Positions 1 to 64,000 of a stretch of DNA of 64,000 bases are shown one piece after another. The notes below the pieces were generated by a model. That model did no database searches. It saw only the letters and a list, made by a program, of their open reading frames with translations, and was not told the origin of the DNA. The stretch's first letter is position 1, and each line of letters opens with the position of its first letter. Source of the DNA: Bdellovibrionota bacterium (GTDB lineage: Bacteria > Bdellovibrionota_C > UBA2361 > CALJRW01); contig JBGSMD010000063.1 in NCBI GenBank assembly GCA_041740355.1, positions 128,001-192,000 of the forward strand. Direction: 5' to 3'. The translations under genes and the position numbers were made by a program.

Positions 1-447
1 GTTTTTTTCAGGCTCAGGCCGTAGCATTTAAATTCTGATTTTAAAAAATCAAAATTTATTGGCTTTTCATATCTGAGATTCCCCCTCTTTTCCTACACCA
101 CTAAAGCTTCCAATTACGCTTTTCCTTCCATTTTCGCTTAAACTTTAGCGAACATAAAAGCTACCTTGGACAAGTCGTTGGAGTGGTATCCACTTACTTC
201 CTGTAAACAACAATTAGAGTAGACCACTCATATGTCATTTTATATATTATGTAGTGTTTAATATAAAACAAAAAACTATTTGTAGCTTCTGCTATTACGT
301 TCACACCATTCTAGAAGATCAAAATCTAACTCCATATTTTATAGCTATTCTGAGTAAAGGACAATCACAAAAGATTAAAATGACTATTAAAACTTAGTAA
401 GTTTTGCGCTATGGCTTGATTGAAGACCTTACTTGTAGCTAGACATA

Positions 448-474
448 TCCGCCGAAGCTTAAAGGAAGGTGAAA
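448..474 (-). repeat. Degenerate copy of palindromic REP-like element A
   Basis: tccgccgaagcttaaaggaaggtgaaa resembles the copy at 60583-60624 (tccgccgaagctttagcgaaggtggaa). Confidence 0.55.
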
Positions 475-889
475 TCGCAAATGAAAACTTCAGCAAAGCA
501 GGATGCATTTATACCCAAAACAGTTTTAGTAGATTGATTTCCACAATTATTAAGCTTATCAATAGACCCAGCAGCTCTCGGGGGCTCACTTCGAGTACCT
601 TGAGCTTGGTATCCTAGGCGAGTAGATAAAAATCGGTAATTTTCAATGTCGCCTAATAAAGTCCTGAGAGTTCTGCGGGTAAATTAGTTCGATACAAAAA
701 ACTTGCCTAAATTCTTCGCCTTTTATGTTCGAAGGGGCCACTCACTATTGGTCCTTATAGTCAAAAAATTTAATTAAGATTTTCCTAAAGGAAAAGACTT
801 CAAGGAGTAATCTTAGTTTATTAAACACTATTGGCTTTCCTAAGCCCTTAGGTAATACTTAATTGATATAAGTATAAATTGCAGTAAGC

Positions 890-2440
890 ATGACCTTAAA
901 TTACAAATTTTTGCACAAATTTCCCCCAACAGCTTATCTTTTCTTGCTTTCTACATTAATTTTCCTGCCAACTCTTAACTATTCCTTTACCTATGATGAC
1001 ATACGCCTAGTTCTTGTAAATAATTATATCACTTCCGAGCTAGGACTACTGGATATTCTTAAAATTTTTACTCTCCCAACACATCCTGGGGATCTTTATC
1101 GTCCACTCACAGTGTTGAGCATCAAGCTTAACTTTTTAATGTCCGGCCTAGATCCTATTTCATACCATGCCACAAATATTTTACTGCATAGCCTCGCGAC
1201 AACAGTCATCTATAAATTTATTTTATTACTAACTAAAAATTGCAAATTATCTTTTTATAGTTCTTTGATTTTCTTAATACATCCAATTCACATTGAAGCA
1301 ATTGCTAATATTTATAATCGTTCGGAGATTTTGGTAGCAATCTTTGGGCTATTGGCTCTTATTTGCTTTTATCGACTCTTAGAAATACCAACTTTAACGA
1401 ACTATCTCTTATACCCAATCTTCTTATTTCTAGCATTCTTAGCTAAAGAATCTGCGTTAACGCTAGTTGGGGTATGTCCACTGATTTATTTTTTTTATAC
1501 AAAAAAAAATTACTCACCAAAAACAAAGACTTTAATCTACTCTTCACTTATTACTATCGTTACGGTTATTGCTTATTTAATAATTCGAATGTTAATTTTA
1601 GGAACTAAGTTCCTAATTTATGTACCAAATCAAGGCTACTTCATTGAGAATCCCTTACTTCACCAAGACTTCATCTCACGAATATTTCCCGCCAGCTACC
1701 TCTTGGGCGAATACCTCCGATTAATAATTCTACCACTTAAACTTTCCGCGGATTACTCTTTACCCCATAAATATTTTCTTGATATCCTATCTTCTTGGCC
1801 TGGATACTCGGCTATGTTATTGGCTCTAATTTTTATTTTCTTTACGGCGTTCTTTGCATATAGAAAGTCGGTTTTAGTCTTTTGGGCGCTTTGGCTGTTA
1901 GTTACTTTTAGTTTAACAATAAATTTACTTACACCGATTGGAACTTTTATGGCAGATCGCCTAGCCTATGTACCAAGTATTGGTCTAATTGTGTTAATTG
2001 CAAGCTTAATACTCAAGCTGCCAAAATATAGGACTTATTTCTCAGTATTATATATCTTACTCCTGTTATTTCATACTAATGTTCGTTTACCTATTTGGAA
2101 AAACAACATTACTCTCTTTCGTCAAACAATGGATGATAATTCAGTATCACCTAAAATACCCCATAATTTAGGAACTGAATTTTACTTAATTGAAGAGTAT
2201 CAGAAGAGTATTCTTTTTTATAAGGAAGCAATTTTTCGAGATCCTACTTATAGTTTCCCCGTAAAAGGTATTATCTATAACTATCTAAAACTAGGTGACT
2301 GGAAAAGATTTAAATATTGGACGGATAAGTACTTAATTTTTCACCCCGGGGATCAAGAAATATTAGATCTACAAGCAAAATTTAATCAAGCATTACAAAG
2401 TAATGTTTCGCCTCAAGTGTCTAACAAATTACCAGAATAG
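890..2440 (+). CDS. TMTC-like GT-C membrane glycosyltransferase with C-terminal TPRs (protein O-glycosyltransferase candidate)
   Basis: 516 aa polytopic protein; motifs FTYDD, LYRPL, IHPIHIEAIA, AKESA, LSADYS, MADRLAYVPSIG, WKNN..LF, then TPR-like helices: the TMTC/DUF1736 pattern. Confidence 0.75.
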   Translation: MTLNYKFLHKFPPTAYLFLLSTLIFLPTLNYSFTYDDIRLVLVNNYITSELGLLDILKIFTLPTHPGDLYRPLTVLSIKLNFLMSGLDPISYHATNILLHSLATTVIYKFILLLTKNCKLSFYSSLIFLIHPIHIEAIANIYNRSEILVAIFGLLALICFYRLLEIPTLTNYLLYPIFLFLAFLAKESALTLVGVCPLIYFFYTKKNYSPKTKTLIYSSLITIVTVIAYLIIRMLILGTKFLIYVPNQGYFIENPLLHQDFISRIFPASYLLGEYLRLIILPLKLSADYSLPHKYFLDILSSWPGYSAMLLALIFIFFTAFFAYRKSVLVFWALWLLVTFSLTINLLTPIGTFMADRLAYVPSIGLIVLIASLILKLPKYRTYFSVLYILLLLFHTNVRLPIWKNNITLFRQTMDDNSVSPKIPHNLGTEFYLIEEYQKSILFYKEAIFRDPTYSFPVKGIIYNYLKLGDWKRFKYWTDKYLIFHPGDQEILDLQAKFNQALQSNVSPQVSNKLPE

Positions 2441-2518
2441 AGCTAGACCGATCTAGCAGACTGCAAGCAGAAGGAAGAAAAGGTACTAACAAAGATTAAC
2501 TCAACCTCCAAACTGCAA

Positions 2519-4156
2519 TTACTTAATTAAGTCAATTTTTTGTGCATACATTTTATAAATTTCGAAATTTCGAAATTCTGTAGGTAATTCTTGACTAATC
2601 GTTTTAGCAGCTTGGTAATCTCCGCTCTCAACTGCCAATGCGAAAATGCCAATCTTTGACAATGCAAATTCAGGAGAAACAGCGAGCGCTCTGGTGAAAT
2701 AATTGTAGGAATCTTGATATTTTCCTAAATTTAATGTTGCCCAACCACAGGCATTTAAAATCTTTAGGTCATTAGGCTCAATTTCTAATAACTCTAGCCC
2801 AAGAGATTCTGCTAATTCAAACTGTTTGTTCTTTAAATATAAGGCCTGAAGTAGTTTTTTTGCGCCTAAGTACTCCGGGGAAATTCTCAGCGACTCCTTG
2901 GCATGTTTAATTGCCTCCGAATATTTTTTTTGACCATAAAGATATTGAGCATATGTATGCTGTACTCTAGAACTTTTCGGTGCCACAAGAATATCACTAG
3001 CGATTAAATGATCCAAGTTTTTCCACCTGGCAAGATTGTTAAGTGTAGCTAAATTAATAAGTAAGAAAAAGGTAATAAGGATTGGGGTTCTAACTTTCAC
3101 CAGTCCCTTAGCTGCTAGCAAGGCAAGTCCAATCGAAGGCAAATACAATAATCTCTCAGCAAAGATAGTTCCGATTGGAAAAAAAACATTCGCCGTAATC
3201 ATAAAGCCAATAAAAAACCAAAGTCCTGAAAAGACAATAAGCTTAGACTTATTATAATTTCGAGAAATTATTAAAATTATTCCAATTAAAAAAATGAGAT
3301 AGGTAAGTGTCTCCTTAAACGGCCATTCTTTAAAAGTTGCTATCTGACCAAAGGAGTAATCAGAGCTTAGGTTGATTGGCAGGCAATAAGTATATAGATA
3401 CTTTCCTAAAAGTAGGGTGGCCGTATAAATACGTTCGATCGTAGAAACATCAATAAGAATATTATCAATATTACTGGAATACTCCTGGGCAACTTGTAGA
3501 TCAAATAATACGAGACTTCGGATGATCAAATAAATTAGGGCGCTTAAAAAGATAGTTATCAAAATCTTGATATCTAATTTTTTAAATAAAGATAAAGTTA
3601 GCGGCAGCAATAGGCAAAAGACCAGACCGCTTTCTTTAGATAAAAAACTAGCTAACAACAACAATCCAATCTGAAAGCATCTAGCAATTGAAAGCTGGGC
3701 TGAGATTAAACTAAAATTAATCGCTAGTAATCCAAAGAAGGCTACAAGGATTTCTGATTTACAACTAATATTAGCTACGGTTTCGCTATGAACTGGATGT
3801 AACACAAATAAGAAAGCTGCTAAAAGTGCAATCTTTTGATTTGTAATTTTCAACAATAATGACAGCAGAGCTACCCCTGTTAAGGCGTGCAGAAAAACGC
3901 TAAATAAATGAAAGGGGATGGGATTTGGTCCAAAAAAACTGTAAAGAAGATTATCAAAAACAAATGGAATTGGGCGATAAAGATTTCCTGGCCATGTAGG
4001 CGAAACTATTCCGATTGGAAGTTTGTCTATTTGATCAATAAAATTATTCTGAAGTATTCTTGGATTATCATCTCGTGTAAATTCATAACTAATAGTTGGA
4101 GAAAATAAACAAAAAGCACATATAAAAAGGAGCACTAAGCAAGTGGAATTTTTCAT
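2519..4156 (-). CDS. Second TMTC-like GT-C glycosyltransferase with TPRs
   Basis: 545 aa; FTRDD, LYRPI, LHPVHSETVA, SKESG, LSSDYS, FAERLLYLPSIG, several C-terminal TPRs; paralog of 890..2440. Confidence 0.75.
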   Translation of the reverse strand: MKNSTCLVLLFICAFCLFSPTISYEFTRDDNPRILQNNFIDQIDKLPIGIVSPTWPGNLYRPIPFVFDNLLYSFFGPNPIPFHLFSVFLHALTGVALLSLLLKITNQKIALLAAFLFVLHPVHSETVANISCKSEILVAFFGLLAINFSLISAQLSIARCFQIGLLLLASFLSKESGLVFCLLLPLTLSLFKKLDIKILITIFLSALIYLIIRSLVLFDLQVAQEYSSNIDNILIDVSTIERIYTATLLLGKYLYTYCLPINLSSDYSFGQIATFKEWPFKETLTYLIFLIGIILIISRNYNKSKLIVFSGLWFFIGFMITANVFFPIGTIFAERLLYLPSIGLALLAAKGLVKVRTPILITFFLLINLATLNNLARWKNLDHLIASDILVAPKSSRVQHTYAQYLYGQKKYSEAIKHAKESLRISPEYLGAKKLLQALYLKNKQFELAESLGLELLEIEPNDLKILNACGWATLNLGKYQDSYNYFTRALAVSPEFALSKIGIFALAVESGDYQAAKTISQELPTEFRNFEIYKMYAQKIDLIK

Positions 4157-4343
4157 TACAAGTACAGAGGAAAGAGAATCAAAAAAATGATTTTAATTAT
4201 GAAATTATTATTCGAGGCTCATGGTCTACATTTAAAGATGAGATTCCTCACGATATTTAGTTTTAGGAAAAACTCTAACTAACTAGCTCTAAAAATGCTA
4301 TCGGTAAATTTCGATATCTATAAAGTAGGAGATTTTAGGCGAG

Positions 4344-4385
4344 TAAAGCTTCCACCTTCGCTAAAGCTTCGGCGGACGAGTCGGC
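4344..4385 (+). repeat. Palindromic REP-like element A, full copy
   Basis: taaagcttccaccttcgctaaagcttcggcggacgagtcggc matches the reverse complement of 60583-60624 with one mismatch. Confidence 0.85.
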
Positions 4386-4452
4386 GGTCAAGAGGAATTT
4401 GTCACTGCCTGAGTAAGATTGAATCAAGGCGGGATAAAATTTAGACCAAAAA

Positions 4453-4488
4453 AAAGCTTCCACCTTCGCTATAGCTTCGGCGGACAAG
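4453..4488 (+). repeat. Palindromic REP-like element A, second copy
   Basis: aaagcttccaccttcgctatagcttcggcggacaag, near-identical to the core of 4344-4385. Confidence 0.85.
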
Positions 4489-4670
4489 GGGCATTTGCCA
4501 TTGCAACTTCGTTGCTTGGCTCCCCACATATCATGTTCGACTTAGGTTTCCATCGAATACAAGATTTTTTACGATAAAGCTTCCTTTAAGCCATTGCAAC
4601 TTCGTTGCAAACGCTCGGCCATATGATTTTCAACACCTCAAACCTAGACCGCACTAGATTTTAGGCCAAA

Positions 4671-4698
4671 AAAAAGCTGGGCATTTGCCCAGCTTTTT
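4671..4698 (-). terminator. Intrinsic terminator of pilA (possibly bidirectional)
   Basis: aaaaagctgggc-attt-gcccagcttttt perfect hairpin with A/T runs on both sides, about 16 nt after the pilA stop. Confidence 0.85.
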
Positions 4699-4714
4699 AC
4701 CGTAATAATTACAA

Positions 4715-5083
4715 CTAAGGTTGTAATCCACCGTTAACAGAATTCCATACAAACGTTGTACTTGTTCCATTTCCAGACAAGCTTGTTCCTGTAAACGCAG
4801 TAGTTCCTCCAACCATGGCTAGAGTAACACCCGAAGAAACCGCTTGAAGACCATCTAATAAACTTACGCAGTTTATAGCGCTAGTACAAGTTACATATCC
4901 ATCATTGTCAATGAAATATGCTTCTTCTGCAGTAGCAGCATTTCTTAAATCTGATTTAGCACCAGAATCATATCCACGCTGACGATATGCTTGGAATTGA
5001 GGAATAGCGATTGCAGCCAAAATACCGATAATGGCAACTACCACTAGAAGTTCGATTAATGTAAATCCACTCTCTTTACGCAT
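4715..5083 (-). CDS. pilA: Type IVa major pilin
   Basis: MRKESG|[24 protein letters not shown] prepilin motif; start moved to ATG 5083 because GGAG lies 6 nt upstream; Cys pair; Ser/Thr-rich C-terminus. Confidence 0.93.
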
Positions 5084-5196
5084 TGTTTTCTCCAAAAAAG
5101 TTAAACTGTAAACCTAAGTAAACAAGTTCTGTATATTTAATAAGGTATTTGATGAAGCAATCTTCTGAAAAGATTCAAAAAACCTAAACACATCTA

Positions 5197-5213
5197 TGCA
5201 AAAACCATGCCAA
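5197..5213 (-). promoter_or_regulatory. Sigma54 (-24/-12) promoter of pilA
   Basis: Minus strand reads TTGGCATGGTTTTTGCA: GG-N10-GC with near-consensus flanks, upstream of a pilin gene and next to a sigma54 activator gene. Confidence 0.85.
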
Positions 5214-5286
5214 GACTTAGGACAGTCTTAAAACTAAAATAAAATCATAATTACCAAAAATAAACATCAAATTGTTCAATCTTGGG

Positions 5287-5329
5287 TAACAATAATTGTC
5301 AAAGGCCAAGAATCTGACAAATTTTGTCG
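5287..5329. promoter_or_regulatory. Tandem palindromic upstream activator sites (candidate PilR-domain binding sites)
   Basis: taacaataattgtca (5287-5301) and tgacaaattttgtcg (5315-5329), consensus TGACAA-N3-TTGTCA, about 75-115 bp upstream of the -24 element. Confidence 0.6.
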
Positions 5330-5526
5330 CACATAGCATTGTAATTTCAAGTCAAAATGCTAGTTCTTGGGAATCAAAGATAATAAACGAAATTATACAA
5401 CTTCTTGTACCCTATTTGCCAACTATCATTTAATCCAATGCTAATTTAACTGTAATATTTAATTCTGAATAGACATAAAAGATCTTATTCAAACATTGTT
5501 ATATAAATAGTCTAATTTAGATTATT

Positions 5527-5640
5527 GAAAGTCCAAAACGTAATTTATGAAGTGAAGCTACTTTTTAGGGCTTTCTATCCCTTGGAGGGATAGTAAAATC
5601 ATATAGTTATTACAAAAAAACAAGTTGCTCTATTTTTTAT
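5527..5640. repeat. Structured intergenic repeat B, copy 1
   Basis: gaaagtccaaaa...ctactttt.gggctttctatccc...aaaatcatatagttattacaaa, shared with 13650-13762; contains two hairpins. Confidence 0.75.
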
Positions 5641-5781
5641 GCCTAATTTATTTGGGGGGATAACTATATTAGCTCTCTTTACTAAGCAAGTGTCCGGATC
5701 ATTTAAAGATGCTTGGCGTATAAGATATTACTATAGATAGTTAGCCTCGAACCAGATTAAGATCTTATTAATCTTCTGTGG

Positions 5782-7755
5782 TTATTCCTGACTTAATCCA
5801 AATTTCTGTAATCTATATCGAAAAGATCGGAAATTCATTCCAAGCAGCTCAGCCGCTTTAGTCTTGACTCCTTGCGACTCGTCCAAAGCTGACTCTAAAT
5901 ATCTTCGTTCAATCTTAGCTAGATGCTCATCAAGACTGAATTGATCGTCAAATATTGCTAACGATGCTTCCATAATCTGGGTTTCATTTGGAATTTCTTC
6001 CGAGGCAAGTCCTTTAGTCAAATTTGAGGGTAGATGTTCTGGTAATATTGTATTACCACCAATAACGATTGCATGTTCTAAAATATTTTCTAATTCTCTT
6101 ATATTGCCGGGATAATTGTAATTAGATAGCAGTTGTAAAGTTTCTGGAGGAATAACAACATTCTCCCCTACGGCCAATTTCTTTACTATAAAGTTAATTA
6201 GTAACGGCAGATCTTTCTTACGTTCCCTAAGCGGAGGAAGTGAAATGCCAATTACATTTAATCGATAATATAAATCTTCTCTAAATTGATTTTCTTTAGT
6301 TAAAGTTTCCAGATTTCTATTAGTTGCTGAAACGATACGAACATCAATCTCAATTTCTTTCTCACTTCCAACGGGACGAATCTTTCGTGTTTGAATTGCT
6401 CTAAGTAATTTAGTTTGCAAATGTAATGGCAATTCCCCGATTTCATCCAAGAAAATTGTTCCTGTATGGGCTTGTTCAAAATAACCTTTAAAGTCAGCAG
6501 TTGCGCCAGTAAAAGATCCCTTGCGATGCCCAAATAGCTGAGACTCAATTAAACTTTCTGGAATTGCGCCACAGTTCACTGCCACAAAAATGTCTTCTTT
6601 GCGCGGACTAGAACTGTGTATTGCACGAGCAACCAGCTCTTTTCCTGTCCCTGACTCACCCGTTACTAAGACATTAGCATTGGAGGGAGCTACTTTAATG
6701 ATTGTATCAAAAATACTTTTCATTTCGGAACTTTCGCCCACGAAATGATCATTAAAATCAAACTGTAGATCTTTTCGATCGTTTTTTGTTGCTAATAATC
6801 TAGCAAATTGATTTTGCTGCTCAACTTGATTTTTTGCTTTTAGATAATCAGTAATATCTTGAAAGATTAATAACTGATTGCCATTTTGATATTTGGCTAA
6901 CTTAAACTTCAAGCTTAATTCCCGAGTTTCATCTCGATCGACGATTGAAATATCACGACGTGAGTCGCTTTGTTTAAATAACTCTTTGTACTGAGGAATT
7001 AGATTTTGTAAAAACTTTTCATGTAATTCATGATCTTCTACATTTAAAAGTCTTTTAGCACATTCATTGGCCTTTAATAATTTATGATTCTGATCGTGGA
7101 AAAGAATTCCTAAATCTACACTATCAAGCAATGCTAATTCTTCTGAGGATAATTGCTCTAATTCATAGCGTGCTTGCTTAAGTTCTAAATTTTTACTACT
7201 CAAATGTCTTTTCAGATATGAAACAGCACAGCTCATTAAAACCATTGAAGAAATTAAGCCTAGAAATTGCGACTTTAATCCTTGGGGAGGGACGCTGATT
7301 GGATTAGTTAAAACGGAAATTTCAATCCAATTATGGATTTCATTTTGAATCATCAACAAATATGTTGTCACACAAACCATTCCAATCAAGATTCCATAAC
7401 TACGATCGTTTATAATCGAAGCAGCCATTACTAAGGGCAAAAATAAAACCAACCAGGGACTTACGGCAAGTCCTGTATTATAAATAATTAAAGAAATTAA
7501 TAATGTATGAAAAAACATTTCAATTGTTGCAAACCACTGCCCCGCATTAAAATGTGATAAATAAATCCCACTTATTGCTGTTACCCCAAAAAATAGGGCA
7601 ACACCAACAAATAAACTTTCCGAGGTTATTCCATAAACAAAATGATTATAGGAAGCGAGGAAAAGCATAATCGAGAGAGTAACAATCCTGATGTACAACA
7701 ACAGGGCTGTTCCTTCCTCTAGTATAAGTGTTTTTGCCGGCTTCCTAATTCTCAT
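5782..7755 (-). CDS. PilS-like membrane/PAS sensor fused to a PilR-like sigma54 AAA+ activator with Fis-type HTH (no kinase or receiver domain)
   Basis: About 6 N-terminal TM helices, PAS region ending FQDITD, then FVGES..VLVTGESGTGKELVARAIH, GSFTGA, FLDEIGE, YPGNIRELEN, and HTH AAELLGMNFRSFRYRL; sits between pilC and pilA. Confidence 0.85.
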   Translation of the reverse strand: MRIRKPAKTLILEEGTALLLYIRIVTLSIMLFLASYNHFVYGITSESLFVGVALFFGVTAISGIYLSHFNAGQWFATIEMFFHTLLISLIIYNTGLAVSPWLVLFLPLVMAASIINDRSYGILIGMVCVTTYLLMIQNEIHNWIEISVLTNPISVPPQGLKSQFLGLISSMVLMSCAVSYLKRHLSSKNLELKQARYELEQLSSEELALLDSVDLGILFHDQNHKLLKANECAKRLLNVEDHELHEKFLQNLIPQYKELFKQSDSRRDISIVDRDETRELSLKFKLAKYQNGNQLLIFQDITDYLKAKNQVEQQNQFARLLATKNDRKDLQFDFNDHFVGESSEMKSIFDTIIKVAPSNANVLVTGESGTGKELVARAIHSSSPRKEDIFVAVNCGAIPESLIESQLFGHRKGSFTGATADFKGYFEQAHTGTIFLDEIGELPLHLQTKLLRAIQTRKIRPVGSEKEIEIDVRIVSATNRNLETLTKENQFREDLYYRLNVIGISLPPLRERKKDLPLLINFIVKKLAVGENVVIPPETLQLLSNYNYPGNIRELENILEHAIVIGGNTILPEHLPSNLTKGLASEEIPNETQIMEASLAIFDDQFSLDEHLAKIERRYLESALDESQGVKTKAAELLGMNFRSFRYRLQKFGLSQE

Positions 7756-7757
7756 CT

Positions 7758-8978
7758 TTAGCTTACAATTGATCCCATCTTAAAGATCGGTAAATACATT
7801 GCAATTACAAGACCACCAATTACTGTTCCCAACACTAGGATCATAATTGGCTCAATTAATTGCTTCATAGCTCCGACCGCATTGTCCACCTCTTCTTCAT
7901 AGAAGTCAGCAATTTTTATTAACATTGTATCAAGCGCTCCCGACGTCTCTCCAACCTCAATCATTGACACTACCATTGGTGGAAAAATACTTGAGTCTGC
8001 TAATGGCTCAATCATTGATTTACCTTCGGAAATTGATAAGCGTACTTGATAAATTTCATTCTCCACAACTTTATTACCGGAAGTTTTGGCACAAATAGCA
8101 AGCGCATCAAGAATTGGAACCCCCGAGGCTAACATCGTGGCCAATGTTCTAGTAAATCTCGCTACGGCAACTTTACGAATAATGTCACCAAAGACTGGTA
8201 ACTTTAAAAAGATTGGGTGTAAGACCTCTTGACCTCGAGGAGTTCCAAGTGCTTTAAAAAAAGACCATAATAAAGCACCAGCTCCACCAAAAATTAAATA
8301 CCAATAAGTCACAAAGATGTCTGATAAATTCATTACGATCTGAGTTGGCATTGGTAACTCTGAACCGAAGCCCGAAAACATTTCGGCAAATGTTGGAATT
8401 ACAAAAATTAATAGTACTGAGGTAACAATACAGGCGGCGCTGACTACCACACTTGGATAAATCATGGCAGTTTTAACTTCACGTTTTAACTTCATGGCTT
8501 TTTCCATTTGAATAGAAAGTCGCTCCATGATTATATCTAGAATACCACCGTTCTCACCAGCTCTAACCATGTTGGTGTAAAGTTCGTCAAAGCACTTTGG
8601 TTGTTTGGCCATCGCATCTGCTAGGGTCATCCCCGTTTCAACATTGTTTTTGACATCGGTTAAGCTTTTCTTAAAAGCTGGATTATCACTACTACTTGCA
8701 ATAATTTCGATACCTTTAATTAGGGGCAAACCAGCATCAATCATTGTTGCAAACTGTCTTGTGAAAATTACTACATCACGAGGCTTAACCTTTGGACCAA
8801 ATCCTGGAATTTTAATTTCCATGTTAAAACCAGCTGCTGCTTCCACGACTTTTGAAGCGTCCAGATTAATTCGCTGTTTCTTAAGATAGTTGAAGGCTTC
8901 TTGTTTAGTATTTGCTTCAATCACCCCGCTAACTGACTTTCCAGATGGACTGGTGCCTTCCCATTTAAACTTTGCCAT
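7758..8978 (-). CDS. pilC: Type IV pilus inner-membrane platform protein
   Basis: 406 aa T2SSF family: FTRQFATMIDAGLPL, AGENGGILD, VGETSGALD, MYLPIF. Confidence 0.95.
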   Translation of the reverse strand: MAKFKWEGTSPSGKSVSGVIEANTKQEAFNYLKKQRINLDASKVVEAAAGFNMEIKIPGFGPKVKPRDVVIFTRQFATMIDAGLPLIKGIEIIASSSDNPAFKKSLTDVKNNVETGMTLADAMAKQPKCFDELYTNMVRAGENGGILDIIMERLSIQMEKAMKLKREVKTAMIYPSVVVSAACIVTSVLLIFVIPTFAEMFSGFGSELPMPTQIVMNLSDIFVTYWYLIFGGAGALLWSFFKALGTPRGQEVLHPIFLKLPVFGDIIRKVAVARFTRTLATMLASGVPILDALAICAKTSGNKVVENEIYQVRLSISEGKSMIEPLADSSIFPPMVVSMIEVGETSGALDTMLIKIADFYEEEVDNAVGAMKQLIEPIMILVLGTVIGGLVIAMYLPIFKMGSIVS

Positions 8979-9156
8979 ATTATTTCTCCACTATCATTTA
9001 GTGATTTCAAAAACAGCCAAAACTATTTTTGAAATATTATAAAAATTAGCTACAAGAAGAATCTACTATTAATAGATTCCTCCTCTTGATTTCGCCAAAC
9101 TTCCTACCAAACTAAAGTTTTGGCAGGAAAAAACTTCATTAACTACTATAATTCAC

Positions 9157-10869
9157 TTAATCTACAGTAGTAACCCTTAGAACTTCCTCTAAGGTGGTAC
9201 CACCTTGCATTAAATGCAAAAGTCCTGATCTTCTTAAACTAATCATTCCATTTCGCTCGGCCTCTCTTCCTAATTCCATCGCAGATGCACCGTTTAGAAT
9301 GAATTCTTTTAATGGCTCAGTAATCAACATCACTTCGTAAAAGGCAATTCGCCCCTTGTAACCTGTTTTGCCACAAGTTTCACATCCGGCGCCACGTCTC
9401 AAATTGCAAGTCTTAGCTTCTTCTTCGGAAAGTCCCGCGGCCATTAAAGTTTTAATATTACGATCGGGATCAGGCTCAGAACAGGCTGCACAAACTTTCC
9501 GACCAAGTCTTTGCGCTACAACCACACTCAATGAAGATGCCACAAGAAATGGCTCAACACCCATATTTAAAAGTCGACTGACTGTTGCGGGTGCCGAGTT
9601 TGTGTGGAGGGTTGATAAAACTAAGTGACCAGTGAGTGAAGCTTTAATACCAATTTCGGCAGTTTCATAATCACGAATCTCCCCCACCATGATAATATCT
9701 GGATCTTGTCGTAAGAATGCTCGCAAGGCGGAGGCAAAATTATATCCAATATCATCGTGCATCTGTGCTTGGTTAATTCCAGGTAAGTTAAATTCTACTG
9801 GATCTTCCGCTGTACTAATATTTGTACCAATTTGGTTTAATTCGGATAATGCTGAGTATAAAGTTGTTGTCTTACCAGAACCTGTTGGTCCCGTTACTAA
9901 AACCATTCCGTGAGGTTTGTTAATAGCACTTTTAAAATCTGCTAATTGTTCCGGAAAAAATCCTAACTTTGTCATATCTAACTGCAAGTTAGATTTATCA
10001 AGCAAACGCATTACAACCTTCTCACCAAATAATGTTGGTAGAACGTTAACCCGAAAATCCATTTCCCCTTTGCCTTCTGGCAATCTCAATTTAATACGAC
10101 CATCCTGTGGCAAGCGACGCTCAGAAATATCTAAACGGGCCATAATTTTTAACCTTGAGGTCATCGCATTTTTTAATTTGATTGGTGGCTTCATAATTTC
10201 TTGTAGCACACCGTCCACCCGAAATCTTACTCGGAAACTTTTCTCATAAGGCTCGATATGAATATCTGATGCGCCACGCTTCATGGCATCATGTAAGATA
10301 GCATTTACTAATTTAACAACTGGAGCATCTTCTGATGCTTTTTCCAATTCTGTTAAATTAATTTCGTCTTCTTCTACTACCTCAAGTTCCTGCATCTCTT
10401 GGTCGTTTAAATCTCCCATGATTTCCGAGAGATTTAAATTTTTGCTTTTATTGATATTTTCCTGCTTGGCTTTGATTGCTCTTTCGGAAGATAAGGTTAC
10501 CTGAACATCTAGTCCGGTAATAAACTTTACTTCGTTTAAAGCATTAACATTGGAAGGGTCGAACATAGCAACCGTAAGAAACTTTTCGTTCTTAACAATT
10601 GGTAACAGACCATGTTTGTTAGCTAAACTCTCCGGTATTAATTTCAGTAGTGTCTGGTCTAATTCCAGCTCTTCTAATTCTGTGACCGGCATTCCATATT
10701 GGGAAGCTAGGGCATCAACAAAATCATGCTCGGTCATGAACTGTTTCTCGACCAACAATGTTCCAATAAATTTTTCTTGAAAGCTTGGTTCCTCTAATAC
10801 AGATTGAAACTGTGCTTGTGTGATCACATTTGCTTTAACTAGTAATTCACCAATACGGGTTGAGGACAT
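9157..10869 (-). CDS. pilB: Type IV pilus assembly ATPase
   Basis: ASDIHIEP, PQDGR, GPTGSGKTT, RQDPDIIMVGEIRD, tetracysteine Zn motif, N-terminal MshEN-like region. Confidence 0.95.
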   Translation of the reverse strand: MSSTRIGELLVKANVITQAQFQSVLEEPSFQEKFIGTLLVEKQFMTEHDFVDALASQYGMPVTELEELELDQTLLKLIPESLANKHGLLPIVKNEKFLTVAMFDPSNVNALNEVKFITGLDVQVTLSSERAIKAKQENINKSKNLNLSEIMGDLNDQEMQELEVVEEDEINLTELEKASEDAPVVKLVNAILHDAMKRGASDIHIEPYEKSFRVRFRVDGVLQEIMKPPIKLKNAMTSRLKIMARLDISERRLPQDGRIKLRLPEGKGEMDFRVNVLPTLFGEKVVMRLLDKSNLQLDMTKLGFFPEQLADFKSAINKPHGMVLVTGPTGSGKTTTLYSALSELNQIGTNISTAEDPVEFNLPGINQAQMHDDIGYNFASALRAFLRQDPDIIMVGEIRDYETAEIGIKASLTGHLVLSTLHTNSAPATVSRLLNMGVEPFLVASSLSVVVAQRLGRKVCAACSEPDPDRNIKTLMAAGLSEEEAKTCNLRRGAGCETCGKTGYKGRIAFYEVMLITEPLKEFILNGASAMELGREAERNGMISLRRSGLLHLMQGGTTLEEVLRVTTVD

Positions 10870-10901
10870 TAATTTAACCTAAAGAACCTTATAATAAGCC
10901 A

Positions 10902-10956
10902 TAACAAATATCGTCAGCTAATTGAATAACTTGAGTCGCTTGGACAAATTTTGTCA
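10902..10956. promoter_or_regulatory. Second pair of GACAA-N3-TTGTCA-like sites upstream of pilB
   Basis: taacaaatatcgtcagcta (10902) and ggacaaattttgtcagcta (10942), same motif as upstream of pilA. Confidence 0.5.
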
Positions 10957-11228
10957 GCTATAGATATTTTGATGCAAATCTGAAGGAATTATCTTCAAAT
11001 TATGAGCCACGTATTGGCCCATAACATTAAGATCGATGGCAAACCATATTATTTACTAGTTTGCTAATTTAATTAAAAAACATGTGTCTTTGCGATAAGT
11101 TAAGAGAAATTCTTTCTTGAAAGGAAACTTTACAACAAGAATTAAAATGCTTAAAAACTAGGGCATTTTGGATAAAATCTTCGTTTCAGGTTATAGTTGT
11201 CAAAATTTGCCTATCTTGATTCCATAAA

Positions 11229-12140
11229 TTGGTTAAACAGAAAAACTTCAGTCCTGTTGTCTCTAAAAATCCCCCCAAGACAAATACTAATACCCAAGTT
11301 GTCCCCTATGATCCCTTAAGAGCATATTTACGTGAAATTCGGCAAATCCCTAAGCTTTCCGTAGATGAAGAAAAAGCCTTGGCAATTAATTTTCTGAAGG
11401 ATGGTGATTTACAAAAAGCTTACAAACTTGTTTCCTCTAATCTGTGGTTAGTTGTTAAAATTGCTCGTGAATATGAAAAAGTTGCCAAAAATATTCTAGA
11501 CTTAATTCAAGAAGGGAACATTGGCCTGATGGAGGCCGTAAAAAACTTTGATCCCAATCGTGGTGTCCGATTACCCTCTTATGCCTCTTGGTGGATTAAG
11601 GCCTATATTATTAAATACATTCTTGCCAACTGGCGAATGGTTAAAATTGGAACTACTCAGGCCCAAAAGAAATTATTCTTTAATCTCAGTAAAGAAAAAG
11701 CCAAATTAGAAAGAGAGGGATTCTCAGCAACGCCTAAATTATTAGCAGAAAAACTTAATGTTAAAGAATCCGAAGTTATTGAGATGCAACAGCGCCTTGG
11801 TAACTCGGAATTGTCCGTCGATGCGCCCTTAGCCGATGACGAACACAGCGATTTGCACTCCGTCCTTTCCACTCAAGCTCTGAATGCTGAGCAACTGTTG
11901 CTAAGAGATGAGTTGGATGCTCTAATTAAAAAAGCATTAACTGAATTTGCTGTTTCAATCAATCAGAACCAAAGAGTAATATTACAAGAACGATTGCTGC
12001 TGGATAACAAAAAAACTTTACAGGAATTAGCCGATCAATTAAATATAAGTGTCGAGCGAGTCCGACAGATTGAGAATCAAGTTAAGGACAAGCTAAAAAC
12101 ATTTCTTAAAGACAATTATCAAAATATCGACTTTGAATAA
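11229..12140 (+). CDS. rpoH: RNA polymerase sigma factor, sigma32 family
   Basis: DLIQEGNIGLMEAV, YASWWIKAYI, RpoH box AQKKLFFNL, region 4 TLQELA..ISVERVRQIE; TTG start uncertain. Confidence 0.85.
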   Translation: MVKQKNFSPVVSKNPPKTNTNTQVVPYDPLRAYLREIRQIPKLSVDEEKALAINFLKDGDLQKAYKLVSSNLWLVVKIAREYEKVAKNILDLIQEGNIGLMEAVKNFDPNRGVRLPSYASWWIKAYIIKYILANWRMVKIGTTQAQKKLFFNLSKEKAKLEREGFSATPKLLAEKLNVKESEVIEMQQRLGNSELSVDAPLADDEHSDLHSVLSTQALNAEQLLLRDELDALIKKALTEFAVSINQNQRVILQERLLLDNKKTLQELADQLNISVERVRQIENQVKDKLKTFLKDNYQNIDFE

Positions 12141-13491
12141 AATCCTAATTCTTCTTTTCTTATTACTACTGACAGCCGCGGGTGGTGTAGGATATATCGG
12201 TGGCGCAAGTTACCTGCTCGATCGTGATGGTCCCGAGATTGAAATCATTGATTCACCAAAAGCCTTAAGCAAAGAACCCTTTCCACTGAAAATAAAATTA
12301 ACAGACGAATCTTCGGGCTTATCTGGATATTCACTACGCGTAATCTATCGTAATAAATTAAATGATATTTTAAAGAAAAGTTTTAATGGTGAGAAATCAC
12401 TTGAAGAGACTGTTTTAGTTGACTTAACAAAATTCAACTTCCCTCAAGGAGCAATTGAATTTGAACTAAGAGTTTTTGATCGAAGTTTTTTTAGTAACTT
12501 TTCGATCAAAAAATTTTCAGCGACAATAGATTATGATGCCCCTCAAATTAAAGCTGTGTCTGCTCAACACAACACTATGTCAGGTGGAGTTGAGCCAGTA
12601 TTCTATCAAGTGACTGATAAATTTTTAGCTTCTTCCGGTGTGGAACAAGGTGGTAAATTTTACCAAGGTTACCCAGCAAGACTAGTTGATATAAACTTTC
12701 GCGATCCAAATTTATTTATTGTCTTCTTTTCAATTAACCCAGAGGACCAATCGGCGCCACGCCTAGTAGCGATGGATCAAAGTGGTAATAAATCAACAGC
12801 AGGTTTTACCTTCAACTTGATGCCTCGTAAATTTGGTCTTCAAAAAATTAAAGTAGATCAAGCATTTTTGGATATAATTTTAAAAGCTACGAACTCCCAA
12901 TCATTTACTGAGGCAGCAAAAAACTATTCCGATCTTGCAGCTCGGGAGCAGACACAAATTAATCAAGCTTTGAATAAAGCTACTTCTGGAAAAATGCTTT
13001 GGTCTGGTAGTTTTTTACAGGCGGAAGGAGTTGTGAACTTTGCTTTTCATGACAATTTAAAATTATCATTTGAAAGCCAAGACTTTATGGATTTTAAATA
13101 TCCGGGGTTCTTCTTAAATACGAAAACAGATCATCCCGTACTTTCCCTACAAAGAGGTGAAGTAATTTTTGTGGGAGACATGGCGCTACGCGGTAAGGTT
13201 GTGATTCTTAATCATGGCCTAGGCGTCAGTACACTCTATTCTCACCTCCAGGAAGCACTAGTAGAAGTAGGGCAAACAGTAGAGAAAGGATTAGAAATTG
13301 GCTTATCAGGTCAAACTGGACTAGCTCGCAAGCTTGGCTATGGTATTGAAATATTAATTTCTGGAAATCAAATCAATCCCTTAAACTGGTGGGATCAGAA
13401 ATGGTATGATGGTCATATTGAAGAGAAAATCTTAGAGATTAAACGCCTATATAACATTCCAGTTCTCGAAAAATACACAGATAAGAGATAA
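12133..13491 (+). CDS. M23/LytM-domain envelope protein, probably catalytically degenerate
   Basis: N-terminal anchor; C-terminal G.VVILNHGLGVSTLYSHL..V.VGQ.V..G..IG.SGQTG and INPLNWWD; Zn-ligand motifs not visible. Confidence 0.75.
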   Translation: MNKILILLFLLLLTAAGGVGYIGGASYLLDRDGPEIEIIDSPKALSKEPFPLKIKLTDESSGLSGYSLRVIYRNKLNDILKKSFNGEKSLEETVLVDLTKFNFPQGAIEFELRVFDRSFFSNFSIKKFSATIDYDAPQIKAVSAQHNTMSGGVEPVFYQVTDKFLASSGVEQGGKFYQGYPARLVDINFRDPNLFIVFFSINPEDQSAPRLVAMDQSGNKSTAGFTFNLMPRKFGLQKIKVDQAFLDIILKATNSQSFTEAAKNYSDLAAREQTQINQALNKATSGKMLWSGSFLQAEGVVNFAFHDNLKLSFESQDFMDFKYPGFFLNTKTDHPVLSLQRGEVIFVGDMALRGKVVILNHGLGVSTLYSHLQEALVEVGQTVEKGLEIGLSGQTGLARKLGYGIEILISGNQINPLNWWDQKWYDGHIEEKILEIKRLYNIPVLEKYTDKR

Positions 13492-13649
13492 GAGCTGGCG
13501 CCCCAAGGATCGCGTGAAGCACTTCGTGTTTTCTATCCCCCAGCGTGATAGTAAAATCAGATGTAGAGAACCCTTAAAACAACAAATATAGTAGGCCCAA
13601 CAAGAATTCCGAAAAAGCTTTTCGGAGATTCATTCTTGGGTTGACTGTA

Positions 13650-13762
13650 GAAAGTCCAAAAAGTAATTTACGTAAGGAAACTACTTTTTGGGGCTTTCTA
13701 TCCCCCGCAAGCGTAGAAAAATCATATAGTTATTACAAATAGCAAATGGATCTATTTATTTT
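13650..13762. repeat. Structured intergenic repeat B, copy 2 (partial third copy at 13529-13559)
   Basis: gaaagtccaaaaagtaattt...ctactttttggggctttctatccc...aaaatcatatagttattacaaa aligns with 5527-5640. Confidence 0.75.
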
Positions 13763-13876
13763 TGGTCATCACTAACTACTAAACGACAGGGTGTTTATTA
13801 ATTGATTGTAAAGAATTATTGCAGAACTCTTCTGATCAAAAGTTCTGTCTGTTCAGCATACTTTATTGATTTAGAA

Positions 13877-14500
13877 TTATCGACGACGACGCTTACTCTG
13901 CTCGCCCTCTTCGCCTACAACTGGTCGCTCGCTTTCATCTAAATATCTAAAAGTAGTAGCTTGGCAATTAAATTGTAAGACAATTTCTTCTCCCGCTTCT
14001 TTTAAAACATTCAGACTTATCTTATCAATATTCACAATTCTTGGTAGATGAGCCACCTCATCAAAGAATGTTAATAGTTGGTGAAACGTTCCCTCTAACT
14101 TTATTTCTACCGGGAGATTCGCTAAATAATCCACTTTCTCTTCAGGAAGTGGTGTAAACTCTAGCACCTCTAAACCAGTGTCAATTGCTAATACGGAAAT
14201 CGATCTTAAAAACCCCTCAATCTCTTTACGATCAGGAAGTTCCCGCAACACATTTGCTAGTAATTCATCTTGCTCCTTAGCCTCTGCTTGATATTTCTCA
14301 AGATTACGTGAAATCTTTCTCTCTTGAAGAATCTTAGTTTCTAAACCATCGACTTCTTGTTCTAACTCAGAACTTTTAATTCTTAAATCTGTGTATAAAA
14401 ACTGCCAGAAGCCAGCAAACACTAAGATAACCAAAATTATTGCTATTCCAATTCTATGTAATATTGGCAAATTAGCTAACTTATCAAGATATTTTTTCAT
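13877..14500 (-). CDS. pilO: Type IV pilus alignment protein PilO
   Basis: TM plus coiled coil, ELPDRKEIEGFL, GLEVLEF.P, G.FHQL..FFDEVA.LPRIVNI, ATTFRY. Confidence 0.9.
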   Translation of the reverse strand: MKKYLDKLANLPILHRIGIAIILVILVFAGFWQFLYTDLRIKSSELEQEVDGLETKILQERKISRNLEKYQAEAKEQDELLANVLRELPDRKEIEGFLRSISVLAIDTGLEVLEFTPLPEEKVDYLANLPVEIKLEGTFHQLLTFFDEVAHLPRIVNIDKISLNVLKEAGEEIVLQFNCQATTFRYLDESERPVVGEEGEQSKRRRR

Positions 14501-14541
14501 CGTTAAATTTTATATAACTATATTCTAAAAACTAAAGACTC

Positions 14542-15276
14542 CTACAAATCTTCTAACTCCGCCAATTCTGGAAACTGAACTTCTTCTTCCTCAGCAACTT
14601 CATCTTTTCTTGCGGCCTTCATGCCCGCATAGCTAAATTCGGCCATAATAATAAATTCCTTAACTCGGACGTTATTTTCAGATATTGCTCCGCTACGAAC
14701 GACATCCTTGTTCCGACTAGAAAATTTACCAGCGCTATCTTTCGCGGCTTCATCTGGAGAAGAACTAAACGTTCCCAACTTCTTAGAAAAATAAACTTGC
14801 TTAGATTCCTTTAAGTCAACATTAGTAAAGTAATTCGACTCTTGGATTTGCTTAATAAAAAGTGCGATGTTTTGGTTGTCCAAGGCACGCCCTTTAAGCT
14901 CTAAGCTTGTCCCTTCTCCTTCTTTTACAGACTGTAACCAAACTGTTTCTGGTAAGGAAATATTTAAATCATTTAAAACCTTAACTGGACCCATCCGATT
15001 TTTACGTAACTTCGCCAAAACTAATAATTTCGCACGAATTTCAGCTTTCTTCACTTCTAAATCTTTAACAACTTTGGTTCTCTTCTCCAAGGTCGCTAAT
15101 TGCTCTTTTAAACTAGCCATCTTCAAATTGTACTGGGTAATTTCAAGTTGTGTTTGATTATACAATCGATAACAAATCACTAATGTGAAAAGCAGCATTG
15201 TAGCAAAGCCAAATATCAAGAAACGATTGGTATGGTCAATTTTTGTGGTATCACCTAATAGGTTAATCTTAATCAT
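14542..15276 (-). CDS. pilN: Type IV pilus alignment protein PilN
   Basis: MIKINLL N-terminus, TM, coiled coil, LPETVWL, G.ALDNQNIA.F. Confidence 0.9.
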   Translation of the reverse strand: MIKINLLGDTTKIDHTNRFLIFGFATMLLFTLVICYRLYNQTQLEITQYNLKMASLKEQLATLEKRTKVVKDLEVKKAEIRAKLLVLAKLRKNRMGPVKVLNDLNISLPETVWLQSVKEGEGTSLELKGRALDNQNIALFIKQIQESNYFTNVDLKESKQVYFSKKLGTFSSSPDEAAKDSAGKFSSRNKDVVRSGAISENNVRVKEFIIMAEFSYAGMKAARKDEVAEEEEVQFPELAELEDL

Positions 15277-15284
15277 GACAGCTT

Positions 15285-16370
15285 TTATTTTTTAGGTTTA
15301 ATTCGATCGCCGGCTTGTCTGATTCCCAGACCAACCGCAACAGTAAATAGTGGTGCTAATTCAGCCAAGGAGGATTCATCAATATCCAGATTTATCTCCA
15401 TGACACGAAAGGGATCAAACAAATAAACATCAGTTCCCGAAACACTCTCTAATGCCTGTTTAAATCCACTTATTAAACTACCACCGCCAGTTAAAAATAT
15501 TTGATTGATCTTGCTTTCTGCACCCGAAGATCCCCAGAATAAATTTAATTGTCGAGAGAAGTCTTTAGCTAAAGTGGAAACTTTCGCTGAAAGAAATTCA
15601 ACTATTTGCTTCTGTAAAGCTGGATCCTCAATGCTACGATAGTCAAATTTATATTTTTCAGCATCAAACTTTTCTAGTTCAAAACGATTAACGAGTTCAT
15701 CTGTTATCTCTTGTCCACCAATTGAAACATCTCCCGCATATAAGATCTCATCATTTTGACGCAGGATAATATTAGAGAAACGACTACCCACATCGATAAT
15801 TGCAATTAATTCTTGTTTAAGTTCTGGATAGTTTAGTTCAAAAGCATTGTTAATAGCATAGTAATCAATATCAATAACTGCCGTATCAACACCGGCTCCC
15901 TCTAAAGACATTAAATAACTATCAACTACTTCATTCTTAACTGCGACAACTAGCACGTCATAAGAATTTTCTTGAGAAGTATCAAGGATATGATAATCAA
16001 TCATTACATCTTTAATACTACCAGGCAAAATACTAGCGGCCTCTAACATAATCTGCTCTCTTAAAGCTGTAGCTTTAGTTTTAGGAATTCTGATTTTTTT
16101 CATTAGGGCTGCTGGACCTGGAACACAAATATTTGCCCGTAATTTTTTTAATTCATTATCTTTATATAAGGAGCGAATTGCCTCGGAAACAATTTCTTTT
16201 TGAACGATAATGTTATTACTAAAGACGTTATCATTAAAATTTACGATGGAAAGTTTCGTTAAATGGGGCTTAGAGCCACTCACGTCAATTTCTAACATCT
16301 TAATATTCCCGGAACCAATATCCAATGCGACTAATTGTTCTTTGGGGACTAATAAATCTTTAATACTCAT
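15285..16370 (-). CDS. pilM: Type IV pilus actin-like protein PilM
   Basis: VALDIGS, IIDVGS, IFLTGGGS, VAVGLGIR. Confidence 0.92.
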   Translation of the reverse strand: MSIKDLLVPKEQLVALDIGSGNIKMLEIDVSGSKPHLTKLSIVNFNDNVFSNNIIVQKEIVSEAIRSLYKDNELKKLRANICVPGPAALMKKIRIPKTKATALREQIMLEAASILPGSIKDVMIDYHILDTSQENSYDVLVVAVKNEVVDSYLMSLEGAGVDTAVIDIDYYAINNAFELNYPELKQELIAIIDVGSRFSNIILRQNDEILYAGDVSIGGQEITDELVNRFELEKFDAEKYKFDYRSIEDPALQKQIVEFLSAKVSTLAKDFSRQLNLFWGSSGAESKINQIFLTGGGSLISGFKQALESVSGTDVYLFDPFRVMEINLDIDESSLAELAPLFTVAVGLGIRQAGDRIKPKK

Positions 16371-17023
16371 GAAATTAATATTTTAATAATTTAAAACTAA
16401 TAGATTTTAAGTTTTATAGTAATGATAAAAAATAATTTACCTAAGTAAATTAAATGCAGTCATTATGGCTAATCTAATCTTGAATTTCTCCCTTCGCCAA
16501 TGGAGAACAAATATCCAAGTTTACTTCGCTATAACAACATCAATCGTGAGTCCGAGCAAAAGCCTTAGTTTTTAAAGTGATTTTGTGGACTCAATCTAAT
16601 ATCGCCAGTTATTTTTAAATCTTTAATAATTGGCAAGCAGTGCTTTAATCTCAATTAAACTACCGACTAATAGTTAGACCTTAATGACTAGCTAATCAGT
16701 AAATTCAATATGTTATCAATCAAAAGCTAATTTTTACAGACAAATTTAGCGATGGATTTACGGCACTACACTTTCAGTATGATTCTAATCTGTTATAATT
16801 AGTTGCAACAGTTAATAAATTCATATTTCAGAAAATAAGACACTTGGAGATTTGGCTCTTAAAGCTTATTGATGGAACTGCTTTTACTAGAAATATTTTT
16901 TCTAGATTGACTTCTGTGGTATCAATCGTTAGCTAGATTGTTTTAACAATAATCACTTAATAATAAATTTAAAGAATTCTAATCCCAGAGCGACAAGCAT
17001 TTCCTGTAAAACATAGTTTTAAT

Positions 17024-19246
17024 ATGCAAATAGTTAAGATCGCCATTTATCCCTTCGAAGCACCATTTTCCTATCAGGTATCAGCAGAACTTGCCGAGAC
17101 GCTCAGTGTCGGTTCTAGGTTAAATGTAAACTTTCGAGGAAAATTGAAAGAAGGAATTATCCTAGAAACGAACTGTGCTTTGGATCCGACTGCTAATTAT
17201 AAATTAAAAATCATTCCGGACGAAACCCCAAGTCACCAATGCTTAAATCCGGAACAGTTTAAATTCCTTTCTTGGATGACAAACTACTACCAAGAAAGTC
17301 TAACTCGAATCCTACCCCAAATCATTCCTAGTTATTCAGCAGCAACAATTAAATCATTTGTAGAAATCATTGATCGCAAAACTACTATCAAAGGAAAGAC
17401 TCAAATTAAAATCGTAGACTTTCTTAAAGCGCAAACAGCAGCAATAAAGAAAGAAGACTTAATAAAGTTATTTCCAACTGCACGTCCAGCATTAAAAAAA
17501 TTACTTGAGAATAAAATTATTAAGATCAGCCACGAAAAACAAAAGGTAATTTTTGATGGTGGCAAATATGCTAAAGAATATCCCAGTAAAGTAATTGAAT
17601 TAAATGCCGATCAAACTAAGGCATTTGAGGCTATTAATGCCTCTCTGACTGCTAGCACTTTCCAGGCTTTTCTCTTATTTGGGGTGACCGGGAGTGGGAA
17701 AACAGAAGTCTATTTAGATCTCTGTGAAGAAGCTTTAGCTCAAAATAAAGGGGTGATGTTACTAGTTCCTGAGATAGCATTGACTCCCCAACTAATTGAT
17801 CGTTTTGCGAGCAGATTAAAAACTAACTTTGCAGTCTTACATAGCGATCTGGGATCTAAGAATCGTTGGCATGCCTGGCAAAGTTTATTGGAGGGGGAAA
17901 TTCAAGTCGTCATTGGAGTGCGCTCGGCAGTTTTTGCTCCTGTTCCAAATTTAGGTTTAGTAATTGTTGACGAAGAGCATGATGGCTCTTACAAGCAGTC
18001 AGATAACTTTCGTTATCACGGGCGTGATCTGGCAGTAAAGCGTGCCCAACTTTGCAACTGCCCAGTAGTTTTAGGATCCGCTACTCCGACTCTGGAATCT
18101 ATTTACAATTTTAAACTTGATAAATATCAGGTTCTTAAACTTCGTAAAAAGCATAGCTCGGCTAGAGAAAATCAAATTAAGATTATTGATCTTAGTAAAT
18201 TAAAAAAGAAAGATTTTGCTTCAGCAAATATTTCCAAACAGTTAGCGGAAGAAATTGCCTATAACTTAAAAAATAATCAGCAAAGTTTTATTCTTTATAA
18301 TCGCCGTGGCTTTGCCTCCTATCTCGAATGTGAATCTTGCAACGAATCACTGAAATGTCCCCACTGTGATTTAACCTTAACTTACTATCAACATAAGACA
18401 CTCTTACTTTGTCATGCCTGTGGCTACCAAAGTCCGATTCCTGACCGCTGCCTGGCATGTAAGAAAACGAAATCAATCCTAGAGCACCCGCTATCTGGCT
18501 GGAGACTTCGAGGGTCGGGAACTGAAAAAATTGATCAAGAACTTTCCGATCTTTTCCCTAATGCACAAATTGCTCGGCTTGATCGCGATTTAGTTAAATC
18601 TTCCAGTGAATACCGAACAATTCTGACAAAAGCCCGCGAGAATAAGATTGATATCCTTATTGGAACTCAAATGATTGCCAAAGGACACGATCTACCAAAT
18701 GTTACATTAGTCGGAGTGATAGATTGTGATGTTGGTTTAAACTTCCCCGACTTTCGAGCCAGTGAGCGAGTCTTTCAATTACTGACTCAGGTAGCAGGTC
18801 GTGCGGGACGAGGAGACCTCCCCGGAAAAGTTTTTTTTCAAACGCGACAACCCTCTCATCCTAGCATTCTCTATGCCAAGAATGATGATTACTTAGGATT
18901 TGTAAATAATGAACTCCAAATCAGAAAAACTTTGAGCTATCCACCTTTCTGTAAGATTTTACGAATTGTAATTAGCTCTGAAGATGAGGCTTCCATCCCA
19001 AAATATCTACAACAACTTCAACCCCGACTGATAAAGTTAATCGAGTCTCACAAAATGCAACTTAGCCTTCTGGGACCAGTAACCGCACCAATCGCCAAGG
19101 TTAGGAAACATTATCGCTGGCATTACCTTTGTAAATCCTCCAATATTTCCCAACTCCAATTAATTATGAGGTTTTTTCAAAATGAAAAAACTACTAACAA
19201 AAAGATTCGGATTAGTTTAGATTTAGATCCACAAGATTTGCTATAA
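17024..19246 (+). CDS. priA: Primosomal protein N' helicase
   Basis: GVTGSGKTEVY, LVPEIALTPQ, DEEH, NRRG, Cys-rich Zn region, GTQMIAKGHD, QVAGRAGR. Confidence 0.96.
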   Translation: MQIVKIAIYPFEAPFSYQVSAELAETLSVGSRLNVNFRGKLKEGIILETNCALDPTANYKLKIIPDETPSHQCLNPEQFKFLSWMTNYYQESLTRILPQIIPSYSAATIKSFVEIIDRKTTIKGKTQIKIVDFLKAQTAAIKKEDLIKLFPTARPALKKLLENKIIKISHEKQKVIFDGGKYAKEYPSKVIELNADQTKAFEAINASLTASTFQAFLLFGVTGSGKTEVYLDLCEEALAQNKGVMLLVPEIALTPQLIDRFASRLKTNFAVLHSDLGSKNRWHAWQSLLEGEIQVVIGVRSAVFAPVPNLGLVIVDEEHDGSYKQSDNFRYHGRDLAVKRAQLCNCPVVLGSATPTLESIYNFKLDKYQVLKLRKKHSSARENQIKIIDLSKLKKKDFASANISKQLAEEIAYNLKNNQQSFILYNRRGFASYLECESCNESLKCPHCDLTLTYYQHKTLLLCHACGYQSPIPDRCLACKKTKSILEHPLSGWRLRGSGTEKIDQELSDLFPNAQIARLDRDLVKSSSEYRTILTKARENKIDILIGTQMIAKGHDLPNVTLVGVIDCDVGLNFPDFRASERVFQLLTQVAGRAGRGDLPGKVFFQTRQPSHPSILYAKNDDYLGFVNNELQIRKTLSYPPFCKILRIVISSEDEASIPKYLQQLQPRLIKLIESHKMQLSLLGPVTAPIAKVRKHYRWHYLCKSSNISQLQLIMRFFQNEKTTNKKIRISLDLDPQDLL

Positions 19247-19258
19247 TAATCAAAGCTC

Positions 19259-19819
19259 ATGATGTATCAATTAATAAAAACTTTTTGCTTGTTACTACTT
19301 TGCGCAAGTAATATTGCTTTAGCAGATCCTCCTTTTCCGCTACCAGATCCAGGTGAATTAAATAAAGTCCGTGGGGCAATCATTAGAACAACTGCCGGTG
19401 ATTTGTATATTCGTCTTTACCCGAAAGATGCTCCCTGGCACGTGGCAAATTTTAAATACTTAGCTGATCGTAATTATTACCGAAATTCACCTTTCCATAT
19501 TTTCCAGAAAGACTACTTAGCTCAAGCAGGAGCAGCAAATTCTGATCCATCAAGTGGGCCAAAATATTCTATCCCTGCTGAATTTAATGAACGCAAACAT
19601 AAGCTTGGCGCTCTCTCCATGGTTCGAAAGCCTGATTTCTTAGATGTTAGTCATAGTCGCAATTCCCACAGCAGCCAATTTAGGATCCTACTAGCTGATG
19701 CTCCTCACATGGATGGACAGTTCACCGTCTTTGGGAAAGTTGTAAAAGGAATAGATCTCTTGTCACAACTTCTTCCTAAAGACCGAATTATAAATATTCA
19801 AGTATTTGTCAGGGAATAG
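19259..19819 (+). CDS. Cyclophilin-type peptidyl-prolyl isomerase, exported
   Basis: Signal peptide; AP.HVANF, H..GALSM, SQF.I, HMDGQFTVFGKVVKG. Confidence 0.85.
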   Translation: MMYQLIKTFCLLLLCASNIALADPPFPLPDPGELNKVRGAIIRTTAGDLYIRLYPKDAPWHVANFKYLADRNYYRNSPFHIFQKDYLAQAGAANSDPSSGPKYSIPAEFNERKHKLGALSMVRKPDFLDVSHSRNSHSSQFRILLADAPHMDGQFTVFGKVVKGIDLLSQLLPKDRIINIQVFVRE

Positions 19820-19848
19820 TAAAATTTAGCTACCTGTCACCTAATCTG

Positions 19849-21390
19849 CTAGTGCTTAACGATAAACAAAGACTTCATTACAACTTCCTGACCCGGCATT
19901 TCATAATCTAAGTCTCTAATTGGTGAAGCTTCAATCCTTAATCCGGTAAGTTTTAAATTATAAATTTCTTCTTGAAACTTACGGTCATCCCATTTTTCCA
20001 AATTAAGTGAAAACAAGATTCTACCTTTAGGAGCAAGAATTAAATAAAGTTCCTTAGCCAGATCTTTGAAATCTCGATCTAACTTAAAAACGCCCTGTTT
20101 GTTCCTTGCAAATGAAGGGGGGTCACAGATAATTAAATCAAACAGTCGATCTTTCTTTTTGGCACCAGCAATAAAATAACGGGCATCTGCTGCCCAGAAC
20201 TCATATTTCTCCGGTTCTAAATTATTCGCCTTGAAATTTTCTTTCCCCCAATCAAGTGTTGCTTTACTGGTATCAACACTAACTACCTCACTCGCACCGC
20301 CTAGTGCGGCACAGACACTAAAGCCAGCTGTATAACAAAAAAGATTTAATACTTTTTTGTTTTGACTATTCCTTTGAACCCAAGCTCGATTCTGTCGTTG
20401 GTCTAAGAATAACCCCGGAGAATTACCTTGTTCTTTCTTAAAAACATAGTTCACTCCATTCTCTTTTCCTATCCACTCAGCGACGTCAATTGTTGATAAG
20501 TTGTGCTGCGCCACCGGAACTTGTCCCCTATTCTCCATCAGCTGAACTTTCCAACCTTTAACATTCACAACTTCTGCTAATTTTTTAATTCTAAGTAAAT
20601 CTTTTTCTGCTGGTAATTGCTCATCAAACCAATAGCACCACAGATATTCCCCTAGTAAGTCAGCTGACATTCCCCAACCCTGATTATGAATCAATCTAAT
20701 TGTATTAGTGCTATCTAACTTCCAATCGAACAGTCTTTGGCGTCTATCTAACGAAGAAAAATATTGGGCCAAAGTTAGATCGCCAAGAATCTCAGTGGAG
20801 TTAAAAGATTCTGGTAATACCGACTGATGACCAATTAATTGACCTTGATACTTAAAAGACAACTCTGCCGAATGAAGCATCAATCGGGGAAAGTTTGTTC
20901 CCCCGTGTTCAGAGTCCCCTAAAATTGCTATCCCTAAATCCTTAGCATGAAGTCGAATTTGGTGTGTCTTTCCCGATTCGGGATAAGCCTCCCAGACGGT
21001 AAACTTTCCTAATTCGCAATGCTTTTTAAATTTAGTTTTGGAATTAGGCTTAAGCGATTTCTGAGATAGAAAACTATTACCTTTTTTGATAATCTCAGAT
21101 TCAATTTGCAACTCATTTAAATTTGGAGATTTTTGATCGGTAACAAATAAATACTTTTTTTGAACTTGATGCTTTTCAAATAATTCGGCAACAGCCGCCG
21201 CTACTTCTTTTGATTTAGCAAATAAGATTACTCCAGAAGTTTCCTTATCTAAACGATGACAAACAAAAAGTTTAGTATTTAACTTAATCGACAGATACTC
21301 TACAAATCCAAGAATCTTTGAATCGGGACTATGCGTAGAAATTCCCGTTGGCTTGTCAGCAAATACAAATGCTTCTTCTAGTCCACTCAT
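19849..21390 (-). CDS. RluA-family pseudouridine synthase fused to an RlmI/RlmK-like SAM methyltransferase
   Basis: KPTGI..H, HRLDKETSG, GKTHQIRLH, then GLFLDQR.NR, LNLFCYTAGFS, DPPSF. Confidence 0.85.
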   Translation of the reverse strand: MSGLEEAFVFADKPTGISTHSPDSKILGFVEYLSIKLNTKLFVCHRLDKETSGVILFAKSKEVAAAVAELFEKHQVQKKYLFVTDQKSPNLNELQIESEIIKKGNSFLSQKSLKPNSKTKFKKHCELGKFTVWEAYPESGKTHQIRLHAKDLGIAILGDSEHGGTNFPRLMLHSAELSFKYQGQLIGHQSVLPESFNSTEILGDLTLAQYFSSLDRRQRLFDWKLDSTNTIRLIHNQGWGMSADLLGEYLWCYWFDEQLPAEKDLLRIKKLAEVVNVKGWKVQLMENRGQVPVAQHNLSTIDVAEWIGKENGVNYVFKKEQGNSPGLFLDQRQNRAWVQRNSQNKKVLNLFCYTAGFSVCAALGGASEVVSVDTSKATLDWGKENFKANNLEPEKYEFWAADARYFIAGAKKKDRLFDLIICDPPSFARNKQGVFKLDRDFKDLAKELYLILAPKGRILFSLNLEKWDDRKFQEEIYNLKLTGLRIEASPIRDLDYEMPGQEVVMKSLFIVKH

Positions 21391-22496
21391 TTGTTATTTA
21401 ATATTCTAGAATATAAACTTTGATAATTCTTAATCATAGTTTCTGCTGTAAACTTATTTTGAAAATCCTGTTTAGCTTGATTTCCAAGTTTCGTTTGTAA
21501 TTCAATATTTCCTGCTAATAAAATAATCTTCTCCGCTAGTTCTTGGATATTTCCGGAATCAACTAGGAAACCATTGTGGTTATTAGTGATCACTTCAGGT
21601 GCCCCGCCAACATTGGTGACAATTGCTGGCAAGCCCTGACTCATAGCTTCTAATAATGCTAAGGAATGTGCTTCGGAAAGTGAGGGCTGAACAATAAAAC
21701 TAAAGTTCGACCAGTATCGCCCAACATCCCGAAGCTCTCCTAGTAAGCAAACATTATGCGATAAGGAATACTTCGCAATTAATTCCTGTAACTTCGACTT
21801 CTGTTCTCCGTCTCCAATGAAAAAGGCATAAACCTTGGGATTAGACTTAACTACTAAGTTCATCGCCTCCATCAATAGTATTGGGTTTTTTACCGCGCGA
21901 AATGTGCCTAAGTATACAATTAACTGGGAGTCGACTGGCAGTTCAAGTTGTTGATACAAGTTTATTGGATCACCTACTTCTGGTGTCTTTATTCCATTAT
22001 AAATTACTGAAATTTCCCCGGAATATTTTTCCTTATCCTTTAGGGCTAGTGCTGAGAAATCACAGACAGCAGTTACCGCCTCAGTTTGCTTCCATAGCAA
22101 CTGATTAACTATTTGCCGCTTTCTAGAAACAACGTCAGGAAAATGCCGTCCATGTTCCGTAAAGATTAACTTTGCAAATGATACACGACATAATTTACAA
22201 ATAGCTGCAAAAAAGAAGGGCGTATACTGATGCGCATGAACAATCTCTGGCTTAAAACTTTTAATAATTTTAAAAAACTCTAGGAAATTTCTTAGCTTCC
22301 AACCAGGAACCCGATTGATTGTATAAATCGGAATGCCTGTTTGCGCTAACTCTTCACCAATCTTACCAATAGAATCAAGTGCTAGAATTGCGACTTCGTA
22401 TTTACCAGAAAAATGTTTAGCTAAATTAGCTACTAAAATTTCAGTTCCACCAACATTTAAACTATGAACTATGTAAAGCAATTTAGACATAATCAA
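21387..22496 (-). CDS. GT4 glycosyltransferase
   Basis: GGTE, FTEHG, IYNGI, PSLSEA..LALLEAM. Confidence 0.9.
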   Translation of the reverse strand: MIMSKLLYIVHSLNVGGTEILVANLAKHFSGKYEVAILALDSIGKIGEELAQTGIPIYTINRVPGWKLRNFLEFFKIIKSFKPEIVHAHQYTPFFFAAICKLCRVSFAKLIFTEHGRHFPDVVSRKRQIVNQLLWKQTEAVTAVCDFSALALKDKEKYSGEISVIYNGIKTPEVGDPINLYQQLELPVDSQLIVYLGTFRAVKNPILLMEAMNLVVKSNPKVYAFFIGDGEQKSKLQELIAKYSLSHNVCLLGELRDVGRYWSNFSFIVQPSLSEAHSLALLEAMSQGLPAIVTNVGGAPEVITNNHNGFLVDSGNIQELAEKIILLAGNIELQTKLGNQAKQDFQNKFTAETMIKNYQSLYSRILNNK

Positions 22497-22498
22497 TT

Positions 22499-24304
22499 CT
22501 ATAGGTTTTGTAGCTTACAATACTGGGCAAACCTTTCGCCTTTAGCAGTTAACTCTTCAAATGTTCCCACTTCTTGAATTCTTCCCTCTTCCAGAAAAAC
22601 AATTTGGTCAGCGTTTCTGATTGTTACCAAGCGGTGAGCAATAATTATCACTGTTCTATCTGGCAGAATTGATTTCATAGCCAACTCTAAATTTCGCTCA
22701 GTTTCAGCATCAAGCGCACTTGTTGGTTCATCCAAAATAAGAATGTCAGGATTGGCAATAATAGCGCGAGCGATACAAAGTCTTTGGATTTCTCCACCAG
22801 AAAAATATGCTCCCTGCGTACCAACTTGGGAATCTAAACCCATGGGTAATTTAGCAATTAAGTCTTTTAGTTGCGCTTGTTCTAGTGACTTATTAAGTAA
22901 TTCATTACTCACCTCGCCCAAACCATAAGTAATATTGCCTCTAATCGTATCGTTAAATAACATTGCCTGCTGGCTAACAATTGCGATTTTTTTGCGATAG
23001 GTAGCTAATTGGAATTCCTTGATATCAATTCCATCAATCTGAATCCTGCCTGCTTGAGGATCATAAAAACGAGGGATCAAGTTCACTAAAGAAGTTTTAC
23101 CAGCTCCACTTGGACCAACAATTGCAGTGATTTTATTAGCTGGGATAAATAAATTGATGTCCCGAACAATCTGAGTTTGTGTGTCATAGGAAAAATCAAC
23201 TTTCTCAAATTGAATCCCAGCTTTCATAGTTGAGTATCTTTTATTTCCATCAATTATTGGATTAGGTTCTTGATAGTCTAAATAGTCGACGACTTTTTTT
23301 AGCATTGGCATCTCGGCAACTGACTGCACGTAAGTCCCGGAGAGCTGTTGAATATTACTGACAAAACGTCTTAGGCTTACAAAGAAAACTAAAAGTCTAC
23401 CAATTGAGAAACTGGAAAAAGACAAGAAAACAAAAATACTAGCAGTAACCACTAAGAGCGTTCCTGCCGCATTAAAAACATCAACTATCGCTGGCACATA
23501 ATAGCCTCGTAACTTAACATTTGCTAAATTCTTGGAAAGTGAATTGGCATTCTTAGTAAACTTCTTAATTTCATTTCCCTGATTACAGGTTAACTGTACC
23601 AGGCCAATATTCCTAAAAACGTCATCAACTTGATTATTGATATCTAGTAAATTCTGCTCAGCATTCTGCGCTGAAATTTCTATTTTCTTGATAAAGAAAT
23701 TAGTAATTAAGTGAATTGCTGGCAAAAGCAACAAGGCAATCAACGTTAACTGCCAAGAAATCATAAACATTAAAAACAGAAAAATTACCGAGAAAAACAA
23801 TTGGGTAATAATATTGGTGACATTATTATTCGTCCTTGAAACTGACCCTAGGAAGTTGGTTAATACCGTATTAATCTCGACTGCTTTTTGTTCCGCAAAA
23901 AATGAGCGCTTAATATTGATATACTTTTCAAAGATTTGCGTTCTTAGTTGAGAATTGAACTCTTTTTCAATCAAAATTGAAAAATAACGCCCTAAAAGCA
24001 ATGTAATATTTTCCAGCACTACCGCCACAAAGATAATCGCTACCATTAATAAGAAAATATTATGGTTAGTTGGGGCAAATGGGAGGTTACGAATGAGTAC
24101 ACCAAGGACTGGGGCCGTCACAATCCCATAAAATTTAGTTTCATCAACTAAAGCGTTTAAAACTGGAATCACAAGTCCTAGTCCGAGCATCTGAAATACT
24201 GAAGCTAGGAGAATAAAGAAAATTCCGCCAACTAACAGACTGCGACTTACTTTTGCTTGTTTAAACAAGCTGAAAAATATGTTAAATAATTGAAAATATG
24301 ACAA
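22499..24304 (-). CDS. ABC exporter, fused TMD-NBD (MsbA/PglK/HepA-like)
   Basis: About 6 TM helices; GPSGAGKT, FSGGEIQR, LILDEPTSALD, IAHRL. Confidence 0.9.
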   Translation of the reverse strand: MSYFQLFNIFFSLFKQAKVSRSLLVGGIFFILLASVFQMLGLGLVIPVLNALVDETKFYGIVTAPVLGVLIRNLPFAPTNHNIFLLMVAIIFVAVVLENITLLLGRYFSILIEKEFNSQLRTQIFEKYINIKRSFFAEQKAVEINTVLTNFLGSVSRTNNNVTNIITQLFFSVIFLFLMFMISWQLTLIALLLLPAIHLITNFFIKKIEISAQNAEQNLLDINNQVDDVFRNIGLVQLTCNQGNEIKKFTKNANSLSKNLANVKLRGYYVPAIVDVFNAAGTLLVVTASIFVFLSFSSFSIGRLLVFFVSLRRFVSNIQQLSGTYVQSVAEMPMLKKVVDYLDYQEPNPIIDGNKRYSTMKAGIQFEKVDFSYDTQTQIVRDINLFIPANKITAIVGPSGAGKTSLVNLIPRFYDPQAGRIQIDGIDIKEFQLATYRKKIAIVSQQAMLFNDTIRGNITYGLGEVSNELLNKSLEQAQLKDLIAKLPMGLDSQVGTQGAYFSGGEIQRLCIARAIIANPDILILDEPTSALDAETERNLELAMKSILPDRTVIIIAHRLVTIRNADQIVFLEEGRIQEVGTFEELTAKGERFAQYCKLQNL

Positions 24305-24930
24305 ATTTGGCTACCAAAATAAAGACTGAAGCTAGTGCAAATATTAGTATTAATCGGTCTGCTTGTCTAAGGAGTATTTGGAATATCAGCTTAGCTACGC
24401 TCTTGCTAATCCTGTTTAGCCCAGTGATGTTAGCAATTTATCTAATACTTCTTACTACAAAAATTAAAAATCCAATTTTCAAACAAATTAGAGTCGGAAA
24501 AGATGGTCGTCACTTTGTAATTTACAAATTTCAAACGATGTACGATGGTGTAACCAATTCAGGGCCATTTATCTGTGAATCTTATACTGACAATCGTATT
24601 ACCCCGATTGGTCAATATTTAAGACGCAAGAAACTAGATGAAATCCCACAATTATTTAATATCCTTAAGGGTGACATGAATTTTGTTGGGCCCCGACCAG
24701 AAATTCCTCATTTTCACCATGAAAACGTTTTAAAAATACCTAATTGGGCCGATCGTTTACTAGTTAAGCCTGGCATTACTGGTCCAGCGCAAATCCACCC
24801 AAAAGTTTCCCATAACCCAGCAGAAAAGATTATTTTAGATCTAGAATATATTAATAACCGATCCTTCCTGTTAGATCTTAAGATTATTTGGAAAACTGCT
24901 TACTCTTGGCTAACTAGAAAGTCTCTTTAG
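24298..24930 (+). CDS. Priming phosphoglycosyltransferase (Bac_transf family)
   Basis: FKQIRVG, IYKFQTM, RITPIG..LR..KLDEIPQLFNILKGDMNFVGPRPE, KPGITG.AQ. Confidence 0.92.
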   Translation: MTNLATKIKTEASANISINRSACLRSIWNISLATLLLILFSPVMLAIYLILLTTKIKNPIFKQIRVGKDGRHFVIYKFQTMYDGVTNSGPFICESYTDNRITPIGQYLRRKKLDEIPQLFNILKGDMNFVGPRPEIPHFHHENVLKIPNWADRLLVKPGITGPAQIHPKVSHNPAEKIILDLEYINNRSFLLDLKIIWKTAYSWLTRKSL

Positions 24931-26079
24931 TTTAATCTGAATCATAGCTCCTACTACATCTACACTGAATTTTTCTTGTATAAAACTAATCGCATTTCTT
25001 GAAAGCTCTTCTCCTAAGGCAGGATCTGTAAGAAGCTTTTGTATTTGATTAGCAAATTCTTCAGCCGAATCAGCAACTAATAATTCACAATCAATTTTGG
25101 CATTAATTGTCTTAGCTACTTCGGTTGTAACAACAGTGGGAACTCCAAGTGACATCCCTTCTAGTACTTTATTTGGTACTCCAAAGACAGACTTCAGTGG
25201 CACTACCACAATTAATGACTCCGCAACTATATTTTCAATATTAGCGACTTCTCCCGTAAATGTCGTATTTTTTGAGCTATTAATTAATTCTTCAGTAGGA
25301 CTCCGACCTGCTACCTTAAATATAATATTAGGGTTCTTTTTCAAAACTAAAGGCATTACTTCCCGATCAAAGAATTTTACTGCTTCGATATTAGGAGAAT
25401 AATTCATTTGCCCCGTGAAAACTATTTGTGCCTGTTTAAGGATTGGATCTGTGGTTGGCATTCTTTCAATAACCTGAGGTAACACAAAAACTTGATCTAA
25501 GTTTACCTGTTTGGTTTGAAAGCGATCTAATTCTCTTTGGCTTATTATAGAAACCAACTCGGCAAAATCAATAATTTTTTCTTCGGCAGATTTAATTAGC
25601 TTTGCTTCTCTCTGGTAAAGCAATCGTTTCCACCAACTTGCGTCTTTGGCAAACCTTGCCCATTTTAAAGAATCAAAATCTATTAAATCCCAAAATACTT
25701 TAGTCTTATGCTTATGGAAAATCGGAATCAAGTAATCAAAAGCTGATGAAAAAACTACTACGAAGTCATAGTTTGTTGCTGTTAATTTTAGCTGAAGTGC
25801 TTTAACAAAATCTGCGCTTTGAAAGTGCGCGCTACTAAAACTCTTATTAAGTAATAAGTTCTTGATCATCCTTGTAGCTGTACTTAGTTTCTTAATTTTA
25901 AATATTTGATCCTGACCAGGACTGAACTTTTCAAGGACTACTGCTTCCCGTGAATCTAAGCATATTAAATCGATTTCAAATTTTAAGTATTCAAAGATCT
26001 TAATAACCCGGTGAACTCTAATTCGATCTCCTTTATCATCCGGATAAGGATAGTTTGGACTAACTATTAAGATTTTCAT
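24910..26079 (-). CDS. GT4 glycosyltransferase of the PEP-CTERM/exosortase-associated type
   Basis: YPYPDDKGDRIR, D.DSLKW, FTGQMNY.PN, GVPNKVLEGM. Confidence 0.8.
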   Translation of the reverse strand: MKILIVSPNYPYPDDKGDRIRVHRVIKIFEYLKFEIDLICLDSREAVVLEKFSPGQDQIFKIKKLSTATRMIKNLLLNKSFSSAHFQSADFVKALQLKLTATNYDFVVVFSSAFDYLIPIFHKHKTKVFWDLIDFDSLKWARFAKDASWWKRLLYQREAKLIKSAEEKIIDFAELVSIISQRELDRFQTKQVNLDQVFVLPQVIERMPTTDPILKQAQIVFTGQMNYSPNIEAVKFFDREVMPLVLKKNPNIIFKVAGRSPTEELINSSKNTTFTGEVANIENIVAESLIVVVPLKSVFGVPNKVLEGMSLGVPTVVTTEVAKTINAKIDCELLVADSAEEFANQIQKLLTDPALGEELSRNAISFIQEKFSVDVVGAMIQIKLKRLSS

Positions 26080-27391
26080 TGTCCTTACTTGTAATATTTT
26101 TTAAGCTTATTGCTACAGTAACATAAAACCAAATTATCTCGGTGTGAAAAGTATTTACGAAAATGCTAGCTATTAAAAAGCCGATTAATCCAATCGGAAT
26201 AAAACTTATAATATTATCTAAGCGTTGTTCCGGGTACTTAATTCGAAGAATTTTTAAACTCGTGTAGTAATATTTAAAGCAAGTAAGAATAATCGCTAAA
26301 AATAAAAAAGTTCCTACAAATCCAATTTCTGCCAGAAGTTGAAAATACAAACTATGAACAGCTCTGTGTTCTCCATAAATACCATCACTAAAATCATATT
26401 CATGAAAGCGATCCTGATATTTCTCAATTCCAACTCCCCAAATTGGGTTATCCGTAGCCATCAGCCAAGCAACCTTCCAGAAGTGAATTCTTGATTTACC
26501 AGATTCATCTTCTTCTGGCTTATTAAATAGTGTTGATATCCTAGCTTGAAATGAATCAATAGTCTGGCGAACAGGGTTGTCAGTTTGGAAATCACGATCA
26601 AAGGAGTACTGCTCTAAACTGATAAATTGATTAGTGTCATAGGCATAATAGCCGAAGATAGCTAACATTAATAAAAGTGGAATCAAAAGCTTAACTCTTA
26701 TTTTTAATACTAACAGGATAATTACTGCTAACAAGGCCAGAAACCCACCACGGGAAAAAGTTAACATGATTGCTAGCGCTGTTCCGAAGGAAAGAAAAAG
26801 GCTAGCAAGCTTAAAGTACCAGCCTCGTGCTGAAAAAATTAATCCAATTGTTAAGGGTAATGCTCCGACAAGTACTGCTGCATAAATATTATTATCTCCA
26901 ATTCTCCCTGTTCCGCTAATTGATTGTGAGCCAGCAAAGAGTCCGAATACTCCATAATAAAATGCCAAGAAACTAATAATTACAGTAACAAAGGAAATGT
27001 AATATTTTAAATAAACACGATTAGGAATTACTATTGGACTAATGATTGCGACAAAAGCACTTTTTAAGAGAAATTCACTTGTATAGATCATAGCATTCCA
27101 TGTTTGGCTATGTTGAAAAGCCATGGAGAGCAGAATATGTACCAAAAATATTATTACCAACCAGGTCAGCGCATTCATGATAAATATTTTTTTATAATGC
27201 AAAAATGCGGTGACAACAAAAATAGCTCCAGCTATTAAGGAAAGCCTCGAACCTTCTAGGATTCCATATGTTAATTCCAAAGGTGAGAAAAAAGAGTACC
27301 AATGATAGAGTAGCATTCCCCAAAAAGGATTAAAGAGACTCGCGGTTGCTCCTAAACAGGTGAAAAGTACTACTAGGGAAGCTCGTAACAC
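26060..27391 (-). CDS. O-antigen ligase/Wzy_C-family protein (exosortase-associated O-glycosylation ligase type)
   Basis: Polytopic; IGDNN, TFSRGGFL, SRIHFW, P.WGVG, AVHSLYFQLLAE.G. Confidence 0.85.
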   Translation of the reverse strand: MLRASLVVLFTCLGATASLFNPFWGMLLYHWYSFFSPLELTYGILEGSRLSLIAGAIFVVTAFLHYKKIFIMNALTWLVIIFLVHILLSMAFQHSQTWNAMIYTSEFLLKSAFVAIISPIVIPNRVYLKYYISFVTVIISFLAFYYGVFGLFAGSQSISGTGRIGDNNIYAAVLVGALPLTIGLIFSARGWYFKLASLFLSFGTALAIMLTFSRGGFLALLAVIILLVLKIRVKLLIPLLLMLAIFGYYAYDTNQFISLEQYSFDRDFQTDNPVRQTIDSFQARISTLFNKPEEDESGKSRIHFWKVAWLMATDNPIWGVGIEKYQDRFHEYDFSDGIYGEHRAVHSLYFQLLAEIGFVGTFLFLAIILTCFKYYYTSLKILRIKYPEQRLDNIISFIPIGLIGFLIASIFVNTFHTEIIWFYVTVAISLKNITSKDNENLNS

Positions 27392-27449
27392 CTAAATAAC
27401 TCCCAACTTAATAACTTCTTTGTTGCTTATAAGAATATAAAGATTTGTT

Positions 27450-27854
27450 TTAGTTCTCACGATAGATTTCTTGAAAGTTGCTTTGACTAAAGTCAATTAT
27501 TTGTCCTTGATCTTCAAGCCAGGCGTGAGCTTGGAACCCAGACTCTTGGTTAACCCCTAGTTTGATTTCCAAATTAGGGAAGGTATTTTTAAAAACCGTA
27601 AAAATTGCCAACGTCCAAACTAAGCAATTACTAAAAATTTCAAAAGTTGTATATATTCGATAAGTTAAATCCTGCAAAGCCTCAAACGAATATGCCTGTT
27701 TAGTAGTTTTCCGGGATATAATTCGAAACACACTTAACGTCTGTTGATAGCTAATAAGCTTAAGTGAAACTTTGATTAGCAAGGCGAAAAATAGCAGTCT
27801 GATTAGCAACTGCTTCTCAGGGAAGTTCCAAAAGTTTCTGATAAAACTGGTCAT
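27450..27854 (-). CDS. Lasso peptide B2-type transglutaminase-like leader protease
   Basis: 134 aa; NCLVWTLA (Cys), LGV, FQAHAWLE (His), typical of Transglut_core3. Confidence 0.8.
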   Translation of the reverse strand: MTSFIRNFWNFPEKQLLIRLLFFALLIKVSLKLISYQQTLSVFRIISRKTTKQAYSFEALQDLTYRIYTTFEIFSNCLVWTLAIFTVFKNTFPNLEIKLGVNQESGFQAHAWLEDQGQIIDFSQSNFQEIYREN

Positions 27855-27970
27855 CTGATTTTATTAATAAAGAATACTAAAGTCTGAGAAGTAGCGTAAA
27901 AGAGAAGTTGCTTTTTTGACTCTTAATATGATGCTATGCTTTTCTTAACTTTCTGGACATATTAAAAACA

Positions 27971-28255
27971 ATGCTTATTAACTTAAACAGTAAAATTGAC
28001 CCCATTTCAGGAGTACACGTAAGCCAACTAAGTGATTCTGCGGTAGCACTCAATTTAAATAATGAAAATTATTATGGGTTAAATCCCACAGCTTTTAAAA
28101 TGTATCAAACCTTAATTGCCAGTAAGGATATAAGCGAAGCCCTAGATCAGCTAAGTGCTGACTTTTTAGTAGCGGAGGAAGAGCTAAAAACAGATCTACT
28201 AGATCTAATTACAGAACTAGAAACTAATGGCTTAATTTCAATTAGCCTAATTTGA
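27971..28255 (+). CDS. PqqD-family RiPP recognition element (lasso B1-type)
   Basis: 94 aa; AVALNL...YYGLNPTA..MY, L...F.V..E.L..DL..LI.EL...GLI. Confidence 0.88.
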   Translation: MLINLNSKIDPISGVHVSQLSDSAVALNLNNENYYGLNPTAFKMYQTLIASKDISEALDQLSADFLVAEEELKTDLLDLITELETNGLISISLI

Positions 28256-29838
28256 ATAGTTTTCTCTTTCTTCAATCAACCCGAATTAAGGACTGGCAAG
28301 AATTAATTGCTAGTGGAGTTCCTACTTACCAAAATTCTAATACTGCTATTTATTCTGAGCAACTACAAAAAACGCAAAATGGTTTTGTGGTTATTAATTC
28401 ACCTATTAATAAAGTTTTAAGCACAAATGATTTAAGCTCCTTTGCTATTCATGACCCATCCTTTCTAATTGGACTAGAAGCTGCAATTCTAAGTTACGAT
28501 TCTGTAACTCAAAAAACATTGATTGCCCGTGATTTTCCAGGTACTGAAACGATCTATTACTACCACACTAGTGAAGATTTAATAATTTCTGATAATTTCA
28601 AAGCTTTCCAAGATCTAAAACTAACAAAAGATTTATCAAAACTAAAAACCCTGGAATATCTCACTGCTGAATTTTCCAATTCCAACTTAACTCTTTGGGA
28701 AAAGATTTTAAAAGTTCTTCCTGGTGAAATTATTGAATTTGAGAATTTCCAAATCAAATCAAAAACTAAGTTACACCCAAAAGATCTTTTAAATTTAGCT
28801 CCCAGTAAGGCTGATTTAAACCAAACACTACAGCACTCTCTCCAGAAATATCATCCTCAAATTAACGCCGAACTTAGTGGTGGACTAGATTCCATGACAC
28901 TAGCCGACTTAACTTGGAAATTACTCGGCTCAGAGTCACTCAAAAGTTACTCGATCCTATTTCCTGAAATGATTTGTGATGAAACTTTGCAAATTAATAA
29001 CTTCTTACAACTTCGACCTCATCATAATCAAAAATTAAATTTTTCAATAATTGAGGCTAAGGAACTTCAAGCCTTAGCTTCAAAGATTGCTTACTTTCCT
29101 GATTATCCAAACAGCCTCTCCTCTGTCAGCTATCTTAAGAACTTGGCCAACAAAAACCAGGAAATATTAATTGATGGTTTTGGAGGTGATCAATTATTTA
29201 ATCTCTGGAAAACAAAAAAAGAATTTACTAGTTTTGACTATTTAAAATCAAAGTTATTAAATGATTTAAAGCTGCGAAAAATATTTAGAAAAAGAGTTTT
29301 CCCGTGGATTAATATTAATGCTGAGTGTCAGCTTCTGACTCATTTAAATTCTCATTCAGAAATTTATCCTAAAAATCTTAAGACTCATCAACTAGCAATG
29401 TTACAGCAGTTATTTTCTTCTGATTTTTCTGAGTATTTAGAATCTGCCTGTTTAGTTGCCAAAGCGCATGGTGCTTACCGTAGCCATCCCTATCTTCGCA
29501 AAGAAATAATCTCATTAGCTTTAAATCTTAACCTTAATGATTTAGCCAAGAAGCGTTTCTTGGGTAATAATCTTCAACAATCATTAGGTGCGAACTGGAA
29601 AGGGGCTAAAAAAGCTGACTTTTCAGAAACATTTATAGCTTACGCCCAACTACCAGATTACCTTCAAATGATCCTAAATGCTAAAAATCGCTTTAAAGAA
29701 CTAATTGACCTGCAATCATTTAAAGATTTAGCGCATCTTAAAAATCGTTCTAGCAAACAAGTACTTGTAAACTGGAACCTGATTGGGTTAGAAATGATTA
29801 TAGCTTCAAGCCACACTAATAACCTGAATTCGACATAG
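28252..29838 (+). CDS. Asparagine-synthetase-like enzyme (lasso cyclase C-type)
   Basis: ARD..G...IYY, ELSGGLDS, DGFGGDQLF, HPYL; no N-terminal glutaminase Cys; overlaps the PqqD stop codon. Confidence 0.78.
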   Translation: MNSFLFLQSTRIKDWQELIASGVPTYQNSNTAIYSEQLQKTQNGFVVINSPINKVLSTNDLSSFAIHDPSFLIGLEAAILSYDSVTQKTLIARDFPGTETIYYYHTSEDLIISDNFKAFQDLKLTKDLSKLKTLEYLTAEFSNSNLTLWEKILKVLPGEIIEFENFQIKSKTKLHPKDLLNLAPSKADLNQTLQHSLQKYHPQINAELSGGLDSMTLADLTWKLLGSESLKSYSILFPEMICDETLQINNFLQLRPHHNQKLNFSIIEAKELQALASKIAYFPDYPNSLSSVSYLKNLANKNQEILIDGFGGDQLFNLWKTKKEFTSFDYLKSKLLNDLKLRKIFRKRVFPWININAECQLLTHLNSHSEIYPKNLKTHQLAMLQQLFSSDFSEYLESACLVAKAHGAYRSHPYLRKEIISLALNLNLNDLAKKRFLGNNLQQSLGANWKGAKKADFSETFIAYAQLPDYLQMILNAKNRFKELIDLQSFKDLAHLKNRSSKQVLVNWNLIGLEMIIASSHTNNLNST

Positions 29839-29916
29839 GAATTCAAACACTTTGCTTATCTCGTAACGAATCTTAGGTCGAACTCAGGTTAATAAAATTT
29901 AATATTTACTTTAACT

Positions 29917-30231
29917 ATGTTTATAACTAACACTGAGTTTATCCCCGGAAAGCAAATTGTAACAATGTTTGGACTTGTTTCTGGAAGCACGGTGAGATCA
30001 AAGCACGTTGGCAAAGATATTTTTGCGGGTTTAAAAAATATTGTTGGTGGTGAACTAAAAGCTTATACTGAGCTACTAAGTGAATCTCGAGAAGAAGCGA
30101 CAGCCAGGATGATCGCTGAGGCAAAGGATCTAGGTGCAAATGCTGTAGTTAATGTTCGTTATTCAACTTCCTCAGTTGCAGCTGGAGCTGCCGAACTTTA
30201 TGTTTATGGCACTGCCGTTTTTGTAGAATAA
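29917..30231 (+). CDS. ybjQ: YbjQ/UPF0145 family protein
   Basis: GKDIFAGLKNIVGGELKAYTELL, LGANAVVNVRY, VYGTAV. Confidence 0.9.
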   Translation: MFITNTEFIPGKQIVTMFGLVSGSTVRSKHVGKDIFAGLKNIVGGELKAYTELLSESREEATARMIAEAKDLGANAVVNVRYSTSSVAAGAAELYVYGTAVFVE

Positions 30232-30233
30232 AA

Positions 30234-30677
30234 ATGGAATTTATCATCCTAGCAGTTCTATTTTTTTCAGGTCTAATCTTTGGCACTCTTAATGAGCGTA
30301 AACATTATCGTTCAATTCACAAACGGGAAGCTGAATTAATTCAGAAACCAATTATTACTTTTGGGAAAAACTATAATCCTGAGTATCAAGATTATCATGG
30401 CGAGTTAGTCTCAGCGAATGTGGTAATTTCAATTGATTACTTTAAGAAATTTGTAGCTAATATTTCTAATCTAATAGGTGGAAGACTTGTTAGTTATGAA
30501 ACGCTCTTAGATCGTGCTCGCCGGGAAGCAATCCTACGCCTCAAAGAATCATGTCCCGAAGCAGATTTAATTATTAATACACGTCTGGAAACTTCTTCTA
30601 TTACCCAAGCTGGCAAGAACTCAGTTTCCTGTGTTGAAGTTTTAGCCTTTGGAACAGCTTTATATCGTGTTAATTAA
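30234..30677 (+). CDS. Membrane-anchored YbjQ-family protein
   Basis: N-terminal TM, ERKHY, DYFK, GGRLVSYETLLDRARREA, VEVLAFGTA. Confidence 0.8.
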   Translation: MEFIILAVLFFSGLIFGTLNERKHYRSIHKREAELIQKPIITFGKNYNPEYQDYHGELVSANVVISIDYFKKFVANISNLIGGRLVSYETLLDRARREAILRLKESCPEADLIINTRLETSSITQAGKNSVSCVEVLAFGTALYRVN

Positions 30678-30679
30678 TT

Positions 30680-31471
30680 GTGGGAATTACATATCAAGGG
30701 AAAATACCCACGCAAAATCATAATGTCAGTCAACAATCCTTAATTACCAAATCATTTCAAATAATTTTCAGCCTCTTTGCTTTTATTATTTTTTTCTCGC
30801 TGGCAATTTATTTTAGTCTTGGAATTTTTATTAGCTATGCTCCAATTAATTTTGGAAGAACTCTAGGTGAAACATTACTAAAAACTTTTGAAGCAGATAC
30901 CCTAAAAACTAAGTATCCCCAACAAGAACAAATCGAAGCAATCTTTAATAAACTAAAAGAAGCTTCTCCAGAATTAGAGAGTCTAGATTTAAGAATTATT
31001 AATAATCCAGATTTCAAAAATGCCTTTGCACTACCAGGTGGAATTATAATCATTGGAACAGGGCTCATAAAAGAACTTAGAAGTGAGCAAGAGATTGCCA
31101 TGATTCTTGGACATGAGATTGGTCATCAAGTAAATCGGGATGCCCTAAGAAGGCTATCTAAGGGAGTAATTTTCATGCTCTTTTACTCTAGCTTAGCCAT
31201 TAGTGGTGGGGAGGTTCCGGTTGCCTCTAGTCTTAATAATCTGCTGGATTTAAGTTTCTCCAGAAAACAGGAATTAAATGCCGATGAATATGGTTTAGGA
31301 CTGTTGCAACAAGCCTACAAATCACCTTCCGGTGCAGTCGAAGCTTTTGAATCAATCTTAAAAATTGAGCAGGACTCTAAAGTAAATAATTATTTAGATC
31401 TAAGCTTTCTTAAAACTCACCCAGATACTAACTACCGCATCAAAAAACTCAAAGAAATGGTTAAAGAATGA
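30680..31471 (+). CDS. M48-family Zn metallopeptidase
   Basis: NAFALPGG, GHEIGH, FSRKQE..AD, LKTHP. Confidence 0.9.
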   Translation: MGITYQGKIPTQNHNVSQQSLITKSFQIIFSLFAFIIFFSLAIYFSLGIFISYAPINFGRTLGETLLKTFEADTLKTKYPQQEQIEAIFNKLKEASPELESLDLRIINNPDFKNAFALPGGIIIIGTGLIKELRSEQEIAMILGHEIGHQVNRDALRRLSKGVIFMLFYSSLAISGGEVPVASSLNNLLDLSFSRKQELNADEYGLGLLQQAYKSPSGAVEAFESILKIEQDSKVNNYLDLSFLKTHPDTNYRIKKLKEMVKE

Positions 31472-33012
31472 TCTCAAAGATTAAACTAAGTCCTTACTGG
31501 ATCTACTTAGTGTTATTTATATCTTCCTTTGCACTAAATACTAGCCTAGTACTTTATTTAAATCCCCAACCAGCTATTTATGATGAGTTTGCTTATTTAA
31601 TTGGAGCTGACTTATTTAGCCAAGGAAAAATTTGCGCCGAACAACATCCTTATTGGAAGCACTTTGAAGCTTTCATGATAATTAGCCAACCAGTCTATTG
31701 TTCTAAGTATTTACCTCTACAAAGTCTAATCTTAGCTCTTGGCCAAGTTCTATTTCAGAAACCAATTCTAGGCGTCTGTTTAATCTACGCCCTAACAGTC
31801 AGTCTGTCATTTTGGACTTTTCAAGCATTCCTAAGTAGAAAATGGGCACTAGTAGGAAGCCTCTTACTCCTAATTAATCCAACTTTAATTCATAATGTTT
31901 CTCTAACTTTTATGGGTAGTGCTGGCGCTTTATTAGGTAGCTTCTTAATCTTTGGAAGCTTCGGACGATTATTAGATAAACTTTCACTGCCCCCTTCAAT
32001 TACATTTTGCATTGGATCAATCTTATTAGTTCTAAGTCGGCCTTATGAAGGCTTTGTGGCAATTTTGCTGACGACAATATTTCTAGCTTATCATTCATAT
32101 TCAGATAAACGACTGGTTAAATTCTTGCAAACATTTCTTGCACCACTTTTACTTACTAGTATTTTTGGAGCAGTAATTATCTTACTCTACAACTATTTAA
32201 CTACAGGAGAAGCATTTCGCTCCGCTTACCTAATCTATGAATCTACTTATGGTTTTATGAGACCTTTTATTTTCTCTCCTCCACCACCAGTTCTGGAATT
32301 TAACCATCCAATAATGGAAAAATTACACTTGGGACGAAATAATTACTTTAGAGTTTACTTAGACAGCTGGAAAGATTTATACATGTTTCAGGCAGATAAG
32401 TTTAAAATAGTCTTCATTCATTCTGTGCCCACTATTAGCCTAGGCTTATTATTTTTTACTTATTCATCGCTTAAAAATTTTAAGTTTAGATTATTAATTT
32501 TCCTCACAACTCTTTTTTATATTTTGGCACTGATGCCAGTGTTAGCAAGCCATGCTGAATACTCTAACCCAATTGTTGCCGCTAATCTGATAATCCTGAC
32601 ACTACTTTTAAAAACAGCTTATCAAAGATTTCAACATAGTAAGAAAATTTGGCTGCTGTTTTTTGCTTTAATACTGGCAGAAGCTGAAGGAATTTATCAA
32701 GCTTATCAAATTAGCGCTGGACGCTCACATTCAGTAACTAATTCATGGCAAAAAATTTCCGAAAGAACAATGATACTAGGTGGTAAGCATTTAGTCTTGG
32801 TTAGTTATTCAGATATGATGCAAGCTAGTGAAGACCTTGTTTATAATTTTGCCCCAATTGATCAGCAAACAATTATTTATGCTAGATCTATCAGTCCAGA
32901 GGAAGACCAGTCTTTGTTAAATTACTATTCCAAGCGTCATCTTTGGAAATATGAATGTAACGGGTTTAATTGTCATTTGAGTCAAATACCTTCCAATAAA
33001 CCTGCTAAATAG
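31468..33012 (+). CDS. Polytopic membrane protein, GT-C-like glycosyltransferase candidate
   Basis: About 11 TM helices; YDEFAY acidic motif after TM1, SKY.P, SRPYEG; soluble C-terminal domain. Confidence 0.55.
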   Translation: MISKIKLSPYWIYLVLFISSFALNTSLVLYLNPQPAIYDEFAYLIGADLFSQGKICAEQHPYWKHFEAFMIISQPVYCSKYLPLQSLILALGQVLFQKPILGVCLIYALTVSLSFWTFQAFLSRKWALVGSLLLLINPTLIHNVSLTFMGSAGALLGSFLIFGSFGRLLDKLSLPPSITFCIGSILLVLSRPYEGFVAILLTTIFLAYHSYSDKRLVKFLQTFLAPLLLTSIFGAVIILLYNYLTTGEAFRSAYLIYESTYGFMRPFIFSPPPPVLEFNHPIMEKLHLGRNNYFRVYLDSWKDLYMFQADKFKIVFIHSVPTISLGLLFFTYSSLKNFKFRLLIFLTTLFYILALMPVLASHAEYSNPIVAANLIILTLLLKTAYQRFQHSKKIWLLFFALILAEAEGIYQAYQISAGRSHSVTNSWQKISERTMILGGKHLVLVSYSDMMQASEDLVYNFAPIDQQTIIYARSISPEEDQSLLNYYSKRHLWKYECNGFNCHLSQIPSNKPAK

Positions 33013-33145
33013 CACTAACACTTCTTTTTTATCTTCAGTAATGCATTTTTAAACCATTACAGGTGCGAAAATCAGCTAATCTCTAAGTTTTTTAAAGAAT
33101 TTGCTATAAAATCCTAGCGTAGCTGTCGATAGCCGATCCAGACGT

Positions 33146-34999
33146 ATGATCAAATTCTTTCTCTCCTTTCTGCTATTCTCGACCTCGCTCTTTGCTCAAT
33201 CTACTAATCCTGAGAATTTTGACATTGGTTCACCTGACACCCAATCTATTTGGATCGATATCAACAATGGTAATGACAGTAATAGTGGAAATTCAGAAAC
33301 CTTAGCCTTAAGAACTATTACCGCTGCCTGGAATAGAATCCCAACTAACGCCGCTTTATCTCAAGGTTATCATTTAAAAATTAAAGCTGGGAACTATCCC
33401 GAAGATACTCTGCCAAATTATTGGGAGAATCGAATAGGGACATTAAATAGTCCAATAATTCTAGAAGCTATTGATGGAGTTGGAACTGTAATATTTGGAG
33501 GGGATATCAATGCCTTTAATATCCATTATTTCTATTTAATAGGCATCAGTATTTACGCTAATGGAGACTCTTTCCACTGTGAGCAATGTAATACAACACT
33601 TCTTAGAAAAGTCACCTTTGATGGCGGTAATCGAGAGGCACATGAAACTATTAAGATTAACCAATCACAAAATTTCTATTTAGAAAATTCTATAATTCGC
33701 GGAGCTGATGATAATGCAATCGATTTAGTAGCTGTCCAAAATGGACACATTATTAACAACGCAATTTCTAATGCTAATGACTGGTGCATCTACGTTAAAG
33801 GTGGCTCGGCTTATTTCACAGTTGCAGGCAATGAAATCTTTGACTGTGGAACGGGTGGCTTTACTGCTGGGCAAGGCACGGGCTTAGAATTTATGGAAAG
33901 CCCCTGGTTACACTACGAAGCTTATGACATTAAAGTCTTTAATAATATTATTCACCACACGGAAGGTGCGGGACTAGGCGTTAATGGGGGTTACAACATA
34001 CTAATGTCTTACAACACCCTCTATCATGTTGGAATTAGATCCCATTTAATAGAATTTGTTTTTGGAGAACGCTCCTGTGATGGCAATAACACTGCCTGCA
34101 ATAATCGAGTAGCTCTTGGCGCTTGGGGACCAAATAGTAATTTAATTGCCCCACAACCAATCCCTAATAAAAATATCTTCTTTTACAACAATATAATTCA
34201 AAATCCTCCCGGAGTTGAAAGTCAGTGGCAACATTTAGCAATTTATGGACCAAGAACTGCACTTCTTGGAACAAATTTAATCAACCCTGTAGAAAGTGAT
34301 CAAAATCTAGTTATCAAGAATAATATTATTTGGAATGGGACTGGAGACCTCCCTCTGGGCATTGGCGGAAGTGATGCTTGTCAGAATTCCAACCCTACTT
34401 GTAACGAATCTCAATTAACTAATGATAATTTTATCAATTCTTTAGAACCTGAATTTATTAATCCTACCACTTTGGATTTCCGACCAGTTGCAGAAAGTTC
34501 CCTGTTCTCAATTCCACCAATTGCTTTACCAAGTTTTGCTGGGACAGATCGAATTGCCTCTCCCCTTGCCCCACTTGGTAACCTTAATAATCAAATTGCA
34601 TTAGACAAAGGATTTAATACTAGGACAACACTTGGAACAATTGGAGCTTATGCCTTTAGTGACTCTGCACTTGATCCAGATTTACCACCAGACGCTGAAA
34701 ATCCAGCAGTTTTATCAGTATCAGATCTTCGAATCTCTAAAAGACGAGTTCTTAGAAATGAAACAGTCCGAATATCCTGCCGAGTATCAGGGGGAAATGT
34801 AAACCGGGTCTGGCTAACACTTAATAATACCAATTCCAAAGAGTTAAGACTTCGAAACAATCGCTATAGACTCAAGTTGCGCCTTAAACGTAAAGGTCGT
34901 TATAATTTACAAATAAATGCTACAGATTCTGATAATCTAACTGAATTAAATGCTGGGATATTAACAGTCATAAAAGTAATTTTAAAGGGGAATTTATAA
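33146..34999 (+). CDS. Secreted right-handed beta-helix protein (pectin-lyase-like fold) with a basic C-terminal domain
   Basis: Signal peptide, GNDSNSG motif, repeated I.NN.I strands, DNAIDLVAVQ, DWCIYVKGGS, Pro-rich linker, Arg/Lys-rich end. Confidence 0.7.
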   Translation: MIKFFLSFLLFSTSLFAQSTNPENFDIGSPDTQSIWIDINNGNDSNSGNSETLALRTITAAWNRIPTNAALSQGYHLKIKAGNYPEDTLPNYWENRIGTLNSPIILEAIDGVGTVIFGGDINAFNIHYFYLIGISIYANGDSFHCEQCNTTLLRKVTFDGGNREAHETIKINQSQNFYLENSIIRGADDNAIDLVAVQNGHIINNAISNANDWCIYVKGGSAYFTVAGNEIFDCGTGGFTAGQGTGLEFMESPWLHYEAYDIKVFNNIIHHTEGAGLGVNGGYNILMSYNTLYHVGIRSHLIEFVFGERSCDGNNTACNNRVALGAWGPNSNLIAPQPIPNKNIFFYNNIIQNPPGVESQWQHLAIYGPRTALLGTNLINPVESDQNLVIKNNIIWNGTGDLPLGIGGSDACQNSNPTCNESQLTNDNFINSLEPEFINPTTLDFRPVAESSLFSIPPIALPSFAGTDRIASPLAPLGNLNNQIALDKGFNTRTTLGTIGAYAFSDSALDPDLPPDAENPAVLSVSDLRISKRRVLRNETVRISCRVSGGNVNRVWLTLNNTNSKELRLRNNRYRLKLRLKRKGRYNLQINATDSDNLTELNAGILTVIKVILKGNL

Positions 35000-35058
35000 G
35001 TTATTAATTTAGTAAAATAACGAATGGTAATATTTATAAATATGGATATAATAATCTG

Positions 35059-35259
35059 ATGCGCTTTAAAGATTTTAATTCACCTAATCAACATGGAGCT
35101 TCACTATTAGAGTATTCTATTCTTATTGCACTTATTGCACTTGTTGCATTTGGGGCTGTGACCTATTTTGGGGATCAGAATAAAGACTCCCTGGAAAACT
35201 CAGCTGAGTGCATTAGAGCAGCAACTAATGGCGAACCAATTACTCCTGAATGCCAATAA
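35059..35259 (+). CDS. flp: Flp-family (Tad-type) pilin
   Basis: QHG|ASLLEYSILIALIALVAFGAV..FG: Flp G|xxxxEY motif plus hydrophobic helix. Confidence 0.8.
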   Translation: MRFKDFNSPNQHGASLLEYSILIALIALVAFGAVTYFGDQNKDSLENSAECIRAATNGEPITPECQ

Positions 35260-35294
35260 TAATTTGAGATTTGAACCACTTCTAATTTTTATAT

Positions 35295-36167
35295 TTGCAT
35301 GTGTTTAAATACTCTCTTGCCAATCTAACGCTAAGTTCTGATTTGGAGATTAACTATCTACCTGCCACCACTAAGCCTAAAATTGATTTAGAAATAAAAT
35401 TTCAAAAATTCAATAGGCCCGAGAACCTTACCCCCTATCATTCTTGGTTAAACGATGATTTATCAAAACGTTTAAACTTTTACCAAGACAAGAACGTCTA
35501 CTATCTTGAGTATCCTGATTTAATTTCATTTTGCATTTCCGACAATCAAATCCTCTGTGAAAAAGTAATTACCGAAGACTATCATTACCTCCATCTTTTA
35601 ACAGACCAGGTAATTCCTCTTTACATAAGCCTCACAACCCTAGTGCTTCACGCCTCAGCCTTCTCCTACCAAGATTATCAAATAATTTTACTAGGAAAGT
35701 CAGGCTCAGGAAAATCAACTTTAGTCAGTAAGTTATACCCACTTGGTAAATTTATTTCCGATGATTTTCTACCAATAAAATTTAACGAAGATATTCCTCA
35801 ATTAATTCCAACTTATCCTGGGATTAGGCTGATTGGAGAGAGGGAGCAGAAAAAAGTGACTTCCGTTAAAGAAAAAGATTTTGCTCATTTGCAAGAAACA
35901 AAAAATATTGTGATTGTTTACCTAGACCGAGATTATACAATAAAGCCACAAGATTATAATCTCTCCACTACCAAACCAAATGAAGTGTACCAACAATTAC
36001 TTACTGAACTTGTCCAACTAGCTTCAAATGATAAATTGAAGTTACTAGATACCTTTACTCAACTAAATCAATTTATTAGGAAATATCAACTTATGAAACT
36101 ATCGTACTCTGACTTAACTAGAGTAAATCTCGAAGCTTTGGTAATAAAGTTAATTTATAAAGATTAG
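35295..36167 (+). CDS. HprK-related kinase (lasso peptide kinase type)
   Basis: LHASA, GKSGSGKST Walker A, FISDD, P.YPGIRL. Confidence 0.8.
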   Translation: MHVFKYSLANLTLSSDLEINYLPATTKPKIDLEIKFQKFNRPENLTPYHSWLNDDLSKRLNFYQDKNVYYLEYPDLISFCISDNQILCEKVITEDYHYLHLLTDQVIPLYISLTTLVLHASAFSYQDYQIILLGKSGSGKSTLVSKLYPLGKFISDDFLPIKFNEDIPQLIPTYPGIRLIGEREQKKVTSVKEKDFAHLQETKNIVIVYLDRDYTIKPQDYNLSTTKPNEVYQQLLTELVQLASNDKLKLLDTFTQLNQFIRKYQLMKLSYSDLTRVNLEALVIKLIYKD

Positions 36168-36176
36168 AATTACAGA

Positions 36177-37286
36177 TTACTGAACTTTCCTTCTATAAAA
36201 AGGTTTTTCACAAACTAGATAGAATAAATAACAACCAACTAAAGTTATAGATAAGCTAATCAGATTAAACATAATAGTATTTTCTGATATCACTTGACGC
36301 ACAAAAATTTCAACTAACAATAATAACTTGGCATGAATAAGGTATATTGAATACGAAAATAGTCCTAATAAATTAAAGGTTGTGACAATTATATTTCGCT
36401 TAGAAAGTAAATTAATATATCTTAACTCAAAACTTTCGACTAACCATATTAAGATAGCAAAAAACCCGGCAAACAATACTGGAGAAACTTGATCAATATT
36501 AAACAATAAGTAGATAAGAATACTTGTGATAATACAAAATAGTATTTGAAAAAAATTTTTGTAGATTTCATAAGTACTTGGTTTTATTTTGTTATAAAAC
36601 AATGTATTTATAAGAATACCTATTGCAAAGAAATGCCAATAATACACAAATAAGCCAGACAAATGATATTCTTGTAAGAAAGCAACTGCAATAATTGATA
36701 TTGCAGTGACTACTGCTAGGAATAAATAAATTCTAGTTTTTAAGCATAAACCAATAAACATTATTAAATAAAACTGCATCTCGATAGCAAGCGACCAATA
36801 AACACTATTAATCGGATTAAATTTATCTGATAGCCATTGTCGATCTAATGGAGAGTCAAATATTTTGACAAGTGAAATTGTTTTAACCCATTCAAAGAAG
36901 GAAAATTGTAGATATTCATAGGACTGGGCCTCAATAGTAAATGGAGAGATATACTTACCTGTCTTAAAACTACTAATAAATTCAATTATGAATGGTATGA
37001 TTGCAACAAAAACTATAGAAAACCAAAAAGTGACATAAATACGTTTTGATCTTCTAAAAATAAACATATATGGCTTTTCATTTGATGCAATTGACTGCCT
37101 AAGTGATGACATCACACAATAACCAGAGATTATAAAAAACATTTGAACTCCAAGGCTACCATTAGAAAAAAGATTCTCTAGAAATGGAAAGAAGTTCTTA
37201 AAGCTACTGTTCCAAGATAGGTGAAAAGTAAAAACCCATAGAGCAGCAAGTCCACGAAAAGCATCGAGAATATTAAATTTCATCAA
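36177..37286 (-). CDS. Acyltransferase-3 family O-acyltransferase
   Basis: LDAFRGLAALWV..FH, FFIISGY, RRSKRIY, YWSLAIEMQFY, SYSIYLIH. Confidence 0.9.
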   Translation of the reverse strand: MMKFNILDAFRGLAALWVFTFHLSWNSSFKNFFPFLENLFSNGSLGVQMFFIISGYCVMSSLRQSIASNEKPYMFIFRRSKRIYVTFWFSIVFVAIIPFIIEFISSFKTGKYISPFTIEAQSYEYLQFSFFEWVKTISLVKIFDSPLDRQWLSDKFNPINSVYWSLAIEMQFYLIMFIGLCLKTRIYLFLAVVTAISIIAVAFLQEYHLSGLFVYYWHFFAIGILINTLFYNKIKPSTYEIYKNFFQILFCIITSILIYLLFNIDQVSPVLFAGFFAILIWLVESFELRYINLLSKRNIIVTTFNLLGLFSYSIYLIHAKLLLLVEIFVRQVISENTIMFNLISLSITLVGCYLFYLVCEKPFYRRKVQ

Positions 37287-37367
37287 GCGTTGTCTCTTCT
37301 CAAATCAAGAAATCTTATTTACTGTATTCAAAAAATTATTTAATGGCATATACAAATACTTAATTTC

Positions 37368-38960
37368 TTAATCGTTACTAGCAATTTTATACAACTCCAA
37401 ACCCTCTGGATCAAACTTGTACCTGTTATGATAGGGGAAAACCTTCTCTAATTTATAATTTGGATTATTAGGTAATAAATTGATCAAATCAAAATGATGC
37501 TTTTCAGGGAATTGAACATCGACGGTTTTATCAACTATCACCCAGTTAATTTCATTGTCAATAAGCATGGACTCCAGCTCGCTTAAATTTTCATATTTTG
37601 CATTATAGCTACTACCAGACCAATTTACATTTGAAAGAAGCTTGTCGGATCTAATTAAGGACCTATTATTACCTAAACTAATATTAGCAAACTCTACAAT
37701 CATGCCACCTTGGCCAAATGGGTCCGAAGCTATTAATATTTTATCGTCAATAATTGATTCTTTTTCTAAATACTGCACTACGCTCTGACTTCCTTGAATC
37801 CTTTTAATATAAAAATCGAAATTATTAGAACTGTAAACTCCTGTAAAAAAAGCAGTAAATATTAGGATTGAAGTAATACTCTTCCGCCTTATATCTAAAG
37901 ACTCAAATCCAATTACTAGGACAAGAAGCAACATTGGAATCAGAACAACATAATGTCTTATAACTGTCCCGGTAGGTATAAAAAGGTGAAAAGCTATATA
38001 AGAAAATATTCCCATTAAAACAATATAAAGGATGACTTCCTTATCTTTATTTACTTCCTGTAGATCTACTTGTGTACGCTTTAAAACTGGTAAATAATTT
38101 AACAGTGCTAAGAGAAAAATTAGAACTACTAATGAGACGGATAATTGGTCTGTAATAAATAAGAAGATATTTTTCAAAGAATATATAGCATATTTTGTAA
38201 TATCTTCCTCCACTGACCACCCTAGGGAACGATATTCTTTAGTATAATGATACCATAGAAATGTAAATATAACGGGAGGTAGAAAACAAGATACTAAATT
38301 CTGCTTTCTAAGATCTTTAAATGAAATGTACCTAACTAGAACCAAAGGAATCCATAAATAAACAAATAAAAAATTTCCTTTAGTTAAAGAACCAACTGTA
38401 ACAACAAGCGATAATAAAAAGGTACTGAACGCTGATTGCCCCTTTATAAAATTCAAGAGCAGTATAATTACTAATGTGACTTCTAATTCAATTAAATGGT
38501 CTAACATGAATGTAGCCATCTGCTTCTGCCACTCAAATACAAGCAGAAGTAATATTGGTAAGATTAGGGCTAAAAATAAATTGGTAACCTTTGAAAGTAG
38601 ATAAAATGTACAGTGCAAAATTCCAGCAGCAATGAGGCATTGTAAAAACATCATCTTTGCAATGCTAGCACCAAAAACTAATCCATAAAGTGACGCACCT
38701 AAGTAAAATGCGGGTGGCCAATTTCCAAGTCCAATCTTAGGATAATGCAAATAGAAATCTTGAAAAAAGTGTAATGGATTCGCTGGAAAACTAGATCCAA
38801 AATACTTAATAAACATAAGTACTGTTAAATAGTGTGCAGGTTCATCAGATGTAGCGCCTAGTTCAGAAGAAAAAGCATTCGCATAGAAATTCACTATCGA
38901 AATAACTAGTAAATAAACTAAAAAAATAATGAAGTATCTAATAATCTTCTGATTATTCAT
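37368..38960 (-). CDS. GT-C-like (ArnT/PMT-type) membrane glycosyltransferase candidate
   Basis: SDEPAHY after TM1, WPPAFY, LTKGN, many TM helices, soluble C-terminal domain. Confidence 0.6.
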   Translation of the reverse strand: MNNQKIIRYFIIFLVYLLVISIVNFYANAFSSELGATSDEPAHYLTVLMFIKYFGSSFPANPLHFFQDFYLHYPKIGLGNWPPAFYLGASLYGLVFGASIAKMMFLQCLIAAGILHCTFYLLSKVTNLFLALILPILLLLVFEWQKQMATFMLDHLIELEVTLVIILLLNFIKGQSAFSTFLLSLVVTVGSLTKGNFLFVYLWIPLVLVRYISFKDLRKQNLVSCFLPPVIFTFLWYHYTKEYRSLGWSVEEDITKYAIYSLKNIFLFITDQLSVSLVVLIFLLALLNYLPVLKRTQVDLQEVNKDKEVILYIVLMGIFSYIAFHLFIPTGTVIRHYVVLIPMLLLVLVIGFESLDIRRKSITSILIFTAFFTGVYSSNNFDFYIKRIQGSQSVVQYLEKESIIDDKILIASDPFGQGGMIVEFANISLGNNRSLIRSDKLLSNVNWSGSSYNAKYENLSELESMLIDNEINWVIVDKTVDVQFPEKHHFDLINLLPNNPNYKLEKVFPYHNRYKFDPEGLELYKIASND

Positions 38961-39033
38961 AATTTAATGATTAAAGGCTCTATTTGAATAGTAATAATGA
39001 TATTAAGTTTTTAAAAATATAAATTTCCAATAT

Positions 39034-40035
39034 TTATACTTCCTTAGTATGACGACTGTATACATTCTTCAAGTATTTTTGTGCAGGCTTTTCAATTAAA
39101 TAACAAATTGCCGTGGCTAAACTTAATGATACTACTGTTGCAAATATAATTCCGATTGATGGATTTAAACCCAAACTATAGGAATACCGAATAATCATGT
39201 AGCCAATATTCTGATGTATTAAATAAAGTGGATAAGAAATTGTTCCCAAAAAAACTAATGGTTTGATAGATAAAAACTTAAGCTTTCCTAAAGCAGCGAG
39301 CAATACAACTATGCTAATTAAGATTAGCGATAAAGCAATATAGTTTGAATATTTTAGAAGAATTGCAAAAAAACTCATGATGACAACTGAGACTACCCAC
39401 TTGTTTATTAAATTTTGTTTAATTTTATAAAAACAAATTCCAAGAGCAAAAAATTGTATATATTGTAATAAAAAAAATGCCTTAACTTTATTATTAATAT
39501 CAAAGTTGAATCTATGGTAGATTAATATACAGCTAATAATAATCCATAAGAATAAATAACTTTCGATATTTTCTTGTCTTTTAAAATAGAAAAGACAACC
39601 CATCCAAAAATAGAAAGCCAACTCAAGTGTCAATGTCCAATAAACTCCATCGACGTGAGGATAGGAAAAATAATCCTGCAACATCGTAAAGTTTAGGATC
39701 AAATCAATAAGTGAAACATTATGATTAGGAAGACCTATCAGTAAAAGACATATAAATGTAAGTATTACTGTCGCCCAATAGCCTGGAAATAACCTCGCAA
39801 ATCTAGAGAATAAAAAGTCACTTAGTTGTTGGCTGTTTGATAAAGTCCAAAAAATAACAAAGCCACTGATAATAAAGAAAAGCTCAACTCCGTAACGACC
39901 AAATTTTAGAAACTCTGGAAAATTAAAACTATGCTTATAATATTCATTATAGATGAAGAAATAATGATATATTAGCACAGAGATAGCTGCTATTCCCCTT
40001 AAGCTATCAAGCTCTAATAATCTCTTATTTTGCAT
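39034..40035 (-). CDS. Acyltransferase-3 family O-acyltransferase
   Basis: LDSLRGIAA..V..YH, GVELFFIISGFVI, RFARLFP, YWTL..EL.FY, SYPLYLIH. Confidence 0.92.
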   Translation of the reverse strand: MQNKRLLELDSLRGIAAISVLIYHYFFIYNEYYKHSFNFPEFLKFGRYGVELFFIISGFVIFWTLSNSQQLSDFLFSRFARLFPGYWATVILTFICLLLIGLPNHNVSLIDLILNFTMLQDYFSYPHVDGVYWTLTLELAFYFWMGCLFYFKRQENIESYLFLWIIISCILIYHRFNFDINNKVKAFFLLQYIQFFALGICFYKIKQNLINKWVVSVVIMSFFAILLKYSNYIALSLILISIVVLLAALGKLKFLSIKPLVFLGTISYPLYLIHQNIGYMIIRYSYSLGLNPSIGIIFATVVSLSLATAICYLIEKPAQKYLKNVYSRHTKEV

Positions 40036-41026
40036 TATCTCTATTAAAAATAAATCTTATATATTTAGTTATAAATATCTTACAAATACTATGTTTACTA
40101 TTTAAATCTGGTCCAAAAGGTAATAAATATCGATAAGCTAAATTTTTTAATTTATTAGAAAAAGTATTATATTTAATAATGTTATGTATCTCGTTAAATC
40201 TACTATGACTATCTGTTTTATGAATTGGCTGCACTTTATTGTTAAAGAATTCATTATAGAAATCTAGGGTCTGAGTTAATATCTTATTAAGCTGATACTT
40301 ATCAGCTAACTCTACTAACTTTTGAAAATCGACTATGCTTCTTTGAAGAATTACATCAAGATCTATAAAATTCTGTGCTTGCATCCAATTATTTTTATAG
40401 GAATGAATCGCTAACAAAAGAACTTGATACTCCCAGTTCAAATCAACCTCATAGTGCTTTTGCTTTATAGTCTCCGTATGCTTCCAATAATCTAAACTAA
40501 ACTCAGGATTACAAATAAATACTTCTGCTAATTTCCAGTGTAAATCCAATTCTACACCGGATTCAAGATGAACTAACGTTATGGAATGATTAATAAAGAG
40601 TTCCAGTCTTTTTTTACATCCAGTAAAAGAAAAATCAGCTTTCCATCCATGTTCTTGTAGTAATTTTAATGCTAAGTCTAGATCCTTAGCCTCTACTAAA
40701 AAATCTATGTCTTTGATGTCGCGAAATTGGGAATACTCTGGATATTTTTCTATCAAATAAAGACCTTTAATTGTCTTAAAAGGGATTTGATGTTTATTTA
40801 AAAGATCTATTACGTCAGCTGCACTTATCAATAGTAGTTCTTTTAAGGCTCTAGCAATGAATGCTTCCTCAATAAGCAAAACATCATTTTTCATTAATAA
40901 AATCATGTGAGCAAGAGATATTATTTTATTCTTAATAAGAAATGACTTAAAGATTGATCGATCGACAAAACCTTCTTGATATTTTTCTATTAAATTTACA
41001 AATTTTACATCTTCAAATTGGGTCAT
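40025..41026 (-). CDS. Nucleotidyltransferase (NTP_transf_5 type, lasso-cluster associated)
   Basis: IKG..L, R...DIDFLV, ELDLHW, LAIH. Confidence 0.8.
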   Translation of the reverse strand: MTQFEDVKFVNLIEKYQEGFVDRSIFKSFLIKNKIISLAHMILLMKNDVLLIEEAFIARALKELLLISAADVIDLLNKHQIPFKTIKGLYLIEKYPEYSQFRDIKDIDFLVEAKDLDLALKLLQEHGWKADFSFTGCKKRLELFINHSITLVHLESGVELDLHWKLAEVFICNPEFSLDYWKHTETIKQKHYEVDLNWEYQVLLLAIHSYKNNWMQAQNFIDLDVILQRSIVDFQKLVELADKYQLNKILTQTLDFYNEFFNNKVQPIHKTDSHSRFNEIHNIIKYNTFSNKLKNLAYRYLLPFGPDLNSKHSICKIFITKYIRFIFNRDNAK

Positions 41027-41199
41027 TGATGATTACCTGATTAGAGATATTTACTAAGTTCTGTGGGGATTCGTTAAATTAATATTTATTGTTAAACGTA
41101 AAGATCTATTATAGTCAGATCCAGCTTACAATATAATTACACTTGTAGAAAACCTAAATCCACCTATATTAACTTAAGTTATTATCAAATTACCAACGA

Positions 41200-41883
41200 A
41201 TGGAAAGCAACTTATATAATAAAGTTTCACACTACCAAGGAGAAAAAGGAGAAGAATATTTCACTTGGCAAAATTCAGGTAAAGAATTTGCTGCCAAAAT
41301 TTTTCAACATAAATTTCATAGCTATATAAAACCAACAGATATAGTAGTCGATTTTGGTTGTGGCGGTGGTCAACTGCTTAAAGCTCTTGCTTGTTCACAA
41401 AGGATTGGTATCGAAGTAAATCCAATTGCCCGAGAATTCACAAATAACTCAGGAATTATTTGTTATGAATCCCTTGAATATTTAAATGATAATTCAATTG
41501 ATGTTATCATTTCCCATCATGCCCTAGAACATGTGGAGTTTCCAATAGGAGTACTTAGACAAATGACGCAAAAATTAAAGCTCAATGGTACTTTAGTACT
41601 TTGTGTTCCTATCGACAACTGGAGACTACAAAACAAATATGATCCGAAAGATCCAAACCATCACCTACACACATGGACTACTCAACTCTTGGGTAATACA
41701 TTATTCGAAGCTGGATTTGAGGATATAAAGATATCATATCATGTTCGATCTTGGACTAAGCGATGGACTGTTTTCTTATATGGAAGATTTCCATTTTGGT
41801 TTTTTAATTTTGTTTCCTATTGCCATGGAATAATTACTGGGAAAGGAAGGGAGTTAGTTGCTGTCGTAAAAAGAAAATCCTAA
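41200..41883 (+). CDS. Class I SAM-dependent methyltransferase
   Basis: VVDFGCGGG, GIEVN, HHALEHV. Confidence 0.85.
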   Translation: MESNLYNKVSHYQGEKGEEYFTWQNSGKEFAAKIFQHKFHSYIKPTDIVVDFGCGGGQLLKALACSQRIGIEVNPIAREFTNNSGIICYESLEYLNDNSIDVIISHHALEHVEFPIGVLRQMTQKLKLNGTLVLCVPIDNWRLQNKYDPKDPNHHLHTWTTQLLGNTLFEAGFEDIKISYHVRSWTKRWTVFLYGRFPFWFFNFVSYCHGIITGKGRELVAVVKRKS

Positions 41884-43022
41884 GATTTATCAGATAATAT
41901 TTCTTGGTATACATTCATAAGTATCCTAGATTGTTTGATGCTGTCATAATCTTCTTCAACACGTTTGCGAGCACCTATTCTTGATTCTTCTCTCAGTGTA
42001 GTATCTCTCATATATTTAGTTATAACATTTGATAAAGCTTCAATATCATCTTGAGGAACAATTTCACCACCTCCAGGCAATATCTGCTCACTCACAGTGT
42101 CTTTACTTGAATACCCAACCACGGGACAAGAGCAAGCAAGCGCTTGTAAAACACTCAAGCTACAGGCTTCTTCAATACTAGTATTAACAAATAAATCTAG
42201 TGTGGAATAAAATCCAACTAAATCATCAAGATGTCCAAGAAATCGTATTTGGTCGCCTAATAAATATTTTGCTTCTTGAATTAATTTATTTCCATATTCA
42301 AAATCCTCAGGTAAATAATTTCCTGCAATCAATATTATAATGTCTTTTGATTTTATTTTCGCAACTGCTTGGATTAAATGTTCAACTTGTTTACGGGGAC
42401 GGAGTGCGCAGGCAACACCAACAATAAATTTATTAGTAATTTTTTCAGACTTAAGGAATTGATCTTTTAGATTCTGATTAAAAGAATATTGCTCAAGGTT
42501 AATTCCATTTTTTAGCACTGCTAAGTATTTTTGTTCAACAATACCACTAATATTTGGCAAGCAAATTACCTTGTTAGCTTCGCTAGTAAAAAATACTTTT
42601 CTTAACTGTGATTTGTTCTTAAATGCCCATAGACAAAATTCTTTGTTCATTGAGAAATGAATACTAACTACATTCGGTATAATAAGAATCCTTGAAATTA
42701 AATTACCTATTGGAAAAATATTTTGTTCATTACAATGAATGATATTAATTCTATAGATTATAGCTATATAGGCTAATTTGAATAACTGAATAAGTAACTT
42801 AAGAGGTTGAAATTTATCTGGATGATCTAAATTAAGTATATAAACTGGAATTTCATTTTGCTTTGCCCAAGTATGCAAAGTACCTTCTGAAATTGTTACA
42901 ATGATTGGAATAAAAAACTTATCGGATAGATTATTAATCCATCCTTCCATTGGAAGAGCCGTACTTTGCAGATTGGGATTATTTGTTAGGTATAATACCT
43001 TTATTCGCTTATGGTTAGTCAT
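41880..43022 (-). CDS. GT4 glycosyltransferase
   Basis: IHCNE, NGI, RPRK, TSIEEACSLSVLQAL. Confidence 0.85.
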   Translation of the reverse strand: MTNHKRIKVLYLTNNPNLQSTALPMEGWINNLSDKFFIPIIVTISEGTLHTWAKQNEIPVYILNLDHPDKFQPLKLLIQLFKLAYIAIIYRINIIHCNEQNIFPIGNLISRILIIPNVVSIHFSMNKEFCLWAFKNKSQLRKVFFTSEANKVICLPNISGIVEQKYLAVLKNGINLEQYSFNQNLKDQFLKSEKITNKFIVGVACALRPRKQVEHLIQAVAKIKSKDIIILIAGNYLPEDFEYGNKLIQEAKYLLGDQIRFLGHLDDLVGFYSTLDLFVNTSIEEACSLSVLQALACSCPVVGYSSKDTVSEQILPGGGEIVPQDDIEALSNVITKYMRDTTLREESRIGARKRVEEDYDSIKQSRILMNVYQEILSDKS

Positions 43023-43072
43023 CCCTATCTCATTGAGGTTAATGTTTTGAACTAAACTTTAATTTATACAAT

Positions 43073-44080
43073 CTATTTTGTAATGGTACTGCGAATAAAA
43101 CATGCTAGATAGCTTTTCCAAAATCGCCAATTCAGAGGTTGATAAAAAATACCCTTATGAAAATAGTGAAAAGCTTCTTTTATTCTCATATTTGGATAAC
43201 ATAAATTATAACCTAACTGCCAAAAGTAATTATCTGCAATTGTCTTATTAATAGCCTTAACTTCTCTCAGATTCAAATCAAGTTCGCACTCTGCTTCGCG
43301 AAAACCTCTTATTAAAGCATGACGAAGTCTAATATACTTCTCTAACGGCGCTCCCTTACAACCAGCTGAAGCATTATTATTATGCACAGCATATTCCCCA
43401 TGAATTTTATCAATATAAGCAATCTTAAATCCAGATTTTAGCGCTCGAATAACTGATATTTGATCAGCTCCTTCGTTTCGATATGCAGATCTAAATCGAT
43501 AGTCTTTAAAAACTTCTTTTTTTGATAGTGAAAACTGTTGCCCTAACTGTAAACCATGAAGTATTTGAAACTCGGCTGCTCGAGAGTCAATAATTAATTT
43601 AGCATTACCAAGTTGTTTCGTTTTTAAACTTAAAAACTTTGCCGAATTACATCGGTTATGAAAATTACTTTCCACTATGACTTTATCATTGTCAGTTAAA
43701 TCTATAATTTTATTTGATGCATAAAGCCAATCAATTTCCGGATAATTTTGCATGACCTCTAATAGTTCTTGCAAATGAAAGTCATACCAGCGATCATCAA
43801 CATCATACAATGCAAGATAATCTCCCTTCATGTGATCTAAGCCTGTATTCCTAGCTTCAAAACCACCGCCATTTACACGATCAATTAATTGAACTTTCTG
43901 TGTCCAATTTTTTGTAATTTCTAGAAATAATTCCTTTGTATTGTCAGTACTTCCATCATTAACGGCGACAAGCTCCCAATTTTCGTATGTTTGATTCTTG
44001 ATACACTCTAATCCTGTCTTTAGAAAAGGCGTGGTGTTATAAAGAGGAAGTACAATGCTAATTAACGGCTGATTACTCAT
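43073..44080 (-). CDS. GT2 glycosyltransferase
   Basis: ISIVLPLYN, VNDGSTD, ARNTG, DVDD. Confidence 0.9.
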   Translation of the reverse strand: MSNQPLISIVLPLYNTTPFLKTGLECIKNQTYENWELVAVNDGSTDNTKELFLEITKNWTQKVQLIDRVNGGGFEARNTGLDHMKGDYLALYDVDDRWYDFHLQELLEVMQNYPEIDWLYASNKIIDLTDNDKVIVESNFHNRCNSAKFLSLKTKQLGNAKLIIDSRAAEFQILHGLQLGQQFSLSKKEVFKDYRFRSAYRNEGADQISVIRALKSGFKIAYIDKIHGEYAVHNNNASAGCKGAPLEKYIRLRHALIRGFREAECELDLNLREVKAINKTIADNYFWQLGYNLCYPNMRIKEAFHYFHKGIFYQPLNWRFWKSYLACFIRSTITK

Positions 44081-45189
44081 TTCACTAATTTATTATTTTT
44101 TAATTCTTGATAAGAATAATCTACTTTGTCACTTGCGGCTTGGTTACCAAGCCAGCCTACTAATTCTTTAATAGATTCATCAATGGTAAATTTTGGTGCA
44201 TAACCAAGAATTTTATTAGCCTTTGTAATATCGGCAAAACAATGACGGATATCACCTGCCCTAGCTTCTTGTAATAATGTTGGTTGTATATCTAAATTTA
44301 GAGTAGTTGCAATCTTGCTTGCTAAGTTCTGGATATTAATAGGTGACCCAGACCCTATATTAAAGTAATCATTGATTACGTCACCTCTATCTAATGCTAG
44401 TAAATTTGCCTGTACGACATCGCGAACATCAACAAAATCTCTCATTTGTAGTCCATCCTCAAAAATTATTGGCGAATTGCCATTTAGTAATCTTGAGCAA
44501 AAAATAGCTGCTACTCCTGTGTAAGGATTAGAAAGTGATTGTCTGGTGCCAATTACATTGAAGTAACGAAAAGCTACAACAGGGATGTTATATGTCTTAC
44601 CTAGAGTTAAAAACATTTCCTCTTGATCTCTTTTGGTTATGGCATAAATACTAGTTGGTTCGATCTTCTTGCCTTCGGCTGTTGGAATTGGCTTAAGCAC
44701 CTCACCTTTGGAATTAAGCATCTCCCAATTCTTTTCAGTAAATTGCATAGCTGTACGTTTCTGAGGAATAGCTTGTTGTTCTAAACTATCCACATAGCTT
44801 CCCTCTCCGTAAATTGACATAGAAGAAGCAATGACAACCTTCTTAATCCTGTCTCGATGCTTTAGAAGCTCTTCCCAAAAAACAGCAGCACCTCTGCAAT
44901 TAACATCAACGTAATGGTTAATAGCATACATTGATTGTCCGACTCCAACTGCTGCTGCATTATAAATTACTGCATCAACGCCAGAAAGAGCCTTCTCTAC
45001 TACTTCTGGATCACGAACATCACCATTTATAAACTCAATATTTGTATTTAAATAGTTTGGTAGCTTATTATCGATATGCACCTGTGAATCTAAGTTATCT
45101 AATATAACAACTTGATCTCCTCTAGAGATTAAAGCATCCGTGATGTGTGAGCCGATAAAGCCAGCTCCACCTGTTACTAGAACTTTCAT
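44077..45189 (-). CDS. NAD-dependent nucleotide-sugar epimerase/dehydratase
   Basis: VTGGAGFIGSH, ASSMSIYGEG, YAITK, RYFNV, RDFV.V.D. Confidence 0.92.
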   Translation of the reverse strand: MKVLVTGGAGFIGSHITDALISRGDQVVILDNLDSQVHIDNKLPNYLNTNIEFINGDVRDPEVVEKALSGVDAVIYNAAAVGVGQSMYAINHYVDVNCRGAAVFWEELLKHRDRIKKVVIASSMSIYGEGSYVDSLEQQAIPQKRTAMQFTEKNWEMLNSKGEVLKPIPTAEGKKIEPTSIYAITKRDQEEMFLTLGKTYNIPVVAFRYFNVIGTRQSLSNPYTGVAAIFCSRLLNGNSPIIFEDGLQMRDFVDVRDVVQANLLALDRGDVINDYFNIGSGSPINIQNLASKIATTLNLDIQPTLLQEARAGDIRHCFADITKANKILGYAPKFTIDESIKELVGWLGNQAASDKVDYSYQELKNNKLVK

Positions 45190-45461
45190 GTAATTCTTAT
45201 AATATTCAAAATTGATAGATCTAAAGCTTTGTTAGTAGCCTCGAGCGAACAAGTCGAGTCTACTCTTTTGGGTATATAATAGTTATTATGTATTAAATTG
45301 AAAACATACTAATTATCAATTTTTAAAATAAAATATACCTAACCCTATCTCTTATTTTTTAGTAAGATATTCTAAGTTTTTTATTATTGAAATGAATCTC
45401 TAATTTAATATCAAAGTATAATTATCCATAATTTAAAAACCAAACTATATAATAAGAAAAA

Positions 45462-47384
45462 ATGAGTACAAAAATAAGTCTACCAGGAATTTTATATGCA
45501 ATGCGCTTTCCGGAAGATACCGGGCTTGTCTGGCAAAGCTTATTAAATTTATATTCTACAGTATCAGACAAAGAATATAAAAATTTCCAAAATATAATAG
45601 CATATCCAAGATTAGTTGACCCTAAAATCACTCACCAAAATAAGCAAATTTTTATTGAGGCAGATTTCTATGATACCTCAGACAATAACAAACAATCTTT
45701 ATTAAATATAATTCAAAAATTTAACATTAAAGCAATTATCTATATTAGCGCTTCAACTACTGAAATTGATTTGAAATGGCTAAAGAGAATAAGAGTTAAA
45801 ACCATTAACTTTGAACAAGAGAGTTATGATTCGAATAAAAAACAATCAATCTGGAAATCATGTATAAAAATTCTTACTAGAAGAATTCTTGGTATAAACT
45901 TACATACTATGTACCTAGCAAATTCACTTTCTCAAGTTAATTTTCTATTAAATTTTACCAAACTACCAGTCTCAAAAATTAGGCTTTGTATTAATGGGGT
46001 TGATACTAATTTTTTCTCGCCTGAGACTACTAAAGAACTTCAAAAAAGTAGGATATGTGATTCAAATTTAGTTGTACTCAGTGTCGCTCAGGCTCGTGAA
46101 GAAAAGAATATCCCTTTTTTAATTGATGCTGCTCAAGAGATATTTAATCTACATCCAAATATTTCTCTTAGTTTTATACATGTTGGAGATGGCCCATGCT
46201 TGGAAAAATGGAAAAAACATGCCTTCCAATCTAAAATTTCTGATAAGTTTTTATTTGTTGGAAAACAAACTGATATTAGACCTTATCTTCATTCCGCTAC
46301 GATCTTAGCTCATGTTGCAACCCGAGAAGGTTTTGGATATGTCATTGCCGAAGCAATGTCTTCAGAAAAGCCAGTTATTGCAACACCATCAACTGGCTCT
46401 AAAGAAATTATTGCAGATGGTCATACCGGTCTAATAATAGAGACAAACAACTCGAAGGTTATGGCAAAGGAGTTATTAGACTTATTAACGAATCCTGAAA
46501 AAATTAAGAAAATGGGCATTGCTGCACGAGAAAGAACAAAGCGTCTTTTTTCGGTCGACAGACAAGCAGAAGATCTCTCTTTAGTTATTAATGATATTCT
46601 TAAAGATAATCAGAAAATAGAATTTTGTTGGAATCGAATTTCATCAAAAACGCTACGAGCAGTCGTACTCAACTTGCCAATGCTTTGGCGCTTCTCGAAA
46701 TTTCAAAACCTGATTCTTAAATCAACTGACCTATTCACCCCTAATGTAACTGAGCGAATTAATAATATCTTAAAAAAATTTAAAACAGTTTATTTTGTAC
46801 AAATTGGTTCAAACGATGGAAAACAAGCTGATCCATTATATCAACTTTCACATTCAAACAATCACTGGTCAGGCTTACTAGTTGAACCCTTGCCATTTTT
46901 ATTTAAAAAGCTAAAAGACAATTATCAAGATCCTAGGTTTAATCTTGAAAATTCTGCAATTGGTGAATCAAATGGAGAAATCACTTTTTATTATATCTCA
47001 CCTGAAGCAAAAAAGCATTTAGGAGATAAACTTCCATTTTATTATGATCAAGTAGGATCATTTAGCCTGAGCCATGTACTTAAACATTTTGATTCTGAGA
47101 TTGAACCTTATATACTTGAAACTCAAGTGTCCACAATTAGCTTGCCTAATTTATTGGAAACTCACAATATATCACGCCTAGATCTAATGCATATTGATAC
47201 AGAGGGGTTTGACTATCAAATCTTACGTCAGTTTAACTTAAAGCAATTTTCTCCAAAAATTATTTTATTTGAACATATTCATTTGCCAATTGAACAAAAA
47301 TTAATGAGTCAATATTATTTATTTTTTCATGGCTACAAAATATTAGATCTAGGACGCGACTTTTTGGCAGTTAAAAATTCGTAG
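45462..47384 (+). CDS. GT4 glycosyltransferase fused to an FkbM-family methyltransferase
   Basis: N-half NGVD, EGFGYVIAEAM; C-terminal VQIGSNDG..DP, LVEP, HIDTEGFD, FEH. Confidence 0.8.
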   Translation: MSTKISLPGILYAMRFPEDTGLVWQSLLNLYSTVSDKEYKNFQNIIAYPRLVDPKITHQNKQIFIEADFYDTSDNNKQSLLNIIQKFNIKAIIYISASTTEIDLKWLKRIRVKTINFEQESYDSNKKQSIWKSCIKILTRRILGINLHTMYLANSLSQVNFLLNFTKLPVSKIRLCINGVDTNFFSPETTKELQKSRICDSNLVVLSVAQAREEKNIPFLIDAAQEIFNLHPNISLSFIHVGDGPCLEKWKKHAFQSKISDKFLFVGKQTDIRPYLHSATILAHVATREGFGYVIAEAMSSEKPVIATPSTGSKEIIADGHTGLIIETNNSKVMAKELLDLLTNPEKIKKMGIAARERTKRLFSVDRQAEDLSLVINDILKDNQKIEFCWNRISSKTLRAVVLNLPMLWRFSKFQNLILKSTDLFTPNVTERINNILKKFKTVYFVQIGSNDGKQADPLYQLSHSNNHWSGLLVEPLPFLFKKLKDNYQDPRFNLENSAIGESNGEITFYYISPEAKKHLGDKLPFYYDQVGSFSLSHVLKHFDSEIEPYILETQVSTISLPNLLETHNISRLDLMHIDTEGFDYQILRQFNLKQFSPKIILFEHIHLPIEQKLMSQYYLFFHGYKILDLGRDFLAVKNS

Positions 47385-47479
47385 TTATATTAAGAGAAAC
47401 AAAAAGCTATCTAATCCAGAATTGAATGATTAGTCTCGGAATTACTATTGCAAGCCCATATGCAATACTTAACTATTAT

Positions 47480-48382
47480 TTAGCAATCATAATTTTTTTT
47501 TGGTAATGTGTGGGAAATTGTTTTCCTTAGTATATCAGACTTAAATCGATCCCGCCCAATAAAATGCACAAAGATTGAATTTGAGATATCGACTCCTTGA
47601 TAATAATTTTGATATTTAGGTTCAGCTAAAATATCTGGATTTGAATTGGCTAGTATGTAGTTACTTGCAAATTGCTCACTTCCCCATTTCTTCCAATTTT
47701 TCTCACCCAACAAGTCTTGCATTCTAGTTGAAAATTCCTCTAACAATGAGAAACTCAACATTCCACTATATCCAGCAAACCCCGAACAACCTCTCATGTA
47801 TAAATCAGGATATTGAGAATCTAAATTTACCAATTGTTGCTCAGCTATAATCTGAATACTTTGGCTTTTAATATTATTTGCGAACCTGCTTGCTTCACTT
47901 AGATTCAATAAACTTGAACATCTGTAAGTTCCTAAAATAAAAGCTTTTTTTTGGTAAATAGCATTGCGAACCTCCAGCATCTCATCAATAGTTATTGTAT
48001 CTGCATCAAGTTGTACAACAAATTTTTCCGCAGAAAGCTTACAACACAAGACTAATCTTTCCCAAGTTCCTCCACGTGGACAACGTCCAGTTTCAATATC
48101 TCCAATTTCAATTACCTCAAATGATGGTATATAACTATTTAAGATAAGTAATTCGTTCTGACCTAGACTTCCATCATTAATAATAATTATTTTCTTAGGT
48201 TTGTTCCTTCTAGTAAATGAGATAACAGATACAAGATATAAATATAGATCACGCTTACATAATTGGGTAACTAAAATAAATGGAGAACTGCTATCTACCG
48301 CAGCTTGATAATTTACAATCTGACGTCTAATAAATCGATCAATATTATAGTAACTAATTTTATTTCTAATTTTATATAGCAT
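47480..48382 (-). CDS. Putative GT-A-fold glycosyltransferase (DxD)
   Basis: IINDGSL, QLDADT, WGSEQF, HFIG; lies within the glycan locus. Confidence 0.5.
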   Translation of the reverse strand: MLYKIRNKISYYNIDRFIRRQIVNYQAAVDSSSPFILVTQLCKRDLYLYLVSVISFTRRNKPKKIIIINDGSLGQNELLILNSYIPSFEVIEIGDIETGRCPRGGTWERLVLCCKLSAEKFVVQLDADTITIDEMLEVRNAIYQKKAFILGTYRCSSLLNLSEASRFANNIKSQSIQIIAEQQLVNLDSQYPDLYMRGCSGFAGYSGMLSFSLLEEFSTRMQDLLGEKNWKKWGSEQFASNYILANSNPDILAEPKYQNYYQGVDISNSIFVHFIGRDRFKSDILRKTISHTLPKKNYDC

Positions 48383-49090
48383 TTAATGTTTAAAACTAAT
48401 ACCCTTTAAGACATACTGTGAACATTGCGTAGTCGAGATCTTTTGAAATGTTCCTAAGGAACTCCAAAGATCTTTTCTCAATTTAAATTCTTGATAATTT
48501 CCAATTATTAGATATCTCCCTCGTCTAATAATCTTACTCCACAATTTATTCAGACTTGGCTCTATTTTAGGTCCAATTATACGATAGTCCTTATTTTCAA
48601 GTATAAACTTACAAACTGGATAAACTGTCTGCCAATTCGTATCATGAATAATTAAAATCCCCCCATCCTTTAAGAGAAGGTCGGAATAAAAATAATCGAT
48701 AAATGTATAATCAAAGGAATGGTACCCATCTATTAGTATCAAATCATACTGTTTTTTCTGGCGGACAAGCTGTGGCAAGGCAAGATAGCTTAACTCTTCA
48801 ATTAGTTCATGCTTGCAAGCAAATCCTGCATTATGAATATTTAAGACTCCTTGTCCAGCGTAGCCTCGGTATGAATCATTATTTAATTCTACAGGATCAT
48901 TTTGAAATGGATCAATTGAGGTTAAACTTGAATTTGGTACTCCAAATATCTCCTCTAAAATGACAATAGCGCTGGATGCATTTGCTAGACCAATCTCTAA
49001 GATACTTACTGATTTATAATCTTGGATCAATTTTCTAAGGACTTGAAGCTCATTATTAAGCATACCGTCTGGTCGATCAACTAGCATCAC
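48383..49090 (-). CDS. Class I SAM methyltransferase (Methyltransf_24-like)
   Basis: LEIGLA...S, SIDPFQ, LIDGYHSFD, GG....HD. Confidence 0.8.
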   Translation of the reverse strand: MMLVDRPDGMLNNELQVLRKLIQDYKSVSILEIGLANASSAIVILEEIFGVPNSSLTSIDPFQNDPVELNNDSYRGYAGQGVLNIHNAGFACKHELIEELSYLALPQLVRQKKQYDLILIDGYHSFDYTFIDYFYSDLLLKDGGILIIHDTNWQTVYPVCKFILENKDYRIIGPKIEPSLNKLWSKIIRRGRYLIIGNYQEFKLRKDLWSSLGTFQKISTTQCSQYVLKGISFKH

Positions 49091-49240
49091 TTTTTTATCT
49101 TTATAAAAATTAAATTATCAATAAATTCTACTAAAAATATACTATTTTAAAAACTCCATTTGTACTGCTACTAACTAAAAAACCATGTAAAATTATCTAA
49201 ATTTTGTAGCATCAAATATAACTTTATTTAAAACTTAAAT

Positions 49241-50740
49241 CTAAGATTTAGCAAATAAGCAATAACTAGAAACACAATAGATATTGTTCCAAAACTTGCA
49301 ATTAAATGAGTCTTTTATTGATACAATTGCATGACGAATGGAGTATTTTTCAGATATCTCTTCTAGAATATTACAATTTAAATTTTGATAAAATTTATTA
49401 GCAAGTTCTAATCTACCGAACCATTCAAGTACAGAACTTGCTTCATAAGGGTGATTTTTGTTATCGACGAAAGTAGATGCTCCCGTATCTAATCTAAATT
49501 CTACAAAAGATGGTGGAATCAAATATGTAACATTCTTTTTTTCATTTAAGATCTTCTTACTAATTGGCATTGCCGCTTGGTTATTTAAAAAATCAATCCT
49601 ATTTATCTTTAGCTCATTCGACAAGAAGGAAGTTTCACACAAAACAAACAACGAAAATATAATTGTAATCTTTGAATATAAAATTCTATTATTTATATTT
49701 TTTATGATAAATGATGAAATAATCAAAACTGCTAGTGGAACAAACACGACAGTTAATCTCCATGGAAACATAAGTGCAAAAAAACTTGCACTACCCAAGT
49801 ATTGAGCAATAGTCAGCAATGTCACCACTAAGATTGCAAAACTTATACTTAAACTAAAATATCTAGAGGGTATTAGAAACATACTGCTAGCAATTATCAC
49901 TAACTGTATTTGTTCACTAAAAGAAAAAAAATAATTTATATCTGCATGAAATGGAATTATTCTATGAACTAATATGTCCTGTGCTACTACACTATAGCTT
50001 GCTTGATCTAAAACAAAGTTAGAAATAATATAGAGGCTACTTGGCAAGCAAAGAACTAAGTAATAACATGTATTTATTGCCAATCCTCGCAAACCAAATC
50101 CTTTATCGAATAACTGAAATGACAAGACGACTATTAGCCCATGAAGTAGGTAGGAAGAATGTATGTTTGCAGCAATCGCACAGGAACAAATTGCTAATTT
50201 ACTTTTTTTAAATAGATACAACACAATTGCAAGTAATAGAAATACGCCGAAGACGCTTGGCTGAAAAGTTTCGCCAAGCAAATATTGATTAGCAAATCCA
50301 TTAGTTAAAATATCACCCAAATTTATTCCAAGCTTTTCAAGCGAATAATACTGGAATGCAAGTGAATTGATAAAAATTAATATAACTGAGAGATAATAAA
50401 TTCTTACTTTATCAAGATTGAATAATTTTCTAGATAGAAGAATCAAGGAAAGGAAAAATAATATTTTTATTAATATAAAATAAACATTAAATGATATTTC
50501 GGGGAAGAATAAATACGTATATTGAATTATCTTTGAAAACACAGGAAAGCTATCTTTGGTTGTTGCTAGCCAATCTGTGCTTAGGTATCCAAATCCCGCA
50601 TTGCTTAGCCCATGGAAAAAATATGTATTTTGATTATAGCTATAAAGTGGTGCACTTGGGATAGATAAACAAAATAAAAAAGCTAAGATCGCAAGAATGA
50701 GATACAAATATAATTTTTTTTTATAAATTCTAATCTGCAT
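49241..50740 (-). CDS. Polytopic membrane protein, possible GT-C/glycan-modifying enzyme
   Basis: NQNTYF, DWLA, ANQYLLG..FQPS, PWR, FRL.TG..FVD.K.HP; many TM helices. Confidence 0.5.
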   Translation of the reverse strand: MQIRIYKKKLYLYLILAILAFLFCLSIPSAPLYSYNQNTYFFHGLSNAGFGYLSTDWLATTKDSFPVFSKIIQYTYLFFPEISFNVYFILIKILFFLSLILLSRKLFNLDKVRIYYLSVILIFINSLAFQYYSLEKLGINLGDILTNGFANQYLLGETFQPSVFGVFLLLAIVLYLFKKSKLAICSCAIAANIHSSYLLHGLIVVLSFQLFDKGFGLRGLAINTCYYLVLCLPSSLYIISNFVLDQASYSVVAQDILVHRIIPFHADINYFFSFSEQIQLVIIASSMFLIPSRYFSLSISFAILVVTLLTIAQYLGSASFFALMFPWRLTVVFVPLAVLIISSFIIKNINNRILYSKITIIFSLFVLCETSFLSNELKINRIDFLNNQAAMPISKKILNEKKNVTYLIPPSFVEFRLDTGASTFVDNKNHPYEASSVLEWFGRLELANKFYQNLNCNILEEISEKYSIRHAIVSIKDSFNCKFWNNIYCVSSYCLFAKS

Positions 50741-51884
50741 AAAGCATATTTAAATCTTTTAAATAATTATCTGCTGAGTAGTCATATGTTGTATTGAGTG
50801 CTTCCTTTCCCAATATGTTTGCTTTTAATTGATTACATTCGGCAAGGCCTCTTATAGAGTTGCCCCAACCATTTTCATCTTCTTCACTAATTAAAATTCC
50901 GTTGTTGTCATTTTTTATAAAATCCTTAACCCCTCCAACGTTCGAAGCTATCGTCGGTCGACCAAATGAAGCGGCTTCATAAATAGTCAACCCCGCGACT
51001 TCTGGCCATCTCGATGGAAGCAAATTTGCTATACAATTCGCAATTAATTTCTGCTTCTTAACTCCTTCAACTCTACCAAGAAAGAAAATTTTATTTTCTA
51101 AATTATATTCTTTAACTAAGTTAGCAAGTCTATCACGATCATTACCATCCCCTGCAATGAATAATTTAATATTTTCCAAAGACAGGCCATGAAAAGCTTT
51201 TATAATTAAATCAATTCCTTTTTGTTTTACTAATCTACCTATATATAAAAAATACTTTTCTGAATTGTGATCAATATAGTTTTCTACATTTGGTACAATA
51301 GAAATAAAATGTGGCAAATGATAAGTATTAGAGTAATTATTAATTATGAATTGTTCATTTAGATATGCAGATGGTGCAATAAAAAAATCAATATCTTTAG
51401 CAAAATATCTTGCTGAATAATTTTTTAGTATACTAGTAATTTGCTGCTTCTGCTCTATCTTACAACATTTACATTTCGCAAACGATAAACTGCATGATTT
51501 GTTACTTTTGTTTATTTTTTGTCCATTACAAATTAAATAATAGTCATGCAGCGTCATAATTCTTCTTATTCCATTTGGCACACAAATGACTGACGGTGAT
51601 AATTGGTAAAAGATATTATGATAATGAATTACATCTGGCTTAAATTCATTAATTATTTTTCTAAATTGAAAATAATTTTTTATGTTAAAACTGCTATCTA
51701 TATTAAAAAAGTTTCCTGAACTACTTACTTGCCGGTCTGAGATAATAATCTTCCCCTCGTGCTGATAATCTGAAGTAACGGTCAAGACTTGGTGTTTTAT
51801 CTTTAGTAATTCTGCCAGTGCGAAGAAATGGGTTTCTGCACCCCCAAGTTGATATCCATAATCATTTACTAAGATAATTTTCAT
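50730..51884 (-). CDS. GT4 glycosyltransferase
   Basis: GGAE, TLHDY..IC, YIGRL..QKG, PSRWPE....IYEA. Confidence 0.9.
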   Translation of the reverse strand: MKIILVNDYGYQLGGAETHFFALAELLKIKHQVLTVTSDYQHEGKIIISDRQVSSSGNFFNIDSSFNIKNYFQFRKIINEFKPDVIHYHNIFYQLSPSVICVPNGIRRIMTLHDYYLICNGQKINKSNKSCSLSFAKCKCCKIEQKQQITSILKNYSARYFAKDIDFFIAPSAYLNEQFIINNYSNTYHLPHFISIVPNVENYIDHNSEKYFLYIGRLVKQKGIDLIIKAFHGLSLENIKLFIAGDGNDRDRLANLVKEYNLENKIFFLGRVEGVKKQKLIANCIANLLPSRWPEVAGLTIYEAASFGRPTIASNVGGVKDFIKNDNNGILISEEDENGWGNSIRGLAECNQLKANILGKEALNTTYDYSADNYLKDLNMLYAD

Positions 51885-51935
51885 ACAAAAGTTAAAAGAT
51901 TAAAGTAATTTATTTCTTCAAAATTATATTTCTTT

Positions 51936-53069
51936 CTACTTTAACGAAACAAAACTTTGATACGATTGATAGTTCTCAAGAGCTGAGAACTTTTCAGCAA
52001 ATAATCTAGAATTATCAAAGTTATTATTACACTCATTATCAACTAGTTTCATTAATACTTCTCCTAAGTCATGTTGATTTGAGACGAAAAAGCTACTTTG
52101 ATTCCCTTCAATAGCTTCTATCTCCCCCCCACTATTCCCACAAATCACTGGAAGTCCACAGGCTTGTGCTTCCACGTAAACCATACCAAAACCTTCTAGG
52201 TCGTATCCAGTATCAATGCTAGGCATTACAAAGATGTCAGAGAGGTGATAATAATCCTTTTTTTGTTCATCACTTACGTTGGAAAGGATTTGAACTCTGT
52301 GGGTTAAGTTGTGAAGGTTGATCAGGTCTTGAAGCTCCTGCTGTTGCTCACCAGTTCCGATCATTAGGTATTTAATGTGATCTTGAGTGAGGTAATGATC
52401 GATAATTACTTTTAAGACTCCAATCTGGTTTTTTCGCGGTGTAAGGCGACCGACAGTGAGAAGGATTTTGTCAGAATCTTCGAAGCCATAAAGCTTGCGA
52501 AGTTCTGATTTTGACTTAGTCGATTCAAAATCGCTTAAGTTGATACAGGGGTGCAGAACTTCGATTCTTTTGGGATTAGGAAGTTTGAGTAACTGTTGCT
52601 TCGTAAAGTTACTATTCGCTACTATTAGATCTATTCTTTTGATTATTAATTTGTAAAGGAATTTTAGCTGTCTGCTAGAATTATAGGCCTTAAACTCTTC
52701 CCCATGAGCAAAGCAAATAATCTTAACTTTCTTGAAAGTGAGTAGCTTGGTGATTACGGCAACAAAACCTTCAGGAAGAATTTTGGAGCAATGAATATAA
52801 TTAATTTCACCGGTGACTAGCTCCTTACTTAGCATTCGCCACATTTTGAAGTATTTTAAGAGAGAATCAATAGATGTAATACCCCAATCACTTAACAGGA
52901 TTTTATCTTGGATTAGTTTAGCATTAGTAAAAGGATTCTCTGTTGGCTCGGAATATTGATTAGTGATTACTTTAAACGGAGTTGGGCTTTCTCTAAAAAG
53001 ATTTACTAACCACTGAATCGAACCACCACGTTCGGGAAGAAATCTTTGAGTGAGGATGATATCCATCAA
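51936..53069 (-). CDS. GT4 glycosyltransferase
   Basis: FLPERGG, AHGEE, TVGRLTPRKN, EGFGMVYVEA. Confidence 0.9.
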   Translation of the reverse strand: MMDIILTQRFLPERGGSIQWLVNLFRESPTPFKVITNQYSEPTENPFTNAKLIQDKILLSDWGITSIDSLLKYFKMWRMLSKELVTGEINYIHCSKILPEGFVAVITKLLTFKKVKIICFAHGEEFKAYNSSRQLKFLYKLIIKRIDLIVANSNFTKQQLLKLPNPKRIEVLHPCINLSDFESTKSKSELRKLYGFEDSDKILLTVGRLTPRKNQIGVLKVIIDHYLTQDHIKYLMIGTGEQQQELQDLINLHNLTHRVQILSNVSDEQKKDYYHLSDIFVMPSIDTGYDLEGFGMVYVEAQACGLPVICGNSGGEIEAIEGNQSSFFVSNQHDLGEVLMKLVDNECNNNFDNSRLFAEKFSALENYQSYQSFVSLK

Positions 53070-53899
53070 TCAACTAGATCGGCAGAATTCTTTTCGCTAC
53101 GAATTTTAGGCGGTGCTACGGGCTTGGTGCGATCGTGCCCATACTCCCCATAATAATTAGTGTAATAGCGGCGGTAATGAGGGTTTACCAGATAGTTGTA
53201 AACATCCACGCTGTTGGGGTTATTAACTAGGATGCAAGCCTTACTTGGGCAACTATTACTATTAAGAATTTGTTCCGCTTCGGTGATCATGTATGAAGGA
53301 GTATCTTGCCCTCTTACAACTAACACTACAGCACTGACAACTCTACCAATAAGAGTCGCGTCAACAACTTTCATGATTGGGGCTGAATCAATTAGCACTA
53401 AATCAAAATCCGATTCTAAATCAGGAAGGATATCTAAAATAAACTCAATCCAATTTTCCTTAGGCACTACTGGAAGAATAGAAAGATCTGGAATTGGAGT
53501 ATCAAAGATATAATCACGAAGCTCAGGGCTCACAGAACTATCTTCGGGAAGAGGGCGAAGCTCGGTGTGCGAAAAGAATCTTCCTAATTGTGGCCTTCTC
53601 CAGTCGGCATCGACCAGAAGAACTTTTTGGTTATAATGCGATGCTAAAGAAATTGCTAAATTGCTAACAGTAGTGCTTTTACCATCGGCCGGTTGTGGGC
53701 TGGTAATCAGCAAGGAGCGCATGTTCTTTAATTCTTTATTGTGCAGTAAGGAGCCAGCAATTTGATTGTATTGTTGAGACACATAACAATGGGGATCGTG
53801 ATAGGCAATCAATTGTGGTGATAGTGGTGAGTTTGCAAGATCATTAATGAAATATTCTTGCGAGAAATTTTTGAAAAAATCTTTAGTTTTTTGCCACAT
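53066..53899 (-). CDS. CpsD/CapB-type tyrosine autokinase (split Wzc kinase domain)
   Basis: SPQPADGKST, LLVDAD.RRP, LIDSAP, C-terminal Tyr cluster VYNYLVNPHYRRYYTNYYGEYG. Confidence 0.88.
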   Translation of the reverse strand: MWQKTKDFFKNFSQEYFINDLANSPLSPQLIAYHDPHCYVSQQYNQIAGSLLHNKELKNMRSLLITSPQPADGKSTTVSNLAISLASHYNQKVLLVDADWRRPQLGRFFSHTELRPLPEDSSVSPELRDYIFDTPIPDLSILPVVPKENWIEFILDILPDLESDFDLVLIDSAPIMKVVDATLIGRVVSAVVLVVRGQDTPSYMITEAEQILNSNSCPSKACILVNNPNSVDVYNYLVNPHYRRYYTNYYGEYGHDRTKPVAPPKIRSEKNSADLVD

Positions 53900-53904
53900 A
53901 ATAA

Positions 53905-55524
53905 TTAACTAAAATATAACCAAACAATAATTGAATAGACAGCGAGACCTGCTGCGGAAAGGTAATAAATCTTTCTCTGCTGTAATGATTTAGACTTTAG
54001 TCCAAAACTATCCACTGCACCAAGAACGGGTTTATTAACAATCGCACTTAATTGGGCGATGGAATAAATGCGTGTATCAAACATGGCAATCACTGAAGCG
54101 ATCATAAAGAGTGCGCCGAAGGTGATTGCTAACACCATAATCATTGTTGGTAATCCGGCTAAGGCGATTGGAGTTTTTGGTAATTGGGGTTGTTCAACAA
54201 TTTTGACAGAGAGTCCGAATTTATCTTGGTCAATGCTATTTTCTCTTTGCATTACTGCTAGGCGCTTGGACATCTGGGCATAAGAATGAGAAGCGACAAT
54301 TTTCTGACTTTCCAATTCGATTAATTTGGATTTGCGACCAGAGAGTTCTTTTAATTTGTCATCGAGGCTAACATTCTTATCATCAAATTTACTTTGGTAA
54401 GCGCGAGTAACTTCTAATCTATCATTTAATAATTGGATTTCTTGGACTTTATCTTCAATTTTTTTTGTTTGAAGTTTTTCTAGTCTTAACTGCGCTAACT
54501 CTGTATTTTCTTTATTAAGTCCTGATTGCAGAGTTCCTAGCTTTGTTTTTTTTAAGTTGTTTAGACTTTCAATTTCTTTTGTTGCGGCTAGAACATCAGG
54601 GTGTGCCAGTAAAAAGCCTTTACTAGTTAATTCGCTTATTTCTTGCTTCTTAGCAATTAATCTTTGGTTTAAACTGGCCAATTCTGAATCTTGATTGGCA
54701 TTTAAAACTTTCTCTAAATCATCGGCATTATTTAAGTATTCCTTTGATTTTAAATCAGCTTCTAATTGCTCCATTTCCTTTTTAGCAATTTCTACTTGGA
54801 ATTCTAATTCAGAGACTGACTCACTAAAGTTCAAAGCTTTCTCTAAGTTTTTTTCAATGTCGTAGTTCATTGGAGCAAGATCAAGAATTTTCTCAATGCT
54901 TTGAAATTGCTTATCATGTTCCTGGAGTATTTGGAGGGGAAGTCCACTGCGTACACGAACTATGTCTTGCTCAATTTGGCTGAGCTCTACTCTTGTTTTT
55001 TCTACCTCTTGTTTAAGAAATTCCACACCAGTTTGAAGTCTATTACTCGTTACTTCCTTATTGTGCTCAACTAATTGGATTAGAGTTTCTTTTACAACTT
55101 TAAAAGCTAAGTAGGGATCGGTATTACTAAAGTCAACACTTAGAGCTTGGGGATTATCCCTTTGAAAACGAATTTGCACACCATTACGAGATCGCAGGTA
55201 AGCAATCTTGCCATTTTCGACAACTTCATTACCGATTGTTTCCGGCCAGACAGCGTTAACAATACGCTTAACTGGTTTTCCATAGAGCAGGGAGCGAGTA
55301 ATTTGTACTGGTTGATCTTCAAACTTATCTAGCAGTGTAAAATATTCTTCTAGGGGAATATAGTTAGATTCAAATAAGACAATTGCTTCTGATTTAAAGA
55401 TCTTAAGATTGCTGATGTAAGAAACGGTTGCAATAAAAACCATTAAAAATGGAATAATGAAACATAAATGCCAGCGACGAAAGATCGTTAATATTTTACT
55501 GACTGAAAAATCTTGATTGTTCAT
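53905..55524 (-). CDS. Polysaccharide co-polymerase/chain-length determinant (Wzz/GumC-like)
   Basis: Two TM helices flanking long coiled coils, HPDV motif, IVEQPQLP.TP, PVLG. Confidence 0.8.
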   Translation of the reverse strand: MNNQDFSVSKILTIFRRWHLCFIIPFLMVFIATVSYISNLKIFKSEAIVLFESNYIPLEEYFTLLDKFEDQPVQITRSLLYGKPVKRIVNAVWPETIGNEVVENGKIAYLRSRNGVQIRFQRDNPQALSVDFSNTDPYLAFKVVKETLIQLVEHNKEVTSNRLQTGVEFLKQEVEKTRVELSQIEQDIVRVRSGLPLQILQEHDKQFQSIEKILDLAPMNYDIEKNLEKALNFSESVSELEFQVEIAKKEMEQLEADLKSKEYLNNADDLEKVLNANQDSELASLNQRLIAKKQEISELTSKGFLLAHPDVLAATKEIESLNNLKKTKLGTLQSGLNKENTELAQLRLEKLQTKKIEDKVQEIQLLNDRLEVTRAYQSKFDDKNVSLDDKLKELSGRKSKLIELESQKIVASHSYAQMSKRLAVMQRENSIDQDKFGLSVKIVEQPQLPKTPIALAGLPTMIMVLAITFGALFMIASVIAMFDTRIYSIAQLSAIVNKPVLGAVDSFGLKSKSLQQRKIYYLSAAGLAVYSIIVWLYFS

Positions 55525-55537
55525 GAAATTTTAAAAG

Positions 55538-57307
55538 TTATTTTTGCAGGATGACGGCTTCTGGTTGAAGATTTATATCGCTTAATCTTACCAATGCTTC
55601 CCGTATTACGGCAAGGGTATTAGATTGATCATTTGTTACTAAGAAAATTAAATCGCTATTACTAGCAACCATTTGGCTACTTACGTCAGTTGCCAAGGAT
55701 CCCGCGCTAATTAAGATGTAGTCAAAGCGATTAACAAGCGAAGTTAAGGCTTGGGTAAAGCGTGGTTTAAGTAATAATTTCTGTGCCCCTTCTTGTTCCT
55801 GGCCAATTGGCATGATGTATAAATTATCTAACCAACTTAAGTGCAAGCAGTTAGCAATTTTTTGAGTACGACATAAATACTCCGAAAAGCCAAAAGGCTC
55901 TTTATCTAATTCAAACTGGCGAGATAACTCAAAGCTACCAAAAGAAGCATCTAGCATCAGAACCTTAGATGAATATTTAGCCATGGCAACAGCTAAATTG
56001 CTAACAACTACAGTTTGATTAATTGATTCCTGCGGGGCAGAGAAGAATAAAATCTTCTTATTTGCCGCTTTAGCATTAATCATAATTTTTGCAGCTAGTT
56101 CATTAATTTGATTTTGAGCTACTTGATTTTCGATACTGTTACTAAGGACCGGCACGGGTAAAGATTGCTTATTAATAATGGCAGGCAAATTACTTGGCTT
56201 CGTGAGTCCCTGCTCTCCGGCAATTAATAAAATGTTTCCGTTAACAGGATTTTTTTGAATTCGGCTACCACTTTTTCTTAAATCAATTTGTGGAAAAGAG
56301 TAAACTTTTTCAACTTTAATAGCGGACTTTAAATCCTGAACTCCAAGTACTGGATCTTTTTGGCGAAAAACTTTGTAGGCGATTGCTAAAAAGAAAAGAA
56401 GTACTACTAAGCTTGGTAAGAAAACCTTTAGCGACCAAAACCAGAACTGATTAACATTTGCTAGATAGGCTTTAGGAAGTTGGAATTGAAAATTACTATT
56501 ACTATAAAGGGCAATCTGTTCTTCAAAAGTTAATTTTTTTTGATTGGCTTCGGCCAACTGGTTTTTTAAGTTGCTGATAATTGCAGTAGTTGTTGAGCTA
56601 GATGATGTATCAAGGATATGATTCTCTAAGAGGTCTTCATACTCGGGCATCTTCCGACCCATCTGTTGATACTTAATCTTAATTTCTCCTAGGACATCTT
56701 GAACTAAAGGATGCTTAAGGGCGTAAGTGCTAGCGAGTTTTTGTAACTGAGCTAGATCTTCTGATAATTCTGATTTTAACAGCCCTTCTTCGGCAGATTT
56801 TAATTCTAAATTCCAAGTGACAATTTGTTCGTCAATTTTTTTTAGCAGGGTTTTTAATTGACCAAGTTCAATTTCTTGTCTTTCTTTAATATTGGCTGAA
56901 TTTACTTCCACTAAACTTGCTAACTGCGCTTCTAAAACTTTACTGCCCAGTTCAAAAGGATAGTTAAATAGCTTAACATTTAAACCTTCCTTGGAAGAAT
57001 TAAATTGTAATGAATTAATTAGTGATTCCCAAGTTAGAGTAGCAGTTTTCGCTAACTCTATGGATTCAAGCTTCTGAAGTTTGATGATTGACTGTTTAAC
57101 AAACTCGGGGTCTCTCCATTGTTCTTGCAAATTGAGGTCGGAACTTTTAATTTGCTCGGCTAAGCTTTGTGGTAAATCTAACGCGGCGTAAGGTTCCGAT
57201 TTTCCAGAAAAAGTGAAATAGAAACCACTACAAAGTAATAAAAAGATTACAACAACTAGAGTAATATTAGATTGAATTAATTTTACAAATGCTTCTAATC
57301 TTCCCAT
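55538..57307 (-). CDS. Wzc-like co-polymerase with a degenerate kinase domain
   Basis: TM-coiled coil (KHPLV)-TM, then CpsD-like SNLAVAMA..KVLMLDA..GFSEYL..FDYILI lacking the Walker A GK[ST]. Confidence 0.7.
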   Translation of the reverse strand: MGRLEAFVKLIQSNITLVVVIFLLLCSGFYFTFSGKSEPYAALDLPQSLAEQIKSSDLNLQEQWRDPEFVKQSIIKLQKLESIELAKTATLTWESLINSLQFNSSKEGLNVKLFNYPFELGSKVLEAQLASLVEVNSANIKERQEIELGQLKTLLKKIDEQIVTWNLELKSAEEGLLKSELSEDLAQLQKLASTYALKHPLVQDVLGEIKIKYQQMGRKMPEYEDLLENHILDTSSSSTTTAIISNLKNQLAEANQKKLTFEEQIALYSNSNFQFQLPKAYLANVNQFWFWSLKVFLPSLVVLLFFLAIAYKVFRQKDPVLGVQDLKSAIKVEKVYSFPQIDLRKSGSRIQKNPVNGNILLIAGEQGLTKPSNLPAIINKQSLPVPVLSNSIENQVAQNQINELAAKIMINAKAANKKILFFSAPQESINQTVVVSNLAVAMAKYSSKVLMLDASFGSFELSRQFELDKEPFGFSEYLCRTQKIANCLHLSWLDNLYIMPIGQEQEGAQKLLLKPRFTQALTSLVNRFDYILISAGSLATDVSSQMVASNSDLIFLVTNDQSNTLAVIREALVRLSDINLQPEAVILQK

Positions 57308-57327
57308 TGTACAGCTGGTGTTAAGAA

Positions 57328-58668
57328 CTACTGATTTAGATCAACTGCCCGGTCAACGTTTGTAATTGAACCTGTTAGCTGATTAATTAAATTAACAGAC
57401 TGCTCTTGGCTATAGCGACCTGATTTACTTGGTACATAAATAATATCACCGTCTCTTAAGCGAACATCTTGTCCAGCCCAGAGGACAATTTTTTCTAAAT
57501 CAACATTAAGAATTGATTTATTAGCAAAATGGATTTCGCGATAAATATACATGTTATTAATATCGGCTGAATATGTTAAACCACGAGCAGCTGATAAAGC
57601 TGAAAGTAATGTTGGTTTAATTCCACCACCTCCTCCTCCAGAGCCTCCCATACCACCTTGATTGCTAGCAATTACTTGATAAGTTCCTCGCCCATTAACT
57701 TCGCCAAAAATCTGAATTGTGGCTGGTGGTGGAATGTAAATGATATCTCCGGGCTTAAGGATTAATCTTAGTGGCGCTCTAGTTGCTCCTCCAAAAACTT
57801 CTTCGGTATCAATTTCGATTCGAGCATTTGGGTCATATTTAGCAAGCAACTCTTCTTGAGTTACATTATTTTCATAAGGGTAACAGGCTTTTACACGGAA
57901 CTTAGTTCCTTCAGGAGTAAACTCTCTCCCATCACAATCTTCGTTTTCAAAAGTTTTACCAACCCAGTCAGAGACTGCGAAAGAATTAAATCTTTCAATT
58001 AGGTCTTTATTAGCTTTAATATTTTGTGATCCACTAGGAGCTGGGTAAAAATGAATAACTCCACTATTAAACAAATTGCTATCTCCAACTTCTAACAGCA
58101 AATCCACTAGGGAATAATTATTACTTTTAATTGGATAAGCAGATTGAATCTTACGCTCGCTCATATTTGCGTTAACGTTATTGGAGTTCATTAACCAAAC
58201 AACATTGGCGGAATAAGAAGTAACTTGAAGATCCACTTGAGGATCTACTACGTAATCAGTAACTAGTGATTCAATAAATTCGATTGCTTCTGTTTCCGTT
58301 AAGCCTGCTAAAGTAACTTTGCCCACAAATGGTAAACGAATTGATCCGTCTGGGCGAACAGTGTAGTTTTTGGAAACTTCTACAAAGTTCTTAACTGTTA
58401 AATTAACTTCATCTCCCGCGCCAATCTGGTATAAACTTGTGGGGTTCTTAATAGCGTCTAAATCCCGATCATTGATTAAGGTCTCTAGTCTTTTTCGTTG
58501 TTCTTGCTCATAACGATAGAACCCAGTCACTCCAACTCTTTGTTCCGCAGGATCAAAATCACCGAATTGTTCAACCAAATCTTTTCTGGAATCAATGTAA
58601 CGAACACAACCTACTAAGGTACAAGCTACTAAAATTATTGATAAAAACTTAATGTTACGGGCAATCAC
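57328..58668 (-). CDS. wza: Polysaccharide export lipoprotein (OPX)
   Basis: Lipobox-like LVGC, YQIGAGD, VRPDGSIRLPFVG, SLBB-like IFGEV..G, LRDGDIIYVP. Confidence 0.82.
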   Translation of the reverse strand: MIARNIKFLSIILVACTLVGCVRYIDSRKDLVEQFGDFDPAEQRVGVTGFYRYEQEQRKRLETLINDRDLDAIKNPTSLYQIGAGDEVNLTVKNFVEVSKNYTVRPDGSIRLPFVGKVTLAGLTETEAIEFIESLVTDYVVDPQVDLQVTSYSANVVWLMNSNNVNANMSERKIQSAYPIKSNNYSLVDLLLEVGDSNLFNSGVIHFYPAPSGSQNIKANKDLIERFNSFAVSDWVGKTFENEDCDGREFTPEGTKFRVKACYPYENNVTQEELLAKYDPNARIEIDTEEVFGGATRAPLRLILKPGDIIYIPPPATIQIFGEVNGRGTYQVIASNQGGMGGSGGGGGGIKPTLLSALSAARGLTYSADINNMYIYREIHFANKSILNVDLEKIVLWAGQDVRLRDGDIIYVPSKSGRYSQEQSVNLINQLTGSITNVDRAVDLNQ

Positions 58669-58870
58669 GGGGCAAGAGGAATTTTAAAATTAACTAATAA
58701 GATAACAATAATAATTAGTTATTAAGATTTCGGCAAGTTACTAAAGTGTACATATTAGTAATAAAACCTAACATAATAGCAATTATCACTTTGAGAGATA
58801 AAGAAACTATCCTTAATCATAATAAGACTTTATATTCTTCAGCAAATTACATTTATCTCGAGTTTCGTAC

Positions 58871-59953
58871 TTGTCTAAAAAATTAACGATTAAACATTTA
58901 CCATGGCAAGAAGTAGAAACTTCCAGTAAACCTTGTAGCCTCTATCAAGATTTACGTTGGTTAAAAATCATTCAAGACAGTTTCGGGCACAAAGCATCCG
59001 TCCTAACAGCTCTAGAGTCAGATTTACAACTTGCCTATCTTCCAATTGTTGAATTAAAAAACCCAATTTTTGGTAACAGTCTAATATCACTGCCCTTCCT
59101 TAATGGTGGTGGTGTGTTTTTCAATCAGGTTTCCTGGCTTGCCTCAAAAGATCCCGAAGATACCCTAACTAACTCAGTTATTCAGGAGGAGATCTTTCGA
59201 GCGATAAGTCGCAAGCTTAATAATTACGATTATTTTGAACTCCGAACAAATTCTAACGAGTTAAGTAATCACCCTGACTTTATCTGCCGGGATCATAAGG
59301 TTACTTTTGTTTTAGACCTGTTACCTAACTCTGAAGAACTCTTTGAGCAGTTTTCTAAAAAACTCCGCAGTCAAATTAAGCGTCCCGAAAAATCAGCAGC
59401 TAAATTTAGGATCCTACATGGAACTGAGATTAAACAAGCGGATCAAAAGAACTTTTACCAAGTAATTTCCAGACATTGGCGGGACTTGGGATCTCCAGTA
59501 TATCCTAAAAAGTTTTTCGATTTAGTTTTTTTGGAATTTCGTGATCAGATACTCCTAAGTTTTGTTGAAATTGAAAATAAAACTTGTAGTGTCGGGCTGA
59601 CAATCATCTTTGAGGATCAGGCGGAAATTTGCTGGGCGGCATCACTAAAAGAATTTAATTACGCTTCTCCCAATATGCTGCTTTACTGGGCAACAATTGA
59701 AAAACTATGCCAGCTGAAAATTAAAAAATTTGATTTTGGACGATGTACTAAAGATTCAGGAACTTACAATTTCAAAAAACAGTGGGGAGGAGAAGAGGTA
59801 CAACTTTATTGGTATTACCTAAAGTCAGCTAAGAAAATCCCAAATATTAGTGCTGACAATCCTAAATTCAAACTAGCAGTTAAAATTTGGAAGTTATTAC
59901 CTGTAAGCGTTGCAACTTTAATTGGAAATCGGATCAGTAAATTTTTCCCGTAA
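58871..59953 (+). CDS. FemAB-related GNAT-fold protein (PEP-CTERM EPS-associated type)
   Basis: FGNSLISLPFLN.GG, KKLRSQIKR, LGSPVYPKKFF, SPNMLLYW, FDFGR, FKKQWG, NPKF. Confidence 0.82.
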   Translation: MSKKLTIKHLPWQEVETSSKPCSLYQDLRWLKIIQDSFGHKASVLTALESDLQLAYLPIVELKNPIFGNSLISLPFLNGGGVFFNQVSWLASKDPEDTLTNSVIQEEIFRAISRKLNNYDYFELRTNSNELSNHPDFICRDHKVTFVLDLLPNSEELFEQFSKKLRSQIKRPEKSAAKFRILHGTEIKQADQKNFYQVISRHWRDLGSPVYPKKFFDLVFLEFRDQILLSFVEIENKTCSVGLTIIFEDQAEICWAASLKEFNYASPNMLLYWATIEKLCQLKIKKFDFGRCTKDSGTYNFKKQWGGEEVQLYWYYLKSAKKIPNISADNPKFKLAVKIWKLLPVSVATLIGNRISKFFP

Positions 59954-59963
59954 TCAACAAATT

Positions 59964-60473
59964 CTACTGAATATTTCTAGCGTAAACATCAGCCGCCTCA
60001 ACAGGTGGCAAAGTTTCTTCTTCTAAAATATCGATATTAGAACTTAATTTGTTAGTGAAATCACTATTAGTCAATTTTTTTTTTAAATCGAGCTCGCGAA
60101 TTTCAATCGATTTTAAAGTACTAGTTGTCATCTCTAATTCTTCTAATCTTTCGACAGGGGTTGGGAGTTTTTCTAGAACTGTTTTTAAAGCTGAGTCATA
60201 TGAACGGACGGTGTGAGTCAGGCCTTTATGTAAATCATAAAGACTTTCGTAAAGATCGCCAGCGATTTCTTTGTCTTTGATTAAACTCTTTCTTCGTTCT
60301 TCTAATAACTGATCAGCTGAAGTGTCCTTGTAAGAAAGTCTAGCAATAATCATTCCAAGTAATAAACCAGAAAGAGTAGCTATCGCGAAAATCTCAAAAG
60401 GGTGGATCATCATAAAATTGGAAAGAGTTTCAAGTTGAGACTTTAATCTACGCAATTTGTCGAGCGAATTCAA
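59964..60473 (-). CDS. Hypothetical single-TM coiled-coil protein
   Basis: 169 aa ORF filling the gap between genes, one hydrophobic helix; start uncertain. Confidence 0.55.
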   Translation of the reverse strand: MNSLDKLRRLKSQLETLSNFMMIHPFEIFAIATLSGLLLGMIIARLSYKDTSADQLLEERRKSLIKDKEIAGDLYESLYDLHKGLTHTVRSYDSALKTVLEKLPTPVERLEELEMTTSTLKSIEIRELDLKKKLTNSDFTNKLSSNIDILEEETLPPVEAADVYARNIQ

Positions 60474-60582
60474 GATTAATTTTGCTTCTGCCTAATAATT
60501 ATCAAGGAGAGCATGGCAAGATTTGTCTTATATTGCTTTCTTTTCCGGAGACTCCTCCGCCGACAAGTCAGCCTATCTCTCA

Positions 60583-60624
60583 GCCGACTTGTCCGCCGAA
60601 GCTTTAGCGAAGGTGGAAGCTTTA
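60583..60624 (-). repeat. Palindromic REP-like element A, inverted copy downstream of mrcA
   Basis: gccgacttgtccgccgaagctttagcgaaggtggaagcttta is the reverse complement of 4344-4385 with one mismatch. Confidence 0.85.
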
Positions 60625-60652
60625 ACTAAGATGTAAGCCTAGGGAAGCAGAA

Positions 60653-63100
60653 TTATTCTTCCAGATTCCAATAATTAGTCTCTTCCTCAGTTTCAGATTT
60701 AGCTTCCGTCTTCGTCCCCGGTAAATAGTACTCATGCACCGCACCAGGAGTCTTCTCTGTAACTACCTGCCCACTGTGTTTGCTAACCCAATAATCTTCT
60801 AGTCCAGGAGGCGGAATAAAATCGGCAATTTTTGTTTTAGGATTGGCTGTGGGATTTGCTTCAAAGTTCACACTTTTTGCTTGTTCCAGTTCTTGCGCGG
60901 AAATGCCATCACGAGCTTCTAAAAATGTTTTCATGAAATTTAACCAGATCGGAACTGCCGAAGACCCCCCGGTCTCACGAGCTCCAATAATTCGTTTGAC
61001 ATCAAATCCCACCCAAACACCACAGGCGAACTCAGGTGTAAAACCAACAAACCAAGTATCCATATTTTTATTTGAAGTTCCTGTTTTGCCTGCCGCTGGA
61101 CGCTTCAACTCTTTGACTTTCCAACCAGTTCCACTTTCCACAACACCACGCATCATGTTGGCCATAATAAAGGCAACTTTTTCGTCAATTACTTGGCGGA
61201 AGTTTTGATCAGTATTGTCATCATGATTATAAACAATCGTACCATCACGATCCACGATCTTCTTAACAAAGACGCTATCAAATAAAAATCCACCGGCAGG
61301 AAAAACTCCATAGGCACGAGTGAGTTCTAGTGGAGTTACTTCACTACTACCCAAAGACAAGGATAAGTTTTGTCCCATCGGACTTGTGATTCCCATGGAC
61401 TTGGCATAACGAATAACAGGGTCAATACCAATGCGCGACATAATATCAGCCGACACTAGGTTACGAGATTTCTCCAGAGCAACTCGCAAGGTGATTGCTC
61501 CCATGTAAGTTTTATCAAAATTAGCCGGCTGCCAAACTTGAGTACCGACACGGAAAACTCGCGGTTCGTCATAAACAAAAGTTGAGGGAGTATAATTAAA
61601 TCCATCAACTGCGGCTAAGTAGACAATCGGTTTAAAAGCAGATCCTGGCTGACGAAGTGCTTGTGTAGCACGGTTAAAAACACTTTGCTCAAAATCATAT
61701 CCACCAACTGTGGCCAAAACATCACCATTATGCGGATTAAGGAAAACTAAAGCAGCCTCCACTTTTGGAGTTTGATCTAATTGTAAAGAATTATCGGGAA
61801 TAGCAACTTTATCTGCCACACCCACCTCTGGTAATAACTTATCAAGGTTAGCGGTAGTTTTTTGCGAGACTTCAATCACATCCCCAACTCTAAGATGTTT
61901 ATTTAAAACCACCCAAGTAGATCGGTCATCCTTATTAAGTAATTTTTTAGCCCAGGCGCTTTCTTTTAAATTAATACTACCAACAAAGTTTCCTAAATCA
62001 ACCTTAACAACTTCGCCTTCAATTTTTCTAATTAAGGCTGGGTAAGTCATGTCGGGGGCAATTGTTTGAGTAAATTTTTCAGCATACTTAGCTTTAAATT
62101 TTTCCTCTTCTGTTCCCAGATCAAAACGATCTAGTGGCCCCATCCAGCCACGACGCTTATCAACTTCACGGAGTCCATTCCTTACAGCCGTGCGGGCATA
62201 ATCTTGTGCTTGTAAATTAACAGCCGTGTATACTTTTAAACCATCTCGCTTTAGATCGTATTGCGGCCATTTCTCTGGAAAGAGTCGCAGTACTTCCGTT
62301 ACATAGTAATTTGCTTGACGAATTTTTCCGGCACGATTTAATTTAACTTCAATCGGGTAATCAACAGCTTCCTGATATTCCTTTTGATTTAAAAAGTTAT
62401 GCTTTAACATTTGCTCAAGCACATAAGTTTGGCGTTTCTTAGCTAAGTCAAAATTACTAACTGGAGAATAACGAGAAGGAGCTTGGGGTAATCCGGCAAG
62501 AATTGCCGCTTCTGCTACATGTAAATCCTTCGCTGTCTTTTGAAAGTAGACTTGAGAAGCTGCTTCTAAGCCGTATGCAGTATTACCAAAGAAAATTTGA
62601 TTTAAATACAACTCTAAAATCTGGTTTTTAGTTAAACTATTTTCAATTTCAAAAGCAAGAATTGCTTCTTTAATCTTACGTTCTAACTTCTTCTCATTTG
62701 ATAGTAGTAAATTTTTAACAACCTGTTGAGTAATAGTAGATCCACCTTGCTTTACCGAACCTTCCTGAATATTTTTAATTAAGGCACGCAAAATACTCAT
62801 CAAGTCAATTCCAGGATGAGTGTAAAAAGCAGCATCTTCGGCCGCCAAGAAAGCATTGATTACACTTTTTGGTACATCTTCTATGTTTACAGGATAACGA
62901 CGATCTTCATACTCTTCGGCAATCAGCACACCTTCCGAATCATAAATCATGGAAGCCGCATCGGGCTCGTAACTATTTAGTCCTTCAAACTTTGGTAAGT
63001 CTCTTGAATAATAGTTATACCCCCAATAAGCAACCCCAGCACCAAGAGCTGCTCCACCAATGATCAAAAGGAATAAGAAGATTAATAATTTTTTAAACAT
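60653..63100 (-). CDS. mrcA: Penicillin-binding protein 1A
   Basis: GT51 motifs AEDAAFY.H.G, GGSTITQQ, RKIKE, YLNQI; transpeptidase SAFK, SRN, KTG. Confidence 0.93.
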   Translation of the reverse strand: MFKKLLIFLFLLIIGGAALGAGVAYWGYNYYSRDLPKFEGLNSYEPDAASMIYDSEGVLIAEEYEDRRYPVNIEDVPKSVINAFLAAEDAAFYTHPGIDLMSILRALIKNIQEGSVKQGGSTITQQVVKNLLLSNEKKLERKIKEAILAFEIENSLTKNQILELYLNQIFFGNTAYGLEAASQVYFQKTAKDLHVAEAAILAGLPQAPSRYSPVSNFDLAKKRQTYVLEQMLKHNFLNQKEYQEAVDYPIEVKLNRAGKIRQANYYVTEVLRLFPEKWPQYDLKRDGLKVYTAVNLQAQDYARTAVRNGLREVDKRRGWMGPLDRFDLGTEEEKFKAKYAEKFTQTIAPDMTYPALIRKIEGEVVKVDLGNFVGSINLKESAWAKKLLNKDDRSTWVVLNKHLRVGDVIEVSQKTTANLDKLLPEVGVADKVAIPDNSLQLDQTPKVEAALVFLNPHNGDVLATVGGYDFEQSVFNRATQALRQPGSAFKPIVYLAAVDGFNYTPSTFVYDEPRVFRVGTQVWQPANFDKTYMGAITLRVALEKSRNLVSADIMSRIGIDPVIRYAKSMGITSPMGQNLSLSLGSSEVTPLELTRAYGVFPAGGFLFDSVFVKKIVDRDGTIVYNHDDNTDQNFRQVIDEKVAFIMANMMRGVVESGTGWKVKELKRPAAGKTGTSNKNMDTWFVGFTPEFACGVWVGFDVKRIIGARETGGSSAVPIWLNFMKTFLEARDGISAQELEQAKSVNFEANPTANPKTKIADFIPPPGLEDYWVSKHSGQVVTEKTPGAVHEYYLPGTKTEAKSETEEETNYWNLEE

Positions 63101-63205
63101 AGGAACTAATTTATTTCTAACAATATTATGACTGTAATTCTCAAATAAGCTAAAGCTTTTTATTTACAAGCATCTTTAATTTGAGATCCTGCAAATCCTA
63201 AACAG

Positions 63206-64000
63206 TTATGTGTTCTTTCGACGATAGCTAATACTTAACAACAAGATTAACAAAATCTCTGGGATAATCAGTGCCAGTAAAAAAACTTTTTGGTAATCAG
63301 ATTTTCCGATTGGCATCATGCTTGTTGATTCTAAAAATCGTGTTGTGATTTCTAAATCTTCTTGCTCTCCAACTAACCAGTTAACTGTTCTGATAAACAG
63401 CTCTTTATTAGCATAAATATCAAGATTTGCATTAACTAACCACTCCAAGTCAGAAAAGACTACTATCCGTTGATCTTTTTGTTTCTCCTCTAGGGAGACT
63501 TGTCCTTCATAAGCCATAGCAAGAGCAACGGGGCCTAAATAATCCTTTTTAGGGTCCAACACAGCTTTTGGTTCTTCTGAGTTCAAAATTTCTAAATCAG
63601 TTTCTCCCCAGGCACTTCCGGAAGTCTTTAACAGTGTTGTAACCTTGCCATTGCTTTGCTCTGTTTCGTTTAAAATCGAGGCAATTAAAAAGACTGCGGC
63701 CTTACGTTCTTTAAGTTGAACTGTTACTGGATGTTCTGCGAAATCATTTACCACAATCTGCCAACCAACTTCTGGTGCATCCTGAAGTACGCGTTGTTGA
63801 TCAATAGCTATGGCATTTTCAATCTTAATTCCATAGGGAGTAGTCAAAGTATTAAAGTCAATTGCATTCTCGGGATCATCTAATAATAACAAGTTGCCAC
63901 CTTCGGCTAAATAATTCTGGATCATTTCCAGTTCATTGGGCAGATAGTCCTTTGTTCCTGAAGCTAGAATAACGGCTCTGGCATCAGCAGGAATTTTCTT
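63206..64000 (-). CDS. GldG-like ABC-transporter auxiliary protein, 3' part (5' end outside window)
   Basis: Frame stays open past 63925 to the window edge (KKIPADARAVILASG..DYLPNE); YL..GG.LL...DP, HPVT, SAWGETD, GPV, N.ELF...VNWL, C-terminal TM. Confidence 0.7.
   Translation of the reverse strand, partial: KKIPADARAVILASGTKDYLPNELEMIQNYLAEGGNLLLLDDPENAIDFNTLTTPYGIKIENAIAIDQQRVLQDAPEVGWQIVVNDFAEHPVTVQLKERKAAVFLIASILNETEQSNGKVTTLLKTSGSAWGETDLEILNSEEPKAVLDPKKDYLGPVALAMAYEGQVSLEEKQKDQRIVVFSDLEWLVNANLDIYANKELFIRTVNWLVGEQEDLEITTRFLESTSMMPIGKSDYQKVFLLALIIPEILLILLLSISYRRKNT

Follow-up and report, generated by a model that had tools for sequence, protein, structure and literature searches.

The membrane sensor PilS and the activator PilR normally signal by phosphate transfer. 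The regulator analysed here, encoded in a 64,000-nt stretch of Bdellovibrionota DNA (the window), resembles the canonical PilS-PilR systems of Pseudomonas aeruginosa, Geobacter and Myxococcus in its 6-TM domain, PAS domain, σ54 AAA+ domain and Fis-type helix-turn-helix (HTH), in its slot after pilC and before pilA, and in the σ54 promoter on pilA. It differs from them in having no HisKA, HATPase_c or receiver domain and in uniting sensor and activator in a single membrane protein. Whereas PilR carries an N-terminal receiver with a phospho-acceptor Asp, this part is missing in the fusion, where homology starts at PilR residue ~140.

One fusion of a related kind is already in print. Rsp of Neisseria gonorrhoeae unites homologues of nps/pilS and npa/pilR (Carrick et al. 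2000, via PMC6528607 and PMC10269533); passages of PMC6528607 treat it as a remnant that apparently plays no part in pilE transcription, and a remark in PMC10269533 has it repress pilin expression. Compared by its description in these passages, Rsp likewise combines a membrane N-terminus of the PilS type and a C-terminus of the PilR type in a single polypeptide, but it is portrayed there as a leftover confined to one lineage of pathogens, whereas the fusion described here is conserved across a phylum and has its σ54 circuit intact. The statement in the earlier note on this DNA that no description of the architecture was known must therefore be narrowed: as these passages indicate, a fusion had been published, whereas a conserved and apparently working form was not found described, and when the literature was searched for a working fusion or a membrane-integral enhancer-binding protein (bEBP), Rsp alone emerged. 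What appears to be new relative to Rsp is a conserved, apparently working PilS-PilR fusion.

The AAA+ and HTH core is also like that of soluble bEBPs (NtrC1, 1ny5; ZraR, 1ojl; NifA, 9qq6; TyrR; PrdR), with E-values of 1e-67 to 1e-77, and none of the solved homologues of the fused regulator reaches residues before 322. The bEBPs of the NtrC1/DctD type and of the PAS or GAF type share with it an N-terminal sensory module attached via a helix, but they are soluble, unlike the fused regulator. That such a helix keeps the AAA+ domains in an off-state dimer is an idea derived from NtrC1/DctD. Membrane-bound one-component regulators such as ToxR, CadC and TcpP mostly cross the membrane once and bind DNA through domains of other types. 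Their likeness to the fusion, namely one-component action on DNA from the membrane, is one of working principle only, the domains being unrelated, and they differ in not being ATP-driven σ54 ring activators; in the searched passages of a survey of these proteins (PMC10269533), σ54 and enhancer-binding proteins go unmentioned beyond the remark on Rsp.

A single reading frame between pilC and pilA

The regulator (P0001, 657 aa) is encoded by an uninterrupted ORF at 5782..7755, as the earlier note had described, and lies on the minus strand, which that note had left unstated. The order pilB-pilC-X-pilA that it had reported also holds on this strand, X being the fused regulator. The run is headed by pilB, encoding the pilus extension ATPase (9157..10869, minus strand; T2SSE 7.6e-143, MshEN 2.4e-16), and continues with pilC, encoding the platform protein (7758..8978, minus strand; T2SSF 7.2e-67), whose stop codon is separated by 2 nt from the regulator's ATG. 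Downstream follows pilA, the gene of a type IVa major pilin (4715..5083, minus strand; N_methyl 3.4e-10), for which the ORF list gives a TTG start at 5095, the ATG at 5083 being likelier, and a stop at 4715. A G+C-rich hairpin followed by a T run, read from the sequence 3' of pilA (4668..4694, minus strand), is a likely intrinsic terminator, and an Rfam scan of 4500-5900 gave sub-threshold matches only, all at this hairpin. The pilin N-terminal helix is almost invariant across the genomes that carry the fusion, and mature Glu5 and Pro22 are invariant in the pilin alignment (A5).

This arrangement recurs, with pilC directly upstream of the fusion in 19/20 loci, the remaining locus ending at a contig edge. 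At 80 pilC loci from other phyla, the equivalent slot mostly holds pilS and then pilR. The source genome is a metagenome-derived draft in 74 contigs.

Domain content of the fused protein

By Pfam, the protein matches Sigma54_activat (PF00158; aa 339-504, 1.7e-71), AAA_lid_14 (aa 510-585, 4e-18) and HTH_8 (aa 612-652, 7.2e-13), with weak matches to PAS_8 (aa 208-259, E 0.0065) and PAS_9 and a weak one to 6TM_PilS (PF25323; aa 23-143, E 0.23), which at 11.6 bits stays below the Pfam cut-off of 27. HisKA, HATPase_c and Response_reg have no Pfam match anywhere in its 657 aa, so that the scan came out as had been predicted from the letters alone. The membrane and PAS families are recognized more readily in the orthologues: 17 of 18 match 6TM_PilS (best 6.9e-17), 17 of 18 match PAS_8, and PAS families in general occur in 13-17 of the 18. 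HisKA, HATPase_c and Response_reg are likewise absent from the 25 families listed for these 18 proteins, and without the three domains the fusion has no phosphotransfer.

The motifs quoted in the earlier note (FQDITD, QVEQQNQFARLLA, FVGES, GESGTGKE, GSFTGA and FLDEIGE) were all found in the translation. A six-helix PilS-type membrane domain (aa 1-190; 7186..7755, minus strand) is delineated by AF2 helices (7-41, 46-68, 73-94, 100-115, 118-141 and 157-211) together with hhalign and conservation, and contains an invariant Arg23 in helix 1 and a T94-G95...S99-P100 motif. It is followed by a PAS domain ending in FQDITD (aa 205-303; 6847..7143, minus strand), weakly matched by Pfam and with AF2 strands over 216-300, by the σ54-interaction AAA+ domain with its lid (aa 337-585; 6001..6747, minus strand), which has the Walker A motif GESGTGKE and the Walker B motif FLDEIGE, and by the Fis-type HTH (aa 608-652; 5800..5934, minus strand), matched by HTH_8 and modelled by AF2 as helices 608-626, 631-638 and 642-651. 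The GAFTGA-type loop that contacts σ54 reads GSFTGA (aa 413-418), the identical variant being found in Geobacteraceae PilR. The Walker A/B motifs, the GSFTGA loop (G413, F415, T416 and A418) and HTH residues are invariant in the 18 orthologues, at an overall identity of ~40%. On sequence grounds, the protein classes as a σ54 activator (bEBP), having an AAA+ domain with Walker A/B and contact loop in a genome with σ54, a predicted promoter and a putative enhancer. Some relatives, such as L033 (575 aa) and G007, are without the PAS domain but have the TM, AAA+ and HTH parts, so that any coupling there is can do without the PAS domain.

Two halves from PilS and PilR

The canonical systems used for comparison were PilS-PilR pairs encoded beside pilC in Geobacteraceae, Myxococcota, Nitrospirota and Acidobacteriota. 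The relation of the N-terminal half to PilS, which the earlier note had proposed, is upheld by profile comparison: aligned with 17 canonical PilS TM domains over 196 columns, the TM domain gives an hhalign probability of 99.85% and an E-value of 1.1e-30. In the window's protein, the TM and PAS domains have diverged much further than in its relatives, and the single-protein match to PilS reaches only E 5e-5. The orthologue L021 aligns over aa 24-343 to residues 7-323 of a Geomobilimonas PilS, ending just before the PilS H-box, and over aa 360-685 to residues 140-454 of the PilR adjoining that PilS, at 53% identity; for the window's protein, aa 339-654 align to residues 144-453 of a Geobacteraceae PilR at 50% identity (E 4e-110). 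The Arg23 of TM1 is present in 20/20 and a further 2/2 fusions and in 43/44 PilS, and T94, G95 and S99 as well as the PAS residues N230, A233, D300 and T302 are also common to fusions and PilS. For the C-terminal half, a quick tree (LG+G4) places 15 fusions and 14 pilC-linked PilR on one side of a branch and all 31 other bEBPs on the opposite side (SH-aLRT 96).

The junction (aa 304-336; 6748..6846, minus strand) consists of a ~22-residue helix homologous to the PilS PAS-to-DHp helix and then ~12-16 variable residues, in agreement with the linker previously placed at about 6745-6840. Homology to PilS ends ~nine residues short of the phospho-histidine, and homology to PilR restarts ~four residues ahead of the AAA+ domain. 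In the alignment, 'QERMARLLA' of the fusion stands opposite 'ADRLAA(V/I)G' of PilS, and the fusion diverges at a Gly that is invariant in 44/44 canonical PilS. The spacing is 34-40 residues in 51/53 parsed fusions. AF2 models a helix over 302-324, with pLDDT <50 at 323-331; in its second half the linker becomes variable and in part proline-rich and is modelled by AF2 with low confidence, which counts against a rigid helical coupling. Domain scans and the alignments around the junction bear out the claim of an in-frame absence of the phosphotransfer modules. PilS (TM, PAS and the start of the DHp helix) runs in frame into PilR (AAA+ and HTH), and lost at the join are the phospho-acceptor His, the ATPase domain of the kinase, the receiver, and the linker between receiver and AAA+ domain.

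Distribution, authenticity and origin

The fusion has been conserved in a bacterial phylum whose members are mostly uncultured. Near full-length matches occur in 21/41 genomes of the order, and intact open frames of 662-789 aa in 50/124 genomes of the phylum, at ~40% identity; it is present too in a second phylum, Candidatus Binatia. The same fusion was to be sought in related genomes, and it was recovered from many families, in independent assemblies, and beyond the phylum. Read coverage across the junction had likewise been named as a point to check: a contig of 4,323 nt from run X1, which may be the source sample, spans 5590-8100 without differences, and in a second sample, X2, the junction is covered by contigs at 6609-6787 and 6761-6983, again with zero differences.

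A word-based protein search with the window's N-terminal half retrieved only itself and a same-genus relative, so little because this half diverges too fast. A HMMER search of 1.84 billion representatives with a TM+PAS profile was dominated by multi-PAS proteins, and among the 150 matches listed, ~21 are single-stretch proteins of 632-717 aa. Public databases already contain dozens of such fusions, automatically named, for instance, 'response regulator PilR (NtrC family)', a label that is wrong in its defining feature because the fusions are without a receiver domain.

The trees differ on whether the fusions of the two phyla belong together. Mixture-model trees separate the Binatia fusions from the window's phylum, as does the LG+G4 tree of the C-terminal half, whereas the LG+G4 tree of the N-terminal half, with linker columns included, joins them (SH-aLRT 97). 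A single clade of fusions was not rejected by AU tests (p 0.584 and 0.979).

The pilA promoter and its candidate enhancer

A σ54-type -24/-12 promoter, TGGCATGGTTTTTGCA, is predicted at 5197..5212 (minus strand), 129 nt upstream of the pilA ATG, and the pattern TGGCAY-N5-TTGCW occurs 129-214 nt upstream of pilA in 13/13 distinct loci. Farther upstream lie two candidate UAS sites, the palindrome GACAAAATTTGTC (5316..5328), 115 nt upstream of the -24 element, and GACAATTATTGTT (5288..5300), with one mismatch, 87 nt upstream of it. With at most one mismatch, GACA-N5-TGTC is found upstream of pilA in 11/13 loci, at a density of 20 sites in 3,250 nt vs 8 in 65,664 nt elsewhere; it was not found in 2/13 loci, nor at the Binatia locus. 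It also stands upstream of the σ54-dependent pilA at the one canonical Geobacteraceae pilSR locus checked, a further likeness to the canonical systems. Judging by these patterns, the most likely binding sites of the protein are paired GACA-N5-TGTC palindromes ~90-140 bp upstream of the σ54 promoter, and the next gene, pilA, is well supported as its predicted target.

The palindrome recurs in exact form immediately before pilB in the window's genus, where no σ54 promoter adjoins it, and only 3/7 more distant relatives have a one-mismatch site there. A second enhancer before pilB was left out of the model on account of this poor conservation.

Elsewhere in the genome, rpoN is present in single copy, and the two other σ54 activators are both of the receiver type, neither of them near pil genes or kinases. 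The sole other 6TM_PilS-like match belongs to a RegB/RegA-type pair. A canonical pilS/pilR pair elsewhere, which the earlier note had set against its own reading, was looked for in the genome, and none was found.

A model for pilin control and its alternatives

We consider it probable that the PilS-PilR fusion activates pilA via σ54 while its membrane domain reads pilin without phosphate transfer. ATP hydrolysis by the regulator would open the pilA promoter from the candidate enhancer sites. The PilS-type membrane domain may still read the pilin pool of the inner membrane; Kilmury and Burrows are said to have linked, in 2016, the TM1 Arg of PilS with Glu5 of the pilin. The signal would pass from the membrane domain through the PAS domain and the retained helix to the assembly of the AAA+ domains into an active ring, phosphate transfer presumably playing no part in this path. 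Abundant pilin could keep the protein as an inactive dimer, and depletion of the pool could free it. As a whole, we infer allosteric control by the pilin pool with no phosphorelay. Because the activator remains in the membrane, activation would happen at a membrane-proximal pilA locus. The more specific picture of a polytopic membrane σ54 ATPase, in which the pilin sensor drives the AAA+ ring and turns pilA on at the membrane upon pilin depletion, is a serious possibility that we rate slightly below an even chance. As far as the literature was searched, σ54 activators offer no characterised case of a ring of six polytopic membrane proteins at work on DNA, and in the one described case of bEBP membrane association that was consulted, RedR2/BtdS, the membrane is the OFF location; both points count against the model of pilA activation by the membrane-bound fusion.

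The readings that would deprive the fusion of a function have little in their favour. An assembly or binning artefact joining two genes, for which the draft nature of the source genome might speak, is scarcely credible, being contradicted by the recurrence of the identical join in separate assemblies from many families and from a second phylum and by the X1 and X2 contigs that cross the junction without differences. Only marginally better is the idea of a functionless, decaying pilS-pilR remnant: the sole published fusion of such a kind, Rsp, is so described in the passages cited above, but here the frames are intact in 50/124 genomes of the phylum at ~40% identity, rpoN, the σ54 promoter and the UAS are all kept, and a replacement regulator is absent from the genome, so that this very improbable reading is contradicted as well.

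Two further readings accept a working protein and differ on what it does. The membrane form could be inactive or repressing, with the AAA+-HTH part freed by proteolysis, or the protein could be chiefly a repressor. Cleavage could take place in the variable, low-confidence stretch between helix and AAA+ domain, RedR2 is off when sequestered at the membrane, the remark in PMC10269533 makes gonococcal Rsp a repressor of pilin expression, and the exact palindrome before pilB in the genus lacks an adjacent σ54 promoter; but neither a protease gene nor a cleavage motif was identified, the invariant catalytic and σ54-contact motifs would be unneeded by a pure repressor, and the pilB site is not conserved across the 7 more distant relatives, all of which leaves this proposal improbable. 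Less remote, if still unlikely, is a σ54 activator of pilA whose membrane/PAS module senses a non-pilin cue (a PAS ligand, redox or membrane state) or only localises an otherwise constitutive protein, perhaps to the cell pole. The usual partners of PAS domains are small ligands, and soluble activators with a PAS-AAA+-HTH layout are common; PrdR, TyrR and DhaR, of this soluble type, give the best NCBIfam alignments over aa 197-652; RegB belongs to the same 6-TM family and carries the TM1 Arg without being a pilin sensor; and the window's TM domain is strongly diverged. Pilin sensing is favoured instead by the derivation of the module from PilS and its position, still between pilC and pilA, by the TM domain kept in PAS-less variants, which suggests that the membrane domain is the conserved input, and by the near-invariant pilin N-terminal helix across the same genomes.

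Significance

Since the kinase is gone, any pilin response must travel by conformation alone, and the output of the PilS sensor becomes testable in a simpler protein. A six-helix membrane protein forming an ATPase ring on DNA would also raise the issue of the site and mode of enhancer-complex assembly. The fusion offers a well-sampled case in which a two-component system has collapsed into one component while its target circuit (σ54, promoter and enhancer sites) was retained, and the persistence of the split pilS/pilR form in neighbouring lineages allows comparison. If the model of direct pilin control by the fusion is true, this would be a natural conversion from two components to one, fixed across a phylum and found also in Candidatus Binatia, and the output of the PilS sensor would be a change in conformation to which non-kinase modules can respond.

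Architecture of the regulator gene and its surroundings

The gene between pilC and pilA encodes a regulator of 657 aa in one unbroken frame on the minus strand (5782–7755), which bears out the uninterrupted ORF claimed in the earlier note. On that strand the order is pilB (9157–10869; T2SSE and MshEN), pilC (7758–8978; T2SSF), the regulator, a spacer of 570 nt and pilA (ATG at 5083; a prepilin with N_methyl), with PilO and PilN encoded further on, beyond pilA. All the motifs quoted in the earlier note are found in the translation, and a Pfam scan of the window protein returned the domain content foreseen there: Sigma54_activat at aa 339–504 (1.7e-71), AAA_lid_14 and HTH_8 are matched, the matches to PAS (E 0.0065) and 6TM_PilS (E 0.23) are weak, and HisKA, HATPase_c and Response_reg are absent. 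In an AlphaFold2 model, for which 18 orthologues served as input (mean pLDDT 77.7), six membrane helices are predicted, the sixth extending into the cytoplasm (157–211), followed by a PAS fold at 216–300, a single helix (302–324), a short low-confidence stretch (323–331), the AAA+ domain and the HTH.

Just past pilA lie genes for two polytopic membrane proteins of 516 aa (890–2440, plus strand) and 545 aa (2519–4156, minus strand), whose N-termini look alike; the latter has TPR repeats at its C-terminus. Pfam and NCBIfam give no match to a catalytic family for either protein. Some relatives also have membrane or TPR-like ORFs downstream of pilA, whose relatedness is uncertain.

Control of pilA by a canonical pilS/pilR pair elsewhere was one of the alternatives raised beforehand, and no such pair was found in this genome, which is 97% complete. 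It contains three true σ54 activators, and the two besides the fusion have a receiver domain, transport, peptidase and housekeeping genes as neighbours, and no adjoining kinase gene, while the sole other 6TM_PilS-like match belongs to a 419-aa kinase that is paired with a 179-aa regulator and is of the RegB/RegA type. This pair lies about 48 kb before the window (C63:80406–81665 of the genome; 1405–3200 of locus L013), and its kinase has a PilS-like six-helix domain with the TM1 Arg and an SGGPxNPF motif, so that the membrane-domain family is wider than pilin sensing.

Descent of the two halves

Among 80 pilC loci of other phyla, with gene types called by simple motif rules, pilC is followed by a histidine kinase in 51, and a receiver-type σ54 activator comes next in 31. 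Six pairs are pilS followed by pilR according to Pfam, the pilS carrying PAS, HisKA, HATPase_c and 6TM_PilS (the last absent from one of the six) and the pilR carrying Response_reg, Sigma54_activat and HTH_8. Profiles of the TM domain from the fusion and from 17 canonical PilS align over 196 columns with an hhalign probability of 99.85% (E 1.1e-30). The N-half of the window protein itself matches PilS weakly (E 5e-5), and its aa 339–654 align with PilR 144–453 at 50% identity. In the orthologue at locus L021, aa 24–343 match residues 7–323 of a Geomobilimonas PilS (E 9e-15), stopping just before the H-box, and aa 360–685 match residues 140–454 of the PilR adjacent to it, with 53% identity. In a tree of the AAA+/HTH part, a branch with SH-aLRT 96 separates 15 fusions and 14 pilC-linked PilR from 30 unrelated activators and one receiver-type activator of this genome. 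At the level of sequence, these comparisons establish the descent of the N-half from PilS and of the C-half from PilR.

The multiple alignment pairs the helix QERMARLLA of the fusion with ADRLAA(V/I)G of PilS, and the two diverge at a Gly, present in all 44 PilS, about nine residues ahead of the phospho-histidine; some 12–16 variable residues follow in the fusion, and homology to PilR restarts about four residues ahead of (I/V)G(E/K)S. Since the homology to PilS ends before the phospho-histidine and that to PilR resumes before the AAA+ domain, the in-frame loss of kinase and receiver proposed in the earlier note is an exact description of the anatomy. Among 53 fusions parsed by motif rules from 105 sequences, 51 have a linker of 34–40 residues, counted from D(I/V)T to (F)(V)GES, most commonly 38 (25 fusions); the second half of this linker varies in sequence and is proline-rich in part. 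Strictly, the protein is neither PilS, having no kinase, nor PilR, having no receiver, but combines parts of the two in one fusion. The original observation as a whole is confirmed, and its structural inference correct.

Conservation and natural variants

The fusion is neither an assembly artefact nor a one-off. A 4,323-nt contig from X1, a metagenome run that may be the source sample of the genome, spans window positions 5590–8100, and two contigs from another sample of the same study (X2) cover the junction (6609–6983), in both cases with zero differences; the runs used for read support are labelled hot-springs metagenome. Near full-length matches occur in 21 of the 41 genomes of the order (this one included), in open frames of 662–730 aa, and pilC is directly upstream in 19 of the 20 loci fetched, the remaining locus ending at the contig end. 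A single base at 5614, in the spacer, is missing from one X1 contig and from one contig of X3, a further run. One low-depth contig of each run lacks 141 nt of the conserved AAA+ region (6285–6427), where the joint, of a kind that is often cross-organism, is flanked on one side by just 29 nt.

Across the phylum, a profile of the fusion N-half (A2) matches over TM and PAS in 55 of 124 genomes, a few of the records being labelled Bdellovibrionales or Bdellovibrionota by NCBI; the frame measures 662–789 aa in 50 of the 55, among them 20 genomes from other orders of the class. Among 18 aligned orthologues, 6TM_PilS (best 6.9e-17) and PAS_8 are each matched in 17 and the three C-terminal families in all. 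Orthologues with only about 40% identity show no variation in Walker A/B, the GSFTGA loop or the HTH residues.

The fusion is not universal in the phylum. In genome G003, where its membrane domain is unmatched (best A2 match 3.4e-10) and another σ54 activator must therefore serve, two pilA copies come after pilC and no regulator gene intervenes (locus L199); the copies are identical over the stretches compared, and the σ54 promoter TGGCATccgatTTGCT stands at the second only. In genus g10 (36 species), A2 matches the PAS region only, among the matches listed, and the pilC profile, run on two of its genomes (G010 and G028), matched type-II-secretion-like genes there.

Shorter relatives, with frames of about 546–619 aa, also follow pilC, at L033 (838–2562, genome G013) and L198 (2725–4218, genome G007), and such frames occur in G011, G021, G036 and G025, the last classed here by frame length alone, with no membrane-domain match listed. 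L033 keeps the membrane domain, helix, AAA+ and HTH and is missing the PAS domain; profile matches indicate the same for G011, G021 and G036, and we infer a PAS-less form for L198. In G020 (L034/L104) the regulator consists of two overlapping frames of 286 and 404 aa, broken inside the PAS domain by a frameshift, a sequencing error or a real split.

Distribution outside the phylum and described systems

Two Candidatus Binatia MAGs have the fusion after pilC (L113, 698 aa; L117, cut at 655 aa), with a pilin gene and a −24/−12-like element downstream of it in L113, and a different Binataceae MAG (L154) has a normal PilS. A TM-only profile retrieved 76 database proteins at E ≤ 1e-5, of which 62 combine 6TM_PilS with Sigma54_activat and have no kinase domains, the remainder being 11 PilS kinases and 3 RegB. 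The fusions sit unrecognised in databases, under automatic names such as 'two-component system response regulator PilR (NtrC family)', 'PAS domain S-box-containing protein' or 'sigma 54-interacting transcriptional regulator', and some are labelled, as deposited, Binatia, Margulisiibacteriota or Kofleriaceae. Trees disagree on whether the fusion had one origin or several, and AU tests did not reject a single clade.

In B. bacteriovorus, separate pilS and pilR genes follow pilC (PMC4237445). The earlier note knew of no description of the architecture, but such a fusion has been described once: the nearest published counterpart is Rsp of N. gonorrhoeae, which is described as a remnant (PMC6528607, PMC10269533). 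In searches of full-text articles, largely from outside the subscription journals, neither a conserved, apparently working PilS-PilR fusion nor a membrane-integral σ54 activator was found described. Both pilRS sets are reported absent from Bacteriovorax marinus SJ (PMC6060248); where the two genes are looked for separately, such a fusion would be overlooked.

Promoter of pilA and candidate enhancer sites

The genome has one copy of rpoN. In all 13 distinct loci where the pilin gene adjoins the fusion, a TGGCAY-N5-TTGCW element lies 129–214 nt upstream of the pilA start; the −24/−12 match in the window is by itself no more than chance would give (2 matches, 1.49 expected), and location and conservation carry the weight of the predicted promoter. 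Within 250 nt upstream of this element, GACA-N5-TGTC palindromes with at most one mismatch occur in 11 of the 13 loci, mostly at −115 to −138 and −87 to −99, with singles at −174, −73 and −68, amounting to 20 sites in 3,250 nt versus 8 in the 65,664 nt of remaining locus sequence. The candidate enhancer sites in the window are GACAAAATTTGTC (5316–5328) and a one-mismatch copy (5288–5300). The predicted DNA target looks PilR-like, because one canonical Geobacteraceae pilS-pilR locus has the exact palindrome GACAATTTATGTC at a similar distance from a σ54-type pilA promoter; PilR sites of P. aeruginosa have a TGTC core. Judged from these signals, the target circuit of rpoN, promoter, palindromes and activator motifs is intact.

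An exact copy of the enhancer palindrome of pilA, GACAAATTTTGTC, also occurs ahead of pilB, at a distance of about 75 nt from its start (10943–10955), with a degenerate copy, TGACGATATTTGTTA, about 40 nt closer (10903–10917) and no −24/−12 element visible beside them in the window. The same-genus relative L035 (2757) has this arrangement, and a one-mismatch palindrome stands upstream of pilB in just 3 of the 7 distant relatives; in this genus the pilB-pilC-regulator run may be autoregulated.

Proposed mechanism

The sequences show how the protein is built, where its two halves come from and that promoter and palindromes are conserved; the mechanism we infer as follows. Canonical PilS reportedly makes direct contact with PilA by way of its membrane segments, and the pilA promoter is more active in the absence of pilin (PMC6058289). 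All 22 fusions and 43 of 44 PilS keep the TM1 arginine, and Glu5 and Pro22 are invariant in the pilin N-terminus. This arginine of PilS reportedly meets pilin Glu5 in P. aeruginosa (Kilmury and Burrows, 2016). In the fusion, pilin occupancy of the PilS-type membrane domain would be the input signal, relayed through the PAS domain and the retained helix to decide between an inactive dimer and an active ring of the AAA+ domain, a form of control for which NtrC1/DctD is the model. Rigid piston-like coupling seems unlikely, since the second half of the linker is variable and in part proline-rich. The PAS-less variants count against so simple a mechanism, as does RedR2/BtdS, for which the membrane is the off location; a characterised precedent for a membrane-fixed ring activator was not found in the literature searched. 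Pilin sensing without a phosphorelay would be a reasonable mechanism for the fusion, which very probably remains a σ54-dependent activator of pilA.
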